A DNA stretch of 64,000 nucleotides from Scenedesmus sp. PABB004 (taxonomy: Eukaryota), in NCBI GenBank assembly GCA_014905635.1, contig JABVCE010000036.1:186001-250000 (forward strand), written 5' to 3'. Shown here piece by piece: positions 1 to 64,000 of this stretch. The position numbers were made by a program, and so were the translations under genes. How positions within the stretch are numbered: position 1 is the first letter of the stretch; every line of letters begins with the position of its first letter. The notes beneath the pieces were generated by a model, which was not told the DNA's origin, ran no database searches, and saw nothing but the letters and a program-made list of their open reading frames with translations.

Positions 1-677
1 GCAGCTACGGCAAGAACAAGGGCACGCCGCTCGGCAAGCCGCCCAAGGACTGGGCGCGCAGCTATGCGATCTGGATCCCCAGCTCGGACCCCGCGCGCGA
101 CCTCGGGGTGCGCCCGGCGGCGCCCGGCGGCGCGCGCGCGCCGGCCAAGGCGGCCCCGCGCCCGAGCCCGCCGCGCCCGCCGCCCGCCGGCCGCGCGCGC
201 GCGCAGCTGTCGATCCGGCCGTTTGAGATCGCGCGGCGCATCGCGGCCAGCGTGGAGGGCGTGTACGGCTACGGCATCACCATCCTGCCCCGCCGCCTCG
301 GCAGCTCGATGGGCGTGGTCGTGGCGATCCACGTCAGGTGCGGCGGCCGCGCCACGGCAACGGCCGCGCGGGCGGCGGCGGCGTGAGGGAGCGCCCGGCC
401 CGGGCGCCGCCCGGCGCGACGCGCGCCGCTGCTGACCACGCGCCGCCGCCACGCCGCGCGCACGCAGCACGGACGACTGGGAGCAGCTCAGCCAGGCCGA
501 GATCCCCGGCGACCCCATCGGCTACAGCAAGACCTGCACGCAGGTGCGCGGCGCGGCGGCCGGGCGCGCGCACGCGGCGCGGCGCTCAACCTCACTCACG
601 CTGCGTCGCCGCCCGCCGCGCGCCCGCTGACTTTGACTTTGACGTTTTAGTACATCGGCGTGCCGCTGCCCAAGTAG
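1..677 (+). CDS. 3' part of a spliced hypothetical protein gene (5' end outside window)
   Basis: Exons <1-107, 207-337, 468-543 and 651-677 join through GT-AG introns into ...SYGKNKGTPLGKPPKDWARSYAIWIPSSDPARDLGLSIRPFEIARRIAASVEGVYGYGITILPRRLGSSMGVVVAIHVSTDDWEQLSQAEIPGDPIGYSKTCTQYIGVPLPK*. Family not recognised. Confidence 0.75.
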
Positions 678-1039
678 GCGCAGCTCCCTCACATCCCTCA
701 CGCACACCGTCACTGTACACACACCACGGCTTGCGGCGCGTCCGCGTCCGCGCGCTGCTGTTCCGGGACGGCGTCGCCGCGCTGGCGACTGCTTGCCCGC
801 GCTGGCGGCTGCTTGCCCCGCGAATCGAGGGAGGAGGCTGCACTGCACTGGGGTGCGGCTCCGCACGGGCTTGATCTGCCAGTGAGCCGAGGCTAGCGAA
901 TTTGGGGCCGGCGTGGGGCCCACAAGAAGAGTCGAGTTCAGCAGCCCAGCTCAGCACCCCACAAGCGCGCTCGCGACGCTGCCGCGCGGCGGAGCCACGC
1001 GCCCGGTGGGGCCCCGCGAGGAGACTACTAGTAACGCCG

Positions 1040-2665
1040 TCACTCGTCGTCGCCGTCGTCGCCCCCGAGCGCCTCAAACGCCGCCAGCTTGGCCGCGAGG
1101 TCGGCGCCGAGCGCGCCCGCGCCGGCGAGCTCTGCCTCCACCAGCGCGTCGGCGTCGTCAATGTCCTCAACCAGCGCCTCTCCGCCACAGCCGCCGCCGC
1201 CAGCCCCGAGCCATGCCCCGCCCGCCGCGCCGGCGCTCGCCTGCGGGGGGCCGAGCCCTCCTGCTGCTCCTGCCCGGGCGCGCGCGCTCGGCTCGGACGC
1301 CAGCTGGCGCGGCGAGTCCGCGCCAAAGACGTCGTCGCCGCCGCCGCCCAGCATGAGCGTGCCCGCCGCCGCGAGGCTGCCGACGCCCCAGCCGCCCGCG
1401 CGCGCGGAGCCGCGCGACGGCTCAGCCGCGAGGCCGCCGCGGCCGGGCGGCGTGGCGGCGGGCCGCGGCCCGCGCGAGTGCTCGCCCGCGAGCGGCGCGG
1501 CGCGGAGGCCGTCGGCGCTGGCGGCGGCGCTGCGCACGGCGCCGTCGTCGTCCGAGTCAGAGTCGACCAGCACCACCTCGCGGCCGGGGCCCTCGCCGCC
1601 AGGGGCGGCGGCCGGCGCGTGCGCGCCGCTGCCGCACCGTGAGCCGCCCGCCGCCAGCCCGCTGACGGCCGCGTTCGCGTCGGGGCTGGGCGGCCCCGCC
1701 GCCGCGGCGTAGGTGCTGCGCAGCGCGCTCCAGGGGTCGGCGGGGTCGTCCGGCGGCGCGGCCGCCGCCGGCGGGCCGGCTGGCGGGCTCGCCGCGCGCG
1801 CCACGGGCGGCGGCGCGGCGGCCGAGGCCCCCCTGGCCGCCACCACCGGCGGCAGCGGCGCCGGGCTGCCGTCTGCGCTGCCAGCCGCCCCGCTGCCAGA
1901 GACGCGCGCCCCCGAGCTCGTGCTGCCGGTCAGGCGGCGCGGCGCGGGCAGCTCCGGCGGGGCGCCCGCCGGCGCGCTGGGCTGGCCCTGGCCCCTCGCG
2001 GGCGCCGCGCCGGCGCTGCCCGGCCGGCTGCCCCGGTCCGCGCTCGTCCCAGCGCCCGCGCCAGCGCCCGCGCCGGCGCCCGCGCCGGCGCCCGCGCCGG
2101 CGCCGGGCGGCGCCCAGCCGCCGCCGCGCTTCATGGGCGGCAGCCCGGCCGCAGCTGGCGCGGCGCGGCCGCCGGCGCCGGGGTGCGCGCTGGAGAACAC
2201 CGCCACCGGCGGCAGCGGCCCCGCCGCTGCCGGGCGCACGCCCGGCGCGTCGCGCAGCCAGTCTGGCTGCCGCGCGAGCAGGCTGCCCACCGCGCGGCCG
2301 TCGGCGGCGCGCGGCGGCGGAGCGGCCGCTGCCGCAGCTGCCGCGCCGCCCAGCTCGCGGCCGCAGTCAAACTCTGGCTCGTGCGCCGCGGGCCCCGCCC
2401 TCGCCGACGGCTGCTGCAGCTGCTCCAGCTGCTCGGGCGGCGGCTGTGCGCGCTGCGCCGGCTCGCAGTTCTCAGGCGGCGGCGCCGCTGACGGCGGCTG
2501 CAGCGCGGCGGGCTCGCTGGCCGGCGCGGGCTCGACGCGCAGCGCCACCACCGTGGGCGCCGCCGCCGCGGCCGCTGCGTGCGGGCGCGAGCGGCGGCGT
2601 GAGCAGAGAGGGAGGCAGGGATCAGGCCCGGCCGCGCACAGACCTTTGGAGCCGCCGCAGCCCAT
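1040..2665 (-). CDS. Low-complexity Ala/Pro/Gly-rich protein with N-terminal dual-acylation motif
   Basis: ATG at 2665 gives MGCGGSK (Gly2 myristoylation / Cys3 palmitoylation consensus). Probable intron after AAA G|GT, then a long open frame to TGA at 1040 with an acidic C-terminus (LVEDIDDADALVEAEL...). Confidence 0.65.
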   Translation of the reverse strand: MGCGGSKGLCAAGPDPCLPLCSRRRSRPHAAAAAAAPTVVALRVEPAPASEPAALQPPSAAPPPENCEPAQRAQPPPEQLEQLQQPSARAGPAAHEPEFDCGRELGGAAAAAAAAPPPRAADGRAVGSLLARQPDWLRDAPGVRPAAAGPLPPVAVFSSAHPGAGGRAAPAAAGLPPMKRGGGWAPPGAGAGAGAGAGAGAGAGAGTSADRGSRPGSAGAAPARGQGQPSAPAGAPPELPAPRRLTGSTSSGARVSGSGAAGSADGSPAPLPPVVAARGASAAAPPPVARAASPPAGPPAAAAPPDDPADPWSALRSTYAAAAGPPSPDANAAVSGLAAGGSRCGSGAHAPAAAPGGEGPGREVVLVDSDSDDDGAVRSAAASADGLRAAPLAGEHSRGPRPAATPPGRGGLAAEPSRGSARAGGWGVGSLAAAGTLMLGGGGDDVFGADSPRQLASEPSARARAGAAGGLGPPQASAGAAGGAWLGAGGGGCGGEALVEDIDDADALVEAELAGAGALGADLAAKLAAFEALGGDDGDDE

Positions 2666-3161
2666 GGCGGTGCTCAGCGAGTGCGGCGCGCGCTGCTGAG
2701 GGGCGGCGGAGCTGCTGGCTGCGCGTGCAGCGGCGCCCAGCCGGAGAGCGCTGCCCAGCTCTGGCGCCGGCTGCAGGGTAGGGGGCGTAGGGGGCGGGGC
2801 GGGGCACGGGCGCGGCACGGCGGGCGCCACGAGCCGGGCAAACGCCGCGTTTGACTGGCCGCGTTTCAGCCGCCGCTGTCCTCCACGCCCCGACGACGAC
2901 CGCGTCACCGTCAGCGCCACTCGGGTGTCACGCCCTGCCGCCAACCTGCGCAGCACACAGGCCGCACCGAGCGCGACAGGCAGCGCCGACCGGCCGCCGC
3001 TGCCGCGCGGCACCGCGCCCTGCCCGCGGCGACCGGCGACCGTCCGCCACGCTCTGTGGCTAGCGTGCGTGCGTCCTGCTGCGAGTCCGGATCGGCGCCG
3101 AGCCCCGACCCTCCACGCGCACGCGGCGCCGGTTGGCGGCATCTGCGCGCCGCCGTCCAGC

Positions 3162-5476
3162 ATGGCGTCCTCGCTGCAGCAGATGCTTGCGCGGGCGCAC
3201 AATGCTGATGGGAACAGCTGCCAATCGGTACGTCAGCCGGCGGGGCAGCGGCTGCCGGGGGTCCAGGCGCCGCGGCGCGCCCGGAGCCATCACCCCGCCG
3301 CTGCTGCGCAGGCGCTGATCTCCGCCTACGAGGCGGAGCAGCTGGTGCAGGGCCTGCAGCCCACGGCCATCGAGCAGGTGAGGCGGCTGGTCAGAGCGGT
3401 GCGGTGTGCCGGCGCGCCGCCGCGACGCAAGCGGCCGGTCGCTGCTGCCCGCGCGTGCGCAGGTGGGCGACGCGCGCTTCATGCAGCAGCACGACGCCAT
3501 CCAGAAGCTCAACCTGCAGGTGGGACAGCGACGCCCCCGCCGGCGGCGCATGCTGGCGGCGCGTGGCGCGCGCGCGGGGCGCCGCCGCCGAGCGGCAGCC
3601 GCCGCGCGCCCGCCGCCACGACGCGCAGGCGCACCACAACGCGCAGACGCACAGCGACGAGTTCGTGATGGAGCTGCTCATCTCGCTGGACAAGCTGCCG
3701 GTGCTGGTGCAGGAGCTGCTGGTCATCGAGGTGCGCTGAGGGGGGGGGGTCCCGCCATGTCATCGTGCTTTGCAGGACGCGCGCCGCGCCGCCGCGCGGT
3801 GCGCCACGCACGCGATCCGCCCCCGCAGGCGTGGAAGGAGCGGCTCTTCCCGCTGCTGGCGGGCCACCTCGCGGAGGGCGTGGACTCGGCCACGACGTAC
3901 CTGGTGCTCTATCACGAGGCAGCGGTGGCAAACCTGCTGGAGGTGCGGCGGCCGCCGCCGCGCGCGCGCGCCTCCCGGCGGCGCCCGCCCGCAGCGCCGT
4001 CGCCGCCCCTGCGCCCACCTGCCCAGGTGGTGCTGTTCCACCGCCACGCGTGCGAGGCGCTGGGGGAGGACCCGCTGCTGGAGCTGGCGGACTGGTCGAT
4101 GCGCAAGCTGGCGCACCTCAACAGCGGCGCGTACGCCCACGCCGGCGCGCCAGGTGCGCGCGCGGCCGCCGCTGCGACGCGGGGGCGCGGCGCCGTGGGT
4201 GCGGCGCTCCCAGGCCGGCCGGCCCTCGCCCCGCCGCCGCTTCCCGAACGCGCGCAGAGCGCAGCGTGCAGGAGGTGCTCGACGAGAGCCCCGCCGCAGA
4301 ACTGGCCGCCAAGCGCGCGGAGACCGACTTTGCGGCGTCCCTGTGCGGCCTCACGGTCCTGCGCTACCTAACCGACGCGCTGCCGGCGCTGCACCACGGC
4401 CTCGGCCTCATGGGCCGCCTGCTGTCGGCGCACGACGCCGTCATGGCGCTGCTGCCGCTCGTTGAGGCGCCGCCGTGGGCGCGCACGCGGCCGGGCGGCA
4501 AGGCGAGCGCGCGCGCGCGAGGCGGCGCCGCGCCGCTCGACAGAGCTGTGCAAGCGCCGCGGCCGACGCTGCCCGCCGCCGCCTCCTGCGCCGCCGCCGC
4601 TGCCGCGACCGGTCTGGCGCCGCGCGCTGCCGGCAGGTTGAGAAGTTCATTGACGGCCGCTGGCAGCTGGTGCCGCCGGCTGACAGGCTGAAGATCACCC
4701 AGCTGGACGGCCAGGTGCGAGTGGGGCTGGACGGGCGTGGGGCCGTCAGCGAGGGGCGGCGGCGTGCACTGTGCGGGTGCGGCCTGCGCACAGCGCGGCG
4801 GCGTGCGCACGCTGACTGGCGCCCTCTCCCGCCCTCCGGTGTGGCTCAGGTGTGGCTCTCGCTCGTCAACCTGCTGGTGGAGCCGGCGTGCCGCGCCAAG
4901 TACAACCCTGATGAGTTCAGGTGCGCACGGGGGCGCGGCGCAGCGCGGCGCGGGGGCCAGGCACGGAAGGGCGGCGCGTCACGAGCGCCACCGCCGCCGC
5001 GCCGCCGGCGCGCGCGCAGGCGCGGCGCCCTGCTGAGGCTGCAGCGCCACCTGCACGAGCTGCTGCTGGACCAGCTGCCCGTGCTGCGCCAGCTGGCGAG
5101 CGTGCTGGACGAGCTCGCGCTGGGCGTGGCGCCGGCCGCGGCCGACGGCGGCGGGGGCGGGCGGCTCATACTGGAGCAGGTGCGGCGGGCGCGCGCGCGC
5201 CGCCAGCCGGCTGCGTCGTGGCCGCGCGCACGCCTGCGCCAGCTGCGCCACGCGCCGAGGCGTGTGACGGCCGTGCACGCGCGGCGCGGCCGGCCGCGCC
5301 GCCAGGTGCCCACGCTGCGCGCGGCGCTGCTGGCGGGCAAGGACTGGGCGGGCATCGCGGCCGCGCAGGCGGCCGCGCAGTTTGGCCCCGCCGCCAAGCG
5401 CATGGGGCGCGAGCGCCTGGCGGGGCTGGTGCAGCAGTTTGAGCTGCTCTGCGCGATGGAGGAGGCGGCCCCGCGG

Positions 5477-5511
<35 letters not shown>

Positions 5512-6381
5512 GCGCGAGGCGGAGGGCCTGCTCGGCGGTGGCGGCGCGGACGAGGCCGCGGTCCTGGCGTCGCGCGTGCGCGTGGTGGCGTCGCGCCAGG
5601 TGCACGCGGGCGGCATATGGGAGCCGTGGTGCGAGTTCACCGCGGCGCTGGACGCCGGCCGCGCCGGCGAGCCCGTGACCGTCAGCGGCGAGCAGGTCAA
5701 TGGCGGCGCTGCGCCGGCGGCCGACGCGGGCGCCGTGCGGGGGCGGCGCTACCGCCTGGCGGCCATGGACGTGTCCGACACGCGCGCGCTGCCCACCCAC
5801 GGCAAGGTGCGTGGGTCGGCGCGGGCAGCCCGCAGGGCCCCCTGCGCCCTGCCTGCGCGGCGCGCGCGACGCGGCAGGGCCGGGCGCTGACACGTAGCGC
5901 GCGCTGCGGCGCGTGCTGCGGCAGGTGGCCGTGCACTTCATGGGCGCCGTGGCCGAGGCGCTGCTGACGCTGCCGGAGGTGCCCCTGCGCGGCAGCGACG
6001 GCTGCGGCGCGCCGGCCGCGCTCTGGCTCACGGTCGGCCTGCTCGCGGCGGACGGCTTCGCGCTGCAGCTGCGGCTCAAGCGCGCGGAGCGGGTGGGCCG
6101 GCAGCCCGGGGCCTGGCGCGCGCGGCGCGTCCGCGTTGCACTCGCCCCGCGCGCGCTGGCCAACCCTCCCGTTGCCGCCGCCGCCGCCGCCGACCCCGCA
6201 GCCGAGCGAGCGCGACCGGCAGGCGGGCTGGTTCGCATACCACCCCGTGGGCGGCGCCATCACGGTGCTGCTGCCGCCGGAGGACGACGACGGCGGCGGC
6301 ACCAGGGGGGCGGGCGGTGGCGCTGGCGCCAAGGCGCGCGCTGCGGCGCCCGCGAGCGACGTCGCGCCGGTCAAGCCGTGA
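3162..6381 (+). CDS. ZMYND10: ZMYND10 (BLU/DNAAF7)-like axonemal dynein assembly factor, about 13 exons, no MYND finger seen
   Basis: Spliced product contains QQHDAIQKLNLQAHHNAQTHSDEFVMELLISLDKLPVLVQELLVIEAWKERLFPLL, YLVLYHEAAVANLLEVVLFH, LELADWSMRKL, LTVLRYLTD, LVEAPPW, KITQLDGQVWLSLVNLL and LLDQLPVL, which are the ZMYND10 N-terminal blocks. One GC-AG intron (4503-4636). Confidence 0.88.
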
Positions 6382-6428
6382 GCGCGTGTGACACCCCGTG
6401 CGTGCTCCCGACAGCGCGTGTGCTGCTG

Positions 6429-6433
6429 TTACA
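6429..6433 (-). promoter_or_regulatory. TGTAA polyadenylation signal of the DOT1-like gene
   Basis: TTACA on the + strand, about 37 nt beyond the minus-strand stop at 6470. TGTAA is the chlorophyte poly(A) signal. Confidence 0.6.
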
Positions 6434-6469
6434 CGCCCGCAGCAGCGGGCGGAAGGGAGGAGGCCCCAG

Positions 6470-9019
6470 TCACTCCCGCGCGTCGCCGGCCACGGCGAGC
6501 GCGGACACGGCCGCGCGCGCCTCGCTCAACGCGCGCCCCACGCTGTCCTGCGACGCGGCAGGCTGCTGCTGCTTGGTGGCCGCCAGCTTCTGCTGGCGCT
6601 GCGTCTTGGGCCGCGCGCCCACGTCCGCGCCCGCCGCCGCCTCGGCGCCGCGCCCGCCCCGCGCGCTGCTGCCGGTGCTGAGCGTGCTGCTGCCGCTGCG
6701 CAGCGCGCGCGCGCCGCGGCCCTCGCCGGCCGTGTCGGCGCCGCCGGAGGCTCCGCGGGGCGGCCTGCTGCCGCTCGCCGCCGTGCTCCGGCTGCCCCTG
6801 GCGCTGACCGACATGCTGCTGCCGCCGCTGCCCGGCGCGCCAGACGACGCGCCCGCCGCGCGGCGGCCCGCGCGCGTGCTGCCGCCGCCGCCGCCGGGGC
6901 CGCTGCTGCCCGCGCTGGCGCTGGCGCTGTAGCTGAGCGAGCGCGGGCGCAGGCCGTAGCCCGCGCCCGCGGCCGCGCTGGGCGCGGCGCGCAGGTGGTC
7001 GTCGCCGGCCGCGCCGGCCGCGCCGCCGCGCGCCCGCTTGCTGGGCGACCCCAGGTCGTCGCCCTCGCCGCCGGCCGCGCCGCCGCCGCCGCCGGGCAGC
7101 CGCTTGCCGGGGCTGGGCGCCGCCTGCGCCTGCGTCACCAGCTGCACCAGGCCCGCTGGCGGCGGCGACCCGCCGTCGTCGCTGTCGTCGTCGGCCTCCG
7201 CCGCCTCCTCCCCCTCCTCCCGGGGCGGCCGCGGCTTGGTGCAGCTCGCGAGCCCCGCCTCCAGCGCCGGCGCGCCCGCGCCGCGCGGCGGGCTGGCAGG
7301 CTCCGCGGCCGCGGCGCCGCCGGCGCAGCGCAGCAGCAGCTCCGCCGAGGGCGAGGCGACCTTTGAGAACACGTAGGCCTGGAACGACCGCCCGCTGCCT
7401 GCGCGCGCGCGGGGCCCAACGCGCGGGGCCGGCCGTTGCGTCAGCGCGGCGCAGCGCGGGGCCGCCGCGGCCGCGCCACGCGCCGCCGCTCGCGCGGCGC
7501 GGGGCCGCAGCCAAGCGCCGTGAGCCGCGCGGCCGCCCGGCGGCGCGGCGCACCCGACATGTTGACCGGGAAGGCCTTGATCAGCAGCAGCGGCCCAAAG
7601 CCCAGCTCCGCCATTGCCGCCTCGGGCGGGCCGCCGCGGATGGCGCGCTGCACCACCGCCACCGCCTGCGGGCGGGGGCCGCGCGCGGGGCGGCGTGGGC
7701 GCGCGCGCCCAGCGGCCTGCCGCCGCGGCCGCGCGCGCCGCGCGCTGGGCTGCGTGCGCGCACCCTGAGCGTGCGGGCGGCGCGGAAGAGCCGCCCGAAC
7801 GCGCGCTTGCCGGAGAGGGGCACGCCCTCCCAGAACGAGTACGCGTGGCTGGCGGGCTCGAGGCTCGCGACCTGCTCGATGGAGGCGCAGGTGAAGAGCG
7901 GCAGGCTCTGCGGCGCCAGCAGCTGGCCTTTGGCCGCCTTGCGCCGCGCCGCCGCCGCGGCCGCCGCACGGGCGTCCGCGCCGCCGCCGCCCGCGGCGCT
8001 GCCGGCCGAGGCGGCGCTGCGGCTGTCGCCCTGGCTGGCCTCGCTGCCGTCCGGCGCGTCGCTCGCCGGCGCCTCGCTCGCCGGCGCATCGGTCGCCGGT
8101 GCATCGCTCGCCGGCGCGTCGCTCGCCGGCTCGCTGCCGACCGACTCGAGCGCGGCGGCGCCGCCGCGCCGCGCCTGGTCGCTGCCGCCCGCCGCCACGT
8201 CGCGCGCGGCCTCGCCGCCGGCGCCCGGCAGCGCGCCGGCGTCTGTGCCCGCGGCGCCCGCGAGGAGGAGCGCGCCGCGGCCGTGCAGCTCGTCCACCAC
8301 GCCGCCGCAGAACGCGCGCGCCTTGGACACCTTCACGCCGTCCAGCTCCACGCCATACCCCGCGGCCACGCCGTGCAGCAGCAGCGCGTGCAGCAGCGGC
8401 CTGCGCGCAGGGCGGGCGCGCTCGCCGTGCTGCACCGCCGCGCGGGCGCGCGCGGCGGGCGCCCGCGCACCCGCCGCCCGCCCCAACCGCACCTGCCCAG
8501 CCCCGCGCCGACGTCGACGAGCGCGCTGGTGCGGCCGAGGCCGCAGTTGTGGCGCATGCACTCTAGCACCTTGTGCATGCCCGTGGCGGTGATGGAGCCG
8601 TAGATGCCCTCCACGCCCTCGCCGCCGCCCAGGCGCGACTGCAGCGCGGCCACGGCGCGGCCCGGCGCGTGAGGCGGACGCCCGTCGCGAGGCGGCAGCA
8701 GAGGGGCGAGAGCGAGTCACGCTCCCCCGCCGGCGCGGGCCGTGCGGGCGCCGCGGGCGCGCCGGAGGGAGGGCGGGCGGCGGCTGCGGATGCCAGGCCG
8801 CTGCCGCGCCGCGCCGCCGCACCTCCAGGCCCTGCATCACGCCGTACAGCGCGTCCATGGCGGCGGCTCGACGCGACCGAGCTGCAGTTTCAAAGGCAGG
8901 CCGGGGCGCGCCGCCTGTTTCAAACAGCGCCGCCGCAAGCCGTTTGGCAGCGCGCTGCTGCTGCTTGGCGGCGGCGGAGGCTGCTCGCAGCGCGCACGGG
9001 TGCGCGTGCCGGTGGGCAT
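6470..9019 (-). CDS. DOT1-like class I SAM-dependent methyltransferase, 6 exons
   Basis: Spliced: MPTGTRTPRSRRAAAMDALYGVMQGLE|SRLGGGEGVEGIYGSITATGMHKVLECMRHNCGLGRTSALVDVGAGLGR|PLLHALLLHGVAAGYGVELDGVKVSKA...FTCASIEQVASLEPASHAYSFWEG...FPVNMSG|SGRSFQAYVFSK, then a basic disordered tail. The YG(S/E), D-x-G-x-G-x-G and GVE motifs follow DOT1 order. Confidence 0.72.
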
Positions 9020-9128
9020 CCGGAGTCTGCGCGCGGCACGATAAACAATGGGAGCAGTCACACAACCCCAGCCCCGCGCCGCCGCGGCGCGCAATCTGTT
9101 ATACACGCGAGCACCGCCGCGCCGTCGC

Positions 9129-10026
9129 TCACACGAGGGCCCAGGGCCGGTGGTACGCGGCGTCCATCGCCTGGAGCTCCACGTAGCCCGGGCGGCGCAC
9201 GCGCTCGAGCCAGGCCATCGCCTGGCGCGCCGCGCAGCCGAGCAGCCCCAGCGCGCCGAGGCACGCGGCGCCGACCCCGGCGGCGTGCAGGCCCGACAGC
9301 CGCGCCGCGTCGCCGGCGGCGCGCTTCTCGTCGCCGCTCGGCACAAAGCCCCCGCCGCCGGGCGCCGCCTGCGTGAGCGCGCGCCTGCTGGCGGGGCGCT
9401 GCTGCTGGCGCGGCGGCGCCGGCGCCGCCGGCGCCGCCTTGGCTGCCGCCGCGTCCGCTGCCGCTCGCGGTGCGGCGGCCGGCGCCGCCGCTGCCACGGC
9501 CGCCGGTCGCCGGTGCTGCGGGGCGGCGGCCTTGGCCTGCTGCTTGTGCTGCATGTGCGCCGCCGCCTGCTGCTTGTGCGCCTGCTGCCCCGGCGCCTGC
9601 TGCTTGGGCTGCTTGGGCTGCGTGCGCTGCGCCTCCTGCGCCTCCAGCGCCGGCGGCCAGCGGAGCAGCTGCATCGCGAGGGCGAGGTGCTCGGCGATCC
9701 CCGCCGCGGCAGCTGCCGCCGCCGCGCCCGCGCCGCCGCGCTGCGGCTCCGCTGCTGCCGCCGCGCCCGCGCCGCCGCGCTGCGGCTCCGCTGCTGCCGC
9801 CGCGCCCGCGCCGCCGCGCTGCGGCTGCAGGCCGTGCTGCTGGTCGGCCGCCCCGGGGGACGGCAGCGCCAGGCCGGTGGCGCCTGCGGCGCGGCGCGGG
9901 CGGGGATCAGCGCGCGGGCGGGGATGCGGAGGAGGTCTGGGGAACGCCATTCCGCCAGCTCCGCCCACCTGAGGCCAGCAGCGCCGCCAGCAGCCCCGCC
10001 ACCGCCATGAGCCGCACGTCCCGCAT
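9129..10026 (-). CDS. Hypothetical secreted/single-pass membrane protein, 2 exons
   Basis: Signal-peptide-like MRDVRLMAVAGLLAALLASG, intron 9884-9968, Gln/Ala-rich body with 3x QRGGAGAAAAAEP, hydrophobic segment AAGVGAACLGALGLLGCAA near the C-terminus, stop at 9129. Confidence 0.6.
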
Positions 10027-10926
10027 GTCAGGGCCGCTGTGGCGCCGGGCCCCGCGCTGTGGAGGCCGTGCGAGGCCCTGGGGCTTCGTGCGCCTGCTCG
10101 CGCAGCGCGCGGCGGGCTGCGAATGGGCGGCGAGCGATGCGGCGCGGTCTGCGCGACCGCAGCGCCGGCACTCGGCGGCGCTCCACCGGCGGCGGCGCGG
10201 CGGCGGCGCTTCTGCGAAGCGCGAGCGTCGCGTCCCGGGCCCCAGACCTCCCAGTCCCACTTCCCGACGGTCGGCGTGCCTGCTGACGACGACCAGGGCG
10301 GGCGCACCCGAGCGCGCCCTGGTGTCCGCAGCCGGTGGCGGCGCCGGGAGCGGCGTCGGTCGCTATCCCGGCGTGCGGGCTTTCGCGCGCGCCGGGTCAA
10401 GCCGGCTGAGGCCGTCTGCGCAGGGCCGGGAGTGGCGTGTCGGCGGTCCTGCGCTTGCGTGGGCCTCACGCACCCGGCGCCTGCTGCTGCACCACTGCCC
10501 CTGGCGCCCAGCCGCCGCTCGTACTGATTCGCGGCCGCGGAGTGGTCCCCCGGGACCTCATGGTGTGTCGGGAGCGGGCGCGGATCCGGATCCGGCTGCG
10601 GGCGGCGCGTGCTGCGGGGCGGACCTCCGCCCACACCGCGAAGCACAGCGATTTTGCTCAGAGGAGGTACCCCCTGCGACGCGCCCCCCACCGCGCAGAG
10701 GCCCGAGCGGGCGACGAGAGGTGACGAGACGCGCCAGGCGCAGCGCCGCACGGGGGACGCAGCGCACCGGCTCGGGGGCCCGCACGGGCGAACGCGCCCA
10801 GGCGCAGCGCACGGGCGCGGCGTGACGCTCCCGCGGGCGTGAGAGCGCCAGCGGCCGGCGCCCGGCACCGCGCGGGGCGCGCAGGCATCCAGGGCGTGCC
10901 GCGCGGCGCATCGCGGCCTTCTCGCG

Positions 10927-19002
<8,076 letters not shown>

Positions 19003-19019
<17 letters not shown>

Positions 19020-19604
19020 GCGCAGCGCGGGGAGCTGTCTTGTTGACTGCGCAGCAACGTGCGGCGCTGAGCGCAGCGCCGGGCGCTTTCGTCGACTGCG
19101 CAGCTGCTGCTGCGGCTGCGCGTCCCGTGCCCCCGCGGCGCCGCGTGCATGGGCGCCGCAGCCTGCCCATGGCGGCCCCCTGCATTGATGACGGGGCGCG
19201 TGCGCGCGTGGGCTTGACGCGCGGCACGCGCGTGACTGGCGCCGGCTTACGCCTGGTCGGCGAGCTGATAGGGAACTGCGCGCTGCGAGCCGGCGGCTTG
19301 CGCGCGCGAGGGCGGCGCGGCGGCCGTCGCCGGCGCCGGGCGGCGGCGCACCTGACTTGATAGTTGCTGAACGGCGGGGCCGTGCGTGTGGCCGATCAAT
19401 GCGCCTCACGTGGCACCGCGTGCACTGGTGTGACTGCTGAGCCGGCTGCACATGGTGAAACCTGTGCATCGGCTGCTCCCGTGCCCCCGCGGTGCTGCGT
19501 GCGTGGGTGCCGCAGCCTGCCGATGGGGGCAGGCACTGACCGACGACGGGGCGCGTGCGCGCGTGGGAGGGGGGCCTAACGCGCGGCACGCGCGCGAGTC
19601 TGGT
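19003..19604 (+). repeat. Local duplications downstream of the GT2 gene
   Basis: A ~51-bp tandem duplicate (19003-19053 / 19054-19104) and a diverged ~120-bp direct repeat (about 19123-19240 and 19477-19604). Confidence 0.8.
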
Positions 19605-20153
19605 GTTGCTGGCACCGGCTGTCCTCGTTGACTGCGACTCGCGGTGAAATGCGTTGGTGCGCGACGGCTGAATTGCCCAGGTGTGTGCAAGGCGTCCCAC
19701 ACACACACAAAGGGAAGGGGGGGGGCGTCGCTGGACAGGGTTCAAACAACGCGCGGGCTCGCAAACTTGCGCGCGTCGTTGTCGGTCGTCGTCGTGCAAC
19801 GCGCTGCCTGTTGATGGCGCAGACCGCGCACCGCGCCCAGAAACGAGCGCCCAGCTCTCGCACGCCCTCGCAGCTCTCTCGCCGCAGCGGCAGCAGCGGC
19901 GGCAGCAGCGGCGCTGCCGCACCCTCCACGTTCGCCGCGCGGCGCCGCGGCCTCGCCCTCTCGCAGCGGCGTTGGTCAGACACCAGACGCGCCCACGGGA
20001 CCGCGGCGGCGCTGGCAATCCAGCCCGCGCCCCGCCGCGCCAGTCGTCAGGGGGCGCCGGGCGAGGCCAGGTCCCGCGGCGGCGCCGCACGCGCCCCGGC
20101 CGCCCCGCACTCCTCGCAGCCCGCGCTGAGCAGCAGCGCGCGCGGCGGCGGCC

Positions 20154-23100
20154 ATGGCGTCCGCCGTCGGCTCTGCGGCCGGCGGCGCAACCGCCGAGGC
20201 CGATCTCGTGGGCCGGTGCGGCCTGCGCCCGGCACGCAGGACGCCGCCGCGGAGCCCTCCCCCTCTCCCCGCTGGCTCCCACACCCACCCCGCCGCCCGC
20301 CTGGCCGCCCGCCCCCGCGGCCAGCCCGCGCGGCCAGCCCCCGCCGGCGTCCGCGGAGCCGATCGACGTGCCCCGCCTGCTCGCGCGGCTGCCCGCGTAC
20401 GCGCGCGCGGGCGGCGCCTCGGAGCGCGGCACGCGGGACATGCTGAACCTGCTGTCGTCGCCGCCGGGCTCCACGCTGCTCGCGGTGCCGCCGGGGTCGC
20501 TGGTCAATGGCAACTGTTTGACCGGGCAGTTTGACCAGCTGGTCAATGACGTCTACAAGGTCCGCATGGGCGCAGTCTATGCTCAGTTTTGCACCGGTGC
20601 GGCGCCACGCGCGGGCGCCCGAGGCGACGGCGCGCGGGCCCTCGCCCCGCCCGACTCCGCTGCGCGCGCGCCGCGCGGGGCCGGCAGGCGCGAGCGCTCG
20701 CCCGCCCGCCCACCCGCCCGCCGCCGCCGCGACCGCCGCCGCCCTGGCACCACAGGCGTGACTGCCGAGTTTGCGCTCAAGCTGCGCTCGGTCGTGGGCG
20801 GCCCGCGCGGCGCCGACCCCGCGCACCTGCTCGCCGACCTGCGCGCGCGCCACCCGGCCGTCTTGCGGTGCGCCGCCGCGCGGGGCCACGTGGAAGCCCC
20901 GGGGCGCGTGCTGCGGCCCGTCTTCCGCCGCCTGACGCCGCCTGACGCCGCCCGCTGCCCGCCGCCCGCCGCCCGCCGCGCGCCGCGGCCGCGCAGCGCG
21001 CTGACCGCGCGCGTGAGCGGCCAGCTGCAGCGCCTCGCGCCGCTCTCGCCGCCGGTGCTCGAGGCGCTGGGGGAGTTTCACGGCGGCTACAGGCCCCCGC
21101 AGGCGCGCGCAGTCGGCGACCCGCCGGCAGCGCCGCGGCCCCGCGCCCGCCCCTGCGCACGTGCGCCGAGCCGTGCCCGCGCCCGCGCCGCGCGCCAGGT
21201 GCTGCTGGAGCGGCTCGCTGCGTGCGGCGTCGCGCCGGTGCGGTGGGTCGACGTCGACGGCGGCCCCATCGCCGTGGGCTCAGGTGAGGGGGTTGGTTAG
21301 TCCCCTGTCTCCGTGCTCGAGAGGCGCCGCCGCCGGGCGCGCGCCCGCGCGCAAGCGCGCGCTCGCGCACACACGCACACACGCGCGATCTTCACTCGCG
21401 CGCAGGGCCCATCGAGGCGGCGAGCAACACCGAGACGTCCACGATGCAGGCGGTCCAGGCGGCGGTCATCGCGGGCGCCGCGGCCGACGCGGACGCCGCC
21501 GCCGCCGCCGCCGCCGCACACGCGGGCGCGAGCGCGGGCGCCCCGCAGCTAGACCGCACCGAGCGGCTCGCCAACAGCCTGGGCCGGCTCGTGGGCGTGG
21601 TGAAGGCGCTCAACAGGCTGGGGCACGGCTGCGACATCATGCTCATGGCCGGTGCGCGGCGGGCGGCGGCGGCGGCGGCGCACGGCGGCGGGCAGCTCGC
21701 ACGCAGCGCGGCGCGGCGCGGCCTCCAGCCCCCGCCTGCCGCCGCCTCGCCGCCCCGCCCCGCGCGCCGCCTCCTCCCGAGCCAGGCCGGCGCTCGACCG
21801 ACGTGCTGCACCTGGTGCTGCAAAACCTTTATTTTATGCGACACGCCACCGGCTACGCAGGTGACTGCGCGCGTGCGCGGGCTGTTGGATGCTGCGCCTC
21901 GGCGCGCGCGCGCAAGAGGCTCCCCGAGGGCGCGCGGCGCCGGGCTGCCGCCAGTGCGGGGCGCCGACGCGCTGCTGACGTGGGGCGCACGCGTGTGCGC
22001 AGGCACCTCCTCCCTGCTTGCCGCGGCGGCGCTGCGGCAGGCGCTCGTGGACGGCGGCGTGCCGCGCGGCGCGCGCCAGGCGCTCGTGGGGCGGCTCGCG
22101 GGCACGCACGCGCACGAGCTGACCAGCGCGCTGCAGCAGCTCGCGGCGGGCTTCGACGACGAGGCCGGCCGCGCCTGCGGGCTCGCGGTGCGCGCCGCAC
22201 CGGCGCCGCCCGGGGCCTCTCCTCCGCCGCGCCGCCACTGCGCGCCCGCTGACGCGGCACTGCGGCACGCCCGCCGCCGCGCGCCGCGCGCGCAGTCGCC
22301 GGTGTGCGTGACGCAGCTGCTGTCCCACCTGCTCTTCCTGCTGGCCAACGGCGACCAGGACGCGCGCACGGCGCTGCCCGACACGTTCACGACGCCCGCG
22401 TTTGTGCGCGTGTCGCTGCTGGCAGACGTGCCGCGCGAGTTTGCCGACGACGCCGCCGCGCGCTGGGGCGCGCCGCCACTGCAGGGGCCGGCCAAGGTGT
22501 TTGACCTCTTCACGTGAGCCGCCCCTCCCCCAGTGCCCCCCCTCCCTCCTGCCCCTCTGCTGGCGTCAGGGCATGGGGGGGGGGGGGGGGGGCGTGCCCT
22601 GCACAGCCTCGGGCGCCCGAGGCCACGGCCGGCCCCCTCACGCCGCCCCGCGCCGCCCCGCGCCGCACCCGTCGCGCAGCGTGTGGCGCATCGACAGCGG
22701 CGACTACGCCTCCGCGGCAGCGCTGGTGCTTGACGCGTGGCGCGTGCGCGCCGCCGACCGCGCCGCCGCGGGCCTGGCGGCGCTGCCGCGGCCGCGCTTC
22801 CTGCACAGCAACATCGGCAGCGTCGACGACGTCCGCCAGGTCAGCACGGAGCCGGCGCCTGCTGCGCCGGCCCTGCCGTTGCCCGCCCACGCGCCCGTGC
22901 GCCCCCCCCCTCCCTCCCTTCCTTGTCCACCGCCTGCTGCGCCCCGCCCGCGGCGCAGCTCGCGGGCCTGCCAGAGGAGGTGCGGCCCTTCTGCCTCGGC
23001 TTTGGCGGCCTCGGAGACAGCTTCCTGCCATTCCTGCCCGCCGGGGAGGAGGAGGAGGGCCAGGCGGCGGGGGCGGCGCAGGCGCAGGCGGCGCAGCAGG

Positions 23101-23621
23101 ACGCGGCGCAGCAGGACGCGGCGCAGCAGGACGCGGCGCAGCAGGACGCGGCGCCGGTGCAGGCGGCGACGCAGGAGGCGGTGACGCTGCCGGTGTGTTC
23201 ACTGGTGATGAAGGTGGTGCAGGCGCGCCGCACATCACAGCACAGCATGCCAGCTGGCGCCGGCGGCAGCGAGCCGCAGGGGCCAGCCGGCGCGTCGGCG
23301 GGCAGCGGCGCCGCCTGCGAGGGCCCCGCGGCCGCGCGCGCGCGCCGCGCGGCGCTGCTGGCGGCGTCGCGCCAGGCGTGCGCGGTGAAGCTGGGCGACG
23401 GCGGCCTGGGCAAGGCGCAGGTGGACCCGCGCCTGCCGCCGGCGGCGCGCGCGGCGGCGCTGGCGCGCGCTCAGGACATGGTGGCCGCGTCGGCGGCGTT
23501 ATGCCTGGGGCCCGACGGCGCGCCCGACGCCGGCCTGCTGGAGCGCCAGGCGGCCGCGGTGAGCGCGGTGCTGGCGAGCGCGTACGTCGCGGTGGCGCGC
23601 GAGGGCGGGCTCAATGCGTGA
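20154..23621 (+). CDS. Hypothetical protein, about 11 exons
   Basis: Consistent exon chain MASAVGS...PIDVPRLLARLPAYARAGG...GQFDQLVNDVYKVRMGAVYAQFCTG|VTAEFALKLRSVVG...STDVLHLVLQNLYFMRHATGYAG...SPVCVTQLLSHLLFLLANGDQDAR...VWRIDSGDYASAAALVLDAW...REGGLNA*. Likely GC-AG intron 21103-21198. Family not recognised. Confidence 0.75.
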
Positions 23622-23736
23622 GCGGCCGGCGGCGGCGGGGCGCGGGGCGGCTGGCCGCGGGGCGCGGGCTAGCCCCCAACTGGAACCGCCGCAGTTGCAC
23701 GGGCACGCCGCGCGGCTCACGCGGCGGGCCGCGCGC

Positions 23737-26257
<2,521 letters not shown>

Positions 26258-26535
26258 GGTCGTGCCGCGGTGGGGGAGCACGCAAGCGCCCAAACTCTGT
26301 TGCTGCTGCTGCAGCTGCTGCTGCTCCGCGGGCGCTGCTGACGCGGGTCGTGGGGCACCCGGGCGTCAGTGATTGCCGGCCTGAGAGCGGCGGGCGAACA
26401 GTGGGTGGCTCCCTGGCGCGCGAGCGGTCTTTGCCCGCTTCGACCCTCGGCCACGCCGCGCAGATGCCCGCTCGCGCGCGCCGCGGCTCGCCGTTCCGTC
26501 TTGATTCGACCCCCGCATCCCCAGACACGGCAGCC

Positions 26536-28535
26536 ATGGCGCTGCGCTCCGCGAACAGCCGCGCGTTCGGCGCCGGGCAGCGGCAGCGGCCCCAGGCCGC
26601 GCGCCCGCGCCTGACGGTGGCCTGCCGCGCCAGCGCTGCGACGCCGGGTCGGCGCGAGCTGCTGCAGACCGGTGCGGCGACCACTTCACTGCCGTGCAGA
26701 TCGCCCCTGGCCCGGCGCCTCTCGCGCGCGTTTGGCGCGGCGGGGCGGCGCATCCGCCGGCGCACCGGCTGCGCGTGCCGCACGAGCCGAATGCGCGCCG
26801 CACCGACGCCGCCGCGCCGCGCCGACGCCCGCCGCCCGCGCTCCCGCACTCCGCTGCCGCAGGCGCCGCCGCCGCGGCCGCCGCGCTGCTGCAGGCCGGC
26901 CCCGCCTCCGCCGCGGTGAGTCCCGGCGACGGGCCAGCAGCGAGCGGGGGCCAGCAGCGCGCGGGGGAGCCAGCGCCCGCCCGCCGCATGGGCGGCGCGC
27001 CGCGCGCGCCGCGCGCGCCGCCCACGCCCACGCCCGCGCGCTGCCCGCTGCGCGCCTTCTCCCCAGATGCGTGAGATGTCGGTGAGCTCCCTGTCCACCT
27101 TCCAGAAGGGCGCGCAGCGCACCGCGTTCCAGGCGGCGGCGGAGGCCGCGCTCAAGCCCGTGTTTGGCGCGGCCGACGCGCCGGGGCTGTTTGCGCTGAT
27201 GCTGCACGACGCCGCGACCTACGACGCCGAGGCCAAGGCCGGCGGCTTCGACGGCTCCATCCTCATCTCCAGGTCAGCCACAGCAGCAGCGCCGCGTGCG
27301 CCGCGCGAGGGCGCCGGGCGCGGCCGCGCGCAGCGACCCGCCGCCGCCCCGCCCGCCGTCGACCACCCTCCCGCCGTCCGCCGCGCCCCCACCCCGCCGC
27401 CGCACCCCTGCCGCGCAGCGAGGAGCTGGGGCGCCCCGAGAACGCGGCGCTGAAGCCCCTCGCGGAGCGGCTCAAGGCGGCCAAGCCGGCCGTGGACGCC
27501 GCGGTCACCGCGCTCGGCAGCCCCGCGATCAGCTACGCCGACTTGCTGGTCCTGGCCACCAAGGTCGCCACGACCGCGGCCTGGAAGGAGGTCAAGGTCC
27601 GCCGCGGCAGCGCCGCGCCGCGGCAGAGGTCCCTGCCACGCACGCCCGGGGGGCGGGCGCCTCGTCGCCCGCCGCGGCGCGGCGCGCGGCCGGTCAGCAG
27701 CAGACCGCCGCCGCCGCTGTCGCTGCGCCACAGATGAAGCGCGTGCAGACCACGAGCGGCGGCGAGATCATCACCAGCGTCTACGGCACCGACTGGCCGG
27801 TGCGCCTCGGCCGCCTCGACAGCGCGGCGCCCGGCCCCGCCGGCCGCCTGCCGCCCGCGGGCGCGCCCGTGGCCGACGTCGTGGCGTTTATGAAGCAGCT
27901 GGGCGCCAAGCCGGGTGCGGCGCGGCGGGGCAGACGCGGCGGCGACGCGCGCGCCGGGCCGGCTGCGCCGGGGTTGAGGCTGCGCGCGAGACGCGCGCCC
28001 GCGCGCCGGACCGCCCGCGCCTGCCTCACGCGGCCCGCCGCGCCGCCCGCGCGCGCGCACGCCCGCGTGGCGCCCGCGTCGCAGGCGCCGGCGGCGGCCC
28101 CTTCACGCCCAAGCCGCCGTTCTGGGAGCGCCCGACCTTCTTCGTCTGGCCCGCCGCGTCGGCCGACCCCGCGGCCGAGGAGGCGCGGTTTGTCGCGGAG
28201 CTGCCCGACGCGTTTGCGGGGGCCAAGGCCGACGCGGACCGCAGCCGCGGCACGCTCACGCGCACGGGTGCGCCGCGGCGCGGCGCGGCGCCGCGCCTCG
28301 ACTCCTCCGCCCCCAAGCTCGCCCGCCTCCTCCCTCGCACACCCTGCTCATCGCCCCCGACCCCTCGCCCTCAAATCCCCCCCCCCCACACACACACACT
28401 CGCGCTCACTCCCTGCCACATTCAGACTACGAGGTCGAGTTCATCAACGCGTTCACCAAGCTCGCGGCCACTGGCGCGGTCTTCGACCCCGACGCCTACC
28501 TGCACCCCGAGGAGACGCTCGCGCTCAAGTTCTGA
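26536..28535 (+). CDS. APX4: Thylakoid lumen 29 kDa protein (APX4/TL29, ascorbate-peroxidase-like), 7 exons
   Basis: Bipartite transit peptide with twin-Arg (GRRELL...ASAA). Motifs LMLHDAATYDAEAKAGGFDGSI, EELGRPEN, ISYADLLVLA, VRLGRLD and DRSRGTLTRTDYEVEFINAFTKLAATGA match TL29. Confidence 0.88.
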
Positions 28536-28960
28536 GAGAAGAGAGGGGGCGCCGGGCCGCGCGGCGCGTGCCGCGGCGGCGAGCTGCGGGCCGGAGTGTG
28601 AGGGACGCCCGCGCCGCCGCGGTCCCGCCGACGCGCGCGCGCCCGCGCCCACCGCGCCGCGGGTCCCGCCCACGTGCGCCCGCGCCCGCCAGCGGCGGCG
28701 CGCCGGCAAGCAGCGCGCGCGCGGCAGCTGGGCGTCACACGACCAGCGCGGCCAGCGCGAACACTGGCACAGCTCGGGCGCAGACCGCGGTTGAGCACCG
28801 GCGCTCGTTCTGCCGCGCCGGCCGCCGCCGCCGCGCCCGCCGCCGGGGGCTCAATTCGAGCGACCACCAGCTGCGCGACACCGTGCCGCGTCACGCCGAC
28901 GCCCGCGCCGGCAGCGCCGCCATCCGAGCGCGAGGCGTGCGCATCAAAGGGCAGCGCGAA

Positions 28961-31900
28961 ATGCAGTTCCTCGCCGGCGGCCGCGCCCGCCTGGCAGCGC
29001 CGGCTGGCGCTCGCCAGGCTCAGGCGGCAGCCATAGCGCGTCCCGCGGCGCCAGCGCGCGCGCTGCAGCGCCGGCAGGGAGCCTCGCCCCGGCAGCTGGC
29101 TGCTGCCGCGCCGCCCCGCGCGCACGCGCGTCGCGTCGCCGCGGCCTCCTCGCCAGCGCCTGGCGCCGTGGCGCTGCAGGCTCCGGGCCAGCACCTGGAC
29201 CAGGTGGGGCGCCGCCGCGCGCGCAGCGGCGGTTGCGCCGGTCCCGCGCTGCTCGCGGCGGCTGCGCGGCCGCCGGTGGGGTGGGGCCGGGCAGCCACGC
29301 CAGGCCGGCACGCACTGCCAGGACGCGCCCGCCGGCAGCGGCGCCCGCAGCGCGCGCGCCGGTACCGCCGCCGCCGCCGCGCCGCGCCCACGCTCTCCCC
29401 GCGCACCCGCGACGCGCGGCGCCGCCTGCAGGTCAACGTGGTCTACAAGTTTGGCGGCTCCTCGGTGCGCGACGCGGAGCGCATGCGCGAGGTGGCAGAC
29501 ATCATCTGCTCCTTCCCGGACAACCTCCCGGTCGTCGTGCTCTCCGCCATGGGCAAGGTGCGGCGGCGGCGCGGCGCGGCGCGGCGCGCGTGCGTCCGTC
29601 CTGCAAGCAGCGGCGGCGGGCAGTGGGGCTGGCGGGCGCCGCCTCCGCTGCGCGCCGCGCGCTCAGCGTGTGCGCCCCCGCCGCGCCGCGCCGCGCGCGC
29701 CAGACCACCAACATGCTGCTGGAGTGCGGCGAGCTCGCGCTGAGCTCGCCCACGGACGCGGTGCCCAACATGGCGCCGCTGCGCGCGATCCGGGAGCTGC
29801 ACCTGGAGACGTGCGACGCGCTGGGCGTCGAGCCGGGCGTGCGGGCGGAGGTCGAGGCGCTGCTGTCCAACCTGCAGCAGCTGCTCATCGGGATCTCCAT
29901 CATGCAGGTGGGCCGACTGCCTCGCGCAGCAGCGCCCCAACCCCCAGCAGCTCGCGGGCAGGCATCGAGTGCGCCAGCAGCAGCCAGCAGCCGCGCGGGC
30001 GCCGAACGCCGCCGCGCCCGCCGCACCCGCCGCACCCGCGTCGCAGGACCTCACGCCGCGCGCCAAGGACTCGCTCTTGTCCTTTGGCGAGCGCCTGTCG
30101 ACGCGCATCTTTGCGTCGTACCTGCGCTCGCGCGGCGTGCCGGCGGGCCAGCACGACGCGCCCGAGATGGGCCTCGTCACGACCGACGACTTTGGCAACG
30201 CCGACGTCATCTACGAGGACACGCTCAGCAAGGTGGGAGGCAGGACAGGGTTGAGCGGCGCCGGGGCGCCGGGGCGCCGGGGCGCAGCCAGGGCGCCGGG
30301 GCGGCAGGGCGGGGCGGGGCGCGCAGCAGCAGGGCGGCGGCGGCCCGCGCGACACCTCACCGCGGCCTCACCGCCCCGCCTCACCGCCGCCGCAGGTCAA
30401 GGCGTCGCTGACGCAGGCCCCCGGCGGGCCGCGCGCGGTGCAGGTGGTCACCGGCTTCCTGGGCAAGGCCAAGCACAGCGGCGCGGTCACCACGCTCGGC
30501 CGCGGCGGCAGCGACCTCAGCGCGACCGTCATTGGCGCGGCGATGGAGCTGCGGGAGGTGCAGGTGCGCCCGCGCCGGGCGCCTCCGTGCCGCGCCAGGC
30601 GGGGCGCCTCCCTCTGCTGCGCGCGCCGCCGCCGCGCCGCAAGCCCCGCGCCCGACCCTCAATCCTCGACCCGGCCGCCCGCCCCCGCCCCGCCCCGCCT
30701 CGCGCAGGTGTGGAAGGACGTCGACGGCGTGCTGAGCAGCGACCCGCGCATCGTGCCCGGCAGCCTCCCCGTGACGGAGCTGACGTACGAGGAGGCCACC
30801 GAGCTCGCCTTCTTCGGCGCGCAGGTGCGCCACGGGAGGGAGGCTGCGACGTTCGCCGGCCGTGCGCCGGCTGTGCGCGCCTGGCGGCTGCGGCGCGCGT
30901 GTGGGCTCGCGCGCAAGCCAACGCGCCCCTGCCGCCCCCGCGCGCCGCGCGCCGCCAGGTGCTGCACCCGCTCGCGATGCAGCCCGCGATCCGGTCCAAG
31001 GCGATGGCGGTGCGCGTGAAGAACAGTTACAACCGCGCCGCCCCGGGCACGCTGATCACCAAGTCGCGCGACATGGCGTGCAGCCTCGTCACGTCCATCG
31101 TGCTCAAGAACAACGTCACGCTCGTCGACATCGTGTCCAGCCGCATGCTCGGCCAGTTCGGTGCGCGGGGGCAGGGGGAGGGCTTGGGGTCGAAGCCGGC
31201 CCGCCCGCGCGGGCGCCGCGCCGCGCCGGGCCGGCGAGAGCGGGGCGGGGCGGGGGCGGCGCCCGCGCGCCGCCGGCGTCCGCGCCGCTCACGCGCCCCG
31301 CCCCGCCGCACCCGCACCGCCCTGCCTCCCTAAACCCTCAACCCCCAAGGCTTCCTGGCCAACGTGTTTGACGTCTTCCGCGCCAACCAGGTGCGCGCGC
31401 GGCTGCAGCGGCGGCGGCAGACGCAGCTGGTCTCTGCCCCCCCCCCTGCCTGCTCCTCCTTGCAGCGCGCTCACGCGTGCCCCGCGCCGGTCGCCGCGCG
31501 CGCCGCCAGGTGTCTGTCGACGTCGTGGCCACGTCCGAGGTCTCCATCTCGCTCTCCCTCGACCCCAAGAAGTCGTGGAGCGACGGCGAGGTGCGGCGCA
31601 CGCACGCCGCCGCCGCGCCCTGCGCGCTGCACGCGCCGCCCGCACACGCCGCCCGCCCGCGCACACGCTGCCGCCGCCGCCCGCGCACACGCTGCCGCCG
31701 CGCCGCCGCCGGACCGCCCGCGTGCCGCGCAGGTCGGCGAGGAGCTGAGCCACCTGGTGTATGAGCTGGAGAAGATCTCCAGCGTGCGGCTGCGCAGCAA
31801 CATGTGCATCCTCAGGTGCGGGGAGCGGGGCCGGCGTTGCGGGGAGCGGGGTCGGCGCCGCCGGCGCGCGCAGTGCTCAGAGCCTCCCCTGTGCTTACGC

Positions 31901-32374
31901 TGCTCGCCTGCCCTGCCCCCTCCCCTCCTCAGCCTCATCTGCAACGTCGAGCGCACGAGCGAGATCCTGCTGCGCACGTTCCGCGTGCTTATAGAGCAGG
32001 GCATCAACGTGTCGATGATGAGCCAGGGCGCGAGCAAGGTGCGCAGCGGGCGAGGGGGCGGCGCGGCGCGGCGCGGCGCGTGCGGGCGCAGGCATTGGCT
32101 CGCTTGGGGGGGGGGGGGGGGGGGGGGGGGGGGCGCTTGGTGGGGCGCGGGGCGCCGTGCGAGCCCCGTGCGCGCTGACCGGCGGGCGCCGCCGCCGGGG
32201 GGCGCGCGGCCGCAGGTCAACATCTCGCTCGTGGTCGACGGCAGCGAGGGCACGCGCGCGGTGCAGGCGCTGCACCGCGAGTTCTTCGAGGACGCGCCCG
32301 CCTGCGCGCCCGCCGCCGCGGGCAGCAACGGCAACGGCGCGCACGCGGCCGAGCCCGCGGGCTCGCGGCGCTGA
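28961..32374 (+). CDS. Plastid monofunctional (lysine-sensitive type) aspartate kinase, 12 exons
   Basis: VYKFGGSSV, VVVLSAMGKTTN, LLSFGERLSTRIF, VVTGFLGK, TTLGRGGSDLSAT, QVWKDVDGVLSSDPRIV, EATELAFFGAQVLHP and two ACT domains (MLGQFGFLANVF, SVDVVATSEVSISL, MSQGASKVNIS). Confidence 0.96.
31328..31346 (+). repeat. Short telomere-like CCCTAAA-CCCTCAA tract before an AAG acceptor
   Basis: CCCTAAACCCTCAACCCCC immediately before AAG|GC TTC in an aspartate kinase intron. Confidence 0.5.
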
Positions 32375-32384
32375 CGCGGCGGGC

Positions 32385-32450
32385 GGGGCGCAGCGGGGCG
32401 CAGCGGGGCGCAGCGGGGCGCAGCGGGGCGCAGCGGGGCGCAGCGGGGCG
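32385..32450 (+). repeat. (GGGGCGCAGC)~6 minisatellite in the 3' UTR of aspartate kinase
   Basis: Visible 10-bp tandem repeat starting about 10 nt after the stop codon. Confidence 0.9.
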
Positions 32451-33222
32451 GGGGGCGCGGCAACTGCGGACGGGACGGGCGGGGGGCCAACCGGACGGCT
32501 GCGGGGCGCAGCACGGCGCTGCAGCAGCAGCGCCGCCGCCGCTGCGGAAGCGGGGGGGAGGGTTGACGGGGCGGCGCGGCACAGCGCGCGGCCCGGCGCG
32601 CGAGGCACGCGGCGCGGCGGCGCCCGGCGCCTGGGCTCCGGCGCGTGGGCGGGTGCTGAAAGCCCACCGGCCCGCGCGCCAGGAGTCGGGGGCGGGCAGC
32701 GCCGCGGGCGGCGGCGGCGCCGGCACGCGGCCGGCACGATTTTGTGGGCCCAGGCCTGGGTGCGTGGCGTGCGCAGCTGCAGCAGGAGTGTGCGCTGTGT
32801 GTGTTGCGCTAACCAGCCGGCAGCATGCTGCCGGCCGGGTGGCTCTAGATTGCCCGCGAGCGGCTGCAGATGAGCCGCAGCTGCCGCGCTGGCTGCTGCT
32901 GCCGCCGCGCACCACGGCGCGCCCCTGTGTGCGCCGCAGCGCAGCGCAGCGAGCGAAGAAGTGCCGTTGGCGTTGCACATACACACAGCTCGGGCGTGTG
33001 GGGCCGCGTCCTGGGCGGTTCGTCGGTCGGGCCGCCGGGCCGTCACACGAGTAAAACGCTGGCGTTCGCAGCCTGTAGCCGACAGTCAGGCTGGGCTGTC
33101 CACCTCGGTGCCCACCTCGGCGTTCGCAGGCAGCTCGGTTGGCGTGGAGCCGCCCCGGGCTCAGGTCCAGCCGCTGCGCCCGGCCCGGTTTGACCGTGCC
33201 GCCGCGCGCCCGCCACGGCGCC

Positions 33223-36200
33223 ATGGCAGCGTGCGAGCCCTCCCCCGACCCCGCAAGCGCGCTGCGCGAGGCCTGGCATGGCGCACGCGGCCTGGCGGCG
33301 CGCCTGCCCGCGGGCGGCGAGGCCGGAGAGCTCGGCGCGCTGCTGGCGGACACCGCGACGCTGCTGGGCGGCGTCTTCCTGCGCTACGGCGACGAGCCAG
33401 ACCTGCTGTGCACCCTGGAGTCGCACCTAACGTCCAGCGGTGCGCGGCGCGCCAAACGCGGCTCGCGCTGTCGGCGCCTGCTGCTCAGAGCCTCCTCTCT
33501 GCTCACGCCACCTGCTCCGTCACCCCAAAACAGCCCAACTGCTGCACTACGGCCTGCTCAAGGCCTGCCGCGTGGCGGGCGGCGACGGCGCCGATGGCGC
33601 CGACGACGCCGCGCTCGCTGCCAGCGCCGCGGGCGACGTTCAGCTCGCAGTCACTGTGCTGGCGACGGCCGTTCAGTGGCTGGAGGCCAGGTCCTGCCTG
33701 CGCCGCAGCCGCGCGGCGGCGGAGGTCTCGCTCGCGGCGGCGCGCGGCGTGCAGCTGCTGCGACGCGCCAGCGCGGGCGCCGACGGCCGGCCGGCGCGTG
33801 GCGCCCGCGCGCCCCGCCGCCGCAGCTCGGTCGCGCTGCCGGCTTCCGCGCCGCCCGGCACCGCGCAGCAGCCCGGGGCAGCGGTGCCCTCGCCCGCGCC
33901 AGCTCAGTTAGCAGCAGGCGTGGCGGCGCGGTGCCGGCAGCAGACGCTGGAGCCGCTGCCGCCGTGCGCGAGCGGGGAGGAGAGCGGCGGGGAGGTGGAG
34001 GAGGCCGAGGATGCTCTGGCCTACCGCGCGGCGCGGCTCGCGGCGCTTTCGGGGCTGCTGGTGCCCGGCAGCACCTGGTCCGACGCCGGCGGCGGCGGCT
34101 GCTTCGAACGTGCGGAGCAGCCGCCGGCGCTGGCGGCCAGCGCCGCGCCGGCAGCGGCGCCGCAGCCGCCGCCGGGGGAGGCAGGCGGCGGTGCGGCGGA
34201 CGAGCTCGACCTGGAGCGCTGCGGGCGCGTGACCACGAGCAGAGTCCCTCTGCCCGGTGGCGGCGGCGGCGACGGCGGCGCGGCGTGGGACCAGCGGGGC
34301 GAGGACGGGGCAGGTGGGGAGCTGGTCGAGGAGCCGCCAGCGGCGAGTCAGTGGCTCCTGGAGCAGCTCCAGGCGGTGTATGCCAACCCGCTGCTCGCTG
34401 GCGCGGGGCCGCAGCAGCAGCGCGCGAGCGTGCTGCGGCGCTCGCTGGAGGCGTGCGCGACCGGCGGCGGCGGAGGAGGCGCGGCGCCCACGTCGGCGCC
34501 CGCGTCCAGCCCGCCTGCGCGGCGGCGGACCGCGCAGGCCTGGACTCTGGAGGGCGCTGCCGCACTGCAGCGGGGGTGCAGCACCAGCGGGGGCACGGCC
34601 GGCAGCCCGGCCGCGCGGCAGCCGCGGCCGCACAGCGCGGGCGTGAGAGGCAGCGCCAGCGGCGCCGGCGCCTGGCCTGGCCGCGGCTACCTCGCTGGCC
34701 ACCTGCACTCGCGCGCCAGGGCGGCGGCGGCTAGCGCGTCCGACCCGGGGCAGCGCCAGCGGCCGGAGTCGGGGCGCGGCGGCCAGCCGCGCCGCGCGCT
34801 CAGCGCCGGTGGCCGCGGCGGTGCCACGCCAGACGTCGCCACGCTCACGGCGGCCGCGGCGGTCCCTGGCAGCTGCGGCAGCCCCTGCCGGCGCAGCAGC
34901 GCCGGGCCGCCTCCACGCAGCAGCACCGACGGTGACGCCGGCGTGCGGCGCTCCTGGCACGGCGCCGGCAGCGGCGACGGTGGCGGCGCGCGCAGCGTGA
35001 CCAGCGGCGCGGGCGCGGCGCTGGCGGACCTGCTGGCAGCGGCCGCCGCAGCCGCGGGCAGGCAGGAAGAGCAGAGGTGCCAGGACGAGCAGGAGCAGGA
35101 GCAGGCGAGCCAGGAGCAGGAGCAGATGGGCCAGGAGCAGACGAGCCGGGAGCGGCTGCAGGAGCAAGAGCAGCTGCCAGCAGCGCAGAGCCAGGGGGGT
35201 GGCAGGGCCAGCAGCAGCGACAGCACGCAGGGCGCAGCGCAGCTGGCGGAGGCGTCCTTTGCTGTCACTCAGGGCGGCGCAGACCAGGTGTGCGCGAGCC
35301 AGTGTGGCGTGTGGGACGGCACCGCTGGCAGCTGCGGCGGCTTTGGCGCGGCGGCGGCGGCAGGCGGCCAGCCGGGCGTGGCGCCGGGCAGGCGGGCGCC
35401 CGGGCGCGCCAGCGAGGACGGGCGCCTGGCGGGCACGCCCGCCGTCGGCGGGGATGCCCTGGCAGCGAGCGGCAGCTGCCCTGGGGCCAACACAGAGGCG
35501 GCGGCTGCTGGCTGCGGCGGGCTCCAGCGGCGGCGGAGCGAAGCCGAGCCGCGCAGCGCCGCCGACGTTGACACCGCGCCGGCGGCAGCCGAGGCCGGCG
35601 GCGAGGGGGCGCACACGCCCGAGGCGGCGGCCGCCGGGGCGCTGGCCCGGGGCAACGCGGCGTACGGGGCGGGCAGCTTTTCGGACGCGGCGGCGAGCTA
35701 CCGCGGCGCGCTCGCGCACCTCGGCGGCGACATCTCGGCCGCCCGCAGCGCCGAGGGCGTGGCGCTGTGGGTCAAGGCGAGCCTCAACCTTGCCTGCTGC
35801 CACCTGCGCCTCGGGGAGCACCAGCAGTGCGTCGCGCTCTGCGACGGCCTGCTCGAGGGTGAGCCCGGCGCCGCGCGTGGCGTGCGCGCTGCGTGGCATG
35901 CGGTGGCGGCGCACGCGCGCATGCCCAAACAGCCGCCTCGCCCTGAGACCACGCCGCGCCTGCTTGCCGGCGCAGTGGACCCCGCCAACGTCGTCGCTCT
36001 GTGCCACCGCGGGCGCGCGCTGCTCGCCGCCGGCCAGGCCGCCGCCGCGCGCGCAGACCTGGGCGAGGCGCAGGCGCTGCTGCGCGAGGAGGCGGCCGAG
36101 GCGGCCGAGGCGGCGGCGCGCGCGGCGGTGGGGCCGGGGCGCGCACGGGCGCCCAGCCCGCACGGGCCGGCGGCGGCCCGCGGCGGCGAGTTGCAGGTCG

Positions 36201-36325
36201 GGGGCGGCCGCGGCGCCGGGCCGCCGCGGTCGCTCAGCCCCGCCAGCCTCGCGCACGTGCGCCTGAACAACGCCTACTGGCAGGAGCGCGTCGCGGCGGC
36301 GCTGGCGGGCCTGAAGCCTGCCTGA
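33223..36325 (+). CDS. TPR-containing protein with long disordered middle, 3 exons
   Basis: C-terminal three-TPR unit ARGNAAYGAGSFSDAAASYRGAL / ASLNLACCHLRLGEHQQCVALCDGLLE|VDPANVVALCHRGRALLAAGQAAAARADLGEAQ, plus a helical N-terminus. Confidence 0.78.
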
Positions 36326-36769
36326 CGCCGGTCTGCGGGCTGACGGCGCCGCGCGCGGCTGCCGCGCTCGGGGCGCAGCGCCGTGAACCGCCGCCGTGAC
36401 CTGACGCCGTCGCCCTCGCCTCTGGCCCCCTCCAGTACTGACCCACACACCAACACTGACACACACACACAGCGCCGCGCGACCGGCCGCGCGACCGCCG
36501 TTTGTCGCCAACAGCAGCTCCGCAGCGGCCCCCCGCCGCCCGGCGCGCTGCCCGCTCGAACGCCGCCCGCCGCATCGCCTCCCGCGCGAGTTTCGGACCA
36601 GCGATCACGCAGCCGCGCGCGGGCCGCACAGCGGCGGTCCGCAGCGCCGCGGTGCCGCTGCTCGCCGCCGCCGCTGCTCGGCCCCGCCGCGGCGCCGCGG
36701 CGCCGCGGCGGCCCGCGCCCGGCCCGCCGGCGTGCGTGAGGCCCCTCGCTGTTGCATTCGCCCGCGGCC

Positions 36770-37730
36770 ATGGCGTCGGGCGGCACGCCGTCGGGCGCGG
36801 CGGCGGCGCTCGTGGGCGGGCCGGCGAGCTACGTCGCGCGCTGCGCGGGCCTCGCGGGCGACGCCGAGGCGGAGGCGCTCGTGGGGCTGCTGCGCGGCAT
36901 GTGCGTGCGGCGCATGGTGTTTGACGAGAACGAGTACGGCATGCGGCTGCCGCTCGCGAGCGGCACGAAGCGCGGGACGTTCAAGATGATCAAGCAGGTC
37001 CCCGCCGGCGGCCCGCTCGTCCCCCTCGGCCCCAGCCCGCCCGTGATGTGAGCGCGCGCCGCGTGCGCGCGCGTGTGTGTGTGTGTGGGGGGGGGGTGCG
37101 TGTTGTGCGGCGCGAGCAGCGGCGCGCGCGCCGCCGCCGCCGCCGCCGCCGCCGCGGCCTTGAGCGGCGGGCGCTGCCGCCGACTCGCAGCTGGCGGCTG
37201 GTGCACGAGAGCCCGCCGCTCATGGGCGCCGCGTACAATGGCCTGCCCGCGGCGGTGGTGGAGGTGTGCGAGAGCGCGCTGGGCGGCATCTACGCCGTGC
37301 AGTTCATGCACGGCCTGGGGTGCGAGATCGTGTACCGCGTCGCGCGGCGCAGCCAGGTCTTCGTCTGCGAGCACGAGGGCGCCGAGGTCACGGTGAGGGC
37401 GGCGGGGCGGCTGCTGCGCGCGCCGGCGGGGGCGTCGGCGGGGCCGGCTGCCGCCGGGGGTCGTCGTCGGTCTGCCGCGGCTGCCCCTTGGGTGGCCCTC
37501 ACCCTCACCTCGCAGCCCGCCCGCTGCCGCCCGCCGTGCCGTCGCGCCGCGCCGCGGCGCAGGTGACGGTGTTTGCCGTGCACGACCGCGTGACCGGCGC
37601 GCCGCTCTTCCCCGGCGCGGCGGTGGAGGCGCGCCTGGTCGCGGGCCCCGAGCAGCAGGTTGAGGCGGCGCGGCGGCTGGGCGGGTTCGCGCAGAAGCTG
37701 CTGCCGCTGGTGCTGCTGAAAAAGGTGTAA
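36770..37730 (+). CDS. MED18: Mediator complex subunit 18-like, 3 exons
   Basis: EALVGLLRGMC at the N-terminus, WRLVH, FMHGLGCEIVYRVARRSQVF, VTVTVFAV and terminal FAQKLLPLVLLKKV resemble the plant Med18 layout. About 215 aa. The stop lies within TGTAA (37726-37730). Confidence 0.72.
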
Positions 37731-37961
37731 GCTGCATCGTTAGGTGTCGGCCTTCGCGCGTCACCCGGCCGCCGCGGTTTCAGCAGCAGCGGCGGCGGAG
37801 CGTCACCGCGTCACCGCGGTGCTGCAAACGCCGCGGTGCTTCGCGTTCCTTCATCTGCGTTCCACTAGGCCGTCAGTTAGGCAGCACCGGCGGACCGGCA
37901 GCACGGGGGCAGGGCCGCCGGCAATAGTCGGCCGGCGGCGCGGCTGTTGCACCGTCGCACA

Positions 37962-40900
37962 ATGCAAACAGCCGCTGCTCGGCCTTCTTGGTTGTCCCTG
38001 GCAATCGTCTTGATGACCGTCGCCTCGCTGACGGTCGCGCGAGGCGCAGGTGGGCGGGGCGGCGTTTGGCGCAGCGCCCTCGAAGCGCGGCCGTGCTCAC
38101 CACCACCGCGGCCGCAGGCCCCACCCCAGCTGCTGGTGTGCCGGGGGCGGAGGCCCAGAGCGACTGCGTGCCACGTGCGGCGCACGCCGCCGCTGCCGCT
38201 GCCGCCGGGCGCAGCCGGCTGAGCGCGCTGCCGCGCCCGCCCCCGCAGCGCCCACAGTCGAGCCGCAGCCGGTCGGCGCGCCGCTGCCGCCACTGCCCGG
38301 CGGGGCCCGCCCCAACGTGCTGGTCGTGTTGACCGACGACCAGGCGCGAGCCGCGGCGGGCCGCGGCGGGGGACGCGCAGCGCACGCGCGCCGTCCGGGC
38401 GGGCGGCGGCGGTGCGCCTGCCTGCCCGCTGACGCGCTCGCCGCCCAGGGCTGGGACGACATCGGCCTGCACAACCCGCGCCTGCGCACGCCGCACCTGG
38501 ACGCGTTCATAAAGCGCGGCACGCTGCTGGACAACTATTACGTGGCTCCGCAGGCGCGCTCCGCCCCCGCCGCGGCTCCAGCGCCCCGCGCGCAGTCCAG
38601 CGCCCCGCGCGCAGCCCCCGGGCGGCGGCGCGGCCACGCGCGCGCACGCGCGCCGCCGCCGCCCGCAGTGCGCGCCGACGCGCGCGGCGCTGCTCACGGG
38701 CCGCGCGTTCCCCGCGACGGGGACGCTGATGGTCAAGTGAGGCAGCGGCGCACGGGCCCGGCCGGCGCCTCGCCTCGCCTGGCCACCGCCGCCGCGCCCG
38801 GCGCCGCCGCCCTCACGCCCGCCCGCCCGCCCGCCCGCTGCCGCCCGCCGCGCCGCCCGCCGCGCCGCGCCGCGCCAGCGGCGGGTGGGACCAGATGAAC
38901 CGCGGCGAGGCGCTCGCGGGCGAGGTGCTGGGCGCGGCCGGCTACACGACGGCCATGTTTGGCAAGTGGCACAGCGACTGGACCGGCTACGCACCCTGGG
39001 ACGTCGGTGCGCGGCCGCGGCGGCGGCGACAAGCGAAGCGGCGGGCTCGCTCGGTCGCCGGCGGGGAGGCCCGCTCGGTCGCGGGCGCGCCCTGCGCTGC
39101 GCGCCCCGCGCTGCACGCCCCGCCGCACCCGCACCCGGCCGCGCCCGCGCCGCCGCAGGCTTTGACGAGGCCTGGTACGCGCCGGGCCACCAGCCCAACG
39201 CCACGCTCATGTGAGCTGCCCGCCGCCGGCGACGCCGCCGACGCCGCGCCCGCGCGCCGCGCGCCCCGGCGGCGCCGCCCGCTCGCGCGCGCCCGCCCAC
39301 GCGGCCGGCCGCCGCCGCAGCCACAACGGGCAGCTCGTCCGCGTGCCCGGCTTTGGCGAGGAGGCCAACCTCCTGGTCCTGCTGGACTACCTGCGCCGCC
39401 AGGCCGCCGCCCAGGACGGCGCTGCACGGGAGGGCCGCGCCGCGGCGCCGTTCTTCGCATATTATGCGACGCGCGCCATCCACATGTGCGCGCCGCGGTG
39501 GGCGCCCGCGGGAGCCGGCGGGCGCCGGCGGGCGCCGGCGGGCGCCGGCGGGCGCCGGCGGGCGGGGGCCGCGTCGCGTGCGGTGGGGCGACGACGGGCG
39601 CCGCGCTGCGGCCCCGCCGCGAGCGCGCCGCCGCGCCGCCGCCCCGCCGCCGCCGCAGGAGCCCCGGCGTCCCCGGCCAGCTTCGCTCCTACCCTCCCTC
39701 CTACCTGCGCCGCCTCATGGCCGACCCCGCCAACACGGGCGTCGCGCAGAGCATCCTCGACGTGAGCGCGCGCGCTGCCGCCGCGCGGGCGGGCCGCCGA
39801 GGCCGCCGCCCCGCCCGCGCTCTCTGTGAGACACGCCCCTCCCGTCCCTCGCAACGCGCGCGCTCGCACACGATCTCGCGCGCGCGCGCGCCAGGCCTGG
39901 GCCAACGTTGAGTTCCTGGACGACCTGCTGGGGCGGCTCTTTGACTTCCTCGACACCAGCGGCCTCGCGTCCAGCACCTACGTGCTGCTCACCTCGGACA
40001 ATGGCCCCGACGTTACCAACGGCCTGGAGCGCAAGGAGCAGCGCCGGGTGCGGCGGCCGCGCGCGCAGGGCGCGGCTGGCGGCGCGCGGCGCACGAGCGC
40101 CGAGCGCCCGCCCGTGTCCGCCTCCGCCGCCGCCGCGCCCGCCGCGCCCAGGTGCGGGTGCCGAGCGGAATGCGTGGCATCAAAGCCACCGGGCTGGACG
40201 GTGGCATTCGCACCTTCCTGGCCGTGGCCGGGCCGGGCGTGCCGGGCGGCGTCGTGGATTCGACGCTCGTCGCCGCGGAGGACGTGCTGCCGACGCTGGT
40301 CGACCTCGCGGGCCTCACCCGCGACGACATCGCCCTGCGCGGCGGCAAGCCCCTCCTACCCTGGGACGGCATCAGCGCGAAGAACCTGCTCCTCCCGGCG
40401 GCGCCGCCGGCGGCCGGCGGTGCGCTGCCGGCGCGCCGCGGCGTCGCGCTTGCGACGCTCGCGCAGCGCGAGCGCGCCTACGTCACGCTCGCGCCCAACT
40501 GTTGGGACCCCGACGCCGTGCCGCGGCTCGGCCCAGACAGGTGCCCGCCCGCGCCGCGCGCCGGGGCAGCCCGGCCCCGGCGGGGCGCGGCCGTGTGTGG
40601 CTCGCGCACGGGCTCGCCCCCGACTCGCCCGCCGCCGCCGCACGTCGCCCGCCGGTCCGCCCCGCAGGCGCGTGGTCAAGCCGCAGCCGCTGCTGGACTA
40701 TGACAACGGCGGCATGCCGCACTATTTCTATGGCAACTGGATCAAGCACATGCGCCGCCCGCACCCGGGGTTTGAGATCTGCCTCGCCGTGCGCTGGCGC
40801 GACTACAAGTGGACCGGCGCCGACGGCACCGTCTACAAGTGCGCGCCGCGCCGCAAAGCGCGCCCCGCAGCGTGCTCCGGGGCCCCGCGCCGCGCCCGCG

Positions 40901-41969
40901 CCCGCGCCTGCGCGCCCACGCCCACGCGCCCCCACGCCCGCGCCTGCGCGCAGGTTCAGCGGGCAGAGCCACGTCGAGGAGGCCTGCAACGCCGCGCCGC
41001 CCGCCGAGGCGGCGTCCGCCGGCGCGGCGATGCGCGCCGCCGCGCGCGCGTGGTTTGCGCGCGTGCTGTCGAGCCCGCACAGCTTCACGCCGCCGACCTT
41101 TGTCCTGGGGCTGGGCCCGCGGACGACCAACGCGTACGCCAACGCCGCGCACGAGCGCACGCCCGGCGCGATCACGCTGCTCGAGGGCGGCGCGAGCGGC
41201 TTCCGGGCGCCCGGGGACCGGCTCTGCTTGAAGCTCGTTGTGCTCACGCCGGGCGACTACGACGTGACAGCATTTTACACCGCGGCGCAGAGCGGCACGT
41301 TCAGGTTCGGGGTCGGCGAGTTTGGCGACATTGCCGCCGGCACCGCGCCGGCGCTGCGCTTCACGCTGCCCGCGCAGGTGGGCCGCGCGCGCAGCACCGC
41401 GGGGCGCGCGGCGCGCGACGCACAGCGCACCCCTCCCTGCCCGCCTGGGCGGTGGCCGTCCGACGCGGCCAACCGACGCGCCGCGCCGCCGCGCGACGCC
41501 GCAGGCGGTCATGGCCGGCCGGGCGGTCGGCACGCTGACGCTGCCGCTCACGCCGCCCGACGCCGTCGGCGAGGCGTGCCTGGCGCTCGAGAGCAGCGCC
41601 GTGCCGCTGCAGCCGGTGTTCACCAACCTGTCGGTGCTGCGATTCTCGCGCCGCGCGCGCCCGCGCCGCGCCAGCAGCGCGCAGGCCGGCGGCCAGGCCG
41701 TGGAAGCGGCGGCAGCGGCGGCGGCCGCCGCCGCGCCAGCCGTCGACGTGCCGCCGGCGCGGCTGCCGGAGGCGTCGGAGGCTGCGCCGCGCGGCGCCGC
41801 GGACGCGCCGGCCGGCGGCGCGGTGCGCATGACCACGGCCGAGCTGGAGGCCCTGCGGCTGGAGCACCGCTGGCCGCGGGGGCAGGTCACGGGCGGCGTG
41901 CTGGAGGCGATGTTCTCTCCCTTTGATGTGGAGGACCTGCACTGCGCGGCCTGCCAGCCACCGATCTAA
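37962..41969 (+). CDS. Secreted formylglycine-dependent (S1) sulfatase with extra C-terminal beta-domain, about 14 exons
   Basis: Signal peptide, [36 protein letters not shown] (CxPxR), [52 protein letters not shown]. Two GC-AG introns (38344-38448, 38554-38668). Exon 2 frame uncertain near 38207. Confidence 0.92.
39508..39565 (+). repeat. (GGGCGCCGGC)n 10-bp repeat in a sulfatase intron
   Basis: About five visible tandem units. Confidence 0.8.
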
Positions 41970-42405
41970 GTTTAAGCACAGTCAGCGGGGTCGTCGCGCT
42001 GTGCCAGCACTTGACCTCTTCTTTGATGCCGCGCATTGCACTTTTTTGGCGCGCGGCCAGGCGCAGCTAGCCGCAGGGTGAGGGAACAGCTGGGGCGTCC
42101 GCACTGGGCGAACGAGGCGAGGGTGTCTCAGGGCGGTGTGGTGTGGGCGGCGAACGAGGCGAGGTTTCACAGGGCGGTGCGGGGCGGGTGAACCCTCAGA
42201 GGGAGGAGGGTGCGACGCCGCATCGATGATCGATAACGCGGCGGAGCGCGGGGCGCACACTCTGCATCACATGGACGCGCACCCTGGACTGCACGTGCAT
42301 CATCAACCAACGTGCGCCGGCTGCTGCCGCTGCCGCTGCCGCTGCCGCTGCCGCTGCCGCTGCTGCGACGTGGTGGTAATTGCGGAGCGGGAGCAAGAGT
42401 TTGTG

Positions 42406-42410
42406 TTACA
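42406..42410 (-). promoter_or_regulatory. TGTAA polyadenylation signal of the CD2BP2-like gene
   Basis: TTACA on the + strand about 50 nt beyond the minus-strand stop at 42459. Confidence 0.6.
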
Positions 42411-42458
42411 CGCGTCGACGCCCATCACGCGCGCGGCCGCCGGGTGCGGACAGCCGCG

Positions 42459-43607
42459 TCACCCGGCGGCGGCGCGCTCGCCGTCGACGAGCGCGTAGGT
42501 GCCGTCGTCGTCGCGGTAGCGGTACCACAGCCCGCTGCCCGCGTCGCCAAACAGCCCGCTCGCGGCGTCAAAGTAGGTGCCCAGGCTGAGCGCGGGGCGG
42601 CGGCGATGACACAGGGCGGCGGCGGCGCGAGTCGGCGGCGGGCGGGCGGGCGCGGCGGAGCGCGGCGCGGCGCGGCTGACGCGGCGGGCTGAGGCCGGCC
42701 CCGGCGCGCAGCGCGGCGACGAAGGCGCAGCGAGGGGCCGCGTCACCTGGCATTGTAGAAGTAACCGCTGCCGCTGTCCAGCTCAAAGCCCTCCATGAGG
42801 CGACTGCCCGCCGACCCCGGCTGCGGCGGCGGCCCCGCCGCGCCGCCGCCCGCAGGCGCCGCCGCGTCTGCCATGTCGGCGTCGCCCGCGGCCGGCCGCG
42901 CCGTGCCGGCGGCGGGCGCCGCGCTGCCGCCGCCGCTGCCGCCGCCCGTGCCGCGCGCCGGGGCGCCCCCGTCGCTGTCCTCGCCGTCTGCAAACATGTC
43001 CATGGCCTCGTCGCCGCCGCCCCCTGCCGCTGCGCCCGCTGCTGCACCCGCTGCCGCGGCGCCCGCTGCTGACACGACGCCCGCTGCTGCGCCGCCCGCG
43101 CCGCCGCCGCCGTCGCCGCCGCGCGGGCCGAGCCCCTCGCGGCCCAGCAGCAGCGCGAGGCCGGCCATGTCCAGCTGGCCCAGCAGCACCTCGCGGCTGG
43201 AGGAGTAGATGTTGACTGCGCGCACGGGCGGCGCCGGCGGCGGGGCGGAGGCCCGGGGCGTGAGCGCGGCGCGCCGCCCCCGCCGCCCGCGCGCCCGCGC
43301 AGCCGCCCTCCCACCCCCGCGCCGCCCGCCCTGCCCCGCGCGGCGCGTCCCACCGTCGCCGTTTGTCAGCAGCGCGTCAGCATACTCTGTGAGCCGGTCA
43401 AACGCGGCGCGGTTCTCGGGCGGCACGCGGCGCGGCGGCTGGGCACCGCCGCGCTGCGCCGAACCGCCGCCGCCGCTGCCCGGCGCGGCCGGCGGGGACG
43501 CCGCCGGCGCTGCTGCGACGGGCGGGCTGCCGGCCTGCCGCGCGGCGCCGGCTCCCGCCGCAGCGCTGCCAGCGGCTGCTGGCGAGGCGGTCGCTGCCGC
43601 GGGCTGC

Positions 43608-43645
<38 letters not shown>

Positions 43646-43714
43646 CTGCTGCCCCTCGGCGCCGCCGGCGGGTCCCGCTGGCGCACCGCGGTCGGCGGCC
43701 CCGTCGCCCTCGGC

Positions 43715-43768
<54 letters not shown>

Positions 43769-44648
43769 ACGGCGCAGCTTGCGCTGCCGCTGCCGCTCGC
43801 CCGCCGCCGCCACGGTCGCCGCCGTCGCCGGCGACGGCGACCCGCGCCGCGCTGTGCGCCCGCCTGCACCGCGCGCGCGCGTGTGAGGCAGGGGCGGCGG
43901 CCCGCCGGCGCGCGCGCGCCGCCGCCGCCGCCGCGGCGCTTACCGAGGCGGCGCAGCGCGGCGAGCACGTTCTCGCCCGGCAGCAGCAGGTCAACGATGC
44001 GCTTGCGATAGATCGCCGCGTCGTCCTCGTGCAGCGCCGCGGCGCCGCCGCCGCCATCGCCGCCGCCGCCGCCAAAGGCCCGCGCGCCGTCCTCGGCCGC
44101 CGCCGCGCGCGCCGCAAGCGCGGCCGCGAGGCGCGGCGCCAGCTCCACGGGGCCGTCCTGGGCGCGGCGGCGGGCGGGGTGGGGCGGGCGGCGCGGGCGG
44201 CGGGTGGGGCGGGCGGCGCGCCGCCGCGGCCGCGCTCGGCGGCGTGCTGCCAGCGGCGCGGCGGCCCGGCGTCGCTGCGTGTCTCGCGGCGCGCCCACCC
44301 CACCCCGAGCGTGTCGAGCCACGCGTCGCCCTCCGGCTCCAGTCGGTACTCCACGTAGTTGCCTTCGCCTGGGGGAGGAGGAGGAGGGGCAGGGGCGGGA
44401 GGGGGTGCGTGAGCAGGCCGCGCGGCGCGGGCGGGGCGGGCGCGCGCGCGCGGTGGCGAGCGGGCGGCGCGCGCAGCGTGCGCGTCGCACCGTCAAAGAA
44501 GCCCTCCGCGCGCTCGCGGCGCAGGTGGAAGGGCTCGATGGCGATGCCGTCGCTGGTGAAGAGCTGCGGGCGCGCGGCGCGGGCGGGGGGCGCGTGGGCG
44601 GGGCGCGCGCCCTGCCGCCGCGGCGGGAGCGGCGCACGGGGCGCGCCG

Positions 44649-44679
<31 letters not shown>

Positions 44680-45152
44680 TGCCGCCGCCGCCGCGCCGCC
44701 GCCGCGCCGCGCGTGGCGCCGCCGCACCTCCTCCGGCTCATCATAGTCCTCCTCCGCGCCCTCCAGCTCCTCCAGCAGGCAGCGGTCCTCCGCCGCCGTC
44801 ATCCAGCGCATGCTGCGCCTGCGCCCGCGCGCGGCGGCGCGCGCGCGCGGGCGACGTCGGGCCGCGCTCGCGGCCGGGCCGCGCGCGCCCACCGGGTCGG
44901 CGCGCACCGGCGGCGCGCGCCAGCGTCGTCGTCGTCGTCGCCGTCGTCGGCCTCGCCGCCGCCGCAGGCGCCGCGCGCGTCGCTGGCCGGCAGCGTGACG
45001 ACCTGCGTGCCCCCGAAGCGCACGCGCTTGGCGGGCCGCGCCGCGTCGTCGGCGGGCGGCGGCGGCGGCGCTGCTGCTGCGCCCGCGTCGCCTGCAGCTT
45101 CAGCGGGTGCGGCCGCGGCGGGCGCCGCTGCCTCCACGCCGTCGGCGTCCAT
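42459..45152 (-). CDS. CD2BP2: CD2BP2/Lin1/Snu40 (U5 snRNP 52K)-like protein with C-terminal OCRE domain, 8 exons
   Basis: KRVRF, DGIAIEPFHLRRERAEGFFD|GEGNYV, DAWLD, LLLPGENVLAALRRLG, FDRLTEYADALLTNGD|VNIYSSSRE and DMFAD. Terminal aromatic octamer repeat GFELDSGSGYFYNASLGTYFDAASGLFGDAGSGLWYRY. Confidence 0.9.
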
Positions 45153-45581
45153 GCTGCTGCTGCTGCTGCTGCTGGTCCTCCTGCTGCTGCGCCTGCTGCC
45201 CCTGCTGCCCTGCTGACCCTGCTGCCGCGAGCTGCGCCGTCGGCAGCGAGCGCGCGACAGCAGCGGCGACGCGCAGCGACGCGTGCGGCGTGTGGAGGTT
45301 TGCGCGGGCTGGGGCGGTGCCTGGCGATCGCTGCGCGCCACGGCAGGACTGAGGACTGAAGGACAAGCGGCGGCAGCGCGGCGGTCAGGGTTGATGGACA
45401 GAACACAGGGCAGTTCACCGCCTGGTGGGCCGCTCGCGCCCCCTCGGCCAGTCACCCGCTCACAGCGCCTGCTCAAAAGCGCCGAACGGGCCGCGCCCGC
45501 CACCGCCCGCCCTCGCGAGAGCAGCAGCAGCCGGGACAGCCGCGCATTGCGTTGCAGGCTCTCTTCCGCCCGAGCGCCGCC

Positions 45582-47177
45582 ATGGCTTCGGCGCTGGCAC
45601 ATCGCCAGGCCGCGGGCGCGGCGGGCTGCGGCAGCAGAGCCGATGCCCGGCTGCGCGCGGCCGCGCCCGCGGCCTGCGGCGGCCAGCGGCCCGCCCGCGC
45701 TGTCCACACGGGCCCCGTGGCGCGGCCGCAGCAGCAGCAGGGCAGCCACGCGAGGTGGGGGCGCGGGCGGCGCGGCGCGGCGGCGCGCTGCTGTCGATCA
45801 CTCGGCGCCTCACCAGCGCACGCCCGCGCAGGCTGCTGGCGCCGCTGCAGGCGCGGCGGCGGTCGCCGGTGATCGCGCCCGACATAACGTCGGGCATGGG
45901 CGACGAGCAGGTGCGCCGCCGCCGGGCCGCGCGGCGCAGCTGCTGCCGCGCGGCGGCCGCCGGGCTCTGGCTCAGCCTCGCCGGCAGCGCTCCGTGTGCA
46001 CCGCGCCGGCGTCGCCGCAGCGCGGGCGCCCGCACGCTCACCGCCGCTGCCGCCCCACGCCGCCGCCGCCGCGGCCGCTGCCGCGCGCAGTCGTTCACTG
46101 ACCTGTTCAACTACCTGCTGCGCCAGCGCATCATCTTCCTCTCCGGCTACGTCAACGACAAGGTGCGCGCGCGCGCATGCGTGTTTGGGAGGGCGCAGGG
46201 GCGGCACGCAGGGCGCGCAGCGCAGTGCCCCGCCCACGCGCACGGCCCCCCGCCGCGCCGCCGCGCCGCCGCGCCGCCGCCGCGCAGCTCGCGACGCAGG
46301 TGGTGGGCAGCCTGCTGGCGCTGGAGGCGATGGACGAGGAGGCTGAGATCCGCATGTATATCAACAGCCCCGGCGGCACGCCCTACAGCGTGCTCGGCGT
46401 GGTCGACGCGATGCAGGCGGTCAAGCCGCCCATCCAGACGGTCGCGCTCGGCGCGTGCTACAGCTACTCCAGCCTGCTGCTCGCCGCGGGCACCAAGGGG
46501 CGGCGGTTCAGCATGAAGAACACGCGCATCATGATGACGCAGCCAATGGGTGCGCGCCCGCGCCCCCGCGCCGCGGCACCGCCCTCACCTTGCTGCCGCA
46601 CCCGCCGCCGCCGCGTCAACAGCGCCCGCGCCTGCGCGCCGGCGCGCGCGCGCGCGCCGCCCACGAACCAACGGCGGCCGCCCGCCGCGCGCGCTCTGCG
46701 CGCCGCCGCGCAGGCGGCAGCCAGGGCGACATCTACGCCATCGCGGAGACGGTCAAGGAGCTCAACGCGATCTACCAGGTGCGCCTGCAGCAGCGGCGGC
46801 GGCGCCCGGCGGGGGCGCGGCACCCCCGCCCGCCGGCGCCGCCGCCCGCGCCGACCGCCCACGCCCGCGCCGCCGCCGCCGCCCGCGCCGACCGCGCACC
46901 CCCCCCCCCCCCCGGTCCGCCCGCGCCCCCCGCGCAGCTGTTTGCGCGGTACTACATGAGGTGCAGCGGCATGTCGGCCGACGCGGTCGAGGCGGCAACG
47001 TGCCGCGACACGTTCATGACGCCCGAGCTCGCGGTCGACGCGGGGCTGATCGACGCCGTCATCCCCGCGCCGGGCGACAACGTCACGCCGCCCGCGGTCG
47101 TGCGGCAGCTGGAGGAGCTCGGCTTCGTCGACCGCCTCAGCGCGCCGCTGCTCGGCGCGAGCGGCGCGCGCCTGTGA
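45582..47177 (+). CDS. Plastid Clp protease subunit, probably non-catalytic ClpR (ClpR6-like), 6 exons
   Basis: DLFNYLLRQRIIFLSGYVND, IRMYINSPGG, TVALGACYSYSSLLLAAGTKGRRFSMKNTRIMMTQPMGG, RDTFM, GLIDAVI. The catalytic His position (IHQP) reads MTQP. Transit peptide present. Confidence 0.9.
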
Positions 47178-47242
47178 GCGGCGCGCGCCTGCGAGGCGCC
47201 GCGCGCGGGGCTCGAGCGGGGCCGTGCGGCGGGCGCCGGCGC

Positions 47243-47286
47243 TGTAACCTTCCTGGCCAAGGCCGGGTGCGCCGCGGCCAGTTACA
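47243..47286. promoter_or_regulatory. Convergent pair of TGTAA poly(A) signals
   Basis: TGTAA on + at 47243-47247 (Clp gene) and on - at 47282-47286 (Cys-rich gene). Confidence 0.6.
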
Positions 47287-47626
47287 CGGCGGGGCGGTCA
47301 GCGTCCGCCCACCCCCCAGCCTGCGAGTCGTCAGTCAGTGCAGCCGCTGCTGCGCCGTCGGGGCGCGCGCGCGCATGGGGAGGCTGGGAGCCACGCACCC
47401 AGGCGGAGGAGGGAGCCTGCTCAACAGAGCCGCCCCGCCGCCCGCTTTTGCAGCGGGGCAGGAGAGCGCGGCCTGGGCGCAACGGGGGGCGACCGATCAC
47501 GCCTGTGCAGTGCAGTCAACAGTCTGTCATTCTCCAGAGCCCGTCATTTGGCGGCGCCGCAGCCGCGCAGCACGCATTCACGCGTCAAGCAGGCCTCGCA
47601 CAGCAGCGTGGGGTGCCCGAGCGCGC

Positions 47627-48321
47627 TCAGTTGGCCGGCGTGCAGATGCCGTCAAAGCAGACGGACGGCGGAGTGAGCGTGGCGTTGCAGACGGTGCCGT
47701 TGCGCACAGGTGCCGTGGTGCTGCAGCCGACGCGGCCACGGATGCAGCCCGCGCCGACGTTGCAGACAGGCACCGGCGCGCACACGGCGTCCGCGCCGCC
47801 GGGCGAGTAGGTCTCTGCGCGCGCGGCGGGCGGGCGGGCGGTCAGCACTCGCTCACTCGCAGCGCGGCGGCGGCGCAGCGCTCCGAGGCGCAGCGCTCAC
47901 TCGGGCCGCAGCGCTTGCACGACTTGCCCCCGAAGCCGGGCTTGCAGGGCCCCGTCGGCGTGCACGGCGCGCGGCCGCCGGGCGACCACTGGCCGTCGTC
48001 GCACTTCTTGCAGATCGCCAGCTGCAGCTGGCTGGGCCCGGTGCCGTAGCCGGGCGCGCAGTTGCAGCACAGGAACAGCGTGACGTTCGGGGACGAAGAG
48101 AAGCACTGCGCACAGCCCGGCATGTTCGTCAGGACCTCACACTCCGGCCCGCTGCGCGTGTCGCTTCCGCACGCGCCCATCGGGGGTGTGGGCTTGGGGC
48201 TCGGCGAGGGCTTGGGCTTGGGGTGCGAGTTGAGCAGGGAGCGCTGGCCCGCCGCCGGGCCAGCCAGCAGCAGCACCAGCGCCGCCGCGGCGCCGCAGAG
48301 GCGCATGGTCACGGCCGTCAT
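47627..48321 (-). CDS. Small secreted Cys-rich protein with SP/KP-rich linker, 2 exons
   Basis: Signal peptide MRLCGAAAALVLLLAGPAAG, then PKPKPSPSPKPTPP, then repeats CKKCDDGQWSPGG and CKRCGPK|TYSPGG (GCC2/GCC3, ephrin-receptor-like style). About 20 Cys. Confidence 0.78.
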
Positions 48322-48745
48322 GGCGGAGAGTTCGGTCGCACCTGCGGCGTGACCAGCGGCGCCGTCGTGCCGCGCAGGACCAACAGCGTGCGTGACCAGG
48401 CTGAGCAGCCTGCTGATGCCGCACTGGCGGCAGGCCCGGCTGCTGCTGGCGGGCGCGCAGGCGCTCGGACGCTCCCAGCTGGTGCTCACGCACCGAGAGG
48501 CAGGCGCCGCGCTCGTTGGAGCAGGGCGCCGAAGGCCGAGCGAAGGCCTCGTGCGCACGATGCCGCCGCGCACAGGCTGCGCTCGATCGACCCGGGGAGG
48601 CGACGGGCAGAGGGGTGTCTGCGGAGAGCGGCTGACCGCGCCGACCGTGCGGAGGCGGCCCGCCGCCGCCATGCGCGGAGAACTGACGGAGCGCGGGTTC
48701 TGCGGGCCGCCGCGGGGTTTCGTGCGGTTGGGCCGGCCTGCCCGC

Positions 48746-51325
48746 TCACGCCGCCCCCGTCACCAGGGCGGCAGAGTGCTGCCGGTGTGCGTCCAGCACG
48801 CGCCGCAGCCGCCGCGCCCACGCGTCGCCGCGCGGCGCGCCCGGCGCCGCAGCCGCCGCGCCCACGCGTCGCCGCGCGCGGCGCACGAAAGCGATCACCT
48901 CCGACCGCCCAAATCGGCAGCGCAGCGCGCACCGCTCCTCCCCGTCCTCCCCGCAGCGTTGCAGGACGTCGCGCACAAACGCGCCGAGGTCGGCGCAGCG
49001 GCTGGGCAGGCGCACGCCGAGCACGGCGCAGCGCGCCGCGAGCGCCGCGCAGACCGCAGGCAGCGGCTCGCCGCCGAGGCGCAGCTCACACGCGCCGCCG
49101 CCGCCGCCGCCGGCCGTGTGGTAGTTGGGGCCGCCCCAGGGTGGGTCGAGGAAGGTGACGTCCTGCCTTCGCAGCTGCCCCAGCAGGCGCACCGCGTCGC
49201 CGCACGCCACCGCCACCGCCGCGCCGCACGCGCCCCGCGGCTCGGCTCGCAGCAGGGCTAGCCGCGACAGCGCGTCGTCGCTCAGCGCCAGCTGCGGCGC
49301 CGCGCCCGCCTGCTGCGGCGGCGCCTCGGCGCCAGGCTGCGCCGCCTGGCCCGCCGCCGCGGCGTGCGCCAGCAGGAGGCCCACGTTGGCGGCCAGGTCC
49401 TCCGCGCGGTCCGGGTCCAGCTCCAGCGCCGTGACGGCGCCGAACGCTGGGCAGCCGAGGAAGCCCGCCGTGCTGCCGCCCGCGCACGCGGTGAGGTCTG
49501 CGACGCTCAGCTGGCCGCGCCGCCGCTCCTGCTGCTGCTCCTCTGACTGCTCCGGCTGCTGCTCCAGCTGCTGCTCCGGCTGCTCCGGCTCCCCCCGCGC
49601 GGTGAGCGCCAGCGCGGCCAGGAGGGCGGCGATGGCAGCGGCGGTGGGGCCGTCGGTCGTGCTGAACGCCGCCACCGCGTCCAGCCGCAGTCGCCGGCGC
49701 ACCGCAAAAGGCAGGCTCGGGAACAGCGCGTCCGCGCGGCCGGTGCACCACGACAGCTGCGCCGGCGGCGCGCCCGGCGCAAGCACCTGGGGCGGGCAGC
49801 GGGCGCGGCTGAGCGCAGGCGCAGCGCGGCAGGCGCGGCGCGCGGGCGCCGACCGCCTGCAGCAGCTGCGCCCCCAACCCCCTCCCTTGGCCCCACGGCG
49901 CACCAGCTGGCCCTGCAGCGCCTCCAGCGCGGCCGCCGCTGCTGCGGCGTCCTGCAGCCACACGCGCGCCCAGCCCCGGCTGCGCCGGCGCTCGCCGACC
50001 GCGGGCGCCACCACGCCGGCCACGCCGTGCGGCGCAAACGCGGCCAGCAGCGCCTGGCGCACGGACGCTGCGGCGCAGGCGCCGGGAATGCAAGACACAA
50101 AGAGGGCCACCGCGTCGCTGCTGCGGGGGCCGCCGCCGCCGCCAGCCTCGTCGCTGCCGTCACCATCGTCGCCGGCCGCCGCCGCTGCCGTCGCTGGCGC
50201 GGCCGCCCGCTGGACGCTGAAGCGCAGTGCTGCCGGCTCGCCCCCGTCCGCGGCGCAGCGCTGCAGCTCCGCCTGCAGCTCCGCGCGGCTCACGTGCGGC
50301 GCGGCGCCGCAGTGGCAGGGCCGGGCGATGCCGACCAGGTGCTGCAGGTGCGCGACGCACGGCCGCGCGTCGAAGGGCGTGTCAGCCCACAGGTGCAGCT
50401 TGGCGCACGCGCCATACGGCAGCGAACGCGGCCAGGCGCCGCCGCCGCTGGCACTGCTGTGCGGCTGCTCCGCCCCCGCCGCGACGGCGTCCAGCAGCCG
50501 CCGACACACCGCGGCCGCCTGCGCCACGGGCACGCCGGCCAGCCTCACCGGCCGCGCGCCGGCCGGCACGGCCGTTGCACCGTGCCGTGGCGGCGCGCCC
50601 ACGCTCCCGCCGCCGGCCGCCGCCGGCTGCTGCGCGGGCGCCCCGCGCGCGGGCGCGGGCCAGGCCGCCCCGAGCTGCTCCAGCAGGGCGCGCAGCTCGC
50701 CGTCGCTGCCGGCCGCCGCCGCGAGCGCCGCCGTGAGCGCCGGGTGCAGGGCGATCGCCGCGCTGCCGGCCGCCGCCTCCGTGCGCCCCACCTCCAGCCG
50801 CAGCGGCACGCCCAGCCTCTCCCAGCGGTGGAACTTGGCGCCCGGCGTGTCCGCGCCGGCGTCGAGCAGCGCCGGCACGCCGCCGGCGTCCAGCAGGGCC
50901 GCCAGGCGCTCGCTCGCCGCAGCGCGGGCGGTGCCGGGCGCAGCTGCTGCTGCTGCATCGTGCCGCCCGGGCGCGCCGCTGGCGTCGGGTATGGGGACGA
51001 TGACCGCCTGGACGCCTGCTGCAGCCGCCAGCTCAGCGTGGCGCACGCAGCGCCGGCCCTCGAGGGCGTTCCAGCACACGACGTCGGCGACCTTTTGCGC
51101 GCGGCGCCGGCGGCCGCCGTCGGCGCTCGCCACCAGCAGCATCGCGGCAGCGCTGCCGGCCCTGCGACAGGTGTGTGTGTGGGGGGGGGGCGGCGGACAG
51201 GGGGCGCACCCTGCCGCCGCGGTTGGGGCCGCTGAGACCCAGAGCAGCGGCGGTCGCGCGGCGCGCGCGGCGAGGGCGCGGCGACCCGTGCGCGGCCCGC
51301 CAGACCGCTGAGGTGCTGCATCCAT
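48746..51325 (-). CDS. Multidomain RNA methyltransferase: ProRS-type anticodon-binding domain + RRM + Tgs (trimethylguanosine synthase)-type catalytic domain, about 3 exons
   Basis: QAVIVPI...LLDAGADTPGAKFHRWERLGVPLRLEVG (class IIa anticodon-binding), LFVSCIP...SRGWARVWLQD (RNP2/RNP1), RLDAVAAFSTT, VADLTACAGGST, VTALELDPDR, CGDAV, DVTFLDPPWGGPNY. In-frame intron 49787-49903. Start is ATG 51325 via an intron, or ATG 51142. Confidence 0.82.
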   Translation of the reverse strand: MDAAPQRSGGPRTGRRALAARAARPPLLWVSAAPTAAAGCAPCPPPPPHTHTCRRAGSAAAMLLVASADGGRRRRAQKVADVVCWNALEGRRCVRHAELAAAAGVQAVIVPIPDASGAPGRHDAAAAAAPGTARAAASERLAALLDAGGVPALLDAGADTPGAKFHRWERLGVPLRLEVGRTEAAAGSAAIALHPALTAALAAAAGSDGELRALLEQLGAAWPAPARGAPAQQPAAAGGGSVGAPPRHGATAVPAGARPVRLAGVPVAQAAAVCRRLLDAVAAGAEQPHSSASGGGAWPRSLPYGACAKLHLWADTPFDARPCVAHLQHLVGIARPCHCGAAPHVSRAELQAELQRCAADGGEPAALRFSVQRAAAPATAAAAAGDDGDGSDEAGGGGGPRSSDAVALFVSCIPGACAAASVRQALLAAFAPHGVAGVVAPAVGERRRSRGWARVWLQDAAAAAAALEALQGQLVRRGAKGGGWGRSCCRRSAPARRACRAAPALSRARCPPQVLAPGAPPAQLSWCTGRADALFPSLPFAVRRRLRLDAVAAFSTTDGPTAAAIAALLAALALTARGEPEQPEQQLEQQPEQSEEQQQERRRGQLSVADLTACAGGSTAGFLGCPAFGAVTALELDPDRAEDLAANVGLLLAHAAAAGQAAQPGAEAPPQQAGAAPQLALSDDALSRLALLRAEPRGACGAAVAVACGDAVRLLGQLRRQDVTFLDPPWGGPNYHTAGGGGGGACELRLGGEPLPAVCAALAARCAVLGVRLPSRCADLGAFVRDVLQRCGEDGEERCALRCRFGRSEVIAFVRRARRRVGAAAAAPGAPRGDAWARRLRRVLDAHRQHSAALVTGAA

Positions 51326-51418
51326 TCCCAGCTCCTCACACGTGGCCGCGCGACCCACCGCGATCTCCGCGCCACCCGCGGGCCGCGCGCTCGGGCAATC
51401 AGGCGCGCCGCGGTCCCC

Positions 51419-52299
51419 ATGCAGCCGCCCGCCGCGGCGCTGCTGCTGGGGCGCGTTCTGCCGCCCCTGGCGTCGCCGGGGTCCGCGCTGGCGGCGCTGT
51501 GGAGCGGGCAGCTCCGCGGCGCGAGCAGCAGCAGCAGCAGCGGCGCGGCCGCCGCTGCCGAGCCGGCGGCGCCGGCGCCGGCTCGGCAGCCGCCCAGCCG
51601 GCACGAGCGCAACGTGGCCAACCTGCGCTTCTGTCAGGAGCGCGCGGCGTGGCGGCGGGCGGTGAAGGAGCTGCGCAAGACGTGGCTCGCGGAGCACCGC
51701 GCGCGTGTCGCGGCGCACCGCGCGAGCGCTGAGGCCGCGCAGCAGCAGGTCGCGCAGCTGCGCCAGCTGCGCGACGCGAGCCGGCAGCAGGACCGGGAGA
51801 AGCAGAAGCTGGAGCGGGAGATCCGCGACGCGCAGCGAGAGGTCGAGACGGTGCGCGGGGCGCGCGGCGGCGGCGGCGCCGGCGGCGGCGGCGGCGGCAG
51901 CTGCGGCGGCGGCTGCGGCAGCAGACGCTGGCGCGCGCGGGACGCGCGAACGCGCACGGGGCGCGTGGACGCGCCCGCGCCTGGCTCGCGCCGCGCCGCC
52001 CCGGCACAACGCGCCCCGCACCGCGGCGCGCGCCGCAGACGGAGCTGCGGCTTCGCTCAGCGCTGCGCGAGGAGCTGCGCCAGCAGACGCTGGCCAAGTT
52101 CAAGGCGGAGCGGTGCGCGGCGGCTGCCAGCGGCCTCGCGAGGGGCAGGTCGCCGCGGCAGCGTGCCCACTGCCGCCGCCGCCCCCGTCGCCCCGCCCGC
52201 AGGCGCGCCGCGCTGCTCGAGGCAAGCCGCGTCTGGGTGCCGCCGGACGCGCTGGCGGCGCGCATCGACGCCGCGCTGGACAACCCAAAGGAGCTGTGA
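51419..52299 (+). CDS. Mitochondrial small ribosomal subunit protein mS26-like, 3 exons
   Basis: Presequence, long charged helix WRRAVKELRKTWLAE, and C-terminal LLEASRVWVPPDALAARIDAALDNP characteristic of mS26. Confidence 0.68.
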
Positions 52300-52458
52300 G
52301 CCGCGGCGCCCGGGGCGGCCTCGAGCGCGCCGCAGCAGCGTGTGACGCTAGCTCGAGGCTCGACCCGCCGTGAGCCCTCGCCGCGACGCTAGCCGGCCGC
52401 CGCCGTTTGTCCCCTCGCTCGCACACGCCCGACCGCGCTGCCCCAACCGCCTGGCCTG

Positions 52459-54271
52459 ATGCTGAGCAGCGCCGCCCGCGCGCTCGCTGCCCGCCCCGCC
52501 GCCGCTGCCACCACCGCCGGCTGGGCCCGCTGGCGAGGCAGCCCGCCGAGCGCGATGAGCAGCAGAGCTCAGGATGCACTGGCGCTCGTGTACACCGGTC
52601 CGCGGCGCGCGCTGCTGCTCACTCCAACGGCCGCCGCCGCTGCGACGCGCCTGCCTGCAAGCCCTGACGCCCGCGTGCTGCAGAGTGGGCGAACAAGCCC
52701 GACTACCTGCGCCTGCTGGCGGAGCGCGGCGTGCCGGTGGTGGACGCCGCCGAGGCCACGGACGAGCAGCTCGCGCGCGTGGCGTTCGCGTGCGTCTGGC
52801 CGCGCCGGTCGCTGCCGGAGCTGCTGGCAAAGGTGGGCGGCGGCGGCCAGCCGGTGGCGGCGCGGCGACCGTCGGCGAGGCCGCAGCGCGCACGGCGCAC
52901 CCCCGCGCGCGCGCAGTGCCCGGGCCTGCGGGTCGTGATGTCGCTCGGAGCGGGCGTGGACGCGCTGCTGGTGCCGGGGCAGGTCCCGCCGGGCGTTCCC
53001 ATCGCGCGCATCGTGAGCACGCGGCGCGTGCGCGCGCGCGGCCGCGGCGGCCCGGCGTGGCGAGCGCGGCGCGGCGCGCCGCGCTGCGCTGCCGCCGCGC
53101 CGCAGGCCGACCCGGTCATGGCTCAGCGCATGGCCACCTGGGTGGTCTGGGGCGTCATCAACTGGCAGCGCCGCATGGACGACTACGCCGACGCGCAGCG
53201 CCGGTGCGTGGCCGGGCGTGCGGCGCAGCGCGCCGGGGTGGAGTTGCCGGTTGGGTGGTGCCGCCGCGTGGGCTGGCGGCCGGCCGGCCGGGGCAGCGCC
53301 GCTCGCCGGTGGCGCCTCGCCGACTCACCGCCCGCTGCCGCCACGGGCGGGCGCCGCAGGTGCAGCTGGGATCTGAGCATCGAGGCGCGTGCCAACCGCG
53401 ACAACTGCGACGTCGCCGTCGGCGTGATGGGCCTGGGTGAGCTCGCGCCGCGCCGCGCCCCCGGCCCCCCACGGCGGCGCGGCCGGCGAGCAACGCGCGC
53501 ACGCGCGGGCCCGCCGCTGCCGCCCTCCGCGGCCGCGGCGCAGGCGTGATGGGCCTGGAGTCGGCGCGCCAGCTGGCGGCGCTCGGGTACAAGGTGTCGG
53601 CGTGGAGCCGCACCACGCGCGGGCACGCGGCCGGCGCCGCGGCGGCGCCCGGCCTGCGGTGCTACGCCGGGCGGGAGCAGCTGCAGGCGTTTGTGAGCGA
53701 GCAGGACGTGCTGGTCTGCCTGCTGCCGCTCACGCCAGACACGCAGGGTGCGCCGCGGGCGGGCCGCGCGCGCGGCGCGGCGCTGCCTCGGCAAGCCTGG
53801 GCGCCGGCCCCCCGGACCCCGCCGCCGCGCGCCGCGCGCAGGCATCGTGGACGCGCAGCTGCTGTCCTGGCTGCGCCCCGGCGGCGCGGTGATCAACGGC
53901 GGCCGCGGCAAGCAGCTGGTGGAGGCCGACCTGCTCGCCGCGCTCGACAGCGGCGCGGTCGGCTCTGCGCTGCTGGACGTGTTTGACCCCGAGCCGCTGC
54001 CGCGCGGCAGCCGCCTGTGGGGCCACCCCCGCGTGCGCATCACGCCCCACGTCGCGAGCATGACCACGCTCGAGGCGCGGTGGCGGCGGCGCGGGCAGCA
54101 GCGCGCGGCGCGCGGCGGCGCCGCGGTGCGGCGGGCGGCAGGCCCGACGCCCGCCGCGCCCGCCGCCCGGCGCAGACAGCGGCCGACCAGATCGCGGCCA
54201 ACTACTTCAGCGTGCTCGCCGGCGGCGGGGTGCTGCCGGCCAACCAGGTGGACCCGGGGCGGGGCTACTGA
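52459..54271 (+). CDS. Glyoxylate/hydroxypyruvate reductase A (GhrA)-like D-2-hydroxyacid dehydrogenase, 8 exons
   Basis: [59 protein letters not shown] and terminal VDPGRGY. Organellar presequence. Last intron 54075-54175 is GC-AG. Confidence 0.93.
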
Positions 54272-54539
54272 CGGCGCCGGGGCGCGGGTGCGGTGCAGCC
54301 GCCAGGGCACAGCGGGGCCCAGCGGTGCTCCCCCGCCGGCGCGGGGCTCGCTTCGCGGGGTGCGCCTGTGTGATCGGGGCAGTCCTGGTGACCTCCCGCG
54401 CAGTGTGGCGAGCTCCCAGCAGCAGCAACGAGGCTGCCGCCCGCACGCTCGTTCCCCTGTCGGGCCCGCGCGGGGTCGCGTGAATCTCAGATCTCTTTCC
54501 GCCGCACGCGCCAGCCAGCCGCCTGGGCGCGGGAGCAGC

Positions 54540-57342
54540 ATGCAGGTGGCGCGGCCGCACTCGACCGGCCTGGCGCCTGGCGGTGCCGTGCGGATGCGGT
54601 TGACGGCCCCGAAGCTGGCGGGCGCCTTCGCCTGCGCGTCGCGCCGCCCGGCCGTCGCGCGCGCCGCGGCGCCGGCGCCCGGCGGCCGCGCAGCGGCGGC
54701 GCCGGCGCCGGCGCTGCTGGCGCGCGGCAGGGGGCGCGCCGCGCCGCGCGTGCTCTGCCGCTCGAGCCCCGCGCCGGGCGCGGCCAGCCGCAGCTGGCGG
54801 CGGGGGCTGTGGACGGCGCTGGACGCGGCGGCGCTGCTCGGCTCGGTCGGCGGCGCGCTCGCGGCGCTGCTGGGCTGGGCGAGCCCCACCTACGCCCTCA
54901 TACTGCCCCTGGTGCTGCCGGTGGTGTCGCTCATCGCGGCGCTGCAGCGCGAGGACCTCACGCACCAGGAGGGCGCGGCCGCGCTCGCCGGCCTGCGCGG
55001 CACGCTCGGCGCCGACGGCGGCGCGCTGCTGCGCGGGACGGCGGCCGCGATCGATGAGGTGCGCCCGCAGGCGGCGGCCCCGCGCGCGGCGCGGGCCGGC
55101 GCGCGCTGAGCCACCGCGCCGCCGGCCGGGACCCGCGCAGGTGCGCTCCGAGGTGCGCGCCCAGGCGGCCGCGTCGGGCCGGCTGGCGGCGCTCGAGGAC
55201 AAGCTGGCCGTCCTGGAGGGCGCGGTGGTGGGCGCAGGTGGGCGAGCGCCGAGCGCTGCCGCGCGGCGGGCGCCGTGCGGCGGCGGCGCGCCCGCGCGCG
55301 CCGAGCGCCGCCTGCCCCCGCACGCGCGCGCCGCAGCGCGCAACTCGCGCGAGGCCGCGGTGCGCGTCAACACGCTGGGCGCGAGCCTGGGCCTGGTGCT
55401 GCAGCAGCAGGGCCCCGCCGCGCTGGGCGCGGGCCCCGGCGCGCAGGCGAACGCCGCGGCGCTGGCGGGCATGGTCGCCGGGGAGGTGCTGCCCATGCTC
55501 AAGGCGGAGCTGGCCAGCGGGCTGGGGCCGTGGCTGGCAGAGCAGGGCGCAGCGATGAAGCGTCTGGACACGCGCCTCGCGGTGCGCCGGCCGTGACGGG
55601 GCGCGCGCCGGAGCGCGCACGCGCGCGCGCGCGGCCGCGCCGCCCGGGCTCGCCGCCCTGCCTCGCCTGCCCTTAGCGCCGTGCCGGCCCGCGCCGGGCG
55701 CACAGGTGGTGGAGGGCTCGCTGGCGGGGCTGGAGATGGCGCAGAGCGAGGGCCTGCGCCGCCTGGGAGGGAGCATCACCAGCAGCCTCACCGACGCGGA
55801 GGCAAGCCTGCAGAGCTCCGTGCGCGTGGAGGTGGCGGCCGCGGTGGAGCCGCTCAGGCAGCTGCCCCAGCTCGTGGCCGCGGCGGCGGCCAAGGCGGCG
55901 GCCGCGCAGGCGGGCCAGCCCACGGGCGCGGCCGGCGCAGAGGCGGTCGCCGGCGAGGCCGCGGTGCCTGGCGCCCCTGGCGGCGCGGGCCTGGTGGACC
56001 CTGCGGCGCTGGCACAGGAGCTGCGCGAGCTGGTGGCGGCGGAGGTGGCGGCGGCCACGGCACAGCTGGGGGGCCAGCAGGTGCGCGGCAGCCGCTGCGG
56101 CCGCAGCGCAGCTGAGCCGGCGCTGGCGGCAGCTCCCCGCCTCTGCGCTTGCAGCCCCCATGCCCCCCCCCCCACCTGCCCTGCCCCGACCGCCCGCCAG
56201 GCCGACATCCTGGCTGCCCTGGCCGCGCCGCCGCGCCCCGCGCTGCTGGCTGAGGAGCAGTGGGACGCGCTCGGCCGCCGCCTGGCGCGCCTGGAGCGCC
56301 TGGTGGGCTCCCTGCCCGAAATGGGTGAGACGGCGGTGGCGGGGCAGCTCGCGCCGCTGCTGGCGGCGCAGCAGGCGGCCGCCGACGCGCAGCAGGTGGC
56401 GCTGGGCCAGCTGGGCGCCGCCGCGGAGCGCCTCGGCGGCAGCACCGAGCGCGCCGCCGCGCTGGCGGACGAGCTGCAGGGCGTGGCTGGCCGGCTGGAG
56501 GCGGCGACCGCGCAGCTGCTCGGCGGCAGCGCCGCCGACGGCGGCGGCAGCGCGCTGGCCGCTGCGGGCGCCGACGCGGCGCGCATGCTGGAGCGCCTGC
56601 AGGGCAGCGTCACGCAGCTGCTGGACCAGCAGCAGCAGCAGCAGCAGCCGCCGGCGGCCGACCCCGGCCCGCTGCTCGAGTCGCTTGCCGCCCAGGTCGC
56701 GGGCCTGGGCGCGTCGCTGCAGCAGGTGCAGATGGACATGCCGCTCCAGATCCAGCTGGCGGTGGGCTCCGCGGCGTCGCAGCAGGCCGCCGCCCGCGGC
56801 GACGCGTTTGACGGCGCCGCGTTTGATGACGGCGGCGGCGCGTCCGCCGCGGCCGCGGCGTCCGCGGCCACCGCCGCCGCAGCCGCCTCGAGCGCGGCGC
56901 AGGGCGTGGCGGAGCTGCGCCAGCAGCTGGGCGGCGTGGCGGCGGCGTGCTACGACCTGCGCGCGCAGGTCAGCACGCTTGCGGCGCAGGTCGCGGCGCA
57001 GCAGGCGGCGACGCTCGGCGCCGCGCAGGAGGCCGCCGTCGCGCAGGCGCGCGACACCGAGGCGGTGGTCGCCGCGGCGCAGCAGCAGCTCGCGGACGCG
57101 GGCGGCCAGCTGAGCCGGGAGCTGGCCGACCAGCTCGCAGCGCTGTGCGGCGGCCTGGAGCAGCAGCTGCAGGGGCTGCAGCAGCAGCTGGTGGCGGTCG
57201 CCGCGTCGGCGGCGAGCCGGGCGGCGACGGAGGCGGCGGCGGCCGCCGCTGCTGCCGCCGCGGCGGCGCCCGTGGCGCCCGGCGCGCCGCTGGGCCTGCC
57301 GCAGCAGATCGAGGGCGGCGCCGCGGGCGACGGCAACGTTGT

Positions 57343-57384
<42 letters not shown>

Positions 57385-58519
57385 CGACCAGGTCACAGCG
57401 GGTGGCTGGGCTGGGTATCAGCAGCCCCCGGGCGAGGGCACAGTCGCGCCGGACGCCGCGCCGCCGCTTGCGTCTGCCTGGCCGGCGCCCGTCGGCGCGG
57501 AGGGCGGCGTCTGGCCCGACGCTGCAGCGGCGGGCGCGCCGCCGCCGCTGCAGCAGCAGCAGCCGCAGCAGGCGCCGGCCGCGGTGGCGGACGCCCCGGC
57601 GCTCGCGCTCCCTGACGTCGCGGGGCTGAGCGAGGAGGCGCTGCGCACCGAGGGGCTGCGCCTGCTGCGCGCGGGGCGCCAGGCCACGCGCGGCAGCGGC
57701 GGCTACGCGGCCGGCCCCGACTACGCCGCCGCCGAGGCGCAGCTCCAGGCGGCGGCCGCGTGCTTCAGCGCGGCGGTCGCGTCGGCGCCCAGCGACACGC
57801 GCGCGCTCGGCAACCTGGGCAACGTGCTGCTGGCGCAGGGCGAGCTCAAGCAGGGCCTGCTCGACGAGCTGCGCCTCAGCGCGGCGCAGGGCGGCCTGGA
57901 GCTCGGCCCCGGCGGCGCGGCGAGCCTGGGCGCGGCGGAGGCGCGCCTGCGGTGCGCTGCAGGGCTCTCGCGCGCGCGGGGACGCTCGCGGCGGCCGCGC
58001 CGCGCCGACGCCCGCGCCGCCGCCGCCGCCGCCGCTCACGCGCACGCGCCCGCCCGCGCGCCGTCCGCGCGCAGATCCGAGGCGGCGGGGCTGCTCACGC
58101 GGGCGGGCGAGATCTTCCGGTCAGTGCTGGAGGTCGACGGCTGGAGCAGCCGCGCGCTGGTCAACTGGGGCAAGGCGCTCGTCGGGCGCGCCGAGCTCGC
58201 GGCCGAGCGCGGCGCGGCGGTCAAGCTCTACAGCGCGGCGCTGGACAAGTTTGAGGCGGTGCTCGAGGAGGAGCCGGGCCTGCCCGTCGCGCAGTACCGC
58301 GCCGCGCTGGCCATGATCGGCCTCGCAGCCCTGCAGGCGCCGCCCGGCACCGGCGGCGCCGGCGGCGGTGGCGGCGGCCGCGCGTCGCGCGAGCTGCTCG
58401 CCGACGCGGCGCGCTACCTGGGCGACGTGCTCGGCGGCAGCGGCGACGAGGGGCTGCGCGAGGCGGCGGGCGCGGCGCTCGCGGCGCTGCAGGCGGGGGC
58501 GCCGCCGCCGCTGCGGTGA
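54540..58519 (+). CDS. Plastid-targeted membrane-anchored coiled-coil protein with C-terminal TPR-like domain, about 6 exons
   Basis: Transit peptide, two TM helices ([35 protein letters not shown]), long Ala/Gln/Leu coiled coil, then [17 protein letters not shown] and [16 protein letters not shown]...[10 protein letters not shown]. Confidence 0.75.
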
Positions 58520-59398
58520 AGCCGGAGCAGGGGTCGTCGCGTTGCACGACCGCCGCGCGGCAACTCGGTGCCCCGCCCCAGCCCCAAAATTGGTGGAGAG
58601 CGCGCCCTCGTTCGCTCTTCGCGCGCCGCGAGCCTCAGTCGATCCCTCACAGCACACACACACACACGCTGCTGCTAGCAAACGACACTTCGCAGCATTG
58701 CTGCGAAACGCGCCGGCGCGCCCACACCGCGCCACCGGCGCAGCCCATGCGGGGGCGCGGTCGGATGCCTTGCTAATGTACAAAAAAGGGCGCCTGTTGG
58801 CGCGCGCGTGCGGGTGCAGGGCCTGGCGGCGCAGGCGTGCGACTCCCTGCAGTGTCTCAGCAAGGCCAGGAACCATGGGGCCAGCCCAAACGCGCAGCGC
58901 CGCACCACCAGAACCACGCGACCGGCGCCGCACCAGCCGCCAAGCAGGCCACCACCACAGCACCACCGTCGGCGCCACATCTCGGCAGAGGAATGGGGGT
59001 TGGAGGGAGGGGGGCTCTGCGCCCGCGGGCGCAGAGCTCCCAGGTCGCCGTGCCGCGTGACCGCAACTCGTGCCTCGCCTTTATTGTTCAGGCCGCAAGC
59101 GCGCCCGCCCGCGGGCCTCGGCGCGCTGCTCCGGGCCGGGGGGCCGCGCCGCCGCCGCCACTGCCGCCGGCGGCGCCCCAGCCGCTCATGGCGCGTGCGG
59201 GCCCGCCGCCGAGCTGGGCGCGGCGCCGCGGGCTCGCCGCGGCAGTCTCTCACTCTGCCAAGAAGCCGCCCGCGCGCGCGCGGGCCGGCAGGTCGGACGC
59301 CCCCGCGCCGCCACGCCGAGCGTGCCCGACTGTCAGTCAGCTCGCAGTCCGTGTTCAGTCGCGCCTCCTGCCCCATCCGCCCCACGTTCAGTCGTGCC

Positions 59399-60349
59399 TC
59401 ACAGCCCCTTGATGAGGCTCCAGTACTCGTAGGGGTCCTGGCAGGGAGTGAGGCAGCCGCGGCGGCGGGCGCGGCGGCGTGGGCGCGGCGCGGCGCAGGC
59501 GCTGCGAGGCGCGGCGCTGCGAGCCGCGGCGGCCGGGCGCCCCCCCCCCCCCCCCACACACACACAGGCCTTCCCTCCGAGCCCCCAGCGAGCCCCAGGG
59601 CCTGCCAGCCCTTCAAGCGGCCGCCGCCGCGCACCATGCCGTGGATCTTGTACGCCCGCTTGCCGCCGCGCGGCGCGCCGGCCGCGGCCTGCTGCTGCTG
59701 CTCCGCGCGCGCCGCCGACGGGCTGTCGAGCGCGCCCGCGGTCGGGCTGCCCAGCGACAGCGTCTCCGACGCGTCTGCGTGACGGCGCGCGGCGGCGGCG
59801 GTCGGGCGCGTCGCTCGCGCTGGAGGAGCAGCGGCGACCGGACGCGCTCGCGCGCGCGCGCAGCTGGGGCACGCGCATGCAGCTGGCCACCAATCAGCGC
59901 TGAACGTGCTGCACGGGCTGTGGCTAAACTCCTGCCCCTCTCTTTTGGCTGCCCCTCGCTGTTCGCGGCGCGCTGCCATCCCAGCTGCTCCCACGCCGCG
60001 CTGAGCCCTCCGCCACCCAGCGCGGGCGCTCGCCGCACCTGACACGCTTCCGGGCGCCTCCACGCGGGCGGGCAGGCTCACGCTCGTGCGCAGGGGTACG
60101 CCGGCCCAGGCGGGCGCGGCCGGGCTGCCCTGCGCCTCCGCGGGCTCGGGATCTGCGCGGCGGCCTGCGCGTGAGCCGGGGCACCCCTGGGCGCCGCGGC
60201 TGGGGGCCTGCGCGCGCGGCGGGCTCACCGGCAGCTGCCGACCCCGCCACCGCGCGGCGCAGGCTGTGCCCGTGGCCCTGGCTGGCCTCCAGGTCGTGCG
60301 AGAAGGTCCGGGTGAGCCCGGACAGCAAGCGCTCCATCGCGACGCGCAT
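59399..60349 (-). CDS. Small hypothetical protein, probably 4 exons
   Basis: MRVAMERLLSGLTRTFSHDLEASQ...|DPEPAEAQ...|DASETLSLGSP...KRAYKIHGM|DPYEYWSLIKGL*. GT-AG junctions join in frame. Middle exon choice is uncertain. Confidence 0.55.
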
Positions 60350-60998
60350 GAGCGGCGCGCCCGGCAGCGAGGGCTGCCGCGGGTGCGTGGGCGGGCGGGG
60401 CGGAGTCCTGGGGGTCTGGCACCTCTCACGTGGGCGGTGGCTCGGGCGCAGCACTCAGCACCACTGGGCGGGGAGAGGCGGCCTGCCCTGGCTGAACGAG
60501 GGGCCATGCCCTAGACCTCCGACGGGGCTGAACGCCTGCTCGCCGCGCGTAGGTCGGCGGCGCCGGCGTCAACGCTGGCGCGGGTGCTCAACCGCGACCT
60601 GGCCGGCCTCGGCACGCGCCCGGACGCCCCCGCTCGGCGCAACCGACGGCGCCGTGCGCGCGATCCTGGGAGGACCAGCCCCAGCACGAGTTTCACGCCG
60701 CCGCTGGCGCCGCGAGCGGCTCCCTGGGACGTCGCAACACGCACGCCGGACGCGCGCGGGGCCGCCGCGCGCCCCTGGCGGCCAGCGCCGCGAGGCACCA
60801 GCGCAGCGCACGAGCTGCCGCGCGCGCGGCCGCCGCGCGCGGCGGCACCAGCCCTCTTGCGTCCCCATCTGTGGCCCCTCTCTCCCTCTCGCTCTCCCTC
60901 ACTCACCAACGGCTCCTGCTGCTGCGCCGCCACCCGACGGCCGCCCGCCCGACACCCCGGCCGCCGTGCCACGGCGCGCCGCCGCGGCGCGCGCGCAG

Positions 60999-63657
60999 CT
61001 ACTTTTTGACGAGGAAGTACTTTTTGGGTATCTGGTACGTCCGCGTCAGCCACTCAGGCAGCTTGTCGACCACGTTACCCTGCACACGCGCGGGCGCGCG
61101 GGCGCGGCGGCAGCATCGGCGCGCGCGCGCGAGCCCGCGCGCCGCGCCAGCCGCCAGAGCCCCCGGCGCGGACGGCGCGCGCCCGCGCCGCGCCTGCAAG
61201 ATGACCTCCTGGCCCGGGTTGTGCTTGCCGGGCAGGTCGGCGACGCTCGTCGCGGCCGCGTACTTGCGCTGCGCCTCGGACGCCACCGCGGCGGGGTCCA
61301 CGCTGCGGACGCGCGGCGGCGCGGGGCGGGGGCGCACGCACGCCCGTCAGCACTTCGGGGCGCCACCGCGCGGGCAGTCCCCCTGCACGCCGCGCGCAGC
61401 GCTCACAGGAACGCCTCCAGGCCGGTGACGCGGGTGACGTACTTGTTGCCCTGCCGCCGCTCGCCGCTGATGCACACCGCGGGCGGCGCGCCCTTGCGCA
61501 GCAGGCGGCGCTCGCCGCGGCGCACGCAGGTCTGGGGCGCCATGCGGCGCAGGAACGCGTCACGCAGCTCCGCCTTGGGGATGTGGGTGGGGAAGAGCTC
61601 GCCCTTGCGCAGCACGCCCTTGAACAGCGCGTCGCCTGAGGCCGCACGCGGCGCGGCGCGGCGCGGCGCGGCGCGGCGCGGCGCGGCGCGGCGGGGCCGG
61701 CGGGCTCGGCGCAGCGCAGGCGCAGGCGGCGCGGGCGTGCGGCGGCGGGGGCGCGCGGCGGCGGCGGCGCGCTCACAGAGCACCGGGTCCAGCATGATGA
61801 TGGTCGGGTCGGGCGCCATGGCGTCCAGGCCCGCCACGGCCGCGTAGTCAAATGGCACGCACCCCGCCGCGGCGGCGCTGTAGTAGCCGTCGGGATCGGC
61901 GCCCACCGCCTCAAAGATGGCTGCGGCGCGGCGCGGCGCGGCGCGGCGCGCTCTGGGCGCAGCGCGGTGGCGCGCGCCGCCGGCCGCCTGCCGACTGCTG
62001 CGCGGCGGCGCCCCCGTCACCCCTCCCCGGGACTCACGCTTGACCTCCCGGCTGGGCTTGTAAACCTCCTCCACCTCCAGCGGCGGCAGTGCCGCCTCGC
62101 CGCCCGCCGCGGCGCCCCCTGCCGCCCCGGCGCCGCCCGGCGCGGCGCTCGCGCTCGCGCCGGCGGTCTTATAAGGCCTGTGTTCCTGCAGCAGCGCGTG
62201 GCCGCGGTGCACGGCCGTCACGATGGTGTCGCCGCTGTGCTTGTCCTCCTTGGTGCTCAGCAGGCCCGCCCTGGCGTACGCCTGCGCGCGCGGCGGGAGC
62301 GCGACTGGAGCGGTGCGCCGGCGGGCGGCCGCGGGCGGCGGCAGCGCCCGGGGCGCCCCGGGGCTCACTGCGAGGAACTTGGAGACTTTCTTGTGGCTGC
62401 TGCGCTTGACGTCCAGCAGCGTGCCCGGCGGCCGCGAGGGCGTAATGTGCTGGCTCCACAGCCCCGCGCTCGGCAGCGGCAGGTCGCCGTCCTTCACGCT
62501 CTTGGCCAGCGCCTGGCGGCCGCGGAGGCGGCGGCGGCGGCGCGACGCCCGGTGCGTGAGCAGCGCACCTGCCGCGGCGCAGCGGCCACAGGCGGCCGGC
62601 CCGCACCTGCAGCAGCGCCAGCTCCAGGAGCTTGTCCATGTTGTCAGGCCACTCGCTGCCGGCCGCTGCCGCCGCCGCCACTGCTGCGCCGTCGCCCCCG
62701 CCGGCCGGCTGCTGCGCGGGCTGCTCAGCACCGGCCGCCAGCGACAGCCCCGCCACGCCCGCCGCCGGCGCGCCCGCGCCGCTGTCGCTGTCGCCGCCGT
62801 CGCTGTCCTCGGCCGCGGCGGCCGCCGCGGCCGCTTCCGCGCCGCCGGCGGCGACCAGCTCCGGCGGCACGACCAGGCCCGGCAGGAACCCGGGGTTGGG
62901 CGTCTCGCCCCGGCCGAGGCCCGCCCACAGCGCGTCGCCGTAGAACTGAACCAGCTCCACCAGCCGCCCCCGCGGCGCCGCGCCCGCCGCCGCCGCCGCG
63001 GCCGCGTCGCTGGCCATCGCGGCGACGCCGACCGCGATGGCGCACGGGTTGCCCGGCACGGCGACGGCGAGCAGGTCGCCGGCCGCAAACGCGGGCAGGC
63101 TCTCCGGCTCCACGCCGGGCAGCATCACGTCCGCGCCTGCGCCGCGCGCCGCGGCGGGGCGAGCGTGGGCGCGGCCGCCTGCGCCGGCGCCCGCTGACGG
63201 CGCCGGCCGCCGCGCCGCTCTGCGCGCACCTTGCAGGATGAAGCGCGACACGGCGTGGTGCCGCAGCAGCACGACCGGCAGCGCGCCCGGCGCCGCCCAG
63301 AGCCCCATCACTGTTGGGCTGAGGTCACCCTTGCCGCTGGCGTCGAGAAGCACGGGGCGGCCGTCCAGCAGGTACAACACGGCGCGGCTCGGCGCGGGCA
63401 GCTTGGCGAGCTCCAGGTCGCCCGCCTTGGCGGGCAGCAGCGCCTCCAGGGCATCGCTGTCCGGGCCCAGGCGCAGCGCCCGCTCCAGCGACCTGCGGCG
63501 CGCGGCGCTGGGCACGCCGGGCGCGCGCGCCGCCGCCGCCGGCGCCGCCGGCGCTGCGACGGCCTGGCCGTCAGCCGTGCACGCACCGCCGGAGCTTCTT
63601 GCGGTCCGCGCCCGAGACCTTGTGCGTCTGGTTGACGGCAAAGGACTTCTTGAACAT
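60999..63657 (-). CDS. EIF2D: Eukaryotic translation initiation factor 2D (ligatin), about 9-10 exons
   Basis: MFKK...SGADRKKLRR, PTVMGLW, G|ADVMLPG (PUA), AIAVG, YGDALW, LDVKRSSHKKVSKFL, LDPVL (SWIB-like), RQGNKYVTRVTGLEAF...EVILQ|GN (SUI1). Last intron 61080-61193 is GC-AG. Confidence 0.95.
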
Positions 63658-64000
63658 GTGGCACTGCTGCTGCGCCCCCCGCGTCAGCGGGAGGGCTGCC
63701 ACCGGCGCGCTGCGCCGCCGCTGCCGCCGGCGGCCGCTGCCGCTGCTGCCGCCGATGCTGGGAGGCGCTGCTGATCGCGGTGCGCGGTCGAACGCGCAGT
63801 GCACGTCACGGACTGCGACCGGGGAGCGCTGCTCTGAGCGGTGGTGCGCGGTGGCGGGAGAGTGCAGCGCAGCGCGCGCCGGACCGCCGGGGCTCAAGCG
63901 GCGACGCCGCCATGGGGGCCCGCCAGCGCCCACGATGCCGGACATTGCCCTCGTGACACAGCACAGGTGTGCGGCTGAAACAGGCCAGTCAACCGCCGCC

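Follow-up and report, generated by a model that had tools for sequence, protein, structure and literature searches.

An anticodon-binding domain, an RRM and a Tgs-like guanine-N2 methyltransferase share one polypeptide in a conserved algal protein family

Tgs enzymes have been described either as catalytic domains that stand alone or as ones that carry lineage-specific extensions, with their RNAs chosen via partner proteins or RNP context. The characterised enzymes are described as strictly m7G-specific and as requiring no partner, and the same source leaves open the remark that organisms with a DMG synthase must possess an unidentified set of DMG-capped RNAs (PMC2588526). In the description of human TGS1 (hTGS1), a helical N-terminal extension completes the cap pocket, W766 stacks on m7G and Y771 contacts the alpha-phosphate (PMC2709555). 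Eukaryotic and archaeal ProRS are reported to depend mainly on G35/G36, which are read by the anticodon-binding domain (ABD) (PMC11229370, PMC12152171). In the gene presented here, a synthetase-derived ABD and an RRM are found within the same chain as a Tgs domain.

The window that was analysed is a stretch of 64,000 nucleotides from Scenedesmus sp. PABB004 (contig JABVCE010000036.1, positions 186,001 to 250,000). From the frame translation, an ABD, two Cys/His clusters, an RRM and a Tgs domain lie in one minus-strand frame, where an earlier note on this DNA had placed them. They belong to a single minus-strand gene with a product of 759 amino acids (ATG 51142; stop 48748..48746), the features of which are collected in Table 1. 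The start ATG corresponds to the first residue of the deposited protein (P0001) and of the homologues in the alignments. The intron, which the earlier note overlooked, separates the RRM and methyltransferase segments; the deposited protein lacks it, and it falls in a gap in all homologues. Homologues of the second exon are alignable up to the end of the protein, including the LPSR and FGRS segments. The 5' end at 51325 that had been proposed for the gene is unsupported since homology starts at 51142, and coding upstream of this ATG in the same frame (an ORF to 52021, 1091 aa) was rejected for the same reason. In GC pattern, positions 51326..52021 look like the reverse strand of an ORF on the plus strand (51419..52345), and a plus-strand ORF adjoins the 5' end of the gene.

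Table 1. Features of the ABD-RRM-Tgs gene, in positions of the window.
Feature	Position	Strand	Basis or remark
Coding exon 1, 413 aa (N-terminal Cys motif, ABD, Cys/His module, RRM)	49904..51142	(-)	GC3 0.92, GC2 0.65
N-terminal Cys motif VCWNALEGRRCVRH, residues 22-35	51038..51079	(-)	family consensus CWRxLEGRxC
Class IIa ProRS-type ABD, residues about 33-224	50471..51046	(-)	Pfam, hhalign, VIA, Foldseek
Cys/His module, residues about 244-310 (CxKLH, CxxH, CxC, H)	50213..50413	(-)	conservation
RRM, residues about 340-413	49904..50125	(-)	VIA fold match, family profile
Intron, 117 nt, GT..AG, in frame, stop-free	49787..49903	(-)	GC2 0.90, unlike exons
Coding exon 2, 346 aa and stop TGA 48748..48746 (Tgs-like methyltransferase with N-terminal helical extension)	48746..49786	(-)	GC3 0.93
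Tgs-like guanine-N2 methyltransferase: helical N-terminal extension (GRADALFP...FSTTD) and Rossmann core	48881..49750	(-)	VIA, family profile
Motif I DLTACAGGS, SAM binding	49472..49498	(-)	D549 = hTGS1 D696; S557 = hTGS1 N704 (alignments)
Motif IV DPPWGGPNY	49121..49147	(-)	D666 = hTGS1 S763; W669 = hTGS1 W766; Y674 = hTGS1 Y771

The window is 80% GC and has long ORFs in all six frames; thus, the openness of an ORF alone is no proof of coding. The ORF also runs through the intron because the latter is in frame and without a stop, and the deposited model of the gene is itself mis-spliced, with half of the methyltransferase missing and the next gene fused on. Each of these points would suit an artefact, either a frame held open by GC content or two genes joined, and a methyltransferase that is inactive would be the corresponding dead gene. 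We regard this explanation as very improbable. Both exons bear a coding signature (GC3 0.92–0.93, GC2 0.61–0.65), the frame matches the deposited Scenedesmus sp. PABB004 protein at 94%, 78 library proteins match it at E<=1e-30, the domain order is colinear in 21 proteins with transcript-derived ones among them, and both structure models are confident. The locus is a single nuclear gene in a chlorophycean alga with a very high GC content.

The same domain order is found in other algae. Among 174 retrieved proteins, 21 have the ABD and the methyltransferase core in one chain in this order, and at least 12 named species are represented among the homologues with this order. Members include Chlamydomonas reinhardtii (CHLRE_12g549850v5), Volvox, Tetrabaena, Pleodorina, Edaphochlamys, Scenedesmus, Tetraselmis and the glaucophyte Cyanophora. 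Two have transcriptome-type identifiers, Tetraselmis astigmatica (an MMETSP id) and Chlamydomonas euryale (a EukProt entry); the whole domain order in transcript-derived relatives speaks against two separate genes, a possibility that the earlier note had raised. For Scenedesmus sp. PABB004 itself, a search for RNA runs yielded none. In every member, the RRM is found beside the ABD. In a tree of the methyltransferase, a single clade (SH-aLRT 96) holds 17 of the 18 ABD-bearing rows and adjoins RRM-bearing relatives. The ABD-RRM-Tgs architecture is that of a conserved algal family. It had been presented in the earlier note as uncharacterised, and literature searches yielded no paper on it. Public names for the members are inconsistent and range over hypothetical protein, Proline--tRNA ligase, Trimethylguanosine synthase and RsmD. 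The name Proline--tRNA ligase given to the Tetrabaena protein is misleading since no class II core was found in the gene or nearby and detectable homology is limited to the ABD.

The ABD is specifically ProRS-like. Pfam HGTP_anticodon (PF03129) scores 31.8 bits on the window protein against a cut-off of 21 (E 1.6e-7), and hhalign aligns the domain with a true ProRS (P0178) at 98.2% probability (E 3.5e-14; 38% identity over 77 columns). Numbered from ATG 51142, the QAVIVPI segment begins at residue 44 (51013). The AlphaFold model of the N-terminal segment has an anticodon-binding fold, as had been proposed, with a low-confidence insert at residues 166–195. It superimposes best on human ProRS (4k86_A; VIA Z 13.4, RMSD 1.9, 114 residues), followed by HisRS (Z 12.6) and then ThrRS and GlyRS. 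Foldseek matched it to E-type ProRS with a probability of 1.00 over 92 columns. The likeness to E-type ProRS may extend to domain order, as the algal ABD is followed by a Cys/His-bearing segment where ProRS is described as having a zinc-binding C-terminal domain (PMC11229370). Detectable homology by hhalign is nevertheless confined to the ABD, and a class II catalytic core was not found in the algal gene or its neighborhood. Pfam detected no such core (tRNA-synt_2b, motifs 1–3) in the 1091-aa ORF at E<=1, or at E<=0.01 in the 44 stop-to-stop ORFs with a length of 150 aa or more on both strands of 44741–59080, in agreement with the earlier note.

A ProRS-like motif, [PA]G.K[FY]..[WAH]E..G..R.E.G, is retained by 14 of 16 full-length members. 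In the subclade P0010/P0012, the portion PG.KF..WE has been lost with the architecture retained, which makes a conserved contact of the anticodon type less well supported. The subclade would fit an explanation in which the ABD and the Cys/His module are a scaffold for protein-protein contacts or folding, and the enzyme hypermethylates caps in general and may be the main Tgs of the lineage. The model also matches ABD folds of proteins that are not synthetases, namely NCOA5 (1v95, Z 11.8), the HisRS-like domain of GCN2 (8t7t, Z 10.2) and human DNA polymerase gamma (8d33, Z 10.0), and the C. eustigma member is named Trimethylguanosine synthase in UniRef. A scaffold is nonetheless judged improbable, given that 14 of 16 members, across chlorophytes and a glaucophyte, have kept the ProRS-like motif and that the ABD is always accompanied by an RRM.

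The two Cys/His clusters that had been claimed were located at residues 22–35 and 261–283. In the first, C23 is present in 15 of 16 full-length members and the second Cys in 14. The second falls within a larger module in which C246 is invariant and H250, C262, H265, C276, C278 and H283 are at least 90% conserved across 27 sequences. Block-mean pLDDT values for this region are 74–96 over residues 241–310 and 90–96 for residues 251–290. It is a putative, probably metal-binding site and belongs to no named family. The module has no match in Pfam, PF09180 included, and the hhalign alignment with the PF09180-bearing ProRS P0178 ends at the ABD, short of the module. A zf-CCCH finger has the spacing C-x8-C-x5-C-x3-H, in contrast to CxKLH ... 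CxxH ... CxC ... H in the algal protein. The zf-CCCH suggestion of the earlier note was not upheld, as neither this nor another zinc-finger family was identified by Pfam in the window protein at E<=1. Among the four Pfam families it had named, HGTP_anticodon was recovered and zf-CCCH was not, with Methyltransf_15 and RRM_1 both below their cut-offs.

The RRM is recognised by fold and by family profile. Residues 344..413 of the model match HuR RRM3 (6gc5_A) with a VIA Z of 9.3 and an RMSD of 1.9 over 66 residues, and approximately 30 further RRMs were found at Z 8–9. Block-mean pLDDT is 86–96 for residues 341–410 and 80 for residues 411–413. The family profile aligns with PABP at E 4.9e-5; for the window protein alone, Pfam RRM_1 (PF00076) reaches 12.9 bits against a cut-off of 20.7. 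The consensus RNP1 and RNP2 motifs of RRMs carry aromatic residues. In the algal protein, RNP2 (LFVSCI) keeps its Phe, and RNP1 (RGWARVWL) has Trp at position 3 and Arg at position 5. The RNP2 Phe is found in 8 of 16 members, the others having mostly Leu or Val, and the RNP1 Trp in 14 of 16.

The methyltransferase half strongly resembles human TGS1. The AlphaFold model (pLDDT 85.1, pTM 0.86) superimposes on active hTGS1 (3gdh_A, 634..844) with a VIA Z of 21.4 and an RMSD of 2.5 over 193 of 211 residues. The second-best fold match has a Z of 16.2, and a truncated, inactive form of TGS1 (3egi) a Z of 15.9. The family profile built from alignment A1 matches hTGS1 at E 1.2e-11, and that from alignment A4 does so at E 1.9e-26. 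Pfam Methyltransf_15 (PF09445) gives the window protein 13.6 bits against a cut-off of 22, with 15 homologues above the cut-off. Two low-complexity inserts are present in the core. The best viral fold matches are giant-virus cap guanine-N2 methyltransferases, such as one from a Megaviridae environmental sample (E 7.3e-9). When motif IV was scanned for with the pattern [DSN]PP[WFY], those of the top 150 library relatives in which one was found had DPPW, with one DPPY and no SPPW. The presence of DPPW in Giardia TGS2 and mimivirus Tgs, given in the earlier note, is stated in Monecke 2009 (PMC2709555). By motif and description, the methyltransferase half is placed in this DPPW branch with Giardia Tgs2 and mimivirus Tgs.

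The residues tied to SAM or cap binding in hTGS1 by Monecke 2009 (PMC2709555) were compared with the algal sequence. D696 (D549), D719 (E574), N731 (N586), W766 (W669), Y771 (Y674), P764/P765, G767/G768, P806 (P713), S671 (S494) and T673 (T496) are retained. The SAM-binding acids D549 and E574 are invariant among 16 members, as are the D, P, P and W of motif IV; Y674 is at least 90% conserved, and all five motif IV residues are invariant across 40 sequences. Some phosphate contacts are lost (R807 lies opposite S714 and N808 opposite R715, an Arg that follows the Ser), and the sequence alignment is without the first part of the N-terminal extension, the home of hTGS1 K646 and Y647. The S763D mutant of hTGS1 is described as retaining 97% of activity (PMC2709555). 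Position N704 is a Ser (S557) in the window protein, and N704A reduced hTGS1 activity to 5% in the same description. This serine would fit the dead gene considered above; against it, the catalytic and SAM-binding residues are invariant. At the position of F804, described as contributing to the pocket that takes the first methyl group (PMC2709555), all 16 members have Arg or Lys. Thus, the product may end at m2,7G. The substitution is only a hint, since the single-methylating Trichomonas Tgs is described with the serine form of motif IV (PMC2588526). The basic residue also sets the family apart from the dimethylating human enzyme, which is a further point against a general hypermethylase on an ABD scaffold.

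With a ProRS-like ABD retained in most members, a tRNA could be the substrate. The ABD would bind the anticodon loop of tRNA-Pro at G35/G36, as a ProRS-type domain is reported to do (PMC11229370, PMC12152171), and an internal m2G would be made on tRNA-Pro or a tRNA-like RNA. DALRD3-METTL2 (PMC7237682) and METTL6-SerRS (PMC11479938) are described precedents, of which the algal enzyme might, tentatively, be a single-chain analogue, and the guanine-N2 tRNA methylases Trm11, Trm1 and Trm14 share the fold (Z about 14–15). However, a tRNA-directed reaction is considered unlikely. The catalytic half is far nearer to TGS1 (Z 21.4) than to the tRNA m2G enzymes (Z <=15), the TGS1 N-terminal extension, stacking Trp and alpha-phosphate Tyr are retained, and characterised Tgs enzymes are described as m7G-specific (PMC2588526).

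The interpretation that we favor, with middling confidence, is that a SAM-dependent guanine-N2 methyltransferase makes up the C-terminal half and is targeted to m7G-capped RNAs by the N-terminal half, an RNA-selecting module. We infer that the protein is enzymatically active, that its substrate is the cap and that the ABD and RRM serve in targeting; m7G caps would be methylated at guanine N2, with tRNA the less likely substrate. A substrate-targeted RNA methyltransferase, as proposed by the earlier note, is plausible. The ABD may have been copied from a ProRS of the eukaryote/archaeon type and, with the Cys/His module and RRM, would make up the RNA-selecting half. A particular RNA or RNP would be held by the ABD and RRM, its m7G cap would be stacked on W669 by the Tgs domain, and a methyl group would pass from SAM to N2, so that a limited group of RNAs would carry m2,7G or m2,2,7G caps.

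A further possibility, which we regard as doubtful, is an anticodon-guided guanine-N2 methyltransferase in which the ProRS-derived domain reads a GG-containing anticodon-like loop, thereby confining the Tgs chemistry to that RNA. This loop may belong to tRNA-Pro or to a tRNA-like element within a capped RNA. To our knowledge, guidance by a synthetase module has so far been known from two-protein m3C systems only. If the anticodon-guided reading were true, such guidance would for the first time be seen fused to a cap-type enzyme within a single chain, and a class of algal RNAs bearing an m2,7G cap or an m2G mark might thereby be defined.

The architecture has been conserved across a range that runs from a glaucophyte to Chlamydomonas, which speaks for selection acting on a particular RNA target. 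If this target is a subset of capped RNAs, the family would bear on the remark about DMG-capped RNAs (PMC2588526); if it is a tRNA, a new route to m2G would follow. Since the genetic model Chlamydomonas reinhardtii has a member, the question of function is directly testable.

Compared to human and yeast TGS1, the algal protein matches both the Rossmann core and the helical N-terminal extension, and retains the SAM-binding acids, the stacking Trp of PPW, the GG, the alpha-phosphate Tyr and the Ser/Thr of the FS.T loop. It differs in having DPPW in place of SPPW, Arg/Lys for F804, Ser for R807 and, in the window protein, Ser for N704, in a core that is split by the two low-complexity inserts, and in the ABD, Cys/His module and RRM as its N-terminal partners. 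DPPW is common to the algal protein and to Giardia TGS2 and mimiTGS, compared here by their description (PMC2709555). In contrast, Giardia Tgs2, mimivirus Tgs and Trichomonas Tgs are described as small, single-domain enzymes for which an RNA or protein partner is not needed (PMC2588526).

Closer in organization are proteins of other eukaryotes, such as Paratrimastix pyriformis PAPYR_9062, that have an RRM, the N-terminal extension and a DPPW core in the same order, an arrangement present in 32 of 174 stored proteins. Literature searches found no characterisation of these RRM and DPPW methyltransferase proteins. Unlike the algal family, they are without the ABD and the Cys/His module, and several have a C-terminal HHPxFFDWEK..W motif that is absent from the algal proteins. 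The remaining parallel, to DALRD3-METTL2 and SerRS-METTL6, is one of functional analogy only, with no claim of homology. These systems likewise pair a synthetase-derived tRNA-recognition module with an RNA methyltransferase (PMC7237682, PMC11479938). As described, they consist of separate proteins, use a class I DALR domain or a whole SerRS, and produce m3C32, whereas the algal module is fused, is of the class IIa ProRS type and accompanies a predicted cap-type guanine-N2 methylase.

The gene that begins at ATG 51142 on the minus strand encodes a real, conserved, multidomain protein, as the earlier note had correctly observed. It is composed of a ProRS-type anticodon-binding domain (ABD), a Cys/His module, an RRM, and a methyltransferase. 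From its sequence and modeled structure, the protein is predicted to be of the Tgs (cap guanine-N2 methyltransferase) kind, and a function may be proposed on that basis.

Since the window is about 80% G+C overall (75–83% in every 2-kb bin) and contains long ORFs in all six frames (290 stop-to-stop ORFs of at least 150 aa), the length of an open frame is not evidence for a gene. Codon-position GC did tell exon from intron and antisense (GC3 about 0.92, GC2 about 0.63). The minus-strand ORF 48746..52021, with 1091 codons, is only partly coding. The earlier note had started the reading frame at 51325, and this 5' extension had to be given up. The deposited protein and all relatives show homology only from ATG 51142 onward, and the GC by codon position of 51326..52021 (0.93/0.69/0.82, versus a GC3 of 0.92–0.93 and a GC2 of 0.61–0.65 in both exons) fits the antisense of a plus-strand ORF at 51419..52345; the composition of the extension is attributed to this antisense arrangement. 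The plus-strand ORF has a basic, coiled-coil-like segment (…ERNVANLRFCQERAAWRRAVKELRKTWLAEHR…) and no Pfam family at E ≤ 0.01. The gene model supported by the sequence has two exons and encodes 759 aa. The deposited protein lacks the intron between them, and every homologue aligns with a clean gap at this place.

Features of the studied gene and its neighbors, in window coordinates
Feature	Position	Strand	Remarks
Exon 1	51142..49904	-	413 aa, begins at ATG 51142
Intron	49903..49787	-	117 nt, GT..AG, in frame, stop-free, GC2 0.90
Exon 2	49786..48749	-	346 aa
Stop codon	48748..48746	-	ends the 759-aa protein
Clp protease gene	46102..47177	+	Pfam CLP_protease, E 7.9e-29 and 3.9e-5, in two frames
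D-isomer-specific 2-hydroxyacid dehydrogenase, NAD-binding domain	53441..55109	+	E 2.2e-6 and 1.5e-19, in two frames

The top protein match of the gene is a deposited hypothetical protein of the green alga Scenedesmus sp. PABB004 (P0001), and the identity is 94% rather than 100% because the gene models differ. After residue 646, P0001 takes an extra intron (about 49087..48340) into the next ORF, a splice that removes the methyltransferase's C-terminal half, in which lie the LPSR and FGRS motifs kept by all relatives. The public annotation thus appears to fuse two genes with the methyltransferase truncated. From the sequence, the downstream splice was read as an annotation error, though it may be a rare isoform. 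A look-up of sequencing runs gave a metagenome DNA run with a 0.09 share of words and no RNA run. In the region of this splice (47630..49087, minus strand), the ORF that P0001 enters starts like a signal peptide, MTAVTMRLCGAAAALVLLLAGPAAG, and contains Cys-rich repeats. Of the flanking genes, the Clp protease gene is split over two frames and therefore has at least one intron; the 2-hydroxyacid dehydrogenase gene is likewise intron-bearing.

A ProRS-like ABD separated from any synthetase core had been claimed in the earlier note, and the analysis bears this out. In a Pfam scan of the raw ORF, HGTP_anticodon was matched at E 1.6e-7 (31.8 bits, cut-off 21), and beyond this family, Methyltransf_15, and RRM_1, no other was found at E ≤ 1. 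A six-sequence family profile run against PDB sequences matched the ABDs of E-type (eukaryote/archaeon) ProRS down to E 8.9e-11. The N-terminal half aligned by hhalign with P0178, a genuine ProRS bearing PF00587, PF03129, and PF09180, over the ABD only (98.2% probability, E 3.5e-14, 38% identity over 77 columns). Neither the ORF nor the 44 neighboring ORFs on both strands of 44741–59080 yielded a class II catalytic core in the Pfam scans. Of the 16 full-length members, 14 retain the ProRS-like motif (TPGAKFHRWERLGVPLRLEVG in the window); it has decayed in one subclade (P0010 and P0012).

The model of exon 1 (mean pLDDT 78.3, pTM 0.66) places E-type ProRS chains first in Foldseek with a probability of 1.00 over 92 columns. 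In an exhaustive VIA search, human ProRS aligned with model residues 33..224 (Z 13.4, rmsd 1.9, 114 residues), followed by HisRS (Z 12.6) and then ThrRS and GlyRS. Proteins with this fold that are not synthetases were matched as well, with Z scores of 11.8 for NCOA5, 10.2 for the GCN2 HisRS-like domain, and 10.0 for a human DNA polymerase gamma entry; the occurrence of the fold in these three is the ground for a rival reading in which the ABD would serve as a scaffold. Most plausibly, the ABD and RRM would restrict the enzyme to particular RNAs or recruit it to them.

The Cys/His segment looks like a metal-binding module from its sequence. Among 27 sequences, C246 is invariant and conservation reaches at least 90% at H250, C262, H265, C276, C278, and H283. 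C23 and C33 lie within a conserved CWRxLEGRxC. Residues of about 245–310 and the first 40 were modeled confidently (block-mean pLDDT mostly 85–96); no fold match was listed for them in the search with the whole of exon 1, in which such parts are barely tested. The zf-CCCH family suggested for checking in the earlier note was dropped since neither this nor any other Pfam family matched the module at E ≤ 1. The best ESM Atlas neighbors (scores of 0.77 and 0.76) were below the level at which they would exceed a lead and were rejected. A derivation of the module from the C-terminal zinc domain of ProRS is not supported, as no such likeness was found by Pfam or in the hhalign comparison to P0178. 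The whole CxKLH...CxxH...CxC module is kept by 15 of 16 members and is missing from P0002 of Scenedesmus sp. NREL 46B-D3, either by an exon skipped in the gene model or by a true loss.

The presence of an RRM was upheld by fold and profile, with its own Pfam score below the cut-off (RRM_1 E 0.11, 12.9 bits, cut-off 20.7). The six-sequence profile matched RRM proteins (PABP, E 4.9e-5), and residues 344..413 matched about 30 RRMs in VIA with Z scores of 8–9.3, the highest being HuR RRM3 (Z 9.3, rmsd 1.9, 66 residues). Compared with the RNP consensus, the Phe of RNP2 and a Trp in RNP1 are retained, and the fifth RNP1 position is Arg.

Homologues were drawn mainly from an exhaustive profile search (3597 proteins at E ≤ 1e-3, 724 at E ≤ 1e-10, and 78 at E ≤ 1e-30), from which 30 proteins were named; word-indexed searches were swamped by low-complexity words and added little taxonomy (6, 3, and 8 matches). 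The full architecture was found in two species of Scenedesmus, Chlamydomonas reinhardtii, C. eustigma, C. euryale, Edaphochlamys, Volvox carteri, V. africanus, Pleodorina, Tetrabaena, Tetraselmis astigmatica, and the glaucophyte Cyanophora paradoxa. The Tetraselmis entry bears an MMETSP identifier, which we take to denote a transcriptome origin, and it therefore provides RNA-level support, in a relative, for a single transcript with all domains. The C. reinhardtii member is CHLRE_12g549850v5 (1135 aa), and the function of the ABD-RRM-Tgs protein can be tested in Chlamydomonas. Public names do not describe the whole protein: P0008 (Tetrabaena socialis) is called Proline--tRNA ligase, P0010 (JGI) 16S rRNA G966 N2-methylase RsmD, and P0011 (Chlamydomonas eustigma) Trimethylguanosine synthase.

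Among 174 retrieved proteins, the sub-profiles matched the ABD and methyltransferase core in 21, the RRM, extension, and core without an ABD in a further 32 (e.g., Paratrimastix pyriformis), and only the extension and core in another 79 (e.g., the rotifer Adineta steineri). The majority of matches to the N- or C-terminal part alone lie on short contigs and are probably fragments. Where the pattern [DSN]PP[WFY] occurs among the top 150 proteins, motif IV is DPPW in all except one DPPY, and never SPPW. A C-terminal motif, HHPxFFDWEK..W..LSRWKG, is common to ABD-less DPPW methyltransferases (P0045, P0059, P0070, P0071, P0075, P0076, P0085, P0034, and P0040, one of them from Paratrimastix pyriformis) and is missing from the algal ABD-bearing clade; most bearers are RRM-positive by sub-profiles, the exceptions being P0040, P0045, and P0085. 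To our knowledge, these methyltransferases have no characterization.

For the methyltransferase region, a quick maximum-likelihood tree (110 rows, 226 columns) was calculated from rows with both sub-profile matches and PPW after removal of seven near-duplicates. One clade (SH-aLRT 96) takes in 17 of 18 ABD-bearing rows, its remaining members being truncated proteins. Cyanophora is placed apart from this clade, with RRM-bearing relatives, and support for the deeper branches is weak. The simplest history would be that a ProRS-derived ABD and the Cys/His module were added in algae to an old RRM-Tgs-like enzyme, with the ABD gained once or twice, both of which would fit the tree.

The earlier note did not recognize the architecture as characterized, and the literature searches agree to the extent of their coverage. 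Among the matches listed, no paper dealt with the ABD, TGS, and RRM architecture or combined an ABD with TGS. No paper was found on Cre12.g549850, on HGTP_anticodon with Methyltransf_15, or on TGS with Chlamydomonas and anticodon, and guanine-N2 methyltransferase with RNA recognition motif and Tgs returned unrelated papers only. Most subscription journals lie outside these searches, and absence from print is unproven.

The Tgs catalytic domain, also proposed earlier, stands on comparison with human TGS1 (hTGS1). The raw ORF scores below the Methyltransf_15 cut-off (E 0.05, 13.6 bits, cut-off 22) and relatives score above it. The six-sequence profile matched hTGS1 at E 1.2e-11, and a 40-sequence profile of the methyltransferase half at E 1.9e-26, aligning the FS.T loop of the N-terminal extension through to the LP.. 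motif. The exon 2 model (pLDDT 85.1, pTM 0.86) has active-form hTGS1 as its top Foldseek match (E 1.5e-7) and aligns with it at Z 21.4 (rmsd 2.5, 193 of 211 residues, model 13..302 to chain 634..844), whereas the next entry has a Z of 16.2 and truncated inactive TGS1 a Z of 15.9. The alignment takes in the helical N-terminal extension, described as required for hTGS1 cap binding (Monecke et al., PMC2709555). In a viral library, the best named matches were RNA methylases of giant viruses, one of them a Megaviridae cap guanine-N2 methyltransferase (E 7.3e-9).

The active site was mapped by profile alignments to hTGS1, with residue roles as described in PMC2709555. D549, N586, P667, P668, G670, G671, and P713 correspond to hTGS1 D696, N731, P764, P765, G767, G768, and P806, and S494 and T496 to S671 and T673. 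W669 is the equivalent of W766, the sole m7G stacking partner (W766A, <1% activity), Y674 of Y771, which contacts the alpha-phosphate, and E574 of D719, which contacts the SAM ribose. S557 replaces N704 and is Asn in most relatives. D666 replaces S763; hTGS1 S763D is reported to retain 97% activity, and Giardia TGS2 and mimiTGS to carry DPPW naturally (PMC2709555). In the 16 full-length members, the D, P, P, W, and motif II Glu do not vary, and the Tyr and two Gly show at least 90% conservation; D, P, P, W, Y, and Glu are invariant in 40 sequences of the wider DPPW family.

Since the TGS1-type pocket is retained, the activity is most likely that of a cap guanine-N2 methylase. The main rival is a tRNA-directed role, which draws on reports that E-type ProRS reads G35/G36 through its ABD (PMC11229370, PMC12152171) and that synthetase-type modules aim tRNA methylases, as in DALRD3-METTL2 (PMC7237682) and SerRS-METTL6 (PMC11479938); however, the catalytic half is much nearer in fold to TGS1 than to Trm11, Trm1, or Trm14. 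According to PMC4615557 and PMC2588526, characterized Tgs enzymes are m7G-specific and act in vitro without an RNA or protein partner.

There are also differences from hTGS1. Over the start of the extension, where hTGS1 has K646/Y647, the sequences do not align. R807 is Ser here, with an Arg following in the chlorophyte clade, whereas Cyanophora retains P-R-N. F804, proposed to form the pocket for the methyl group already present while the second is transferred (PMC2709555), is Arg or Lys in all 16 members, and this replacement hints at single methylation. DPPW was rejected as a rule for single methylation, as the single-methylating Trichomonas enzyme is described with a serine motif (PMC2588526). 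Both Giardia Tgs2 and the Trichomonas Tgs are described as stopping at m2,7G (PMC4615557, PMC2588526).
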